Assembly (NCBI RefSeq): GCF_006345805.1
Contig: NW_021832546.1
Coordinates: 1 to 60,547 of the forward strand
Length of the DNA: 60,547 nucleotides
Source: Octopus sinensis
Lineage: Eukaryota
Direction of reading: 5' to 3'
Position 1 is the first letter of the stretch, and every line of letters starts with the position of its first letter. Both the position numbers and the translations under genes were made by a program. Of this stretch, positions 1 through 60,547 are shown piece by piece. The notes under the pieces were generated by a model, which saw only the letters and a program-made list of their open reading frames with translations, searched no databases and was not told the origin of the DNA.

Positions 1-39
1 TTTTTTCTCTCCTTGTTTTTTTCTCTTCTTTTTTCTCTC

Positions 40-190
40 CTTGTTTTTTCTGTGTCCCTTTCTGTAGAAGAGCGTAGGCTCGAAACGTAAAAGACTTATT
101 CTATTCCTGAGCGTTATACTAATACATCTGTTTGTTTTCTACACCACCTGTCTTCGTCTTTTGTTTTTCTTTTTCGTAAACTCTCCCTAC
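40..190 (+). mobile_element. Short Penelope/retrozyme-like repeat with atypical minimal hammerhead motif (58-93)
   Basis: cttt-CTGTAGAa-gagc gtag gctc-GAAA-CG-TA-aaag; a related copy lies at 19584-19710 (ctttctgtcgaagagagtaagctcgaaacatcaaag). Confidence 0.55.
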
Positions 191-1324
191 ATATAGACCC
201 TGCTTGATTCACAGTTGCATTTTAGACGTACAACTAGGCTTGGATTATTTAATGTCTTGCGTCTTTTTATCTTAGACATCAGGCTGTATAATTTGAATAA
301 GATTTGGTTGCTATTTGTAGTAAATCAAGAAGACCATGCAGATGCTACGTTGTTGGCTCGTTGTTGGTTAAAGATCAATTGAGAGGTGTTTTTAAATGTG
401 ACATAATATTATCTATCTCATCATTATAACAAAATGTTGAGCAGAATCGTCACAAGGTTCCCAGATTTTCTAGAGTATGTATCTCATATCATCATGAAAT
501 TGTAATCCTTGTTTATGACATCCTGGGCGGTGCTGCACACTGGAAACCGAATTTCGTGTTAACGAAAGGTCAAACTGACAATGTTAATAATGGAGAGAGG
601 ATACAAACTCTCGCATGCTAAAACACAACGCACATCAAAATGCAGCGCAAACGCACACACCATGCATACGCACAAATACATACATAGATATAGGTATGAA
701 CATACATACATATATATATATATATACACATATATTCATACATACATCTATACTAACAAATACATACACATGTACTGTATGTAAAAAGATATAAATACAC
801 AATGTTGTCTGTTCAATTTGCTCTCTAATTTCCGGAAATCGCTATTTTAGCAGTATGTCATGAAGTTGTGTTTCATTGGAAATTTCAATTGGGTGTCAAA
901 GCCAGAGTGTCGGCTCTGAACAGCAGTCATAAATCTAAATGTTACCCACCGATTTTTTTTGTATCATCGCTTCATTCGGGGTCATTTATGATTGCTTCTT
1001 GAAAATTTGTTCTTGCTCCGTGTTTGCTGAGTATTTTAAGGCGTTGAAAATGAAGATGGTACGTAAACATTTGTAACATATAATTAAAAATGTGTTAAAG
1101 AAATTTTTGTCTTCATTTCATTGGTCTGTATATTGGCCAGATTGGAGCAATCGCAAGTATAATCACCCGAAATTGCGAAGATAATCTGGTACTTGACTGA
1201 GAAAAGAAAAGTTCGAATGACCCGTCCTTTTGTTTTCTTTGTATCGTCTATCTGGATATTTTGTTGTCCCATTATTGTATCACCTAACTCCGGATGTTTT
1301 GTGTTCTTGCCCCATTTTGTATTT

Positions 1325-1329
1325 TGTGT

Positions 1330-1385
<56 letters not shown>

Positions 1386-1405
1386 GTGTGTGCGTGTGTG
1401 TGTGT
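1325..1405. repeat. (GT)n microsatellite
   Basis: Direct inspection. Confidence 0.95.
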
Positions 1406-1406
1406 A

Positions 1407-1700
1407 GGCGCAGGGGTGGCTCTGTGGTAAGTAGCTTGCTTACCAACCACATGGTTCTGGGTTCAGTCCCACTGCGTGACACCTTGGACAAGTGTCTTCT
1501 ACTATAGCCTCTGGCCGACCGAACCCTTGTGGGTGAATTTGGTAAACGGAGACTAAAAGAAGCCCGTCGTATATATATGCGTGTATGTGTCTGTGTCTGT
1601 GTGATTGTTTCTTTCTGTGTTTGTTCCCCCAACATCGCTTGACAACCGATGCTTGTGTGTTTACGTCCCTGTAACGTAGCGGTTCGGCAAAAGAAACTAA
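1407..1700 (+). mobile_element. tRNA-derived SINE, family A (3' truncated)
   Basis: A-box-like tggctctgtggtaag, B-box-like gggttcagtccc, CORE-like caccttggacaagtgtctt; more than 10 copies in the window. Confidence 0.9.
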
Positions 1701-1884
1701 CATTCCCTTTAATTCTCTATATCATTTCTACTCTGTGTAAGTTGGCCCTTTTGATATGTATACAGTTATAACATTTTGGGAGTTTTTTTTTTTGTATTTT
1801 CTGTATTTAATATACGTTATATATTTATCTGTCTAACTTGTGAGTACGCATGGGTTTGGTGATAAAAACAAGAATATAGAACGC

Positions 1885-1887
<3 letters not shown>

Positions 1888-1980
<93 letters not shown>

Positions 1981-1984
1981 ATAT

Positions 1985-2083
<99 letters not shown>

Positions 2084-2087
2084 TATA

Positions 2088-2122
<35 letters not shown>
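1888..2122. repeat. (TA)n microsatellite
   Basis: Direct inspection. Confidence 0.95.
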
Positions 2123-2127
<5 letters not shown>

Positions 2128-2143
2128 TGATGATGTATGTATG

Positions 2144-2482
2144 AGGCGCATGGCTCAGTGGTTAGAGCGTCGAGCTTACGATCGTGAGGTTGTGAGCTCG
2201 AATCCCGGACCGGGCTGCGTGTTGTGTTTTTGAGCAAGGCACTTTATTTCACGTTGCTCCAGTTCACTCAGCTGTAGAAATGAGTTGCGACCGTCGCTGG
2301 TGCCAAGCTGTATCGACCTTTGTCTTTCCCTTGGATAACACTGGTGATGTGGAGAGGGGAGGCTGGTATGCATGGGCGACTGCTGGTCTTCCATAAACAA
2401 CCTTGCCCAGACTTGTGTCTAGGAGGGTAACTTTCTCGGTGCAATCCCATGGTCATTCATAACCGAAGGGGGTCTTTACCCC
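2144..2482 (+). mobile_element. tRNA-derived SINE, head C + tail X
   Basis: ggcgcatggctcagtggttagagcg...ctcgaatccc tRNA-like head; CORE-like ttgagcaaggcacttt; tail shared with 53085-53282. Confidence 0.88.
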
Positions 2483-2619
2483 TATATATATATATATATT
2501 ATTATTATTATTATCATCATTATTATTATAAATCGGTAGAACTTACGGACGACTGAAGGGCCGAGAGTTTCGTGCACTGGCACTTATCAAACTGCCAATG
2601 AAGATTAAATATATTACGG

Positions 2620-2951
2620 TTTTGAACTTGCATAGCAAGTGACTTGATGTGAGATCATGTGCTGAAACAAACACAGTTGTAGCGTGGAAGGTGTTTATAA
2701 ACCATTTAAAAACACAAAAAAAAACCGTTAGATTCACTTCAACATTTAAATTTAATTTGTCAAAACATTTTCGTTGGTTTGAAACCGCGACCTGTTCACT
2801 GACAAAATTCCACGCAGCTCGGAATTTTGTCAGTGAACAGATCGCGGTTTCAAAACGACGAATATGTTTTGACAAATTAAATTTAAATGTTGAAGTGAAT
2901 CTAACGGTTTTTGTGTGTGTTTTTAAATGGCTTATAAACACCTTCCACGCT
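2620..2951. mobile_element. Fold-back element (~130-bp inverted arms) with a G3-C8 hammerhead motif in each arm
   Basis: 2681-2811 is the reverse complement of 2821-2951; a second family member lies at 48560-48850. Confidence 0.8.
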
Positions 2952-3237
2952 GGAATTATACGTATATATACATTTATGAAGAGAGACAAAGTGAAGGAGA
3001 GAAAATTATAACAGACAGTATTTTCGTCATTGTATGCTACAATTACAAACAGCTGCTTTGTTTTGTTTTTGGGTTTTTTTGTCAACACTCTCTTTTCATT
3101 GGTCAAAAAATTTTCTTTTATTTTTGTTCTTTTCTTTTGCTTTTTTATTGTTTGTAAAATTTCTTTGACTTTAACGTCTGTTAAACTCTTCCAAACTTAC
3201 TTTGATTCGTATAATGTTGTAAATGAATTTCTTTCCT

Positions 3238-3458
3238 GCCCACAAGGGGTTAAACATAGAGGGGACAAACAAGGACAGACAGACGTATTAAGTTGATTAT
3301 ATCGACCCCAGTGCGGAACTGGTACTTATTTAATCGAACCCGAAAGGATGAAAGGCAAAGTCGACCTCGGCGGAATTTGAACTCAGAACGTAGCGGCAGA
3401 CAAAGTACTGCTAAGTATTTTGCCTGGCGTGCTAACGTTTCTGCCAGCTCGCCGCCTT
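3238..3458 (-). mobile_element. tRNA-derived SINE, family B
   Basis: Head ggcggcgagctggcagaaacgttagc...gagttcaaattcc; central gcctttcatcctttcgggttcgat resembling the Deu/Nin-type SINE domain. Confidence 0.9.
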
Positions 3459-3727
3459 CAAACAATAATAATATTATATATTCACATATTTCATATATTT
3501 CGGCGCAGCGAGCCACCTTTCTTGTGGAACTAAATTTTGTTCAAATTACTGTCTACTGTTTTCAAAAGACGATAATGTAGTTTGTCTTCTATGCACATAG
3601 TCCGATAAAAGAACGGAATAGACATAGATTTGAACACTTGTGATTAGGAGTCGGTTCGCTCAGAGACAATCCGGAGTTACATGCAACAGCAGCAAATAAC
3701 GCATGCGCAAACATATTATAAGATTGC

Positions 3728-4035
3728 AAGGCCCGTGACTTAGTGCTTAGGTTATTGGGCTCACGGTCGTGAGATCGAATCCTGACGACATTTAAGTCTT
3801 TGAGCAGGACACTTTATTTCGCGTTGCTCCAGTCTACTCAGCTGACAAAAATGAATCGCACTTGTAATTCAAGAGAACCAGCCTTACCACATTCTGTGTC
3901 ACGCTCAATCTCACTGAGAACCACGTTAAGGGTTCGCAAATTTGTGGATTGCTCAGTTACTCGCACGTTTATTTCACGAGCAGACTCATCCATTGATCCG
4001 TTCAACTGGAATTCTCATCGTAGTAACTGACACAG
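3728..4035 (+). mobile_element. Diverged SINE, head C + tail Y
   Basis: Similar to the reverse complement of 4993-5318. Confidence 0.75.
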
Positions 4036-4740
4036 TACGAGCTTTAATTATAAAAATGAAACAGTAGAATCAGATTAAACTCCTCTGATTGTTTTCGTTA
4101 GCAAATAGTGAGCAGAAAATTTGCGAAATGCCAAAAACTATTCAACAATGAAGAAGAGAAGCGTAAACTTCAGAGCAGACATTTCGTCGGAAAGAAATGG
4201 ATTCTTCGCGAAACGATAGATTTCTTTTCATTCTCACAGCAAAATAATTTATTCCACTCTAAATTATAGATTTATTCGATATTTCTAAAGAAACCGGTTT
4301 ACGAATGAACATAAAGAAATCAAACGCTTTCAACGAATCGTAATTAAAATTGGAATATAAAAGAAATTATCATAAGTAATCAGATTAATTGCTTCTAAGA
4401 TAGACGGAGAGCTACAAATTAGGGGGAGATGATTCATGATTCTCACCACAGACATGAACATCAAATATACATTTATTTACATATTTATATGCACAGACAC
4501 ACAAACCAAAGAGAAAACGTCTACGTGGACGCTAGACTTGCTTTTTAAAAAAAAGCAGTCAAATTGCCTTCAAGTTACCGTCTTGGGGAAGAAAAGATAC
4601 ACGGGATAATGTAATTCTAAATACATTGTGTAGAAAGCAATTATGGTATCTGCTGAAAACACTTTAGCATGCTTGTGTTCGGTGTGTTTAGAACGATTGA
4701 ACTGGGGTTAACAATAAGAACAATTCATAGACATATAAAT

Positions 4741-4799
<59 letters not shown>

Positions 4800-4867
4800 T
4801 ATATATGTATATATATATAGTATATATATGTATATATATATACGTATATAGATATATATATAATATA

Positions 4868-4934
<67 letters not shown>

Positions 4935-4954
4935 CTAATATATATATATAATAT

Positions 4955-4985
<31 letters not shown>

Positions 4986-4992
4986 ATATATA

Positions 4993-5318
4993 GGAGCACT
5001 CCGTCGGTTACGACGACGAGGGTTCCAGCTGGTTCGATCAACGGAACAGCTTGCTCATGAAATGAACGTGTAAGTGGCTGAGCACTCCACAGTCACACGT
5101 GTACCCTTTACGTAGTTTTCAGGGTGATTCAGCGTGACACAAAGTGTAACAAGACCGGCTCTTTTTGAAATACAGGTACCACTCATTTTTGCCAGCTGAG
5201 TGGACAGGAGCAGCGTGAAATAAAGTGTCTTGCTCAAGGACACAACGCATCGCCGGGAATTGAACACACGACCTTAACGATCGTGAACTGAATGCCCTAA
5301 CTACTGAGCCACGCGCCT
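4993..5318 (-). mobile_element. tRNA-derived SINE, head C + tail Y
   Basis: Head ggcgcgtggctcagtagttagggc; tail ...gtcgtcgtaaccgacggagtgctcc shared with copies at 34770 and 51678. Confidence 0.88.
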
Positions 5319-6357
5319 ATATATGAAAATCCTGGAGAATTCCTTGAAGGAACTGATTCTATATTAAACCAGTGAGTTAATTGGAGTTTCATAGGCAAAC
5401 TCTTTACGTCGAACACAATGGGCGATGTTTTACAATGACCCTTACTATTAATGGGACACATGTAAAGTAGAAAACCTGAACTCAGTGCACAGACAAGAAA
5501 AGGACGCAACAAGGCATGTTGTCTGGCGCTCTAACAATTTAGTTTTCCATTGTCCTCAACTGGTACTTTGTTTATTGACCCTCAAAAGATCAAAGGCAAA
5601 GTTGACGTTGGTAGGTTTTGAACTTAATGTGCACAGAGGAAGAACAGAAACCGCACGGCATTTTAACCTATGCAGTAACGACTCTTCCAATTTGTTTGGT
5701 TTGCCTGTATATATACATCTACAAATGCATACATATATACTAAGCACTAAGGCAAATATATAAAGTCCTACACAAATACATAATTACACAGACAATACAA
5801 GGTCAGATACACGCAGATATTCATTTAAAGGCGCACACACTCTCTCTCTCTTTCTCTCTCACACATACACATATACACACACATGCACACATGCACACAT
5901 ATACACATATTCTATTTCTCTCACATATGCACACACACACATACACGTTTCGTTGCCTACATCCTCTTCCGTTTCCCCTAGGGGATAGTTCACACCGCGA
6001 CAATGCTAGTAGCTTCATTAAATCCAGAATTACTTCCGACAAGATCAGTGTGACTTTTGACTTTGAGAAAAAAAAACGAAAAATACTGAAATATATCTTT
6101 TCCTTAAAGCTCTTCCAACACGTTAAGGCCCTCTCTATAAAGCGTTTAGTAATTCAGAAAAGACGGCAAATGTTAGGTTTGATCTCAAAGTCTGTCCAAC
6201 TAAATTATGGAGGAGGCGGCTAAGGACTCAACTCCCAAGACTATCGCAGCAAAAATCGGTGGCGAAAATGGATGGAAGAGGAAACAGTAAAAGAGAATGA
6301 TAGCTAGCGAGTATTTCTAGTTCTTGACAGTGTTCCTTTTATTATCCATGCTTCAAA

Positions 6358-6585
6358 GTTGGTGAGCTGTAAGAATGGTTAGCACGACGGTCTAAATGCT
6401 TAGAAGCATTTCTTCGAGCTGCTTAGGTGCTCAAATTCCTTCGTGTTTAATTATGCCTTTCATCCTTTCAGGGTCGATAAAATAAGTACAAGTCAAGCAC
6501 TGGGGCCGGTGTAATCGACTAGCCCTCTCCCATATGATTTCAGACCTTGTTCTTAGAGTAGAAAGAATTATAATAATTATTATTA

Positions 6586-6641
<56 letters not shown>

Positions 6642-6770
6642 TACCGAAGTCAGTTTTGCCTTTCATCGTTTCAGAATCAATAAAATAAGTATAGTGGAGC
6701 ACAAGAGTCGATGTAATCAACTACCCGCTACTTAAAAGTTTTAGGCCTTGTGCCAATAGTTGAAGGATTA
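6358..6770 (+). mobile_element. Two diverged family-B SINE pieces separated by an (ATT)n tract
   Basis: gcctttcatcctttcagggtcgataaaataagtac motif twice; (ATT)n at 6568-6640. Confidence 0.7.
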
Positions 6771-6899
6771 TCATTGACTCACTGCTGCACAGCAAAATTT
6801 TTTCAATTGTTTCATTGCAGACTTTGGAAAATAGCGTCTTAATTCTATCACACACACAATTTCAAATTAAGTAAATTTTACGTGCTTCTTTTTATACGT

Positions 6900-6942
6900 T
6901 GTGTGTGTGTGTATGTGTGTGTGTTTGTTTGTGTGTGTGTGT

Positions 6943-7030
<88 letters not shown>
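6900..7030. repeat. (GT)n microsatellite
   Basis: Direct inspection. Confidence 0.95.
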
Positions 7031-7032
<2 letters not shown>

Positions 7033-7199
7033 GTATTTGTTTATATTGTTGTTGGTTAACTACAGGTTGCCCATGATGCAGGAGCCCTGCGATCAAGGCG
7101 CTCCAGTCGTAACCATTCCTTCAAACTAATTAAATTTTTCTGAACACTGTGTATCTGGTTGTCCACTGTGACCTTCCTTTTTAGCTTCAAGGAAGTCCA

Positions 7200-8160
7200 C
7201 ATTTATCTGGAATTTTGTCAAGTACTCACGGTTCTCTATTAGAAGGAGAAGCGAAGAAACTTTTTAAATGTTTGCAGCTCATTACGAGCAAAGTGATGCG
7301 AGTGGCGGTAACCTGCCCATAACTGGGAATGGATAGGATCAGTTTCGACGTCCAAAGCTCTGATGATACCCCTACCTCGCCTCAAAAAGCAAAATACTGA
7401 CTATCCTGGAGTTGAACCTCATTGGGAAACTGGAGAGGAGATAAATCGGACTGATATTTCCCGGCAGAATGCCCTACGGCTATATGTGTGGTAGTAAAGG
7501 CTCCTTGAGTGCCTTCTGCTCTGAAAAAAAAGACAGAAAGAAAGCAGTAATCAGTGGTAGAGGTGACTGCAATACCATCAGAGCCCAAGAGATGAAGACC
7601 ATGTATTTTGCTATCACTGTTGCTGGAAATAGCCAGAGAGGAGAAATGAAATCGCTTCGTCCTATATGCTACTAGTACCAAGAACCGACGACGATCGAGA
7701 ATTCTAAAGGCTTCTTTCTCCAACAGAGGACTATCCAGATGCTGCGAATGGCAGTAATATCCATAGAGTGGATAACGGTGAGGAACTGTCAAAAACAAGA
7801 AGGAAAAGAGTAACCAAAGAAAAATGCAGGTAAGAAGTAAGTTGGGAACCCCAAGAAAAGTTCCAAAACTCATGGAATATCTGAGCCTTACAGTTTTCGG
7901 ATTCAGTTTCCGTGCGGAAATTTCAATTGACAAGCTGAATGTAGTGACAAAAAACCCAAAGTAAATATTATGCTGATTGAAGAGATGGAGAAAGATTATA
8001 TCCAACACAGACGTTACAGACTGTATACAGCTGATGGTCCCTTCTACCCCTATGATGCAGTAAACATCAGGGTCCAACCAAACACGGAAGTGCTCTAGGG
8101 CAAATTTGGGGCAGTTCGTTTGCAGAAGGTTGTCAATGTAGAACACAGTCAGGGTCACCG
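7200..8160 (+). pseudogene. Possible decayed retroelement ORF1/gag-like relic with a degenerate CCHC zinc knuckle
   Basis: Frame 7469-7675 reads GYMCGSKGSLSAFC, matching CX2CX4HX4C spacing with two ligand substitutions; basic tract follows; stops in the flanking frames. Confidence 0.35.
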
Positions 8161-8796
8161 ACGTGCCTTAATCTCACACAGGTAACGGTCTCCTGACCCC
8201 ATGTGTAAAAATTTTTGACCACCCTTAATATATTGTTATAAAGCCTGCCCCATATTCCGTTCAATATGATAAATACACACACACACACACGCACACGCCT
8301 AAACACATATATACATGTATGTGTGTAAAAGTGTGTATGCCTAGGTTCATCCCTATAGATTTTGGAAATCCGTTTGCATGACACGTTTTTGTTGTTCTTA
8401 CAATTTGGCCTTTTGTGGCCAATACAGAAATTGTCAAAATTAGTAGGGGAGCAAACAAAAGTACTTCCGGTATTTTAGTTCAGCTATTTTGTCACATCAG
8501 GGTTCTCAATTGAAATTGCACCCAGCTCTACATTGACTGACAATGATTATGATAACGATGATGACGATGATGACGCTGATGACGTCATGTGTGTCTTTGT
8601 GTGCATGCCTACGTATGAGTATGCGCGTGTGTATGTGTCTGTCTGTCTGTCTGTCTATCTGCGTGCCAGAAAAGATTATTATAAAGCTCATCATCATTAT
8701 TTGGTATAAATTCTAAAGAGGGAAATGTGACATTTGCTCTTGTCAGCCAATACAGAGTGATGTTGAATTATTTACGCATGCACTTTTCAACAATAT

Positions 8797-8829
<33 letters not shown>

Positions 8830-8848
8830 TAATATATATATACATACA

Positions 8849-8879
<31 letters not shown>

Positions 8880-8904
8880 CATACATACAAACATACATAT
8901 ATCT

Positions 8905-9345
8905 TTATCTTTTATATGTTACAATCATTAGAATGCGTCCATGCTGGAGCATCACCTTGAAGAATGACTCGACTCTAGGACTTACTTTTTAAATCTTCGT
9001 ACTTATTCTATCGGTCTTTGGCCGAACCGCTAAGTTGCGGAGACTTAAACAAACCAACATCGGTTATCAAACGGTGGGTTGACAACATACATACATACAT
9101 GCAGGGATGCATACATACATACATACATACATACATACATACATACATACATACATACATACATACATACATACGTACATGTATGCATGCATGTATGGGC
9201 GCAGGTGTAGCTGTGTTGTAAGAAGTTTGCTTCCGAAGCACGTGGTTCCATTCAGTGGCACTTTGGGTGTCTTCACCTCGGGCCGGCCAAAGCCGTGCGA
9301 GTGGATTTGATAGACGGAAACTTAACGAAGCCCGTTGTATATATA
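8905..9345. mobile_element. Family-A SINE fragments (3' part on -, 5' part on +) around a (CATA)n tract
   Basis: Matches to the family-A tail (8905-9085) and head (9197-9345). Confidence 0.75.
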
Positions 9346-9514
9346 TATGATAAAAAATGTGAATTTTTAATTATTTTCTGAGATTTTACAAAAACAACAA
9401 AATTTTATATATATATATAATAACATTTTAACAAATAAAACATATGCATACATACATATATGTACATACCTACATCTATATGTATATATACATGCATATA
9501 TATATATATATATA

Positions 9515-9692
9515 TGAGTACAGAACACCACAAATAAACGTAGAACACAACGAGAAACGAAAACGTAAAAACAAACAAGGAATCGGACTTTTTTTTAACA
9601 ACGAAAAAACAGAGTACAAGACAAACAATACAAGGGACATTCCCCTTCATCAGCTGCCCCTGGTTCGACTCAATGCGTGTTTCGAAGGTAAA
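9515..9692 (-). mobile_element. Short (TA)n-embedded repeat with hammerhead-like half-motifs
   Basis: Reverse complement of 47880-48060; contains cgaaac...gtc followed by ctgatga and a hairpin. Confidence 0.65.
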
Positions 9693-9982
9693 TATATGTA
9701 TGTATGCTTGACCGTCAACCTTATCCTATAAACTAAATTTTGTTAGGCGCGGCAGATTCTTGCTTTACGTTTTTATAGAGATGTTCCAAGATGCCCAAAG
9801 GTTGTGGTTTGAGTCACAGCGGAATAATGTGCTTATTAAACGCATAGCTATGTCTCCATATATGTTTTAAGCTCATACGAGAGTGCGCACACATACACAC
9901 ACACACGCGCGCATACAGAAGTGTGCACACACGCACGCCCACACACATCTATAGACAGACAGAAAAGCACACAGACAGACAA

Positions 9983-10049
<67 letters not shown>

Positions 10050-10329
10050 TGGAGAGATAGATGGATAGAGAGATAGAGAGATAGATAGATAGATATGTTT
10101 CTTTATTAGCCACACAGGGCTGCACACAAACAGAACAAATTACAAGGTAGAGCTTTTCTTTTGGGGGTAAAAAAAAGGGGGTTGGTTTTCGATCAAAAAG
10201 GATCGTAAAAGGAAAGAAAGAGGACAAAAAAAGGGGAGGATTTTTAAAAAAAGGGGGGGAGAGGAAAAAAAAAGAAAAGGGGAGAGGAAAAAAAATTGAT
10301 CAATAGGGATCGTAATCACAGAAATGTCA

Positions 10330-10428
<99 letters not shown>
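9983..10428. repeat. (AGAT)n tracts flanking an A/G-rich segment
   Basis: Direct inspection. Confidence 0.85.
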
Positions 10429-10804
10429 TGGAGTGAGGGAGGGAGGGAGGGAAAGAGAGAGAGAGAGAACGAGGGAGAGAAAGATAGAAAATAAGGGTGA
10501 ATGAACGCCCTAGCTTAACCGAGACGGTCCCGGTTTCAAGGGCTCCATGACCCGGAATGAATTGTTTATAACTCAAAAATTAAACACAGGAGAGAAAAAA
10601 AAGCTAAAAACTTAAAAATGTCAAAATCGACAGCAAGTCCCGACCCGACCGTTCACGGCTGAGATACGAATTACTGAACACGCCTATGTCGTAGCTAAAT
10701 CTAAGCTTAGCGCGGAGTGCCTTACTACTAGTCAATGGGTGTGTCATGTCAAGACGTCCTAATAGTACACTCTAGTGATAGCGGATAGGTATTATAGTCT
10801 AAAG

Positions 10805-11101
10805 TAGCGCTTCTCAACCGGGATCCGTATGACACTTGGGCGTACGAGTGAGATTTTGTTGTTAAAATTTATCTGCAATAAATTGTCTTTACTTCTACAA
10901 TACACAAAATATTTTAATTCCTTTTTTTATAGATTGGCTAAGTGGTAAGAAACTTGCTTCCAAGCCACATGTATTCGGTTTCAGTCCCACCGCGTAGCAC
11001 CTTCGGCATGTGTCTTCTACTACACTCTCGGGCCGACCAAAGCCTTGTGAGTGGATTTGATAGACGGACGGAAACTGAAAGAAGCCCGTCGTATATATGT
11101 G

Positions 11102-11141
<40 letters not shown>

Positions 11142-11524
11142 TGTATGTTTGTGTGTCTGTGTTTGTCCCATCCAACATCGCTTGACAACCGATGCTGGTG
11201 TATATATATATATATACGATGGGCTTCTTTCAGTTTCCGTCTACCAAATACACTCACAAGGTTTTGGTCGGCACGAGGCTATAGTAGAAGACACTTGCTC
11301 AAGGTGCCACACAGTTGGACTGAACCCAGAAGCATGTGGTTCGTAAGCAAACTACTTACCACACAGCCACTCCTACGACTGTATATTTCATTATTAAAAA
11401 AAATATTAAAGGATTTTTTTAAATATTGAATAGTAATGCGGGTCCATTCGAGTTAAACAAGAATTAAAGAGGGGCCATGGCTACAAAAAAAAAGACACTG
11501 GTCTAAAGTCATAGAGAAACGCTG
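10805..11524. mobile_element. hAT-type MITE with 8-bp TSD, interrupted by two convergent family-A SINEs
   Basis: gtctaaag at 10797-10804 and 11525-11532; imperfect TIRs tagcgcttctc / gagaaacgctg; SINEs at ~10937-11200 (+) and 11215-11381 (-). Confidence 0.65.
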
Positions 11525-12954
11525 GTCTAAAGTCATTTTGCTTTCAGTGGATTCCCGGATTAAAAATTACTTACTAACGTGGTCCATAATATGTTGCATG
11601 GTTAATGAAAGTTTATAGTTTTACTACTTTATTTCTTGTTCCGACAGATTTGAAGATCTGAATCTTATTATAAGAGAGAAGAGGATGCACGCTACACGTT
11701 AGGAAAATCAGGTGATAAAAGTTCTTCATAGAACTGCTTATAACAACGGTGCCTTTCATTCAAAGTTCATTTACACCGGTTTGAGTATAAGAAATTATGA
11801 TGTGTGTATGTGTGTGTGTGAGAGAGAGAGAGAGAATGTGTGTGGGTGTGTGTGTGTGGGTGTGTGTGTGTGGGTGTGTGTGTGTGTGTAGATAGACAGA
11901 CAGAGAGTCAGACAAACAGATAGATAGATCGATAGATCGATGGATAGATAGAGAGAGAGAGAGAGAGAATGGTGTGTGTGTGTGTGTGTGTGTGTGTACA
12001 TGTGTGATTGTGTGTATATGTGTATTTGTATTGTGTGTGTGTTTGTGTGTGGATAGACAGGTAGAAAGACAGATAGAAAGATAAAGAGATAGATAGATAG
12101 ATAGGGAGAGAGAGAGATAAATATGTATGTGTGTGTGTATGTGTGCGTGCGTGTGTGTGTGTGTGTGCGTGTGTGTGTGTTTATATTTATGTGTGTGTAG
12201 GGGAGGTATCTGCGTGTGTGAGACTAGTGGTCAGGATGTTGAACTGACGATCGCGAGTGCCTTGCGCTCTTCAGCGAAACACTTTATCTCACATCGCCGT
12301 GCAATCACTTCCACACTTCACGCGTGTCCCACCGCACACCTGTTCAGGCAACGTCGATTCGATGGAGGCAGTGAGCGAATGTTCAACACAAATATTTGAT
12401 CACTATAAACAACTCATTTGAGTAGATTATTCAACCCGAAATTGCAGAACCGTCTTTCTCGGACTACGACTACCGTTATTTAATAAACTGGGGGAGGGTA
12501 TGCATGTGCGCGCGTGTGTATGTGTGTATCTGTGTGCATATATGTGTACATGCGAATATGCATATATATATAGACGGGTACATCTGAATATGGATATATA
12601 TATATATACACATACATACATACATATATATATATAATCGAATTATATATTTATATACATATGTATAAATATACTTATATGTTCGTATATGTGTTTGTGT
12701 GTGAGAGTGTCTATGTATGTATGTATGTATGTATGTATGTGTGTATGCATGTATGTATGTATGTATGTGTATGTATGTGTATGTGATATATGTGCGTGAG
12801 TGTACTTATGTGCACACACGCACATACACATGTATATAAATCTTGCGAGAATATGAGGCGTGTAATCGAAATATTCTGCACTCGCACACATAGTTAAAAT
12901 GTAGCTGACATTGGGCCATTCGATATGTTCGAATTTTGTGTGCGTGTGTGAAAT

Positions 12955-13076
12955 GCCTAATCGTACAAGAGATGGGGGAGTCCCCAAAAAAACTACTAAT
13001 TGTCAAGTGTATGAAGCCTAATCGTACAAGAGATGGGGGAGTCCCCAAAAAAACTACTAATTGTCAAGTGTATGAA
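12955..13076. repeat. Perfect 61-bp tandem duplication
   Basis: gcctaatcgtacaagagatgggggagtccccaaaaaaactactaattgtcaagtgtatgaa x2. Confidence 0.92.
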
Positions 13077-13209
13077 ATATCGAGTTTAATGTTTGATATT
13101 TGATACTTAATCTTTATATTCATGAAATTACTTACACTCCACTACATCCTTTCGCCACACTTGTGTACATCTATCTTTTTACCTACCTATATCTAACTAT
13201 CTACATTAT

Positions 13210-13307
13210 ATATATATGTATACATACATATGTATGTATGTATATATATATATATATATATACATACATATGTATGTATGTATGCATGTATATGTATGTA
13301 CAGATAT

Positions 13308-13359
<52 letters not shown>

Positions 13360-13376
13360 CATGTATATGTATGTAC

Positions 13377-13415
<39 letters not shown>

Positions 13416-14018
13416 AATGTATGTATATGTATGTATGTATATGTATGTACTAATATTGTATATATATATATATGTAAGTATGTATGTATATGCGAGTACT
13501 TATATATGTATATGTATATATGTTGTATATATTATATATTATATTTATATATATATTTTTATATAATACTTGCATATACATATTTAATTTTATGCACACA
13601 TATTTATATTATATATATATATATATAATATATATAATATAATATATATATATACGTGTGTGTGTGGTGCATAAATATAAATATGTGTAAGCGAGTAGTA
13701 TATATAATATAATATAATAGATATATATATATATATATTATATATATATATATATATACGCATACATACCTTTAGTGACTATTGCCCACCCATGAACGCT
13801 CACACGCACTCATACATACTCACATACTCACTTACACACACAGGGATGAGTGTGAGACTTGTATGTGTGTATGTATGTATGACTGTTCTTCTTGCCAATA
13901 CACACACATGCATACATACATACATACATACATACACACATGCATACATACATACATACATGCATACATGCATACATGCATACATACATACATACATACA
14001 TGCATACATGCATACATG

Positions 14019-14050
<32 letters not shown>

Positions 14051-14635
14051 CATGCATGCATACATACATACATACAAACATACATACATACGTACGTACG
14101 TACATACATACATACATACATACAAACATACATACATACATACATACATGCATGCATACATACATACATACATACAAATATACATTCATACATACATACA
14201 TACATACGTACGTACGTACATACAACATACAACATACATACATACATACATACATACAAACATACATACATACATACATACATACATACGTACGTACGTA
14301 CGTACGTACATACATACATACATACATACATACATACGTACTACCTACATACATACATACATACATACAAACATACCATTACATAATACTACATACATAC
14401 ATACATACATACAGAACATACATAACACACACATATATACATACATACATACATACATACATACATACATACATACATACGTACGTACGTACGTACATAC
14501 ATACATACATACATACATTAATGTATACAAGTTCATTTAGGGACATTAAGAAGATTCATATACGTGGTGGTGTGGTGTTGTTGGTGTGTGTTGTGTGCGT
14601 GCATATATGTATGCATATATACATGTATACATGTA

Positions 14636-14729
<94 letters not shown>

Positions 14730-14745
14730 GTATATATATATGTAT
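13210..14745. repeat. Compound (TA)n/(TATG)n/(CATA)n/(CGTA)n microsatellite field
   Basis: Direct inspection; source of the long H-T-Y-I and M-Y-V-C ORFs. Confidence 0.92.
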
Positions 14746-15432
14746 TAAAAACCACAAAACGAATATTTCTTTTGAAGGCATTTGAAATGGCGAACAGGTT
14801 GAACCTGTTTTTTGTTTTTCTTTTCTTTATTTTCTCTTCGTCGTCTTCTTCTTTCTTTGAGACAGACATAAAAATATATAAAATAACACAAAAAAAGAAT
14901 CGAATGACAAAATTAAATCTATTGAAAATACATTTTTTAGTCCATGTAGCTTTTTATTCATGATTTCCCATAGAATTTTCTTTTTTTTTTTTTTTTCATC
15001 TTAGTTATGATGAATTACATAAACCTTATTTGTTTCTTATTTCTTATTTTCTTTTTTTTTCCTTCTTTCTTTTCTTCGTTTATTTATTTGTTTATTTTCT
15101 CACTGAAGCAAATCACGTGTTTGAACATCTGAAAGTCCGGGAACGCTTTATATGGTTTGTCTTGCTTGATGAGTTGAACGAAAACTTTCTTCATGAGATC
15201 TTCTGAGATGAAACTAAGGTGGTCTGCATGAGTCATGGGGGTTTCTTAGCCTCCTTTTCTGTCCTGACCCGGCCAAACAAATCACTACTGACAACTGTTG
15301 ATAGTATTCTATACTGGTCTGTCTGCCTTCCTTTACCGCCTTCCACCACCCCAACAATAACAACAACAACAACCTGTCAAAAATATTCGCTACGAACCGT
15401 CGAATAAAAGAAGCTTCTACGTGATCGTTCTA

Positions 15433-15830
15433 TACTCTTTTACTTGTTTCAGTCATTTGACTGCGGCCATGCTGAAGCACCGCCTTTAATCGAGCAAATC
15501 GACCCCGGGACTTATTCTTTGTAAGCCCAGTACTTATTCTATCCGTCTCTTTTGCTGAACCGTTAAGTGACGGGGATATAAACACACCAGCATCGATTGT
15601 CAAGCGATGTTGGGGGGGACAAACACACTCACACAAACACACACACACACACACAAATATATATATACGACGGGCTTCTTTCAGTTTCCGTCTACCAAAT
15701 CCACTCACAAGGCTTTGGTCGGCCCGAGGCTATAGCAGAAGACACTTGCCCAAGGTGCCACGCAGTGGGACTGAACCCAGAACCATGTGGTTGGTAAACA
15801 AGCTACTTACCACACAGCCACTCCTGCGCC
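15433..15830 (-). mobile_element. Full-length family-A SINE
   Basis: Complete from head to the gaaacaagtaaaagag tail. Confidence 0.92.
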
Positions 15831-16240
15831 TAGAAATAGCAAAGAAATCCTCCTTCAAACATACGTTACAGAATAACATTAAAATAAATGTAACGAAATG
15901 CGTTAGATAACGCAGTTTTAAGTACACTAAGGTCAATTTTTAAGAGAGGGCTCACCATGATATAAACATCTTCGAGCGTAGATCTGTCTGAATCGGAACA
16001 GACCTAGGGCGAAACAGTAACTTGATAGGCAATATACTTGCAATTATATACACTACATGCATTCTGTCACGGTAATCGATCCGGCTGCTTGATCTTAAAT
16101 GTGGATGAGAGACCTGGCATCGTTGTGGTTTTCATCAACGTTTACAATTATCTTTAACGAAGTTTTGTTGATGTAATTTTTGACGCTGAATCCGAATTTG
16201 CTATTCATTTATTCTAGAAAAATTTTGCGAAAATGTTTAT

Positions 16241-16643
16241 AGGCGCAGGAGTGGCTGTGTGGTAAGTAGCTTGTTTACGAACCACATGGTTCCGGTTTCA
16301 GTCCCACTGCGTGGCACCTTGGGCAAGTGTCTTCTACTATAACCTCGGGCCGACCAAAGCCTTGTGAGTGGATTTCGTAGACGGAAACTGAAAGAAGCCC
16401 GTCGTATATATGTATATATATATATATGCGTGTGTGTGTTTGTGTGTCTGTGTTTGTCCCCCTAGCATTGCTTGACAACCGATGCTGGTGTGTTTATGTC
16501 CCCGTCACTTAGCGGTTCGGCAAAAGGGGCCGATAGAATAAGTACTGGGCTTACAAAAGAATAAGTCCCGGGGTCGATTTGCTCGACTAAAGGCGGTGCT
16601 CCAGCATGGCCGCAGTCAAATGACTGAAACAAGTAAAAGAGAG
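16241..16643 (+). mobile_element. Full-length family-A SINE
   Basis: Near-identical to 59883-60302. Confidence 0.92.
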
Positions 16644-17123
16644 GTCTTCAAAGTTTGCTAATTTTCAGAATTTTCAGCCAATCAGAAAACAACGCGTTCG
16701 CTGCCTCTTCCATCATCAGGGGTGGGACACCGTCATATCGAAATATTGCTACGAATAACTGTCAAAATATTAAAATATATAAGAGCAAAGTTAACATTAA
16801 AACATTCGACAGCAAATTAAATATTTAAAAGCTACGAACAAACAAACCAACAGGAGTTGCTAGAAATAACAGTCAAAACATTGTTTAAAACAGACATTTA
16901 TTAATTTAAAAAAATTCAAGAACGAAAGTTTGCAATACACTCTAGGAGGATTTTATGAAGTAAATCATCTTTTTCGTATCTCCTTCTCCTCCTTGTGAGC
17001 ATGCGTAGCATCTTTGGTTACTATGGAGACAGAATTTTTCACCACGGTGATGTGTAAAATACTCGCTCCTGAATGGCTAAAATACCCAAATTTTGCAAAT
17101 TTTAAAGGCTAATAACTTAGCAT

Positions 17124-17351
17124 GTAGAGGCACGTGGCTTAGTAGTTAGGGTGCTGGATTCATTGTCGTAAGATTGTGGTTTCGTTTCCTGGACCGGGCG
17201 ATGTGTTGTGTTCCTGAGCAAAACACTTCATTTCGCGTTGCTCCAGTCCACTCAGCCGGCAAAAATGAGTAATCCTGCGACGGATCGGCGTCCCGTCCAG
17301 GTGGGGAAACCGGCCCTTATGAGCCTGGCATGGCTTGGGAAGGAAACATTC
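17124..17351 (+). mobile_element. SINE head C + tail Z with 13-bp TSD
   Basis: aataacttagcat at 17111-17123 and 17352-17364. Confidence 0.85.
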
Positions 17352-17469
17352 AATAACTTAGCATACAAAACTTAATCCATATTCCAAATTTGAAAACAAT
17401 TAGAACAAAATTGTAAACAGTTACGAAAACCACAAAGATCCGAGACCCGTAAACCAGCCTTCTTTGCCG

Positions 17470-17860
17470 ATTGCCGGATTTGTTTAGCAAAGCTGTATGT
17501 GGTGGTCACGCACTGTCATGAGGAATGCAGATCACTTTCAGATTCTTGTTCGATCTCTTCCTCCTATTGGCAACTCTAAGCTTTATGAGAGTCTCAATAT
17601 ACCGCTCGCAATTCTCGGTACGGGTACGTTACAGAAAATCAAAGAGAACGACGGCCTTGTTATCACCAAAACAGTCACCGGGTCCTTCTGTGCTGATCAC
17701 TGGTTCTTATGCCTGGGGAACAGGTGTGAACAGGTGTGACGTCATTCCATGGAATGAATTTTCGTTTCCGCGTCATAAAGATACACCACACCAACGTTTC
17801 ATCCCCGGTTACCAGATCGGAAAGAAATACGTTTCATTGGCTCCAAATCCCTGCAGCTGA
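17470..17860 (-). pseudogene. Mariner transposase relic
   Basis: Frameshifted minus-strand peptides LVTGDET, YDAETKIHSME*RH, VVLFDFL, RYIETLIKLR..RRKR and HDSA*PPHTA match mariner catalytic-domain motifs (TGDETW, HDNARPH). Confidence 0.8.
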
Positions 17861-17949
17861 TCAGAGCGGACACCCACTCTTCTCTTCTCTAAATAGGATG
17901 TCAACTGGCAAGGAACCCACTTTGCATATACATCCCGATAACCAAAGTA

Positions 17950-18365
17950 TCCACAAGGGGCTACACACAGAGAGGACAAATAATGACAGACAAAAGGATT
18001 AAGTCGTTTACATCGACCCCAGTGCGTAACTGGTTCTTATTTAATCGACCCCGAAAGGATGAAAGGCAAAGTCGACCTCGGCGGAATTTGAACTCAGAAC
18101 GTAGTGGCAGACGATATACCTATTTCTATTTCTATTTCTTTACTACCCACAAGGGGCTTAACACAGAGAGGACAAACAAGGACAGACAAACGGATTAAGA
18201 CGTTTACATCGACCCCCGTGCGTAACTGGTACTTAATTTATCGACCCTGAGAGGATGAAAGGCAAAGTCGACCTCGGCGGAATTTGAACTCAGAACGTAG
18301 CGGCAGACGAATTACCGCTAAGCATTTCGCCCGGCGTGCTAACGATTCTACCAGCTCGCCGCCTT
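17950..18365 (-). mobile_element. Family-B SINE tandem dimer
   Basis: Full copy 18135-18365 followed by a head-less unit. Confidence 0.88.
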
Positions 18366-18989
18366 ACCATAAGTTTCTTACCACACAACCAAACCTGCAC
18401 CTCCATTTGCCCATTACAAAGTGAGTGCGGTGTGATGTGAGAGCGGGCGAGAGAGAAAGAGATTTGGTTGCTATTTCTAGCTGGTCAAGCGACCGTTTGA
18501 GAGGCTTTCATGTTATTGTAAGTTTGTATAACTCTCAGCCTTCATTTACATTTTTTATTTTGCTCTATTTTCTTTTTTTTTCGTAACACAAATTACTCAC
18601 GAATTTTTTTTACTTTGAAAGGTTTAACAGAGTTTTGTTGACATTTATTTAACTATTTCAAACCCACCATAAATGGTAGCTGTTCTTATATTTCAGAGTT
18701 AATGGCCAGTTATATGATTAAAATATCTCAGTCAACAAAGTCAAAAATAAACGATTGACAACCCTGTTTTGCATGGCAACCAAACACACCTCACCCTCTT
18801 TCTCTCCCTCTCTCACTCTCTTTCCTCCCACCCACTCACAGGCACATATATAATATAATACATATATAATTCACACACACAAACATTTATATGCACTTAT
18901 ATATATATATATGTATATGCACATATATGCACATACATGCATATGTATATATATGTATATGTATGTATGTTGTTGTTGTTGTTGTTTGT

Positions 18990-19262
18990 TCCTTCTCATA
19001 AGGTCCGGTTTCCCGGTTTCCTTGGCGTATAGGTTCCCCACCTGGACGGGACGCCGGTCCGTCGCAGGTGAGCTGCAAGATGCAGGAGGAAAGAGTGAGA
19101 GAAAGTTGTAGCGAAAGAGTCAGTAGAAGTTCGCCATTACCTTCTGCCGGAGCCGCGTGGAGCTTAGGTGTTTCGATCATAAACACACACATTGCCCGGT
19201 CTGAGATTCGAACCCGCGATCCCTCGACCGCGAGTCCGCTGCTCCAACGACTAGGCCATGTC
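18990..19262 (-). mobile_element. tRNA-derived SINE, head D + tail Z
   Basis: Head catggcctagtcgttggagcagcggactcgcggtcgagggatcgcgggttcgaatctc; tail shared with 17280-17330. Confidence 0.85.
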
Positions 19263-19300
19263 CCTACACACACACACAAACACACATACACATACGTATA

Positions 19301-19376
<76 letters not shown>

Positions 19377-19397
19377 GAGAGAGATAGAGAGATAGAG

Positions 19398-19442
<45 letters not shown>

Positions 19443-19539
19443 TAGATATACGCATATATATTCATACACGCGCTCACACACAAACACGCTTTGTTTCTCT
19501 TTCTCGCTCTCTCCCTTCTCCCTTTCCTTTTTTCTCTCT

Positions 19540-19570
<31 letters not shown>

Positions 19571-19849
19571 TTTTCATTCATTCCTTTCTGTCGAAGAGAG
19601 TAAGCTCGAAACATCAAAGACTTTTCCATTCTTCTCGAGCATCAAACTAATACACTTGCTTGTTATTCCTTCACCTGTCTTTCTCTTTTGTTTTGTTTAT
19701 TTTTGTACATTTGAACCATACATATGTATGCATATATATACATTTTTTGTATTTCATGTATTTAATATACTTTATTATATTGATCTGTCTAATTTGCTTA
19801 TTTGCTTATCCTTACATTTACTTGTATATATATATTATATATTGTTATA

Positions 19850-20031
19850 TTTCGGAATGGTCATTTTGCCAGTCTAGCCAATAAAAACACACGCACTATA
19901 TATTTGGTGTTATTTTGCTTCAGTGTTATTTATTTTTTACATTAATCTTAATCTTATTTCGGTCAGAGTTCTTTCGTCACACTCCTGTGACCGCATCAGT
20001 GTGACGAAATAAGATTAAGATTAATGTAAAA
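19850..20031 (-). mobile_element. Short fold-back element with a hammerhead-like motif at the apex
   Basis: Arms ~19935-19965 and 20002-20031; minus strand CTGATGC g gtcac aggagt gtgac GAAA gaac TC tgacc. Confidence 0.6.
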
Positions 20032-20608
20032 TTTGAGCCCATCCCAAATCAATCGTGAGTTTGATCTGTTGTGAGCCCATCCCAGATCAATCGCAGTTGA
20101 AAATCTATAGCGAAAGACGTTCCAGTCGTAAGCATTTCTATATTTGTATATCAGAAACTATTTAGTCCAAGTCCAATATAGCTTTCATATAAAGGTGCAA
20201 TCTATGGCTGTTGAGTGATTCTTTCAACAGGATTATAACAGCTGAACACGTTCGAGTGTTTACCACTTTTGACATGTCTGATGGCAAAAGTGTTTGATGT
20301 CAAAAACGCTTGTAAAAACTACAATGGGTCTGTTATATTATTGATGTAAATATATAGAGTTTAATCAAATCTAAAACTCATATAACTTTGTATAAAAGTG
20401 GAACAAATCTATTGTTTTGAATTACGTTTGAATTTATTATGACACTTTTTCCCTCTACTCATAATTTAAAGTATCGTGTTTCGTGTACTTTAGCAAAATA
20501 TTGTCATTTTAATGGCGCTAAATATGTGTGCATGCGTATATGTGTGTGTGTGTGTGTGTACACATATGTATATGTGCATCATATACATGCATACACCCAC
20601 TCATCCAC

Positions 20609-20651
<43 letters not shown>

Positions 20652-21986
20652 CGTTTCCGCATAGTCACTTCTGCTAAGAGCCTCATTGTTATACAAGGCA
20701 ATCTTGTGTTTAGAATGTTCCTATTGGCGGATAGAGACCCTTTTTTACTATTCCAGCTTTTTGCTATTCCACTGATCCCAAATCTTGGATAATTGGATTC
20801 TATGTGGTTGTAGTAAAACGTTTTCTTTAGCATTTGGGAAGAGTCGTACAACTGAGAAGAGATGCCTAATGTAACATCAAGAATGTTTACAATTTCGGTA
20901 TTTTAGTGGGTATGTCATCAATGCGTTCGTAGATAGTTGATGGCATGGATGTGGTACTGATGAGAGAACAATAATTCTTGAAATATATATGAGGGTGCGA
21001 AGCGAACTTCTTAACAACACAGCCACGCTTGTTCCAGTTTTAACCCATTAACTGCCAAATTTTTTATTCGCATTATTTAGCTTTGCCAGGTGTCTTAGGA
21101 GTTTAAATAATATATAGTATTTAAATTTTCTTCGTATGTGAATTATTTTGGAAATTATGATAAATTTTTCGAAAAGTCCCACAGGGGCATCACTGAAAAA
21201 GAACGTATTTATCCTTTTCTATTCAACTGCAATAACAAACATTTTAGTTGTTTTTTTATCTATAGTATCAAATTCGAGTGTATGATGGGTAATGCAAACA
21301 AAAAAAAAGCATTTTCAAAACAGACAATATTTTTGTAGTTCAAAAATTGCGATTCATGACATAAAATTCCTCTAGAATTAGCCAGAGCTTATAATGACAA
21401 ACTTTAACTACTAAACACATCCCTGCAAATGCAATATACATAAGCAATTCACTTTCAATACAACGAACAACCAACCGACAATGAGAGCGTTTTTAGCAGA
21501 TCCCCAAAAGGGGCTTATGGCAGGCATTGATTAAGGATCAGCAAGAAATAATATCCGTGTATTCCCATGAAAACAAAAATTAAATGCATTTTTATTGATT
21601 GTTTCTTAAATTTCTTGGACTTGTTATATATTGCAAGAAAATAGGGGAATCCTGTTCAAAGTTTGAAAAATTTCGACAAAATAGGACAAAAATTGCAAGG
21701 TAGGTAATTCGAGTTGTTGATTTTAAGCAAGGTGATAATTGTTACCTCGCTATCAGGTGCCAATAACTGCCATGTATCCGGTTTTGTCAAGTGTCGTGAC
21801 ATTGCGTTCCTTGTCTAGTACACTCCTCTTAGCACCAAAACTAAATATAGCAATATAGGTAATTTTAACCCTTAGCATATCGCTGTTTACATTGCTTTTC
21901 TATCTCACCTGTGTATGAACAAATAAATACTAGTAATAAGCTTGGTTCGAATTACTTTAGCATCGTTCTCACTTGGATGACGATTT

Positions 21987-22750
21987 TACAAGGGTGGGCC
22001 GAAAAGTTTAAACGTTGATTATAAAGGAGTGATAACACAGCTGTGAAATTTAACAGGCATTAATTTCAACGCTTTTTCTTAATAACTATATCGTTTCTTT
22101 CCCGGTAAACTGACATCTGACGGTCCGCGAAAGACTTCAAAAGTAACTGGTTGTAACTTCTCTTGAAAATTGACAAAATTTAACATCGTGGATTTATCAA
22201 GTGTCTGCAGAAAAGGGTATAGTCCCCGAAGACAATGATGCTGACATGGTTGCTACATTAGGGGGATGATGTTCCACCTTTATCAACGGTGCAAAAGTGG
22301 GCAGATGAATTCTGGAGGAGAAGGAAGAGTCTTGAAGATGATCCGACTTCTGGACGTCCTCTGCAACTACCACTACCAAGGAAAACATTGATCGTATTCA
22401 CGACATGGTGAGAGAGTTGAGAATATTCTGCACAATGACGAAAGTTTCTGCTCGATGGGTGCCACGTCTTTTGACACCTGATCCAAACTGCACGAAGTTG
22501 ATCACATCAAAGAGAAAACCGACATTGTTTGAGGTCGCCCCGTTTGGCTTCCTTGAACGTGTCCTAACCCAGGATGATTTTTGGGTTCATCACTTTGAGT
22601 CGGCGACAAAGAGACGATCCATGCTGTGGAAATAGCCCTTCTCACCTGCTCCAAAGAAGACCAAGGTCGTTTTATCTGCAGTGAAAGTGATGGTCCCAGT
22701 TTTTGGGAGGGATCATCGGATTTATTGACAATATTCAAAGGGGCCGTTGC
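21987..22750 (+). pseudogene. Mariner transposon relic (5' end and partial transposase)
   Basis: Terminal tacaagggtgggccgaaaagttt; peptides ESLEDDPTSGRP, KVSARWVPRLLT, LTQDDFWVHHFESATKRRSMLWK. Confidence 0.85.
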
Positions 22751-23351
22751 TGTGCGTGAGTGTAGTTTGAGATGGTTAAAGAAATTGATCCCAGTACTAA
22801 TTTGTTTTATTTTGTTTTGTTTTTTCTTCTTTGATTTTTTTTTTTTTGATTTTTTTAAAGTCTGAAACTTATTCTAGCGTTCTCTTGCGCGGAATCTTTG
22901 AGTTATGGGAATGTGAACAAACCAACAGCTGATGTAAAATTAAGTCAGCGTCGAATCAACGTCCGCGTCAACATGTCTCGTGTCCTGAGACGGATTTCTC
23001 TCTTTCATATGCGTTGACGCCAGGTTCAAAGATCTGGGAAGGAATAACAAAGCCTCCTGAAGTGTTACTTCCTACTGCGACAGTCTTGACTTCTTCCTCC
23101 CTTCACTTCACCAACAGTTTCGGAAGCTCTACTAAAGGACACACGCACCCACACTCGCACGCACACGCGTCTATCGAAATGTTAAACGTCGTAAACAGTG
23201 ACTTGGTAAAAGGGAAAAAGCTCAACCACAACCGTGAAGGGAACTTCATGGGAAAAAAGGTGGGATTACAAAGGAGTAATTCACTTTGAATTGTTACCAC
23301 CTAATGCAACAATCAATGCTCAATATATAATATAAATATATATAAATATAT

Positions 23352-23703
23352 CACTGTACATATCTCTATGAGAGATTTAGAAATTTAATATTTCTGATTT
23401 TGGTAATCAGTGACTAAACTTCACTGAATTTAGATATATACTTTTGCGAGTCGAGGCAGATATCAACGGCTGACGGGCGTCTGCTACTCTAGACCGATGA
23501 AGGACAATGATCCTGAAACATGCGTGTCTCTAGATGCAGGCCTGCCTGCTGGGGGGTGTTTGTCTCCCCTTCGTAAATGTATATAAGGACACGGGAAAAA
23601 TGTGTCAAAGCCATCAGGAGGCGTCGATGCTTCCTAGGGCTAAACAGCGGTGGTGTAACCCCCTACTGTCACGTTCACGTTAGATTGACAGTATACAACC
23701 ATT

Positions 23704-23705
<2 letters not shown>
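23352..23705 (+). mobile_element. ~360-nt retrozyme/Penelope-pLTR-like monomer containing a type I hammerhead
   Basis: Flanked by TA-rich tracts; related permuted pieces at 48366-48452 and 53738-53972. Confidence 0.7.
23488..23534 (+). ncRNA. Type I hammerhead ribozyme (U4C variant), predicted cleavage after C23528
   Basis: TCTAGA-CCGATGA-AGGA caatga TCCT-GAAA-CA tgcg TG-TC-TCTAGA; all three stems pair; stem I extends via ctgc/gcag. Confidence 0.75.
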
Positions 23706-23742
<37 letters not shown>

Positions 23743-23745
<3 letters not shown>

Positions 23746-23965
23746 ATAACAATAGTAAGATAACAAAAGAAAGAAAGGGACCTCGATATTATGTAAATAG
23801 AGGAATTTATCTGTAAATGTAATATGTGACAATTATTCGGTAGCCATGATAAAACTCCGAGTTTCGGATGCCGAGTCGGAAATCCACGCCACCATCTCTT
23901 CAGTTTTCCGGCCATCGGAAAAAAAGCTTTTTTCCGATGGCCAGATAACTGAAGAGATGGCGGCA
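23743..23965 (-). mobile_element. Short element with canonical-core hammerhead (23843-23913, minus) and terminal fold-back
   Basis: ga(a/t)aa-CTGAAGA-gatg...catcc-GAAA-ctcggag-TT-ttatc; inverted arms 23888-23925 and 23928-23964. Confidence 0.68.
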
Positions 23966-24029
23966 GAGGCCTTCACACTACTAATAGCACAACTACTAAT
24001 AGTACCGCTGCTGTTGCTGTTGCTGTTGA

Positions 24030-24397
24030 GCGAACGGTCTTCGTCCCAGAGCTCGCAAGATGGGAGAAGTCCGAAACGTGGTCCTTTGCTATTCGAAAGA
24101 CCCGCAGAAGAGAAAGCAGGTCAACCCCCGACACCGAGAGCATCGACGGATGGATGAATGCGCATCCAGGCTCAGCGGTTGCGTAGGAAGTCGGGGACAA
24201 GAAGCAGGAAGAAAGAGTGAGAGAAAGTTGAGGCGAAAGAGTACAACAGGGGTGGCCACCCCACCCCCTGCCGGAGCCTCGTGGAGCTTTGGGTGTTTTC
24301 GTTCAATAAACACACTCAACGCCCGGTCTGGGAATCGAAACCGCGATCCTCCGACCGCGAGTCCGCTGCCCTAACCATTGGACCATTGCGCCTCCAC
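24030..24397 (-). mobile_element. tRNA-derived SINE, head D + tail W
   Basis: Head ggaggcgcaatggtccaatggttagggcagcggactcgcggtcggaggatcgcggtttcgattccc. Confidence 0.85.
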
Positions 24398-24694
24398 TTG
24401 CTGTTGCTGCTGCTGGTGCAGCTGCTACTTCTTGACTTGTTAGTAGTAACAGCTAAATATCCCTCAAATTACGAGATACTGTCTAAAAATAACGAAGAAG
24501 ATATTGGCTAATGTTGTCGTAGATATACAATCAGTCGTGATAGTCTTGGTTGGCTTGTGCACTTTTATCATAGATTAGGGTTGATCTGGAACTAAACAAC
24601 TACAGCAACAACAACAACCACAATATAACAATACATATATATATATATATACACACAGCAATATTTATTTCAAAATAAGATTTCTATAGGTACC

Positions 24695-24925
24695 TATTTC
24701 TTTATTACCCACAAGGGACTAAACACAGAGGGGACAAACAAGGACAGACATAGATATTAAGTCGATTACATCGACCCCAGTGCGTAACTGGTACTTAATT
24801 TATCGACCCCGAAAGGATGAAAAGCAAAGTCGACCTCGGCGGAATTTGAACTCACAACGTAACGGCAGACGAAATACCGCTAAGCATTTCGCCCGACGTG
24901 CTAACGTTTCTGCCAGCTCTCCGCC
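24695..24925 (-). mobile_element. Family-B SINE with 17-bp TSD
   Basis: agatttctataggtacc at 24678-24694 and 24926-24942. Confidence 0.92.
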
Positions 24926-25549
24926 AGATTTCTATAGGTACCACTGTTTTTGGGTTGTTCCGTAGCCAAACCGGAAACGAACGTAATAAAATGGTTGTAG
25001 AACAAAAGTGTAATGAAATGTCAGGAAAACGTTAACACGGAGACTGTTTCAAATGTCTGTGTCTTGTGAAGTCGCTGACTGTGGCAGATCTGGTTTAAAT
25101 TACTGGGAAATAGGCGATGTCGGAACCAGATCTAAGAGGGTGGCGGCGGGATTAGAGAGACAGAAAGAACAATGAACAGAGATATGTGATGCAGGGACCT
25201 TTAAAGCCAACTTTAAATAATAAATTACCGAAGCAAATTAATTAGAGGCGAAACACATAGAAAAAACAAAAGTTGAGTTAGGGTTGATATATTTAATGAA
25301 GTGAGCTTATAAAAAAACAAGCTAATTAAAAATAATAATAATAATAATGCCGAGTGGAAAGGACATTAACTCCATGACTAATATATATTTTTTAATTCAT
25401 TTTATTTGTTGAATTCATTTCATGTTTCATGTTTGTTACACCTCCTCAGTGAATCATAGAATTCCTTTGCTGTTCTTACCGAAGTGGTAATGGAATAACC
25501 ACTAAGTAGATGCAAAATGCCATACACGTGTGGGCGTAAAAATTCTATC

Positions 25550-25965
25550 TCTCTGTCTATCCGTTCAGTCGAAGTCGACTCTCGGTTACTCGATGGATCA
25601 GTGTCCTCCAGCCAGTTCTATCCTGTGTCGCTTCTTTCAGATTGGATATGGCCATTCCCGTGTCACTCTTGATGGTGTCAAGCCAGCAGGTTTTTTGTCG
25701 GCCTCTTCCTCTCTTGCCACTAACCATTCCGAGCATGATATCCTTCCCCAGGGATTTTCTCCGCATAACCGAAATATGCCAATCTATGCTTGGTGATCCT
25801 AGCTTCTAACAACAGTTTCGGCTTGATCTGGTTAAGAACTTCTCCATCGGTGAGCCTCGCTGTCCATGGAATCCTTAAAAGTCTTCTCCAACACCAAAGC
25901 TCGAATGCATTAATTATCTTCTGGTCAGCTTAATTTAGTGTCCAGGTTTCGCATCCATATGTTGC
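25550..25965 (-). mobile_element. RTE-clade LINE 3' fragment
   Basis: YGCETWTL, INAFELWCWRRLLRIPWTAR, LGMVSGKRGRGRQKTCWLDTIKSD...WRTLIHRVTESRLRLNG. Confidence 0.88.
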
Positions 25966-26829
25966 ATTAAAAAATAAACACTGACAGAAATTATTCAGAG
26001 GTTCATTACTTCAATTAGCTTTCTTCTAGTGTTCACTACACGAACTAAAGTAACACTACCCGACTATAAAACAGTTTGTTTCGTAACCCTTCATGACAAT
26101 TAAACTTGTCAAACTCTTCCATCGACTTTAAAAAGATGCGACAAATTATTTATATTTAGTGACAGTTATTAATTGCTGAAGATTGTGAAAAATGAGGTGG
26201 TGATGGATGCTGTGACGAGGAATGGAATGAAATAGCTAAAGAATGATGAAAGTCGCTGGGTTAGGGGAATGATGGAAATGAATGTCGAAACAGAGAAAAA
26301 GGAAGACGAAGAAAAGAGAAGACGACAAAGACGATGGCGAATGATACATCATCTAAGTGAAGCTGAAAGGCAAGTTTCAGAGTGATGTCATGTTTTTCAA
26401 AATCATTTTATCTTTTATTATATTCGTCTATTAATGAGTCTAGAACTGACTCGTATTCTTCAAAAATTCATAGATATTTTCTTCATTTTCACTAATTACG
26501 TTCGTAAGCTGAGGAAAGTGTTCTTCTGAAAGTTTTGGTTGAGCCAAAAGGAATTTGAAAAACGACAATGTTTTTCTAAAAGCCCAAAGTTTTTACCACA
26601 TATCACAAATACATTTATTTTTGCCTTGCAACGAAATGTTTGACTCATTTTGTTTTGACATCACATCACATAAAAACGCAACATCTCTGTAAAAATTTGG
26701 ATCAGATAAATCACAATGTTTGAAAAAGTCAAATTATTTGCCTTCGTAAAAACAAAATTTTGACCAATATTTTTCCCTTGCGACAACCAGCGTACTTTTG
26801 CAGTGATAAGGCAAATCCACATTAATTAC

Positions 26830-27445
26830 TTCGTCACCCATCATCAGCATGATTCCACAATTGACGATGTTTCAGGGCATTTGCTTGAACATAGTTTACA
26901 ATATTTATAACCTTCTGCAGTGTCATTTAAAATGACAGATTTTGCACAGAGATTTTACTGATGTAAGATACAATGAAAAGAGATCAGTACATTTGGTTTT
27001 TTGGTTACTCATTTATGATATGCAATAAATCCTTCATTTTCAGCCATCATAGCTGGAGCACGATCCATGCACACACTTACCACATTAGTAAAACTTAGTC
27101 CTACTTTATGTCATGGCTCTTTGAAGTTGTTAAAAATATCTATCCCTCGCGTCCTTCCTTTAAGGGTGCCTAAAGCAAATAATTCTTCATATAATTGAAA
27201 ATCATCAGTTAGCACGAATAAAAGACAATATTTGCACTGAATCTGTGGAATCTGTCGATTCATCCAAAGCTACAGAACAATATACATTTTCTTTTTGGAT
27301 TATATTTTTCAATTGCTCTCTTACATTACAGGCCAATTCATGCAGTCGATCTGTATTAATCCTCCTTGAAAGAGGCACCTCTTTATATTTGTTAACTTTT
27401 TTGGCATCTACACATCCTACCACTTCTAAAATACATTCCGTTAGG
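26830..27445 (-). pseudogene. hAT (Charlie/SPIN/Buster-like) transposase relic
   Basis: VPLSRR..., SVALDESTDSTDSVQILSFIR, VCMDRAPAM, FHCILHQ*NLCAKS, with stops and frameshifts. Confidence 0.85.
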
Positions 27446-27467
27446 AATCGACGTAAACTTAAATAAT

Positions 27468-27551
27468 AAACCGCGATAGGTGAACCGCGATAGGTGAACC
27501 GCGATAGTGAACCGCGATAGATGAACCACGATATTGCGAGGAATTACTGTA
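27468..27551. repeat. ~14-bp tandem repeat (gaaccgcgataggt) x5 ending in a pogo/Tigger-like terminus
   Basis: Ends ...gatattgcgaggaattactg-ta. Confidence 0.6.
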
Positions 27552-27717
27552 TATTTATGCGTCTGTGAGTGTGTGTGTTTCTTTCCTTGTGCTTCTCTCT
27601 CAGACTTTTCCGTATCTTCTTTGCTTCTGTCAATTCGTCCCTATATATGTATGTGAGTACCTGTGTATGTGCATTTGTGTGTATGTATGTATGTATGTGT
27701 ATGTAATGTGTATGTAT

Positions 27718-28127
27718 ACTCTTTACTCTTTTACTCTTTTACTTGTTTTAGTCATTTGACTGCGGCCATGCTGGAGCACCGCCTTTAGTCGAGCAAATCG
27801 ACCTCGGGACTTATTCTTTGTAAGCCCAGTATTTTTGCCGAACCGCTAAGTGACGGGGACGTAAACACACCAGCATCGGTTGTCAAGCAATGCTAGGGGG
27901 ACAAACACAGACACACAAACATATACACACACACTTATATATACATATATATATACATATATACGACAGGCTTCTTTCAGTTTCCGTCTACCAAATCCAC
28001 TCACAAGGCATTGGTCGGCCCGGGGCTATAGCAGAAGATACTGGCCCAAGATGCCACGCAGTGGGACTGAACTCGGAACCATGTGGTTGGTTAGCAAGCT
28101 ACTTACCACACAGCCACTCCTGCGCCT
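27718..28127 (-). mobile_element. Family-A SINE
   Basis: Full-length match. Confidence 0.92.
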
Positions 28128-28132
28128 ATATG

Positions 28133-28220
<88 letters not shown>

Positions 28221-28235
28221 CTATATATATATATA

Positions 28236-28271
<36 letters not shown>

Positions 28272-28438
28272 CATGTTTTTATATATGTTTATACGTATGT
28301 CTGTCAATCTGTTGATCGACCTATTGTTCTCTATTTTTGTTCCTCATCAGTCTCTTCTCTGTATTTCTCTTTCGCTTATTTACGACTTATCTCTTTTGAG
28401 TTTCATCCTTACACCTTTCTTTGTCCACCTCTCTTCTC

Positions 28439-28474
<36 letters not shown>

Positions 28475-28804
28475 TGTCACTTTATATCTTGTTCTTCTCC
28501 TTCTCTCACTCCCATTGAATTTGCACCCTCACTGATACAAATTGCCTGCTTCAGTGCAATTTTACAAAAAATCACGCTATCCCCCACTCCGCCCGTCACT
28601 ATTACAGTTGTTGTCTCTGACATTTACATAACATTTCCAGGAAAGGTGAGAATCGTACACGAAATCTCTTTAAGCGACACGCAACAGCTGTGTTTATGTG
28701 TATATGTACATACATACATAAATACATACATATTATAGTCATACAGACATGCATACATACACACATTCGTATATAATATATGTGTATGTGTTACATGTAT
28801 ATAA

Positions 28805-28838
<34 letters not shown>

Positions 28839-29171
28839 TATATATATATATATTATATATATAATATATATAATATATATATATATACATGCATATAATA
28901 TATATATAATATATATATATATACACACATGCATATATATATATATGTATATGTATATATATAAGTATACATGAATGCAAACATGCATTTATATAAGCAT
29001 ATATAAAGGTATGTATATATGCATTTATAAATATTTTATTTGGATTTATTATTTTATTTTAAGTTACCTCACCCCATTGCAAAATTCCAGTCAGTTCCTA
29101 ACAATGTGGGCCAGGCCCATTTGCTCATGTCAAGACAGCTCTTCGGATTGCGGTCACCTGAATTAGTATGT

Positions 29172-30066
29172 TTACGGTGTTCGGGCAAAATTTAGCGATT
29201 TTTATCTTGTTTTTCTTCTTTTTTTTTTCGGGAAGGGATTTATATATTGGGGAATAATCAACGGCCTTGGAAAGCATGGAAGTTAAAGTTGCAGTTAAGG
29301 AAAAGATAGCTGACATCACAGACTCCTGGAAGCAATCTGAGTATTGGAAAAGGGTTACCTGTCTCATGATGGTTCGCTCCGAGTGTCAAAATGCAGACAT
29401 CACGACTGCTGCTCAATGTTCTGCGAATACTTGTATAGGCTATAAGACTTGTCCCGCGTATCATGAAAACCAAGTTCCTCAAAACGTTTACGATCTTTGA
29501 GTGAGGCTCCAGTGCAAGTGACGGCAAAGCCGCCCCACATCTTTGGACAAGGCTCGTTTCAAACGACTATGTGAAGCTGCTGAAGATGGTCAAACCTTGG
29601 CTGGAAAGAGTAGCTGCTACAAGGTCTCCATGTGTGACAGCAGGATTCGGTTCCTTGCCATGCTTCCGGATAATGTTAGAACTGATTGTCGGAGAATTTC
29701 TACGACTTCACCAGCCCCAATTTCTGGCCTCCTAATTCCCCTGATTGTAATCCGATAGGTTACTATGCGCACTTGAGAAAGACACTAACCGCTCAGCTTG
29801 CAACACCAAGGTTCAAGCTGGCGGCGAAGCTCGAGGAGTTTTTGGAAGATCTTCCAAGCAACACAGTGAGGAACGCATGCGCCTGGTTCCGGGGCTGTCT
29901 TGAGGCCTTGGTTGAAGATGAGTGTGGCTACTCTGAGTAAACTGATATCTTCCAGCTATAATCTTCTTGATACTTTTTTAATTTTTTAAATTCTTTTATT
30001 TTTGGATGGGATTTTGTGCTTTCGTTTCCTTTAATGCAAACTTTCAAATTTTGCCCAAAAACCCTG
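29172..30066 (+). mobile_element. Internally deleted Tc1/mariner (maT/DD37D-like) element with TIRs
   Basis: NFWPPNSPDCNPIGYY...RNACAWFRGCLEALVEDECGY; ends cggtgttcgggcaaaattt / aaattttgcccaaaaaccctg. Confidence 0.8.
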
Positions 30067-30199
30067 TGTATATGCGTGCGTGTTATGTGCATGTGTTTGC
30101 GTACGGATAAACTTGCACTAGTAGAGACGTGTGCTACAATATACACAAAAGTGTATGTTTCATTACTGTGTCGTATATATGTGTGGGTGGGGTGTGTGG

Positions 30200-31140
30200 G
30201 GTGTATGTTTGTGTGTCTGTGTTTGTCCCCCAACATCGCTTGACAACCGATGGCGGTGTGTTTACGTCCCTGTAACTTAGCGGTTCGACAAAAGAGACCG
30301 ATAGAATAAGTACTATGCTTACAAGTCCTGGGGTCGATTTGCTCGACTAAAGGCGATGCTCTAGCATGACCACAATCAAATGACTGAAACAAGTAAAAGA
30401 GTAAAAGAGTATATAAAAGAGGTGAGCTCGCAAAAAACGTTAGCGTGCCGAACAAAATGCCGAACGACATTTCGTCTGTCTTCATGTTTTGAGTTCAAAT
30501 TCCGCCGAAGTCGACTTTGCCTTTCATCCTTTTGGGGTCGATAAAATAAGAACCAGTTGAACACTGGAGTCACAATGGGCTAAACACAGAGAGGACAAAC
30601 AAGGACAGATAAACGGATTAAGTCGATTATATCGACCCCAGTGCGTAACTGGTACTTATTTAATCGACCTCGAAAGGATGGATAGGCAAAGTCGACCTCG
30701 GCGGAATTTGAACTCAGAAAGTAGCGGCAGACGAAATATTGCTAAGATTTTCGCCTGGCGTGCTAAAGTTTCTGCCAGCTCGCCGCCTTCCAATTATTCG
30801 GCATTCCTTCGATATATATTTCTTTACTACCCACAAGGGGCTACACACAGAGGGGACAAACAAGGACAGACAAACGGATTAAGTCGATTATATCGACCCC
30901 AGTGCGTAACTGGTACTTAATTTATCGACCCTGAAAGGATGAAAGGCAAAGTCGACCTCGGCGGAATTTGAACTCAGAACGTAATGGCAGACGAAATACG
31001 GCTACGCATTTCGCCGACGTGCTAACGTTTCTGCCAGCTCGCCGCCTTCGATATTTCTTTATTGCCCACAAGGGGCTAAACATAGAAGGGACAAACAAGG
31101 ACAGACAAAAATTGCTGGCCTTGTGCCAAAGTTTGAAATC
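30200..31140. mobile_element. SINE cluster: family-A 3' part (+) followed by several family-B copies (-)
   Basis: Repeated family-B bodies at ~30415-30570, 30575-30790 and 30820-31050, plus tail pieces. Confidence 0.85.
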
Positions 31141-31505
31141 TATATTAATGTAGTAACAGCTGAGATGTGAGTGGTGTGCAACCACAGCTGTCGGTCCCAA
31201 CAGTACTAGCAATCACGAAGTGAGCCGTGTTATGTGTTACTGTGTGTGTGTATGAGAGGGAGAGAGAAGAGAGAGAGAGAGAAGAGAGAGAGAGTTGGAT
31301 TGTGTGTGAGACAAAGAACGAGAGGGAGAACGGGGCGGGGTATGCGCGGGTATGTTTTGTATGGTTTCATGTTCTGCTTGTAACGCGTGTGCCTCTGTGA
31401 GGTGTATGCTGACACGCGCGACACAGATTAGAAGGTGAGAGGTTGACACATTTGGTAAATGGTAATCGATGTATCGAACGTTCAATCAACCAATCAGCGC
31501 GATAC
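31140..31505. promoter_or_regulatory. Candidate promoter/enhancer (GC box, CCAAT box, E-boxes)
   Basis: ggggcgggg 31332-31340; aaccaatcagcg 31488-31499; two CAGCTG; locally CpG-rich unique sequence. Confidence 0.3.
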
Positions 31506-31976
31506 GCATTCTTCTATATACATTTGTGTCTGGGTGTGTATATATATTATATATATATTGTATATGCATGTCTCTCTCTTTTCTCTCTCTATATATATAT
31601 GTGTGTATGTATGGTTGTGTGCGTGTCCATATAACATGTGTGTATATGTTTATATATATATATTCGTACATGTATACAAAAAAAAATAAATAAAATAAAA
31701 TAAAATAAAATAAAATAATAATAATAAAAATATATATTTAAAATTTATAAGTTTAAATTATTTAAATAATTTTTTTTAATTTTAACTTTAATTTAAATAT
31801 TTTAATTTGGAATTTTATATTTTATATTTTTTATATTTATATTTTATATTTTTTAATTAATTTTTTTCTATCTATTGGCTTATGATTTTCACTGTTTGAT
31901 TTGCCTAATAGTGGTTTTATCTCTAATTTTATATATATATATATATATATGTATTTATATATATATGTATTTATAT

Positions 31977-32410
31977 ACTCTTTTACTTGTTTCAGTCATT
32001 TCACTGTGGTCATGCTGGAGGACTGCCTTTAGTCGAGCACATCGACCCCAGGACTTATTCTATCGGTCTCTTCTGCCGAACCGCTAAGTTACGGGGATGT
32101 AAACACACCAGCATCGGTTGTCAAGCGATGCTGTTGGGGACAAACACAGACACACAAACATATACACACACACATACATACACACACATACATACATACA
32201 TACATACATACATACATACATACATACATACATACATACATACATACGATGGTCTTCTTTCAGTTTCCATCTACCAAATCCACTCACAAAGCTTTGGTTG
32301 GCCCGAGGTTATAGTAGAAGACACTTGCTCAAGGTGCCACGCAGTGTGACTGAACCCGGAACCATGTAGTTCATAAGCAAGCTACCTACCACACAGCCAC
32401 TCCTATGCCT
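31977..32410 (-). mobile_element. Family-A SINE with internal (CATA)n expansion
   Basis: Head and tail match. Confidence 0.9.
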
Positions 32411-32589
32411 ATGAATATTCGAAATATTCTACGATTCTTCACCAAGCACAAATTGATTTGGCTGGGAAGATGCAAGCCAATTAATTTTCACCTTTCTTGG
32501 AAACACCCATTATTTTCAGGTTTTTGATCAGAGCACCTACCATTATGTACAACTGAAAAACTAAGACTCGATTACAAGATATACCAGTA

Positions 32590-32765
32590 GATGCTGAAAA
32601 GACCCAACCTTTCTAGTTCTTTTACAGGGCTCAGAAAACCCGAAGGACCGCTGCAATAGCTGCGTGAATCTGAGAGGGGAATAAGTTGAATAAAATCATA
32701 ATTAACTGATCCTCTTGTATTTTCTTTCACCCAAAGCCAGGAACTTTTCAGCAACCACTCATACA
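32590..32765 (-). mobile_element. Mariner-like terminal fragment
   Basis: tatgagtggttgctgaaaagttcctggc terminus resembles mariner TIRs. Confidence 0.45.
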
Positions 32766-32769
32766 TAGT

Positions 32770-33240
32770 GGTTGCAACAAAATGCAACCAAACGCGTACC
32801 CTCCATCAGACACCTACCATACTCTGAGCGCCATGTTTCCCTGGGCATGGATTCACTGAAGCTCCGGCATCTGGCGACGGACTTGGTAAACACCCACAAA
32901 GTTATCAACCACCTCACCAACAACAACACTGAACACCTTTTTGATCTCCAGTGTCTAACACCGTGGACATGCCTACAAAATCAGAAAGCCCAGCTCCCAT
33001 GACTTTCGGAAACATCTTTTCACGCTCAGAGTTGCTGAAGCATGGAACAACACTGCCTGCGTCAGTTGTTGACTGCAGACACGGCACTGCATCCTTAAGG
33101 CCCTCATGCTTTCCGAAATCCGCCGAAACTACACCTGATTATATATACATTTAGATGAGTTGTAGTGCACCTGAGCACTGTACACAATTATTATGATTAT
33201 ATTTTATATTATTATTATTATTATATTATTATTATTATTA
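32770..33240 (+). mobile_element. CR1-like LINE 3' end with (ATT)n tail
   Basis: QNATKRVPSIRHLPYSERHVSLGMDSLKLRHLATDLVNTHKVIN; FRKHLFTLRVAEAWN. Confidence 0.82.
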
Positions 33241-33585
33241 GATATATATTTGTACGCCAATTACATTCAAACCTTCACAAATTCCTATATATATATTTAC
33301 ATGTGTACAAACATACCCCCACATATGGCTCACCTTAACTTGTCTTTGTACATTCGAAAATCCCAAAACTAAGTTGATTCAAACAATGAAATCTTGTCAA
33401 TGCCTCGGTAACCGCCTGAATTCTGCGAAAAATAGTTTAAATAATCTCAAAAAAAAACACCTAATTACACACACACGTTTTCATAGATACAAACATACAC
33501 ACACACACCACACAAACACACTATATATATATATATATAGGTTATATATATATTATATATATATATATATTATAATATATATATA

Positions 33586-33668
33586 CCGGAAACTGTCCGA
33601 TGAACGGCAACGTGAAACTCAGAGTTAACAGGTTTTTGTTGAAATTTCTGCGTGCTTTAAATAAAGTA
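33586..33668 (+). ncRNA. Minimal type I hammerhead motif (33593-33631) in a (TA)n-embedded short repeat
   Basis: ctgt-CCGATGA-acg gcaa cgt-GAAA-ctcagag-TT-a-acag; family member on the minus strand at 37949-38100. Confidence 0.62.
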
Positions 33669-33696
33669 ATATATATATATATATATATATATAAGA

Positions 33697-33778
33697 TAAG
33701 AAGAAGAAGAAGAAGAAGAGAAGAAGAAGAAAAGAAGAAGAAGAAGAAGAAGAAGAAGAAGAAGAAGAAGAAGAAGAA
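33697..33778. repeat. (AAG)n microsatellite
   Basis: Direct inspection. Confidence 0.95.
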
Positions 33779-34029
33779 AACTGTAGTCAGACTAGGAAAA
33801 AATTGTGATTCGTCTTATTTCAGTGCTCAAAGCACGCCGTATGTCATAAAAATACTCTTACGGCTCCGTTATGACTTTATTCAAATCTTCTCGATAAATT
33901 TGACCCGGCGCTAAACAACTCTCCACTCCAAGTAATATATTTTCCTTGAAGTGAATATTATATATTATTGCGAATAATGTTTTCTCTACAAAAGATGTGA
34001 TTCATAAATGGTTAATATTTAGAAAGCTT

Positions 34030-34231
34030 AAGGCGACGAGCTAGCAGAATTGTTAGCGTGCCGGGCAAAATCCTCAGCGGCATTTCGTCCGTCGCTGTTC
34101 TGAGTTCAAATTCGGCCGAGATCGAATTCTTTCGGGGTCGCTAAAATAAGTACCAGTTGAGCACTGGGGTCGATGTAATCGACTTACCCCCTCCTGCGAA
34201 ATTGCTGGCCTTATGCCAGAATTTGAAACCG
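34030..34231 (+). mobile_element. Family-B SINE (alternative tail) with TSD
   Basis: atatttagaaa(g/c)cttaa flanks both sides. Confidence 0.82.
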
Positions 34232-34429
34232 ATATTTAGAAACCTTAAATTTCTAAACTTAAGTTCTCTCTTCAAGGCATGCATTAATTTCTACTTCCCC
34301 TGGCAAAGCAAAAATATGCTTTTCAATTAGCTTACGGCTGTGGAAACTAAGATATGCACCAGATCGTCTCATCTGAAATATTTCTTAATGGCAGACTGAA
34401 ATCGAATTAGAATACAAAATAGAAAATAC

Positions 34430-34730
34430 ATATTTTGTTTTTGGATTTGGTTTGCAAGATTCTTTATGTGAGTTCATGTGTTGAAGCATATTCTGTTGTA
34501 TCTGGGGAGAGTCATTTTCTTTCTATATATACACTCACCGGCAAAATTTCCATAATTTTCATTGCGTCTTGCAACCTTTTCAATGGTCAAGACTATTGAA
34601 ACGGTTGCAAGACGCAACGAAAATTTTAGGAAAATAAAAATAAGAAAAAAAAGTGGAAATTTTACGGTGAGTGTGTTAGATTATAAGGCACAAAAAGAAA
34701 ATGACTCTCCCCAGACACAACAGAAAATAC
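34430..34730. mobile_element. Fold-back element with a hammerhead 3'-half at the apex
   Basis: Inverted arms ~34488-34588 and 34591-34725; apex aatggtc aa gactatt GAAA cgg TT gcaag. Confidence 0.55.
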
Positions 34731-34769
34731 ATAAATATAGAACAAATATTCTCTGTTGATATTTTGCCA

Positions 34770-35053
34770 CGATGATTCCAGTGGATCCAATCAACGGAAC
34801 AACCTGCTCGTGCAATCGGCTGAGCACTCTACAGACACGCGTATCCTTAACGTAGTTTTCAGGGAGATTCAGCGGCGTGACGTAACATGTGACAAGGCTT
34901 TGAATTACAGGTACAATTCCTTTTTGTCAGTTGACCGAACTGGAGCAGCGTGAAACAAAGTGTCTTGCTCAAGGAAACAACGCGCTGCCGAGAATCGAAC
35001 TCACAACCTTACGATCGTGAACCGATTACCCTAACCAATAAGCCATGCGCCTT
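34770..35053 (-). mobile_element. SINE head C + tail Y
   Basis: Matches 4993-5318. Confidence 0.82.
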
Positions 35054-35079
35054 CACATCTTTTGTTTGAAAACTTGTTA

Positions 35080-35290
35080 ATGTTGTTGTTGTTGTTGTTG
35101 CTGCTGCTGTTGCTGTTGTTCTTCTTCTTCTTCTTCTTCTTCTTCTTCTTCTGCTTCTGCTTCTTTTTCTTCTTCTTCTTCTTCTGCTTCTTTTTTCTTC
35201 TTCTTCTTCTCCTTCTTCTTCTTCTTCTTCTCCTTCTCCTCCTCTTCCTCCTTCTTCTACTGCTTCTTTTTTTTCTACTTCTACTCCTTT
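35080..35290. repeat. (TTG)/(CTG)/(TTC)n trinucleotide tract
   Basis: Direct inspection. Confidence 0.92.
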
Positions 35291-35620
35291 AGCCCGACGG
35301 AACTCAGATTTGATCCAGCAGATTGTTAATAAAAGACATTTCTAATATTGATCTTCCTGTCCTTTTTGTACGCTTCTTTATTTAAACGGTAGAGCGTGAT
35401 TTAAAGAAACAATGGCTGTTATTTCTCACGAGCCAAATGACGATGTAGAGGTTCCTTAAAAGTACGTTCGATTAGTTCAGTTGTCATGAAAAGTGAAGAA
35501 TTGAACGCTTCGCTGCTTTCGCCTTCATTAACAAACGAGAGAAAGCGAAGCTACGGTTGGGAGTTACGGGCCAAGTAAAATGCTAACTGCTCAAGATATG
35601 ATACTAGTTATTATATAATA

Positions 35621-36856
35621 AGGGCGGCGAGCTTGGCAGAATCGTTAGCCCGCCAGGCGAAATGCTTAGCGGTATTTCGTCTGCCGCTACGTTCTGAGTT
35701 CAAATTCCGCCGAGGTCGACTTTGTCTTTCATCCTTTCGGGGTCGATAAATTAAGTACCAGTTACGCACTGGGGTCGATACAATCGACTTAATACCTATG
35801 TCTGTCCTTGTTTGTCCCCTCTGTGTTTAGCCCCTTGTGGGCAATAAAGAAATAGGTATTTCGTCTGCCGCTACGTTCTGAGTTCAAATTCCACCGAGGT
35901 CGACTTTGCCTTTCATCCTTTCGGGGTCGATAAATTAAGTACCAGTTACGCACTGGGGTCGATGTAATCGACTTAATCCGTTTGTCTGTCTTTGTTTGTC
36001 CCCTCTGTGTTTAGCCCCTAGTGGGTAATAAAGAAATAGGTATTTCGTCTGCCGCTACGTTCTGAGTTCAAATTCCGCCAAGGTCGACTTTGCCTTTCAT
36101 CCTTTCGGGGTCGATAAATTAAGTACCAGTTATGAACTGGGGTCGATGTAATCGACTTAATACCTATGTCTGTCCTTGTTTGTCCCCTCTGTGTTTAGCC
36201 CCTTGTGGGTAATAAAGAAATAGGTATTTCGTCTGCCGCTACGTTCTGAGTTCAAATTCCGCCGAGGTCGACTTTGCCTTTCACCCTTTCGGGGTCGATA
36301 AATTAAGTACCAGTTACGCACTGGGGTCGATGTAATCGACTTAATACCTATGTCTGTCTTTGTTTGTCCTCTCTGTGTTTAGCCCCTAGTGGGTAATAAA
36401 GAAATAGGTATTTCGTCTGCCGCTACGTTCTGAGTTCAAATTCCGCCGAGGTCGACTTTGCCTTTCATCCTTTCAGGGTCGATTAAATAAGTACCAGTTA
36501 CGCACTAGGGTCGATACATTTATGTGTTTACTCCGGTATATATATATATGTCTGTATATACATACATATTGAGTATCATCGGATAGTTGATGTTTTACTG
36601 ATTTAAGTATATTTCTCCATTCTCTAATTTTGTAGTATATACATACATATATATTCCTACATGCACACACAAACACACTCACACGAACACTCACACACAC
36701 GCGTACTCGCACACAAATGTATATATACATATATACACACACATATAAATATATACGCACAAATCTATTGATATTTATATACACAATTTACAATCCGTTT
36801 GTCTGTCCTTGTTTGTCCTCTCTGTGTTTAGCCCCTTGTGGGTAGTAAAGAAATAG
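35621..36856 (+). mobile_element. Family-B SINE tandem array: five 184-bp units, last one interrupted
   Basis: Unit starts (ggtatttcgtctg) at 35671, 35855, 36039, 36223, 36407; insertion at ~36516-36791; tail resumes ~36792. Confidence 0.93.
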
Positions 36857-37886
36857 ATATAATAATAGTTTTTCTCTTTTCTCAAATAGCAAGGATCGAA
36901 ACGTTAGACTCCACACACCCCACGTTAACTTAACATATCAAACTCTCTTATGAGCTTTCATATGCACAACTTTTTACTGACTCAGACTATTACCAGTTAC
37001 CTTGGATTCCCGATATGCAAACTTGTCGTAACTATTTATAGATACGGGGATAAATCGTCATTGGAGTCCTCTAAACCTGATGGCAGATTACACAATGAAA
37101 ACTTTATCGGGCTGATCGAAAATACCTTTATATTTAGATTAACACAACACACAAAATCTTTTAGAAGCTGAAATAAAAGAAATGCAACAGCACTTTCGAA
37201 ATATATTTGATTTTTGAAAAACAGAGGAGAAAAACACGATAAAATGGTGTATGCTAAAGTGAAAGACACACAATGGTAACTGCTGCTATCTAGGGGCGCC
37301 TACAAAATTCAAAATCTTGATTCTACTTCGATATATCATGAGCAAGACAGAAGAAACTTTTTTATAATCTCTCTAGGATAAAACAAAAACTTGCTTAGAT
37401 TACCAACCAAATTTTCTTGTTTATTTAAGATCGTAGGATATAATTTGAGGTAAAAAAAAAAGGTAGCTACTATTTCTAGCACATTAAGCAGCCACCTAGA
37501 TGGCACCGATGTTGGCCGTTCTCTTTATCTATTATCGCTCGCTCAGACTAATTTTTAATATTTGTCAGCAAATTGTTCTATTGAAGGATAATGATATAGA
37601 ACAAATTAATATTGTAGTTGCCACATGTTACCTTTACTAGATACAATGAACAAAACATCTGTCTTGCACAAACAGACTTTATCATATGTGTGCCCTATAT
37701 AGGCACATATATAAATATGTATATAAGAGTAAGTTGTGTATATAAATATTAATTGATTTGTGCGTATATATTTATATGTGTGTGTATATATGTATATATA
37801 CATTTGTGTGCGAGTACGCGTGTGTGGGAGTGTTCGTGTTCGTGTGTTTGTATGTGTATGTAGGTATATATATGTATGCATATACA

Positions 37887-37948
<62 letters not shown>

Positions 37949-37950
<2 letters not shown>

Positions 37951-38100
37951 GGAGTAAGCACATAATTGTGAAACAAGGTGGGAAAAAAGAGTACTCAAAT
38001 ACCAGAGGTAGAGTAATGTGCTTTATTTAAAAGCAGCAGAAATTTAACAAAAGCTCGGAATTACTCCGAGTTTCATGTTCCCGTTCGTCGGACAGTTTTG
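37949..38100 (-). mobile_element. Short hammerhead-bearing repeat (same family as 33586)
   Basis: ctgt-CCGACGA-acg ggaa cat-GAAA-ctcggag-TA; shared downstream sequence ttttgtt..aatttctgc.tgc.tttaaataaag. Confidence 0.65.
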
Positions 38101-39210
38101 CATCGTCAGCGTAGGTGCTGAGAGTGGCTGACTGTACGACTGACGGCATGTCCGAAAGAACCACTACAAACAGTAGTGGTCCCAGAACAGTTCCCTGATG
38201 AAGTCCGCTGCGGATTGAGAGAACACCATTGGCTGCAACTGCCTGACTTCTGTCCTTTAAAAAGTCGTGCAGTCACCTCTTCCCGTTTTCCATTAATACC
38301 AAGGTCGCGTAGTTTGTGGCATAGAATCCCATGATCAACTTTATCAAAGGCTTTGGCAAAGTCTAGATATATCACGTCCACATTTGATTGGTTGAGCTGC
38401 TGTTTCAGTACCCAATTATAATGTTGTAGTAACTGTGAGGCAGCGCTTCTCCGGGCGGAAACCATGTTGTACGTTTGTGTGCAGATTGTTTTTTTTTCCA
38501 GGAACGTGATCAGTCTCTTTCTGACAATGCATTCCATGACCTTGCTAACATGTGAAGTCAGAGAGATAGGTCTGTAATTTTTAGCATCTGCTCTGCTTTT
38601 TACTTTATGGATGGGGTATATAATACCTTCTTTTAATAGTCTGAGAAGTTTTCTATATGCAAGGAAACTCTGAAAATGCATCTGCTGTGGTTTTGCAAGA
38701 GCTTTTTACATGTTTTTAGAACAGACGGAAATCCATCCGTGCCCCGTTGCTGAGTTTGAGCTCTTGTTATCAATGGCCAATATTACATCTTCCTCTTTAT
38801 TTCGATGTACTCGATGGTTGTTTTTTTTCCCCATGCAGGTCTGCAGTGTGGAAGAACTCTTTAGGCTCGCCTACTTCTCAGTTTCCCAGTAGAAGTATGA
38901 AGATACTCTGGAATTGCACATTTAGCACTTGACCCATCCTCATGGGGTCTGCAGTTAGCGAGCCGTCTTCAAACAGTGGCCCTATCTTGTAGGGCACTGA
39001 GGCAGACTCTTTCGCGAACATGTAGAAGGCTTTGGGATTTATTTTTGTATTTTCCACCGCCCTAGTTTCTCTTTATACCCTTTCCTTTTCATGTGAGATT
39101 CTGACTTACTTTTCGATCTCTAAATGTCTCTCTTCAAGGGGGAATTTCTCGCTGTCAATAAGCTGTTAATTCAAGCTATTGGTGGTCTTTATTCTCTTTC
39201 TCATAAGGAC
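38101..39210 (-). pseudogene. CR1-like LINE reverse transcriptase relic
   Basis: NYRPISLTSHVSKVME, VDVIYLDFAKAFDKVDH, QGTVLGPLLF, YADD at 38102-38113; frameshifted. Confidence 0.92.
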
Positions 39211-40019
39211 AGTCATAAGGTCAGTCATAATTCCATAGGCCGCAAACCATTGCAAATCGCTCTCCAAAAATCGACTGACGCAAGTAACCCGAACTAAACG
39301 CGACTAGATTCTCTTTCAATGGAAAAATGCTGTCGTAAAAAATATTGTTCAGAGCAGATGTAGAATCAACAGGTTAACTGAGAACACATTTGATGTTAGT
39401 TACTTACAACCCATTCACTCTTATTGAAACTGACTCTCGAAATATATATATTTTTTGTTTTTTGTTTTTGAAAGGCAAATAACAACATGAGGTGCCGAAT
39501 TCGTTCTCACTGTGTGGTATTTGAGCAAGTGCCTTTTATCATAGATTTGAGTTAAACCAGAGCTACTTAGTTTATTTTTGTTGATGGAAACTGTATGAAA
39601 CCCTATCGAATGGCCTGTATCTCTACTTCGAAGATTCGAAGCCATATATTGCGTCATGTCTTGCGCCACGCTCATTCTTCTTGAAGAGTATATTAAGAGT
39701 ACGCATGCCCGTAGAAAACTCGGCCACTTAAGAAAAAAATCATTAAATGTGTGGACAAACGAGAGGTTTAAACGTAAACAGCAGACACGAAGGGACGAAG
39801 GGCAAGGTGAATAATGGCGTGATTTGAACCCAGTTCGTAGAGACGTGTAACTAAATACTAAATATCATTTTGTTGGCTGCTGTTCAGGTTCTAGCAATTC
39901 CCACCACATTCTAGAATATTTAGCTTCGTGAATTCTTCAAAGCAATTGCTTTAAGTTAAAATAACTGACACATTGACTTAGATATTTAATGAGGAACACT
40001 CAAACAGACAGATAAATAC

Positions 40020-41900
<1,881 letters not shown>

Positions 41901-42224
41901 ATGCACTTTATTCTGCAGACAGAAACGTTTTAAGTAGACCTCAAAACAGCCGTCTAATTGGTGTATAAAGAGCATTGCTGCTATTAGGAGAGGAACACAG
42001 ACAAATGTGTTAGCAATTCCATCTATTGCTTGAAAGCAGTTCCTCCGGATATGTCACGCAAATAACATGGAAAAGAATAGGAGCAAGCGACGACGACCAC
42101 GACAACGACTCAATGGAGTCGCTCGTTCTGCTAGATATAATAACCAAATGTCCTCCTAAAAACTACACCTCCTTAACTTTTTGGAAAGGCAAGGACTATA
42201 TCAGATATTAACATTTCATTCACA

Positions 42225-42630
42225 AGGTGTCGGTGAACTGGCAGAATTGTTATCATGCCGGGCAAAATGCTTAGCGGCATTTCGTCCGTCTTTACGTTCT
42301 GAGTTCAAATTCCGCAGAGGTCGGCTTTTCCTGTCATCCCTTTCAAGATCGTTAAATTAAGTACCAGTCTGGCACAGGAATCGATGTAATCGACTTAACC
42401 CCTTTGCTTGAACAGAGAAGGTGGCGAGCTGGCAGAAACGTTAGCACGCCTGGCAAATAAATGCTTAGCGATATTTTGTCAATGTTCTGAGTTCAAATTC
42501 CGCCGAGGTCGACTTTGCTTTTCATCCTTTCGAGGTCGATAAAGCAAGCGCCAGCTGAGCACTGTGGAGTCGGTGTAATCGACTTACCTCCTTCCCCGAA
42601 ATTGCTGGCCTTGTGCCAAAATTTGAAACG
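42225..42630 (+). mobile_element. Two adjacent diverged family-B SINEs
   Basis: Heads at ~42225 and ~42418. Confidence 0.8.
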
Positions 42631-42987
42631 AATATTTTAGTCACGGATACTAAAGAGAAATGCTTTCAGCATTTTGGCGTTTAAACTGACCATAAATGGC
42701 TCAAATATCCTCCCTGTTTTATGTTCCAACAGACATCTGGCCACTCACACCTATCCTACCATGTCATTCTAACGAATAAACAAGCACGGTGCCGGAATTT
42801 CGAGGCTTCAAAGTAACACATTATTAATTCAAAGCAATTTGAATAAATATTTGACAGAGTAATTTGGATGTTACGGCCCTGCTTAAGCGGGTAACATCGG
42901 TAGACCTTTCAATACTTGGTTAAGGACTGTGGAGGGGAACCTAAAGTATATGAGAGTTACTTGAGAGCAGATTTGTAGTTATTCCCA

Positions 42988-43168
42988 GACAGACGAATAG
43001 GCAGACAGACAGGCAGACAGACAAGCAGACAGTCAGACAAACAGATAGATAGATAGATAGGGGCAGATAGACAGGCAAATAGACAAACAGGCAGACTGAC
43101 TGACAGACAGACTGACAGATAGACAGACAGACAGACTGACAGATAGACAGACAGACAGACAGACCGAC

Positions 43169-43251
<83 letters not shown>

Positions 43252-43623
43252 CAGATTAGATAGATGAATGGACGGACGGACGGACGGACGGACGGACGGA
43301 TGGATGGATGGATGGATGGATGGATGGATGGATGGACGGACGGATGAATGGATGGATGGATGGATGGATGGATGGATGGATGGATGGATGGATGGACGGA
43401 AGGACGGACGGATGAATGGATGGATGGATGGATGGATGGATGGATGGATGGATGGATGGACGGAAGGGACGGATGATATGGATGGATGGATGGATGGATG
43501 GATGGATGGATGATGGATGGACGGAAGGACGGACGATGAATGGATGGATGGATGGATGGATGGATGGATGGACGGAAGGACGGACGGATGGATGGATGGA
43601 TGGATGGATGGATGGATGGATGG
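42988..43623. repeat. Compound (AGAC)/(AGAT)/(GGAC)/(GGAT)n tract
   Basis: Direct inspection; source of the HPSI-repeat ORFs. Confidence 0.93.
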
Positions 43624-43891
43624 AGAGCCTGGGTAGACTTGAAAGATGAAAACAACACAACTTTCACAAGCGAACCGTTATGTAATTCCGGGCAAGCGTT
43701 GAATGGCATACAGAAATCGTTTGCTGTCCATTACGAGTAACACATTAAACTTTGCGTTGAAGGCCAAAGCCCCACCACTCGGTGGTGGTACCCAAACTAT
43801 AATTTATGCTTTCACCTTTTCACATGAGTCTAGCAGTAATTTGTGCAGGGCGTTCTATATTAAATTGGTAATGCTGACATTTCCACGCCAC

Positions 43892-44228
43892 TGCGGCGGC
43901 GGCGGCGGCGGTGGTGGTGGTGGTCGCGGCGGCGGCAGTTGTGGGGTGGGGGTGTGCTAATGGTGGATTGACAATGGTAGTAGTGATGGAGGTATTTATG
44001 ATGGTGGTGGTGGTGGTGGCGGTGTTTCTTTGAAGTGATTGTGTCAGTCATACTGGTAATTGTGATGGCGATGTTAATAATGGTAATGGTAGCATAGCTT
44101 GCAGAGTTCCGAGGTGGCGGTGGCGGCGGTGGCGGCGGTGGCGGTGGCGGTGGTGGCCACGAGGTGGTGGGGGAGGTCGTCATCGTAGTGTTGGTGATGG
44201 AATGGAATGGGGTGGGTGGGGTGGGGGA
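43892..44228. repeat. G-rich (GGC)/(GGT)n degenerate tract
   Basis: Direct inspection. Confidence 0.85.
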
Positions 44229-44630
44229 ACAGTGATAATAGCAGTTGCGAGGATGGCATTTTGATGGTGAAAGTAGAAATTGTTGAAGATGCTGTTTAGC
44301 CCTAGGTCGGCCCTGATTGTATAGACCTATGATCAAACGACATTCCAGTTGCTTTAGAGAGGGGGGGTCCGAAATATTATTCAATGTAAACTTTCCGGTT
44401 TGTTTTTTGTTTTTTTTTAAGGAGATAGAGTGTGTTGTGACGAAATTGGACTCCTATTTCTAGCAACTTGAGCGACTGCGTAGAGGTTCCATCCTATAGT
44501 GCTGAGTTGAAATCTGCTAATTGAGGAGATAGTTTGGTTAATTAAGATATAGAGTTATGTACTGAATGCCTTATGCAGAAAATTTCTTAATTGAAATCTC
44601 TTAGCTGGAGAAAGAAAAAGAAAGTGCTTA

Positions 44631-45025
44631 TCTCTCTCTATATAAAGCTGAAGTTGTCTGTGTGTGTGTGGCAGGTTTGGTAGCCTTCAACTAACACTAT
44701 CTCCTCCGAGACCCGGTGGCGCAAGTTGACCAAAATTGAGAGTATGATAGAAGAAGGCTTGCTCTTCCTTTCGTAGAAGAAAATATTCAAATCGGACCAT
44801 GTTAACACCAAAAATTATTTACATCAAAAAGATGCTTTTTTCTATGAAAATCCCTATTTTTTACGATTTTTTTACTGCTGTGTCGCCATTTTTCGGTGTA
44901 TTTCAACCAGAAAAACGTTCACTTAAAGAGAATAACAAGATACATAATGCAAAATTTTTACTTTTCAAAAATTCCAATTCTAAAGGGTCGAAACAAACCC
45001 GAGCAACGCCGGGCGATACTGCTAG
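44631..45025 (+). mobile_element. Non-autonomous Helitron
   Basis: 5' TC start (tctctctctatataaagc), subterminal hairpin cccg-agcaacgc-cggg, 3' CTAG, inserted between A and T with no TSD. Confidence 0.82.
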
Positions 45026-45039
45026 TATTATGATGAAGT

Positions 45040-45370
45040 TAGTTACTTCCGTCATTCCATCTCCTTCGGGACGTGGACTGAGACGATACAACTGTTTGGG
45101 CGCTGACGATTCTGTACATCCAGCCTGTGTGGCAAGAGTATGTTTTGGCACTGGAGGCATACACATGCGCACTCAGACGCGGAAGCAGATATAAAGACAA
45201 ATAGATAAAGTGAAGGGGAGAGAGAGACATTAGACATACGTACATACAAACGTAACTAGACCCTCTGACATAAACAGAGAAGGGAAGAGCGAGGAAAACA
45301 TTAAAGCGAGGTAAATATCAAGATGGCTGACGTCAAATAAATTGACGTCGAATCAGTGACGTCATACGGC
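45040..45370. promoter_or_regulatory. Candidate promoter/enhancer with CRE triplet and YY1-, ETS- and NRF1-like motifs
   Basis: TGACGTCA 45328-45335, TGACGTCG 45343-45350, TGACGTCA 45357-45364; caagatggct; acttccg and cggaag; catgcgca. Confidence 0.45.
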
Positions 45371-45479
45371 TGTGCCAGATATCTCGTTCCCTTCGAGACA
45401 ATATCATAGTGAAGAAGAGAAGCGTTGGTTATGTGTTAAGCGCCGAAGTTTAAATGAAAGGGGGCGTGATTTCAGACAC

Positions 45480-45678
<199 letters not shown>

Positions 45679-45679
45679 A

Positions 45680-45870
45680 AGACGTGTGACCTAGTGGTTA
45701 GGCGTACTGCATTCACGATCGTGACGTCGTGGTTTCGATTCCGAGACCGACTGCACATTGTCTTCTCAAGCAAAACGTTTCATTGCAATTGTAAACGGGT
45801 AACCCAGCGATGGACTAGCCTACCGATCAGGGAGGAAAACTAGCCTGCTTGCCTAGCAAAAGCGCATTGA
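45680..45870 (+). mobile_element. Diverged tRNA-derived SINE
   Basis: tgacctagtggttaggcg...ggtttcgattcc A/B boxes. Confidence 0.65.
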
Positions 45871-45879
45871 GACCATGTT

Positions 45880-46450
45880 GGTACTATGCCCAGGGTGCCA
45901 TATATTTGGTTTAGTACTTAGTGTTGTACTAGTGAACGTTTAAGTAACCATAAGAAAATTATGTTTATTTTAAAACTTGAGATTACATAGAAAGTATTTT
46001 GCGTAGGATATGAGCAGTTCCCATGAGCACTATCTTTTGAATTTCTGCCATTATGGGGATTTCCTGGTATCTGAGTTAGGTAGCAATCAGCCCCTTTTGC
46101 TATCATTCCCAGGGCACCTATGACAACAGGTATTGTTTTAGTCTTCAGGTTCCACATTTTGCTAATTTCTATTTCAAGATTTTTATATTAACTCAGTTTT
46201 TGGTAGATCTTGACAGATACGTTTATATCGATTGGGACAGTCATATCAATGAGGAGGCATGATTTTTGTGTGAAGTCTTTCAATATGATGTCTGGCCTAT
46301 TCGCATCTATGTTTCTTTCAGTTTGAGTGGTGAAGTTCCAGAGGAGTGAGATGTGGTCATTTTCAAGCACTGGAGGTGCTTTGTGTCCCCACCAGTTTTT
46401 ATCATGGGGCAAGTCCAGGCTTTTGCAAATTACCCAGTTAATATATTGTG
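45880..46450 (-). mobile_element. R4/Dong-like non-LTR retrotransposon 3' fragment (restriction-like endonuclease domain)
   Basis: VLENDHISLLWNF.TQTERNIDANRPDIILKD...CLLIDMTVP...KMWNLKTKTIPVVIGALG. Confidence 0.85.
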
Positions 46451-46451
46451 C

Positions 46452-46690
46452 GGCTGCGGTGGTGGTGGTGGTGGTGGTGGTGGTAGAAGCAGTGATTCCA
46501 ACAGTGGCAGCGGTAGCCAGGACGACGGGGATGGTATTTCTGCTGATGACGCTAAAGAGAAAGCGACGACGATGACCACAACCACGACGACGACGACGGC
46601 GACGATGATGATTGTGATAATGATGATGAGGATGACGATGGTGGTGTTGGTGACAGCGGCAGTGGTAGTGGTGGTGGTGGTGGTGGTGGC
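46452..46690. repeat. (GGT)/(GAC)/(GAT)n trinucleotide tract
   Basis: Direct inspection. Confidence 0.88.
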
Positions 46691-46979
46691 TATAAAGACT
46701 GTCCCACGTTCCATTTCTATGTTTATACTTGGTGAAGTGGGGGACAGGGTGTGCGTAAAGTGCGAAAATATTAAATCTTTAAATCGGAGACACAGTCAGA
46801 TGAGGTGGACAACTTAAATATGATATAATTGATTAAAAACTTACAATACTTTTCATCATATTTCAATTTCTAAACAAAGTGTTTTAGTACCACAATATAT
46901 GTGTGTGTGTGTATGAGAGTGTATGTGTGTTTGTATGTGTTTTCATATCTATATCTATATATATATATATATCTATATC

Positions 46980-47044
<65 letters not shown>

Positions 47045-47295
47045 AAGGTATGTATGAATATATGTATAAGGCAGAAATGTCAAAATAGCTTATTATAAGA
47101 ATTAAGTTGTGAAGCATCAGTTAGATACTATATACACATATACATACATATTTTAGCATAAAAATATGGAAATGATTATATAAATGCATACGTCACATTC
47201 CCCCTCTCTCTCTCTCTCTCTCTCTCACTCACTTTCTCTCACGCTTTCTCTTTCTTTCCTCTCTCGTCTCTAAATAGACAGACAGACAGACAGAC

Positions 47296-47326
<31 letters not shown>

Positions 47327-47337
47327 TAGATAGATAA

Positions 47338-47393
<56 letters not shown>

Positions 47394-47399
47394 GCAGAC

Positions 47400-47483
<84 letters not shown>

Positions 47484-47879
47484 GATAGATAGATAGATCT
47501 GTTAATATCTATACAGATAGCCCACGATAACTGGAACGCATAAAGGAATGTGTGGGGGGCATGATATCACAAAACCTGACTTAAAAAGGATTTAGCAAAT
47601 CCTATCAGGTGGTCTATTATGTTAGAGATGGCCTGGATCAATCTTTGGTCGAAACAAATCTAAATTATCAAAGTTAGATATAAAGAAAGAACGTGACGAC
47701 TTGATGAAATTACAGCGACTAGGATGCATAATTGCATACGGAGCAATGTGTACGCTGCTGCAATTGGTTATTGTTATATGTGCTGTAGAAACCTTTTTTT
47801 ATGTAAGAGGTTTAGGATGTGAATAAATCTCCATTCTCCGTTTTCAAATATATATATATATATATATAAATATATATAT

Positions 47880-48060
47880 GTCCTTACCTTCGAAACACAC
47901 TTTGAGTCGAACCAGGGACAGCTGATGAAGGGGAATTTTCCTTGTATTGTTTGTCCTGTACTCTGTTTTTTCGTTGTTTAAAAAAAGTTCGTTTCCTTGT
48001 TTGATTCTATGTTCTCGTCTCTCGTTGTGTTCTACGTTTATTTGTGGTGTCCTGTACTCG
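47880..48060 (+). mobile_element. Short (TA)n-embedded repeat (same family as 9515-9692)
   Basis: High similarity to the reverse complement of 9515-9692. Confidence 0.7.
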
Positions 48061-48217
48061 TATATATATATGTATGCATGTATATATACATGTAGATGTA
48101 AGCATGTACATATATGTATGTATATATGCATATATTTTATTTATTTATTATATTACTATATGAACCGAACGCACGCGTTATTTCTCTATTTCTCTTCTCC
48201 AAGTTTTATTTATATAT

Positions 48218-48281
<64 letters not shown>

Positions 48282-48454
48282 TATATATCTATATATATAT
48301 CTATATATATATAATAATATATATATATATAATATATATATAATATATAATATATATTATATGGGACTGTCACATTAAGTTGATAGTATACAACTACTCT
48401 ATCGTACCAGACTTCATATATCTCTCTGAGATATTTAGAAATGTAATATTTCTA

Positions 48455-48559
<105 letters not shown>

Positions 48560-48852
48560 TACAGAGATGTACTTGCATAGCAAGTGACCTGATCTGAGAT
48601 CGTGTTACTGGAACTAGAACAATTGCAGCATGAAGGTGTTTATAAGTCATTTAAAAAACACAAAAACCATTAGATTCACTTCAACATTTAAAGTTAATTT
48701 GACAAAATATTTTCGTTGCTTTGAGACAGCGACCTGATCACTGACGAAAATATTTTAGCAAATTAAATTTAAATGTTGAAGTGAATCTTGCGGTTTTTGT
48801 CTGTTTCTTAAATGGCTTATAAACACCTTACACCTTCCACGCTGCAATTGTT
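48560..48852. mobile_element. Fold-back element, G3-C8 hammerhead family
   Basis: Same sequence family as 2620-2951; minus strand GTGATCA g gtcgc..gcaac GAAA atat TT. Confidence 0.75.
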
Positions 48853-48862
48853 ATATATATAT

Positions 48863-49172
48863 TAGAAAAAAAACACCGTTATTAATTCAAACTGAAAAAT
48901 TAAATCACACTATCTGGAAAATTACATACAATAGAAATATTAAATATAAGATAAAAAAATATACCGATGGTTAGGTAATGTGCAAAATAATAAATAGAAC
49001 CAAATAAATATACCAAATATATACGTTTTATTTATTATTTTATTTATTATTTTGCACATTACTTAATCATCAGTATATTTTTATCTTATTTTTAATATTT
49101 CTATTATATGTAATTTTCTAGATGGTGTAATCTAATTTTTCATTTTGAATTGATAAAAGGTGGGGTTTTTTC
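48863..49172. repeat. AT-rich fold-back inverted repeat (~130-bp arms)
   Basis: 48863-48995 is approximately the reverse complement of 49042-49172. Confidence 0.75.
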
Positions 49173-49267
49173 AAATTTATATATATATTATATGTTGTGA
49201 AATTTGATTTAGTATTTCTAAATTGAATTTTTCCCTGTAAGTTTGGAATAATATTCCCTCAAATTAT

Positions 49268-49300
<33 letters not shown>

Positions 49301-49608
49301 TATATTATATACATGCACGTATACAATGTCTCTTAAGATCACAGTCCGTATTCCTTGGATGATTACAGTATAGTCGCCGTGGGCATCGGATTGCTCTTCA
49401 TGGATTCATTTCTTCAGGCGATATAAGATTATTGAATGTATAACAGAGAGATGTTTTTTTTAACAGTATGAAGATTAAGCAAGGATTATTGTTATTATTG
49501 TTATATTTATCCTACATTATATCGATACGGCTCGATGCAACTCCGAAAAACTAATTCACCAGCCAGCATCATTAGACTGTGGCCGGCATAATAGAATGGG
49601 ACCTTTAT

Positions 49609-49687
<79 letters not shown>

Positions 49688-49718
49688 TAGATATATAGAT
49701 ATATAGATAGATAGATAG

Positions 49719-49785
<67 letters not shown>

Positions 49786-50509
49786 CGCTCACACATACAT
49801 GCGTAGAGCGAGTATGTGTGGATGCATGCTTGTGTGTAAGTGTGCGCACGCATGAGTGTGGGTGGGGTGTATTTAGTGCAGACAAGTATATATTACGTAC
49901 TGAAATCTTAAAGGTCATTTAATGAGCAAAATTAGGGCTTCTCTCTATATAACTACTCATTAGTTTTATCATTATCATATTTTCTCTCTCGTCCTCCTTT
50001 TCCATTTTCTTTGTTGTCTTCCTGTCTATCTCTGAAAATCTCAGACACATGCAAACCCTCCTCTCTTTCTCCCTCTCACTAACTCCTTCTCTATCTCCTT
50101 CTCGCTCTCGCTCTCTCCTCCTTTCTCTCCTCCTCTCTTTCTCCCTCTCACTAACTCCTTCTCTATCTCCTCCTTTCTCTCCTCCTCTCTTTCTCTCTCC
50201 CCGTCTGTCATTTTATGCGATGATTTTATTTGCTACAACTGTAATAATAGTCCATCCTGTATGCTAATATTGCATAAGTGTCGTTAGTCATATTGCCGTT
50301 TAGTACCACCTCCCTTGATCAAAGACATTTCGACCGTAATCATGCAGTTATATTTTGCGCCGCAATGGCTATGCTTCACAAGGCATCCCGTACACAGAGA
50401 GCAAGACACGTCAGGAACAACTCTGCTATGAAACATTGAAACGTGTTTCACTGTAGCTAAAATAATTCCTCGTTAGCTTGGCTCGCTTAACAGAAGCAGT
50501 TCCTAAGTG

Positions 50510-50815
50510 AAGGCGGCGAGCTGGCAGAAACGTTAGCACGCCGGACGAAATGCTTAGCGGTATTTCATCTGTTGTTACGTTCTGAGTTCAAATTCCGCCG
50601 AGGTCGACTTTGCCTTTCATCCTTTCGGGGTCGTTAAATTAAGTACCAGTTACGCACTGGGGTCGATATAATCGTCTTAATCCGTTTGTCTGCCCTTGTT
50701 TGTCCTCTCTGTGTTTAGCCCCTTGTGGGTAGTAAAGAAATAGGTATTTCGTCTGTCGTTACGTTCTGAGTTCAAATTCCGCCGAGGACGACTTTGCCTT
50801 TCATCCTTTCGGAGT
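50510..50815 (+). mobile_element. Family-B SINE plus partial second unit
   Basis: Same aaagaaata|ggtatttcgtctg junction as the 35.6-kb array. Confidence 0.9.
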
Positions 50816-50816
50816 T

Positions 50817-50905
<89 letters not shown>

Positions 50906-51677
50906 GTACGTAGGTAGGTAGATTGATTGATTGACTGACTGAATAGTTGATTGGTTGGTTGACAACCCCTCAGATAGCACCCCCATCGTCTTAAAATGGA
51001 AGGACTCACCAGATCACCCATAAGCAAATTTTTTGGAGGGTATGTCTAACGAAAAGTAAACCTTGAATTTTTTTAGTAATGCGGTCCGCCTGGAGATGAG
51101 CCATGTCACATGTGGCTCGCGTCTCAAAAAAGGTTGCCCATGACACCACTAGATGGTGTTTGGAAAATTAAAAGCCGGATGAGTCGCTGCTGGAACGATT
51201 TGGGACAAAAGCTTGTTGGTTCAAGGCTGACCAAGTGTACCAAGCAACAACTAATTTTAAAATAGTCGACCTTGAATGACTGAATAAATTCTGGTCTCGA
51301 AATAGCATCGTTATTTTGCAGTGGAGATTATCTTTTTTATCTAAACCGGAAATTTGATATTAAAATATGAAATATTAATTATTCCGATGGTAATTGATAA
51401 TAGCTTTAATAAGATTTGATTCAGGCGGAACGGCTAGATTTGTTGCTTGTGTGACAACTTAAAATAGAGGAAGTTTCTAGAAGAATGAACGCTTCAGATA
51501 CTTGTTCTTAATAGATACCAGATACGAATATGTGCTGGGACGATTTGATTAGGCAGAAACGAAGAATAAAACTCTCAAAGTTGTGACTCCAGAATAGTAA
51601 CCATCCAACGATTGAAACCAGTAAGAGATTATAATAATGTCCTCAGCCATTTCAATAGAACAAACAAGTTGGATTGG

Positions 51678-52000
51678 AAGCACTCCGTCGGTTACGACGA
51701 TGAGGGTTCCGGTTGATCCGAATCAACGGAACAGCCTGCTCGTGAAATTAACGTGCAAGTGGCTGAGCACTCCACAGACACGTGCACCCTTAACGTAGTT
51801 CTCGGGGATATTCAGCGTGACACAGAGAGTGACAAGGCCGGCCCCTTGAAATACAGGTACAACAGAAACAGGAAGAAAGAGTGAGAGAAAGTTGTGGTGA
51901 AAGAGTACAGCAGGGATCGCCACCCCCTGCCGGAGCCTCGTGGAGCTTTTAGGTGTTTTCGCTCAATAAACACTCACAACGCCTGGTCTGGGAATCGAGA
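51678..52000 (-). mobile_element. SINE head D (5' truncated) + tail Y
   Basis: Shares body with 24200-24340 and tail with 4993-5170. Confidence 0.85.
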
Positions 52001-52293
52001 ACAAACAAGTATGTCTGTGTGGTTAAGAAACTCGCCTTGCAGCCACGTGGTTTCTGGTTCAGTTCCGCTGCGCGGCACCTTGGGCAAGTGTCTTCTGCTC
52101 TAGTCCTGGAATGACCAATAACTTGTGAGTTCCCTTGACTGAAACTGTGAGGAAGCCTCGTCGTATATATCTCTGTATGTATGTTTTTGCGTTTCTCCTC
52201 CACCATTGCTTGACAACCGGTGTTTGTTTGTTTACATCCGCGTAAGTTAGCGGTTCGGCACAAAGAACTGATAGAATAAGTACCAGATTTTAA

Positions 52294-52658
52294 CCCTTCT
52301 ATTACCATATTTCTGTTGAGATGTTCTGTATTTCTTTCAACTACTTTAGATATAACAAAGAATTTAGCAAAATGGTGTTAGGAACATAAATTGTGATCCA
52401 CCGACGTCGACTTTGCCTTTCACCCTTTCGGGGTCGATAAATTAAGTACCAGTTACGCACTGAGGTCGATATAATCGACTTAATCCATTTGTCTGTCCTT
52501 GTTTGTCCTCTCTGTGTTTAGCCCCTTGTGGGTAGTAAAGAAATAGGATCATAAATTGTGACTAAGGCTTGGTGGAAGATTTTTATTCAAAACTTATGAA
52601 AACAAGACATTTGTACTCAGAGCCAGAGCCGGTTTCAGCCGGGTCGGTAACGAAAGGG
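52294..52658. mobile_element. piggyBac-type MITE inside a family-A SINE, itself containing a truncated family-B SINE
   Basis: TTAA-cccttctattacc ... ggtaacgaaaggg-TTAA; inner TSD cataaattgtga at 52385-52396 and 52550-52561. Confidence 0.85.
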
Positions 52659-53084
52659 TTAAACATGAGTAGTGGAGTCCTTCAAGGCGGTGCTCTAGTA
52701 TGGCCGCAGTCCTATGACTGAAACAAGTAAAAGGTAAAAGGAATAATTGCTACATATTCTCTTATCAAAATTTTTTAATGTTTTTAATTATTTTAATGTT
52801 TTTAATTATTTTGTTAATCGTTTCAGTCAATGAACCGCTGATATTACCCTATTCAAGAGTTTTTACTCGATCGTATTGGCACCAGTTCTGATTTCAGACG
52901 AGTACTTATTTTATTGATTTCTATCGTTGTAAGTCGAATTATGGCTTTTGACATAACGGAACAAAACTCGACACCAATTGACTCTGATAAATATAAACAC
53001 ACACAAATACATCCATCCATTTGTGTTTATATGTATGTGTGTATGTACGTATATATGCATGTATATCAACGTACTATATATATT

Positions 53085-53540
53085 GTGACCCCCTTCGGTC
53101 ATGAAGGACCAAGGGATTGCACCTAAAAAGTTACCCTCCGACGCACAAGTTTGGGCAAGGTTGTTTATGGAAGACCAGCAATTACTCATGCATACCGGCC
53201 TCTCCGCTCCACGCCACCGATGTTATCCAAGGGAAAGGCAAAGGCCGATACAGTTTGGCACCAGTGACGTCGCAACTCATTTATTAACGTGCAAGTGGCT
53301 GAGCACTCCACAGACACGTGTACCCTTAACGTAGTTCTAGGGGAGATTCAGCGAGATACAGAGTGTGACAAGGCTGGCCCTTTGAAATACAGGTACAACA
53401 GAAACAGGAAGAAAGAGTGAGAGAAAGATGTGGTGAAAGAGTACAGCAGGGTTCACCACTACCCCCTGCCGGAGCCTCGTGGAACTTTAGATGTTTTTGC
53501 TCAATAAACACTCACAATGCCCGGTCCGCTGCCCTAACCA
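53085..53540 (-). mobile_element. Composite SINE: head D + partial tail Y joined to tail X
   Basis: 53085-53282 matches 2278-2477; 53283-53540 matches 51747-51985 plus head. Confidence 0.8.
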
Positions 53541-53737
53541 CTGGGCCATTGCGCCTCCACACTACATCTCTATATATATATATATATCACGAGATCACGA
53601 TCACGAGACCGACCAGACCATCAGATGTTGTTACACACCGCTGGTCACAATGCGTTCGCATTGTTTTAGCCTTCAAATGACTCCACCCCGCTGGCTAAGC
53701 GAGCAGGGCAATATATATATATATATATATATATATA

Positions 53738-53968
53738 ATGGTTGTATACTGTCAACTTACGTGACAGTAAGGGAATTACACCACTGCTGTTTAGCCCTAG
53801 GAAGCATCGACGCTTCCTGTCGGCTTCGACACACTTACTGCGTCGATGCTTCCTAGGGCTAAACAGCGGTGGTGTAATCCCTTACTATCATTTAAATTGA
53901 CAGTATACAACCATTCTATCGCCCCCCCGCCGTAAATATCTCTATGAGATATTTAGAAATTAAATATT

Positions 53969-53972
<4 letters not shown>
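53738..53972. mobile_element. Fold-back copy of the 23.5-kb retrozyme-like family spanning the monomer junction
   Basis: Arms 53738-53814 and 53840-53915, followed by sequence matching 23360-23396. Confidence 0.78.
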
Positions 53973-54017
<45 letters not shown>

Positions 54018-54043
54018 ATATCTATATATATATATATATATAT

Positions 54044-55563
54044 TTCACCGATAAAACATAGTGTTTGTCAATTTTAAACCCACGCTGGTGGAAAGGGGAG
54101 AGCAGAAATTCTTCGCTTACATATTTTTGAATTTGATAGCACTTTTAGTTCGAGCAGAATTCTAGAGGTGATAAGAAGCCGAAAGGGTATGCTCCCACTT
54201 TCAGTGTTCCAAATCCGATTCAGGAGTTCTGAGCTGACGAAAGAAATGTCGATTTGACTAATCTAGAAACGTACGTTCTCAAATAACCTTTGCACTTGAT
54301 TTTTTAATGTTTTTTCCCCCATACCTTTGTGAGTTGATTTGAGCAAACACTATCTGAGAGAGATCTTCTTTAAGTATTAGAAATAGCTAAAGATTTCTTT
54401 AGCTGCTATTTCTAATGAGTTCAGTATGTGGCAAAGTAATTTATTTTACTAGCCCTTATATATAATGTAATATTTTTGAATTCGCCTAAAATGGTCCCTT
54501 TACATACTGAATACTTGGTGAAATTGATTAATAATTAATTAATTTTACCCTCAATTGTTGAAATTATAATTCATTTCTCTCTGTTTAATGCTGCGGTTTT
54601 CACCGATAAAACATAGTGTTTGTCAATTTTAACCCAGGCTGGTGGAAAGGGGAGAGCAGAAATTCTTCGCTTGCATATTTTTGAATTTGATAGCACTTTT
54701 AGTTCGAGCAGAATTCTAGAGGTGATAAGAAGCCGAAAGGGTATGCTCCCACTTTCAGTGTTCCCAAATCCGATTCAAGGAGTTCTGAGCTGACGAAAGA
54801 AATGTCGATTTGACTAATCTAGAAACGTACGTTCTCAAATAACCTTTGCACTTGATTTTTTAATGTTTTTTTCCCCCATACCTTTGTGAGTTGATTTGAG
54901 CAAACACTATCTGAGAGAGATCTTCTTTAAGTATTAGAAATAGCTAAAGAAATTTCTTTAGCTGCTATTTCTAATGAGTTCAGTATGTGGCAAAGTAATT
55001 TATTTTACTAAGCCCTTATATATAATGTAATATTTTGAATTCGCCTAAAATGGTCCCTTTACATACTGATAGGGGATGAAATTGATTATAATTAATTATT
55101 TTACCCTCATTGTTGAAATTATAATTCATTTTCTCTGTTTAATGCTGCGGTTTTCACCGATAAAACATAGTGTTTGTCAATTTTAACCCAGGCTGGTGGA
55201 AAGGGGAGAGCAGAATTCTTCGCTTGCATATTTTTGAATTTGATAGCACTTTTAGTTCGAGCAGAATTCTAGAGGTGATAGAAGCTGAAGGGTATGCTCC
55301 CACTTTCAGTTTCCCAAATCCGATTCAAGGAGTTCTGAGCTGACGAAAGAAATGTCGATTTGACTAATCTAGAAACGTACGTTCTCAATAACCTTTGCAC
55401 TTGATTTTTAATGTTTTTTTCCCCCAACATTTGTGAGTTGATTTGAGCAAACACTATCTGAGAGGAGATCTTCTTTAAGTATTAGAAATAGCTAAAGAAA
55501 TTTCTTAGCTGCTATTTCTAATGAGTTCAGTATGTGGCAAAGTAATTTATTTTACTAAGCCCT

Positions 55564-55572
<9 letters not shown>
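54044..55572. repeat. ~555-bp tandem repeat, about 2.75 copies
   Basis: caccgataaaacatag at 54046, 54601 and 55155; bounded by (TA)n on both sides. Confidence 0.93.
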
Positions 55573-55608
<36 letters not shown>

Positions 55609-55929
55609 GTACCTATGCGGGTGCACATGTGTGCATGTGTGTGTGTGTGTGAATCTGGCTATCTGTGCAGCTTTACTTGCCTCACCTTGTATATTGGCTT
55701 CTTTACGATCCTGTAACCCAGTGTTTCTCAATCTTTTTACCCTTGCGTAACCCTTAAAATAAATTACATGTCTCAAGGAACCCCTGCACAAAATAAATTA
55801 TACACTATATCTTTCTTACATTTTTAATCGTAGTTCACGGTGTATATATATATATATATATATATAACACAGAGTGTGACAAGGCTAGCCGCTTGGAAAT
55901 ACAGGTACAACAGAAACAGGAAGAAAGAG

Positions 55930-56725
55930 TAACGGCAGACGAGATACCTATTTCTTTATTACCCACAAGGGGCTAAACATAGAAGGGACAAACAAGGACA
56001 GACATAGGTATTAAGTCGATTACATCGACCCCAGTGCGTAACTGGTACTTATTTAATCGACCCCGAAAGGATGAAAGGCAAAGTCGACCTCGGCGGAATT
56101 TGAACTCAGAACGTAGAGGCAGACGAAATACGGCTACGCATTTCGCCCGGTGTGCTAACGGTTCTGCCAGCTCGCCGCCTTCTGTGAAAATGTGTGAAAA
56201 TGCAGCGTTTCAAACAAAAGATAGTATGTAATAAATATATTTGCTCGCCTCACTGAAAAGGATTCATTTCGTTTGTTGGGAATTTTTTTAAATATACAAA
56301 ACTTACGATATTATGCTCCACTGGACACGTCGTTGCTTGAAAGGGCATTGACTTTGCATTAAAAAAAAAAGATTCTCGTTATAGATAATATAACCAACGG
56401 CATTCCAACCGTGGCCATAGATAATATAATCAAACTATAGATAATATAATCAACCTATAGATAATATAATCAACGGCATTCCAACCGTGACCGTTCTGAC
56501 ATTCTGTCTGTACTTGTCTGTGTTTAGCCCCTTGTGGGTAGAAAAGAAATAGGTATTTCGTCTGCCGTTACGTTCTGAGTTCAAATTCCGCCGAGATCGG
56601 CTTTGCCTTTCATCCTTTCGGGGTCGATTAGATAAGTACCAGTTACGCACTGGGGTCGATGTAATCGACTTAATCCCTTTGTCCTTGTTTGTCCTCTCTG
56701 TGTGTAGCCCCTTGTGGGTAGTACA
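55930..56725. mobile_element. Family-B SINE copies with multimer junctions (55930-56180 minus; 56505-56725 plus)
   Basis: Both contain the tail-to-body junction. Confidence 0.85.
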
Positions 56726-57081
56726 GAAATATGTATGTATTTATGTGTGCATGTAATAGGCGCAAACATAGTTCACTTCGCAACCACATGGTTCCGGGTT
56801 CGATCACACCACCCGGGTCTTTGGACAAGTATCTTCTATCGTAGCGTTGAGTTTATCAATGCCTCTTCCAACAAAAAGAAATATCAGACGTCGAATCTGT
56901 TTGTAAGTAGTCGCTCAGTCTGCAAGAAATAGCTGCCAAATCACTCTCACACCAAACATAACCATTCATAAATTGCGGAGAAAGACGTTCTGGGTAAGTT
57001 TGTCTTGGATGTAACACGTCTCACGAAAAACAAGAGGAGTTAGAATTTATTTCATGGTTTGTCTACCAGATTAAGGATTAC

Positions 57082-57300
57082 TTAGTGCTGAACAATGATT
57101 ACAGAAATATTTTATAAATGCCGACGAAGTCATTGCCCTATAAAGCAATGAACCGAATAGAGAGGAGAAGAGTTCACAGTGTGTATTCAAAATAATATTT
57201 TCGTTATATAAGTTTCCAATGAGTTGAGTTGAACAAATAAATGAAATGTTTGTAACATTTCGTCTTTTGTTCGAACCACTGTCACAAATATATGAATAGG
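57082..57300 (-). CDS. Candidate internal coding exon (219 bp, phase 1/1), product unknown
   Basis: Acceptor ctctctatcttctgcag, open frame (A)YSYICDSGSNKRRNVTNISFICS...FCNHCSAL, weak donor gtaatc; no recognisable domain. Confidence 0.25.
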
Positions 57301-57513
57301 CTGCAGAAGATAGAGAGTTATTTTTGGTACTGTTACTGTTGCTTAGCGCAACAATAACAGTAGATAACGTATCGTGATGGAGTAGATAACGTATCATCAG
57401 CGCTATTATAACCCTAACCGTCTCACTTTATTTAGACTTGTAAGTATGTATTATTGTATGTATGTACACACACATACACATATATTTATATATATGTGTG
57501 TATATTATATATA

Positions 57514-57862
57514 AGTCGACCTCGACGGAATTTGAACTCAGAACGTAACGGCAGACGAAATAACGCTAGGCATTTCGCCCGGCGTGCTAACGATTCTGCC
57601 TGCTCGCCGCCTTTACATACACATATATTTATATATATTTCTTTACTACCCACAAGGGGCTAAACATAGAGGGGACAAACAAGGACAGACAACGGGATTA
57701 AGTCGATTACATCGACCCCAGTGCGTAACTGGTACTTAATTTATCGACCCCGAAAGGATTAAAGGCAAAGTCGACCTCGGCGGAACTTGAACCCAGAACA
57801 CTTAACGGCAGACGAAATACGGCTACGTATTTTTCCCGGCGTGCTAACGTTTTTGCCAGATC
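57514..57862 (-). mobile_element. Family-B SINE copies
   Basis: Partial 57514-57612 and near-full 57637-57862. Confidence 0.85.
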
Positions 57863-59882
57863 CGCGTAGGTACTTTACAGAACTCTCATACAACCCAGAT
57901 CTAGCCAACAATATCAAATGAGAGACAACATACAGAACTCGATAAGTTAATCCTGAGTTCGCTTCATTTGATTGCATGCAGCATACCGAGTATATAACCA
58001 AGACATAATAAAGAAGAATAGAGGATTACACACCTTCAAAATTTATTTATTACAGTAATTTCCCGCATTAAATTCCAATCCGAAACGTGTTTCTGCTGGA
58101 TAAGTATCCTTGTGTCCTCTGATGTAGCATTTATGTGCGCGGCAGTATATATTTATCCAAGGCAGACATTCCTATGCGTCTTTGTCCAAGGTTTTACACG
58201 TACGAGATGGTGAAGCGAACTGGGAATTCAAATATTAGATAGTCCTTCTTGAAATATATTCTCAGTGAATATTCTGTTCTCGGTCTGTTAAAGGGCAGAC
58301 GTTCAGACAGGTATACTGGCTCTCATGTAGCAACATTCAAAATTTTGTCTAGGTGAATCTAGCCGAAGAGAAATAATCAAATTTACGTTAACAAGCGTAA
58401 TTTTGAAAGTTCGAAACCTAGGTCCTAGATTATCCACATCTGAGTCGTACATCTATTTAATGTTCTTCCTACAGGTAAGATGAAATTTTTTATGTTCGCC
58501 GCCCACAAACGTCTTTGCCAGTACATATATACAGTGAAGCTTTACTATAGCGTCGTATATTATCGACTGCTCTTTCCAGTAAATATCGGGGCATTATTGT
58601 ACCACTATTCTAGATATATATAATTGCCATACTTTTCTATCCAACTTGCTCTAATGATTAGTCATTTACTTCCTCTAATTCTGAAGGTTATCAGAGTTAA
58701 ACCCTTCAGTAACGTTAGTTGGCGGTCATGAAACTATAATATCATAGAAATAATAATAATAATAATTTTCGTACAAGGCCAACAATTTTAGAGGAATTGT
58801 AGGTAAGTCCATTACATCGACCAGTACTTGACTGGTACTTATTTTATCAACCCTGAAAAGATGGAAGGCAATTTGAACTCAGGACGTAAAAAGGAAAGAA
58901 CTGCTCCTAAGCATTTTGCCCGGCGTGCTAACGATTCTGCCAGCTCGCCGCCGTAACAATTGTAAGAATATTGGTTTCAAATTTTGTCACAGGGCCAGAA
59001 AGTTCGGGGCAGGGGCTACGCCGATTACATCGATCCCAGTGCTCAACTTATACTTATTTTATCGCCTGTCTCATAAAATCTTTGTCTCCCAAAGATTGCC
59101 CTTCATTGGGCCAAACATGCCGAAGTGGAGTTTACCAAATCTGAACTGTACGGTCAATTTTCAACCAATAATTGTACGACACAGCATAGTAAATGGTTTA
59201 TTGTATTATATTTCTTATTATTGTATATCAAGTTGTAAAGAACGAAGCCATTATGTTATTTACTCCCGTAGACTTCTAGCATGAACATTCATTCATTACG
59301 TATTTTGAGAAATATTTTATTTTTTTATGTGGGGGTGTATATGCAGGTATGTGTGTGTCGGGGCGGGTATATATATACGTATGTCTGTGAGTGTGTGTGT
59401 GTGTGGTGTGTGTGTGTGTGTGTGTATATATATATGTATGTGTTTGTGCGTGTATATGTACATACATACATATATATGTATATAATCAAATGCACATCGT
59501 GTACTAATGGGAATGCGCATTCACTAAATGAATGCAGCCATATTCACACATGCACATACACAAACACACACACACACACACACACTAATACCAATAAAAT
59601 AACATTTGTGTAAGTATACACTCACTCTTATGCTCATATGAACTTGCGCATTTTCTCAAATTGACTCAAACGATGCCGTGACTCAAACAATGAAGACTCT
59701 GTCGATCTGTTTATGACTGTCTTGAATTCTGTGAAGAATTTCAATAAATCTCTAGGGAAAACTTCTAAATCATGCACACCTACAAACATACATATATACA
59801 CGACACACATACATATATACATGCATACATACATACATACATACATACATACATACATACATACATACATACATACATACAT

Positions 59883-60302
59883 AGGCGCAGGAGTGGCTGT
59901 TTGGTAAGTAGCTTGCTAACCAACCACATGGTTCCGGGTTCAGTCCCACTGCGTGGCATCTTGGGCACGTGTCTTCTGCTATAGCCCCGGGCCGACCAAT
60001 GCCTTGTGAGTGGATTTGGTAGACGGAAACTGAAAGAAGCCTGTCGTATATATGTATATAAATATAAGTGTGTGTGAATATGTTTGTGTGTCTGTGTTTG
60101 TTTCTCTAGCATTGCTTGACAACCGATGCTGGTGTGTTTACGTCCCCGTAACTTAGCGGTTCGGCAAAAGAGACCGATAGAATAAGTACTGGGCTTACAA
60201 AGAATAAGTCCCGGGGTCGATTTGCTCGACTAAAGGCGGTGCTCCAGCATGGCCGCAGTCAAAATGACTCAAACAAGTAAAAAGAGTAAAAGAGAAAAGA
60301 GT
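59883..60302 (+). mobile_element. Full-length family-A SINE inserted in (CATA)n
   Basis: Complete head, internal TA/TG tract and tail. Confidence 0.93.
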
Positions 60303-60547
60303 ATACATACATACATACATACATACATACATACATACATACATACACACATACATACATACACGACACACATACGTACATACATACATACATGCATTTT
60401 TTAATTTAATTTCATTTCATTTATTTTTTTATTTCATCTAGTTTCAACTCACGAGCTGTGGCCATGCTGGGGCATCGCATTTGGTGTTGCTACATGATTT
60501 TACTTCACGAATGCTTTTTAGCAATTGACATTTGGTGCATGAGAGAG

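Follow-up and report, generated by a model that had tools for sequence, protein, structure and literature searches.

A 364-nt hammerhead repeat of Octopus sinensis with insertion ends resembling those of Penelope-like elements, and an ORF1-only LINE derivative upstream of its ribozyme

We analysed a 364-nt hammerhead repeat, one copy of which lies in a 60,547-nt stretch of the Octopus sinensis genome (contig NW_021832546.1 of assembly GCF_006345805.1), below called the window. The repeat is a non-LTR retrozyme, and its insertion into TA-rich DNA was probably the work of a Penelope-like enzyme with reverse transcriptase and endonuclease activity, supplied in trans and using multimeric or circular RNA as template. 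Its copies have two fixed 3' ends, scattered 5' ends, head-to-head pairs combining both kinds of end, and target duplications. Together these form the 'tail' signature of Penelope, and thus a Penelope-like enzyme is the likely mover.

The region 23352-23705 comprises 354 bases and contains a single, nearly full-length copy of a dispersed repeat (Table 1), at the place where the sequence-only reading had reported it. The left flank (23323-23351) consists exclusively of A and T. A search of the octopus genome (2.72 Gb) with the repeat produced 106 matches from the best 40 scored of 2197 candidates, and the exact 3'-end motif had 3052 matches versus 13 for the reversed control. Thus the repeat is not a chance similarity. 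Related sequence is present in sequencing runs labelled with four organisms; none of the runs listed is recorded as RNA. The nearest named homologues of the mobile-element proteins in this genome come from Argonauta. Neither a reverse transcriptase (RT) frame inside the unit nor long flanks common to the copies were found.

Table 1. Features of the repeat and its copies in the window
Feature	Positions	Strand	Remarks
Retrozyme copy	23352..23704	+	353/364 nt of unit, truncated at the 5' side; stops at site 1 (..CAACCATTC), (TA)n after
Tail segment with two short hairpins	23352..23398	+	site 2 (..TTTCTGA) at 23397-23398, read through into unit here
Type I hammerhead	23481..23539	+	internal loop in stem I; stem/loop III near-palindromic; cut predicted at 23528/23529
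Hammerhead core CCGAUGA (U4C)	23494-23500	+	standard is CUGAUGA
Hammerhead stem II	23501-23514	+
Hammerhead GAAA	23515-23518	+
(TA)n tract at 3' junction of the 23352 copy	23706..23743	.	
84-nt 5'-truncated copy	48370..48453	+	more diverged, 81% identity; ends at site 2 within TA-rich DNA
Inverted arm of head-to-head insertion	53733..53844	-	covers unit 237-356; stops at site 1, (TA)n after
Forward arm, same head-to-head insertion	53840..53974	+	covers unit 270-364 and the tail; stops at site 2, (TA)n after

The unit length was measured from cleavage site to cleavage site in the natural head-to-tail dimer L006, which consists of two full units and additional 47 nt; the unit has 364 nt (363 nt had been estimated) and 44% GC. 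A natural dimer is located at C11088:44744-45515. Such dimers, which the earlier reading had suggested looking for as tandem arrays in the genome, agree with its tandem multimer or circle as template. Among the matches listed, tandem hammerhead pairs are spaced by 361-366 nt, with one hammerhead per unit, also as proposed. In many copies the end of the unit joins its start via an 11-nt linker. The end-to-start read-through reported at 53899-53972 and 48380-48452 is real, but only the 58-nt tail is seen at these sites (53840-53974 and 48370-48453) and no full second unit; full dimers lie outside the window. The linker of about 18 nt is real as well, although it has 19 nt if measured from CAACCATTC to ATATCTCT, or 11 nt if counted to the true start at 23352. 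The DNA alone fits a circle and an uncleaved linear multimer equally as forms of the template.

Other interspersed repeat families with many copies were observed in the window, for instance at 1399-1697, 3227-3481, 15428-15838 and 35596-36868. One of these families is present as a 184-nt tandem array at approximately 35.6-36.5 kb. There also are long inverted repeats at 2681-2951 (93% over 271 nt) and 13264-14526 (degenerate, over 1.3 kb).

The ends of the repeat were mapped in 80 loci. L001-L060 came from genome searches and were chosen for length or presence of the ribozyme; L069-L088 were selected by hand from 3'-end motif matches, partly as visible pairs, and the sample is not random. The 3' end falls at site 1 in 55 of the 112 distinct arms and at site 2, located 58 nt beyond site 1, in 51; the remaining 6 arms end elsewhere. 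Listings of exact motif matches contain the same two stops into TA-rich DNA. The 5' ends of the 112 arms are scattered across the entire unit. The sequence-only reading had described a circularly permuted monomer and named fixed termini in other copies as evidence to the contrary. Random permutation is indeed ruled out, as 106/112 arms stop at two fixed 3' sites; the variation that it had noticed is confined to the 5' ends. The 23352 copy is a 5'-truncated product of reverse transcription that stops at site 1. The link to retrozyme and Penelope architecture made in that reading holds. The U4C core, the head-to-head insertion at 53733-53974 and the targeting element described below had escaped it.

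Neither site 1 nor site 2 coincides with the ribozyme cut, and termini at the cut were rejected as an explanation: no class of 3' ends is located there, and two of the 112 5' ends are within 5 nt of it, a count biased by the loci that had been chosen for their ribozyme. The predicted cut is crossed by 72 arms. As the RNA was copied through the ribozyme site, the template would have been uncut or re-ligated. Arms longer than 364 nt are frequent (34), and one reaches 771 nt.

Thirty-five head-to-head pairs were found. In 27 of them one arm ends at site 1 and the other at site 2, two pairs have both ends at site 2, two have both at site 1, and four contain an unclassed end. The two pairs with both ends at site 1 are one duplicated hairpin. 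Thus mixed pairs constitute 27/31 classable ones, or 26/29 if the duplicated locus L055/L056 is counted once (p 1.5e-5); in L001-L060 alone, that is, without the hand-picked loci, 18 of 21 head-to-head pairs are mixed. The flanks have 87% A+T, and (TA)4 occurs in 50/125 of them. Unique duplications of 10-14 bp surround 14/38 inverted insertions. For single insertions, duplications of at least 8 bp were observed in 5/35 cases, the remainder being situated in TA tracts or lacking any duplication. A near-perfect hairpin at L061:4792-4979, duplicated in L062, has the end of a Penelope pseudo-LTR (pLTR) joined to a 24-nt retrozyme end in a TA tract.

The predicted cut after C23528 in our model agrees with the position given by the earlier reading. 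No hammerhead was reported by Rfam over the whole window or over 23300-23720, where only simple-repeat miRNA-like or chance matches were seen. In a hand-picked set of 28 variants, double changes were observed in 11/17 pairs, with 60 cells compared to 21.7 in shuffled sets (0/500), and in slid controls the paired fraction drops to 23-44%. Since kin sequences can beat shuffles, more weight should be given to the slid control and to the many stem types. Pair 10.1-11.1 is open in 16/28 variants. Almost every family has a palindromic loop III, and the computed energy of the loop III self-duplex in the 23352 copy is -12.5 kcal/mol; such palindromes have been associated with dimeric cleavage (PMC4209133). 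The active fold of the isolated motif is 3.9 kcal/mol above the minimum, and for the circular monomer the predicted folding energy is -131.6 kcal/mol (z -7.7 versus 100 shuffles). With the palindromic loop III and the weak core, cutting would take place only in dimers or with a protein bound.

Of the first 100 of 525 core matches, 89 have CCGA, 6 have CTGA and 5 have CCAA, which is the balance expected under CpG decay of a C4 master. In a midpoint-rooted tree of 84 segments from ribozyme to site 1, with distant families left out, one starred branch separates 62 CCGA and 3 CTGA rows from 19 CTGA rows; the U4C core occurs in the young clade, and the canonical core in older clades. In these sequences, the non-standard U4C core is fixed in the young clade. 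The U4C change reduces activity in vitro, and a natural viroid U4C variant is active enough in vivo (PMC3088659). Eight of nine Xenopus retrozyme dimers failed to cleave in vitro (10.64898/2026.07.22.740005). As the stems covary but the core is non-standard in the young clade, self-cleavage remains a prediction.

One possibility is that the ribozyme of the young clade is dead and the repeat spreads as an uncleaved linear multimer transcript, with no circular RNA. Both the prevalence of U4C and the lack of a 5'-end pile-up at the cut fit this explanation, and ribozyme mutants of the Anolis Penelope-like element (PLE) are described as still capable of insertion (PMC11167929). On the other hand, the stems and loop III palindromes stay compensated in U4C subfamilies too, and the viroid variant mentioned above retains sufficient activity. 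Thus we lean against a dead ribozyme, while regarding it as a serious possibility. It would alter the form of the RNA and leave the route of mobilisation as it is.

A relaxed scan produced further hammerhead-like cores in the window at 20957, 29580 and 33597, which may be due to chance. Distant repeat families with hammerheads and the same order of motifs were observed in L149, L150, L156, L211, L148, L079:2100-2600, L096 and L006:2350-2800; they have no BLAST match to the 364-nt unit, and some have the U3-A8 core.

The preferred explanation, mobilisation by a Penelope-like enzyme, can be described as follows. The enzyme would nick both target strands some 10-14 bp apart. Each target 3' end would then prime copying of the sense RNA, one at site 1 and the other at site 2, reverse transcription would pass the ribozyme site uninterrupted, and the two cDNAs, one from each site, would join in the middle of the insertion. 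Known Penelope insertions combine an inverted 5' copy with a one-sided tail and duplications of 8-10 bp (PMC3846280, PMC8557442). The Anolis enzyme cuts both strands of AT-rich DNA, starts at two internal RNA sites and uses an uncleaved RNA template (PMC11167929). A point against the preferred explanation is that Arkhipova 2013 (PMC3846280) observed no cross-mobilisation between its two PLE types. The inverted arm could also arise by self-priming on an antisense transcript rather than by priming from both target strands, as was put forward for head-to-head PLE structures in the same paper, and junction overlaps of few bases, such as 53840-53844 in the pair at 53733-53974, are consistent with that. 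However, the arms end at specific and different RNA sites with a direct duplication around them, and the Anolis protein extends both target strands (PMC11167929), making self-priming improbable.

In several units outside the window, an insert of 1.6-1.7 kb precedes the ribozyme. The insert encodes a zinc-knuckle protein (weak Pfam match) similar to ORF1 of a two-ORF LINE (33% identity, E 1e-40). In that LINE, ORF2 is a 1145-aa frame with domains APE-RT-zf-RVT downstream of ORF1; the order of domains presumably places it in the L1/Tx1 group, the homologues carrying no clade names. No ORF2 was found within full inserts. The insert thus looks HAL1-like, as ORF2 is lacking, its ORF1 is homologous to that of a two-ORF LINE, and duplications are present. 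A protein search with the insert ORF1 gave no match with E <= 0.001 among 2994 candidates. Its Atlas neighbours are mollusc CCHC clusters (0.91-0.92) and a ZCCHC3-like one (0.89), and can be considered only as a lead.

The preferred landing site of the insert is just upstream of the hammerhead in retrozyme copies. The exact 3' motif of the insert has 70 genome matches, 69 of them distinct, and in 43/69 a full hammerhead core begins 23-38 nt past the motif. Two more are followed by a broken core, seven belong to head-to-tail arrays at the target, and the remaining 17 are other copies, three of them still within retrozyme sequence. Among controls, a ribozyme adjoins 1/30 ends of sister ORF1-only elements and 0/28 ends of autonomous two-ORF relatives. 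Among full-length inserts, 25 different duplications (8-17 bp) were counted, every one of which matches the host copy concerned. If a core follows, it lies 14-32 nt beyond the junction, and the orientation is that of the ribozyme wherever a ribozyme follows. The hosts belong to both major clades and to distant families, including ones with the U3-A8 core. In off-target copies the first few bases of the duplication are those also found at the retrozyme junction, which may hint at read-through priming. Insert loci in many retrozyme subfamilies, including arrays and Penelope-style composites, were recorded at G000:C1:64961500-64966500 (L089), L063-L065, L069 and L090-L159.

Some composites have been copied in the Penelope style. 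In the head-to-head pair L119 both arms carry the end of the insert, and one arm stops at site 1, the other at site 2. After insertion, the ORF1-only element would travel as cargo of the retrozyme. It could be suggested that the element is not targeted at all, and one or few chance insertions were amplified as such cargo: some composites have one common junction at several loci, others are inverted or truncated in the PLE manner (L119, L099), and 17 of the 69 copies are not beside a ribozyme core. Still, the 25 duplications specific to host copies, the diversity of hosts and the seven copies in arrays at the target make this explanation a doubtful one.

The abundant two-ORF relative was rejected as the direct helper of the insert, as it ends in (ATT)n and was never (0/28) found beside a ribozyme. 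No two-ORF helper with the 3' end of the insert was found among the ends of two-ORF relatives and sister ORF1-only elements. The two-ORF LINE (L234-L267) has 29,775 candidates ending in (ATT)n tracts. Sister ORF1-only lineages (L190-L219) have related 3' ends, and several of them are followed by other common downstream sequences, pointing to other targets. L232-L233 (G000:C10:63.595-63.611 Mb) hold a cluster of LINEs and ORF1-only elements of the insert's group that are nested, broken and in a single orientation.

Like HAL1 half-L1 elements (PMC5753468), the insert is an ORF1-only derivative of a two-ORF LINE, and it resembles target-specific LINEs of the Tx1 clade (PMC4640811, PMC8869645) in that a repeated target is entered in a fixed orientation, with duplications and formation of arrays. 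It differs from both in that it targets the position immediately before the hammerhead in diverged retrozyme families, and in that the composites are then copied via another, Penelope-type route. LINEs targeting other transposons are known, for instance Tx1L, which inserts into Tx1D. We found no LINE derivative aimed at a ribozyme in titles and abstracts of the literature.

Search for a Penelope-like partner revealed an abundant young family (L160-L189; 20,635 candidates, frames up to 854 aa), for which the Pfam search gave no match. Its members, e.g. L166, have two 3' stops into (TA)n, separated by about 150 nt, and their own pLTR, different from the unit, with a minimal hammerhead within. 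In 30 loci of this one family and fragments of others, no autonomous PLE sharing the sequence of the unit was found, apart from inserted retrozyme copies. Two frames were considered as partners and rejected: that beside L055/L056 is a separate insertion with its own pLTR, and the RT beside L082 was inserted separately, into a TA tract. It is very unlikely that the repeat is a mere pseudo-LTR of an autonomous PLE, with the copies being its short 5'-truncated insertions and the dimers partial tandems: although PLEs have exactly this insertion signature, Xenopus retrozymes are similar to pLTRs (10.64898/2026.07.22.740005), and a 61-codon open frame begins in the ribozyme core of the 23352 subfamily like the ORF of the Anolis element, shared continuations of 99 exact tail matches re-enter the unit, with no RT frame reached by any of them, arms longer than the unit run back into the unit's own end, and the pLTR of the PLE that was found is different and contains a minimal ribozyme.

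The classification as a retrozyme probably moved by a PLE rests on several features. One hammerhead per unit, head-to-tail units within 150-450 nt, GC under 45-50%, duplications of more than 4 bp, no LTR structure and no encoded RT are those of retrozymes. Two internal 3' ends, a tail on one arm, an inverted 5' copy and an AT-rich target are those of PLE-mobilised sequences. The RT and GIY-YIG frame between pLTRs that defines autonomous Penelope-like elements is absent.

Animal non-LTR retrozymes (Cervera and de la Pena 2020, PMC7229834) are similar in the type I hammerhead per unit, tandem copies, size (364 nt in octopus, 350-390 in mussel; 44% GC), duplications of more than 4 bp, and a highly paired predicted circle. 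However, the octopus copies are mostly dispersed, truncated or head-to-head rather than arrayed, and have the U4C core. Penelope-type copying was proposed there, and the two 3' start sites mapped here are direct evidence. PLEs, namely Poseidon of Anolis (PMC11167929), Adineta Penelope (PMC3846280) and Naiad/Chlamys (PMC8557442), are similar in two internal 3' ends, the one-arm tail, the inverted 5' copy, AT or (TA)n targets, duplications of about 10 bp, and a ribozyme away from the ends. Unlike them, the octopus repeat has no RT or endonuclease frame, its tail has 58 nt compared to 30-40 in PLEs, and its ribozyme has full stems I-III, whereas the PLE form is minimal. Vertebrate retrozymes described as PLE derivatives (10.64898/2026.07.22.740005) belong to the same class and have the same proposed partner. 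Homology to pLTRs was found there, while here the ends are mapped and no homologous PLE was found; neither a mapping of ends nor sampling of molluscs is described in the part of that preprint available to us.

The class itself, animal non-LTR retrozymes, is already known, and Penelope derivation has been argued in the same preprint (10.64898/2026.07.22.740005). In titles and abstracts (Repbase, supplements and subscription papers may hold the family) we found no cephalopod retrozyme, no mapping of retrozyme ends with a rule of one arm per site, and no successful clade with fixed U4C.

Combining both parts of the analysis, we tentatively suggest a three-tier chain. A PLE enzyme would copy the ribozyme circle from two coordinated starts; an ORF1-only LINE would find the spot upstream of the hammerhead in diverged families via read-through RNA pairing with the retrozyme, and would then become cargo of a foreign class, as part of a 2-kb protein-coding ribozyme RNA.

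Movement of retrozymes by Penelope-like elements has hitherto been proposed from co-occurrence and pLTR similarity, and the insertion footprints described here are a direct sign of it. The rule of one arm per start site tests the model of a dimer and two-strand priming with a 364-nt RNA. The thriving U4C clade raises the question of whether cleavage is required at all. The insert is a natural case of a retroelement that targets another one and then adopts the mobilisation route of its target.
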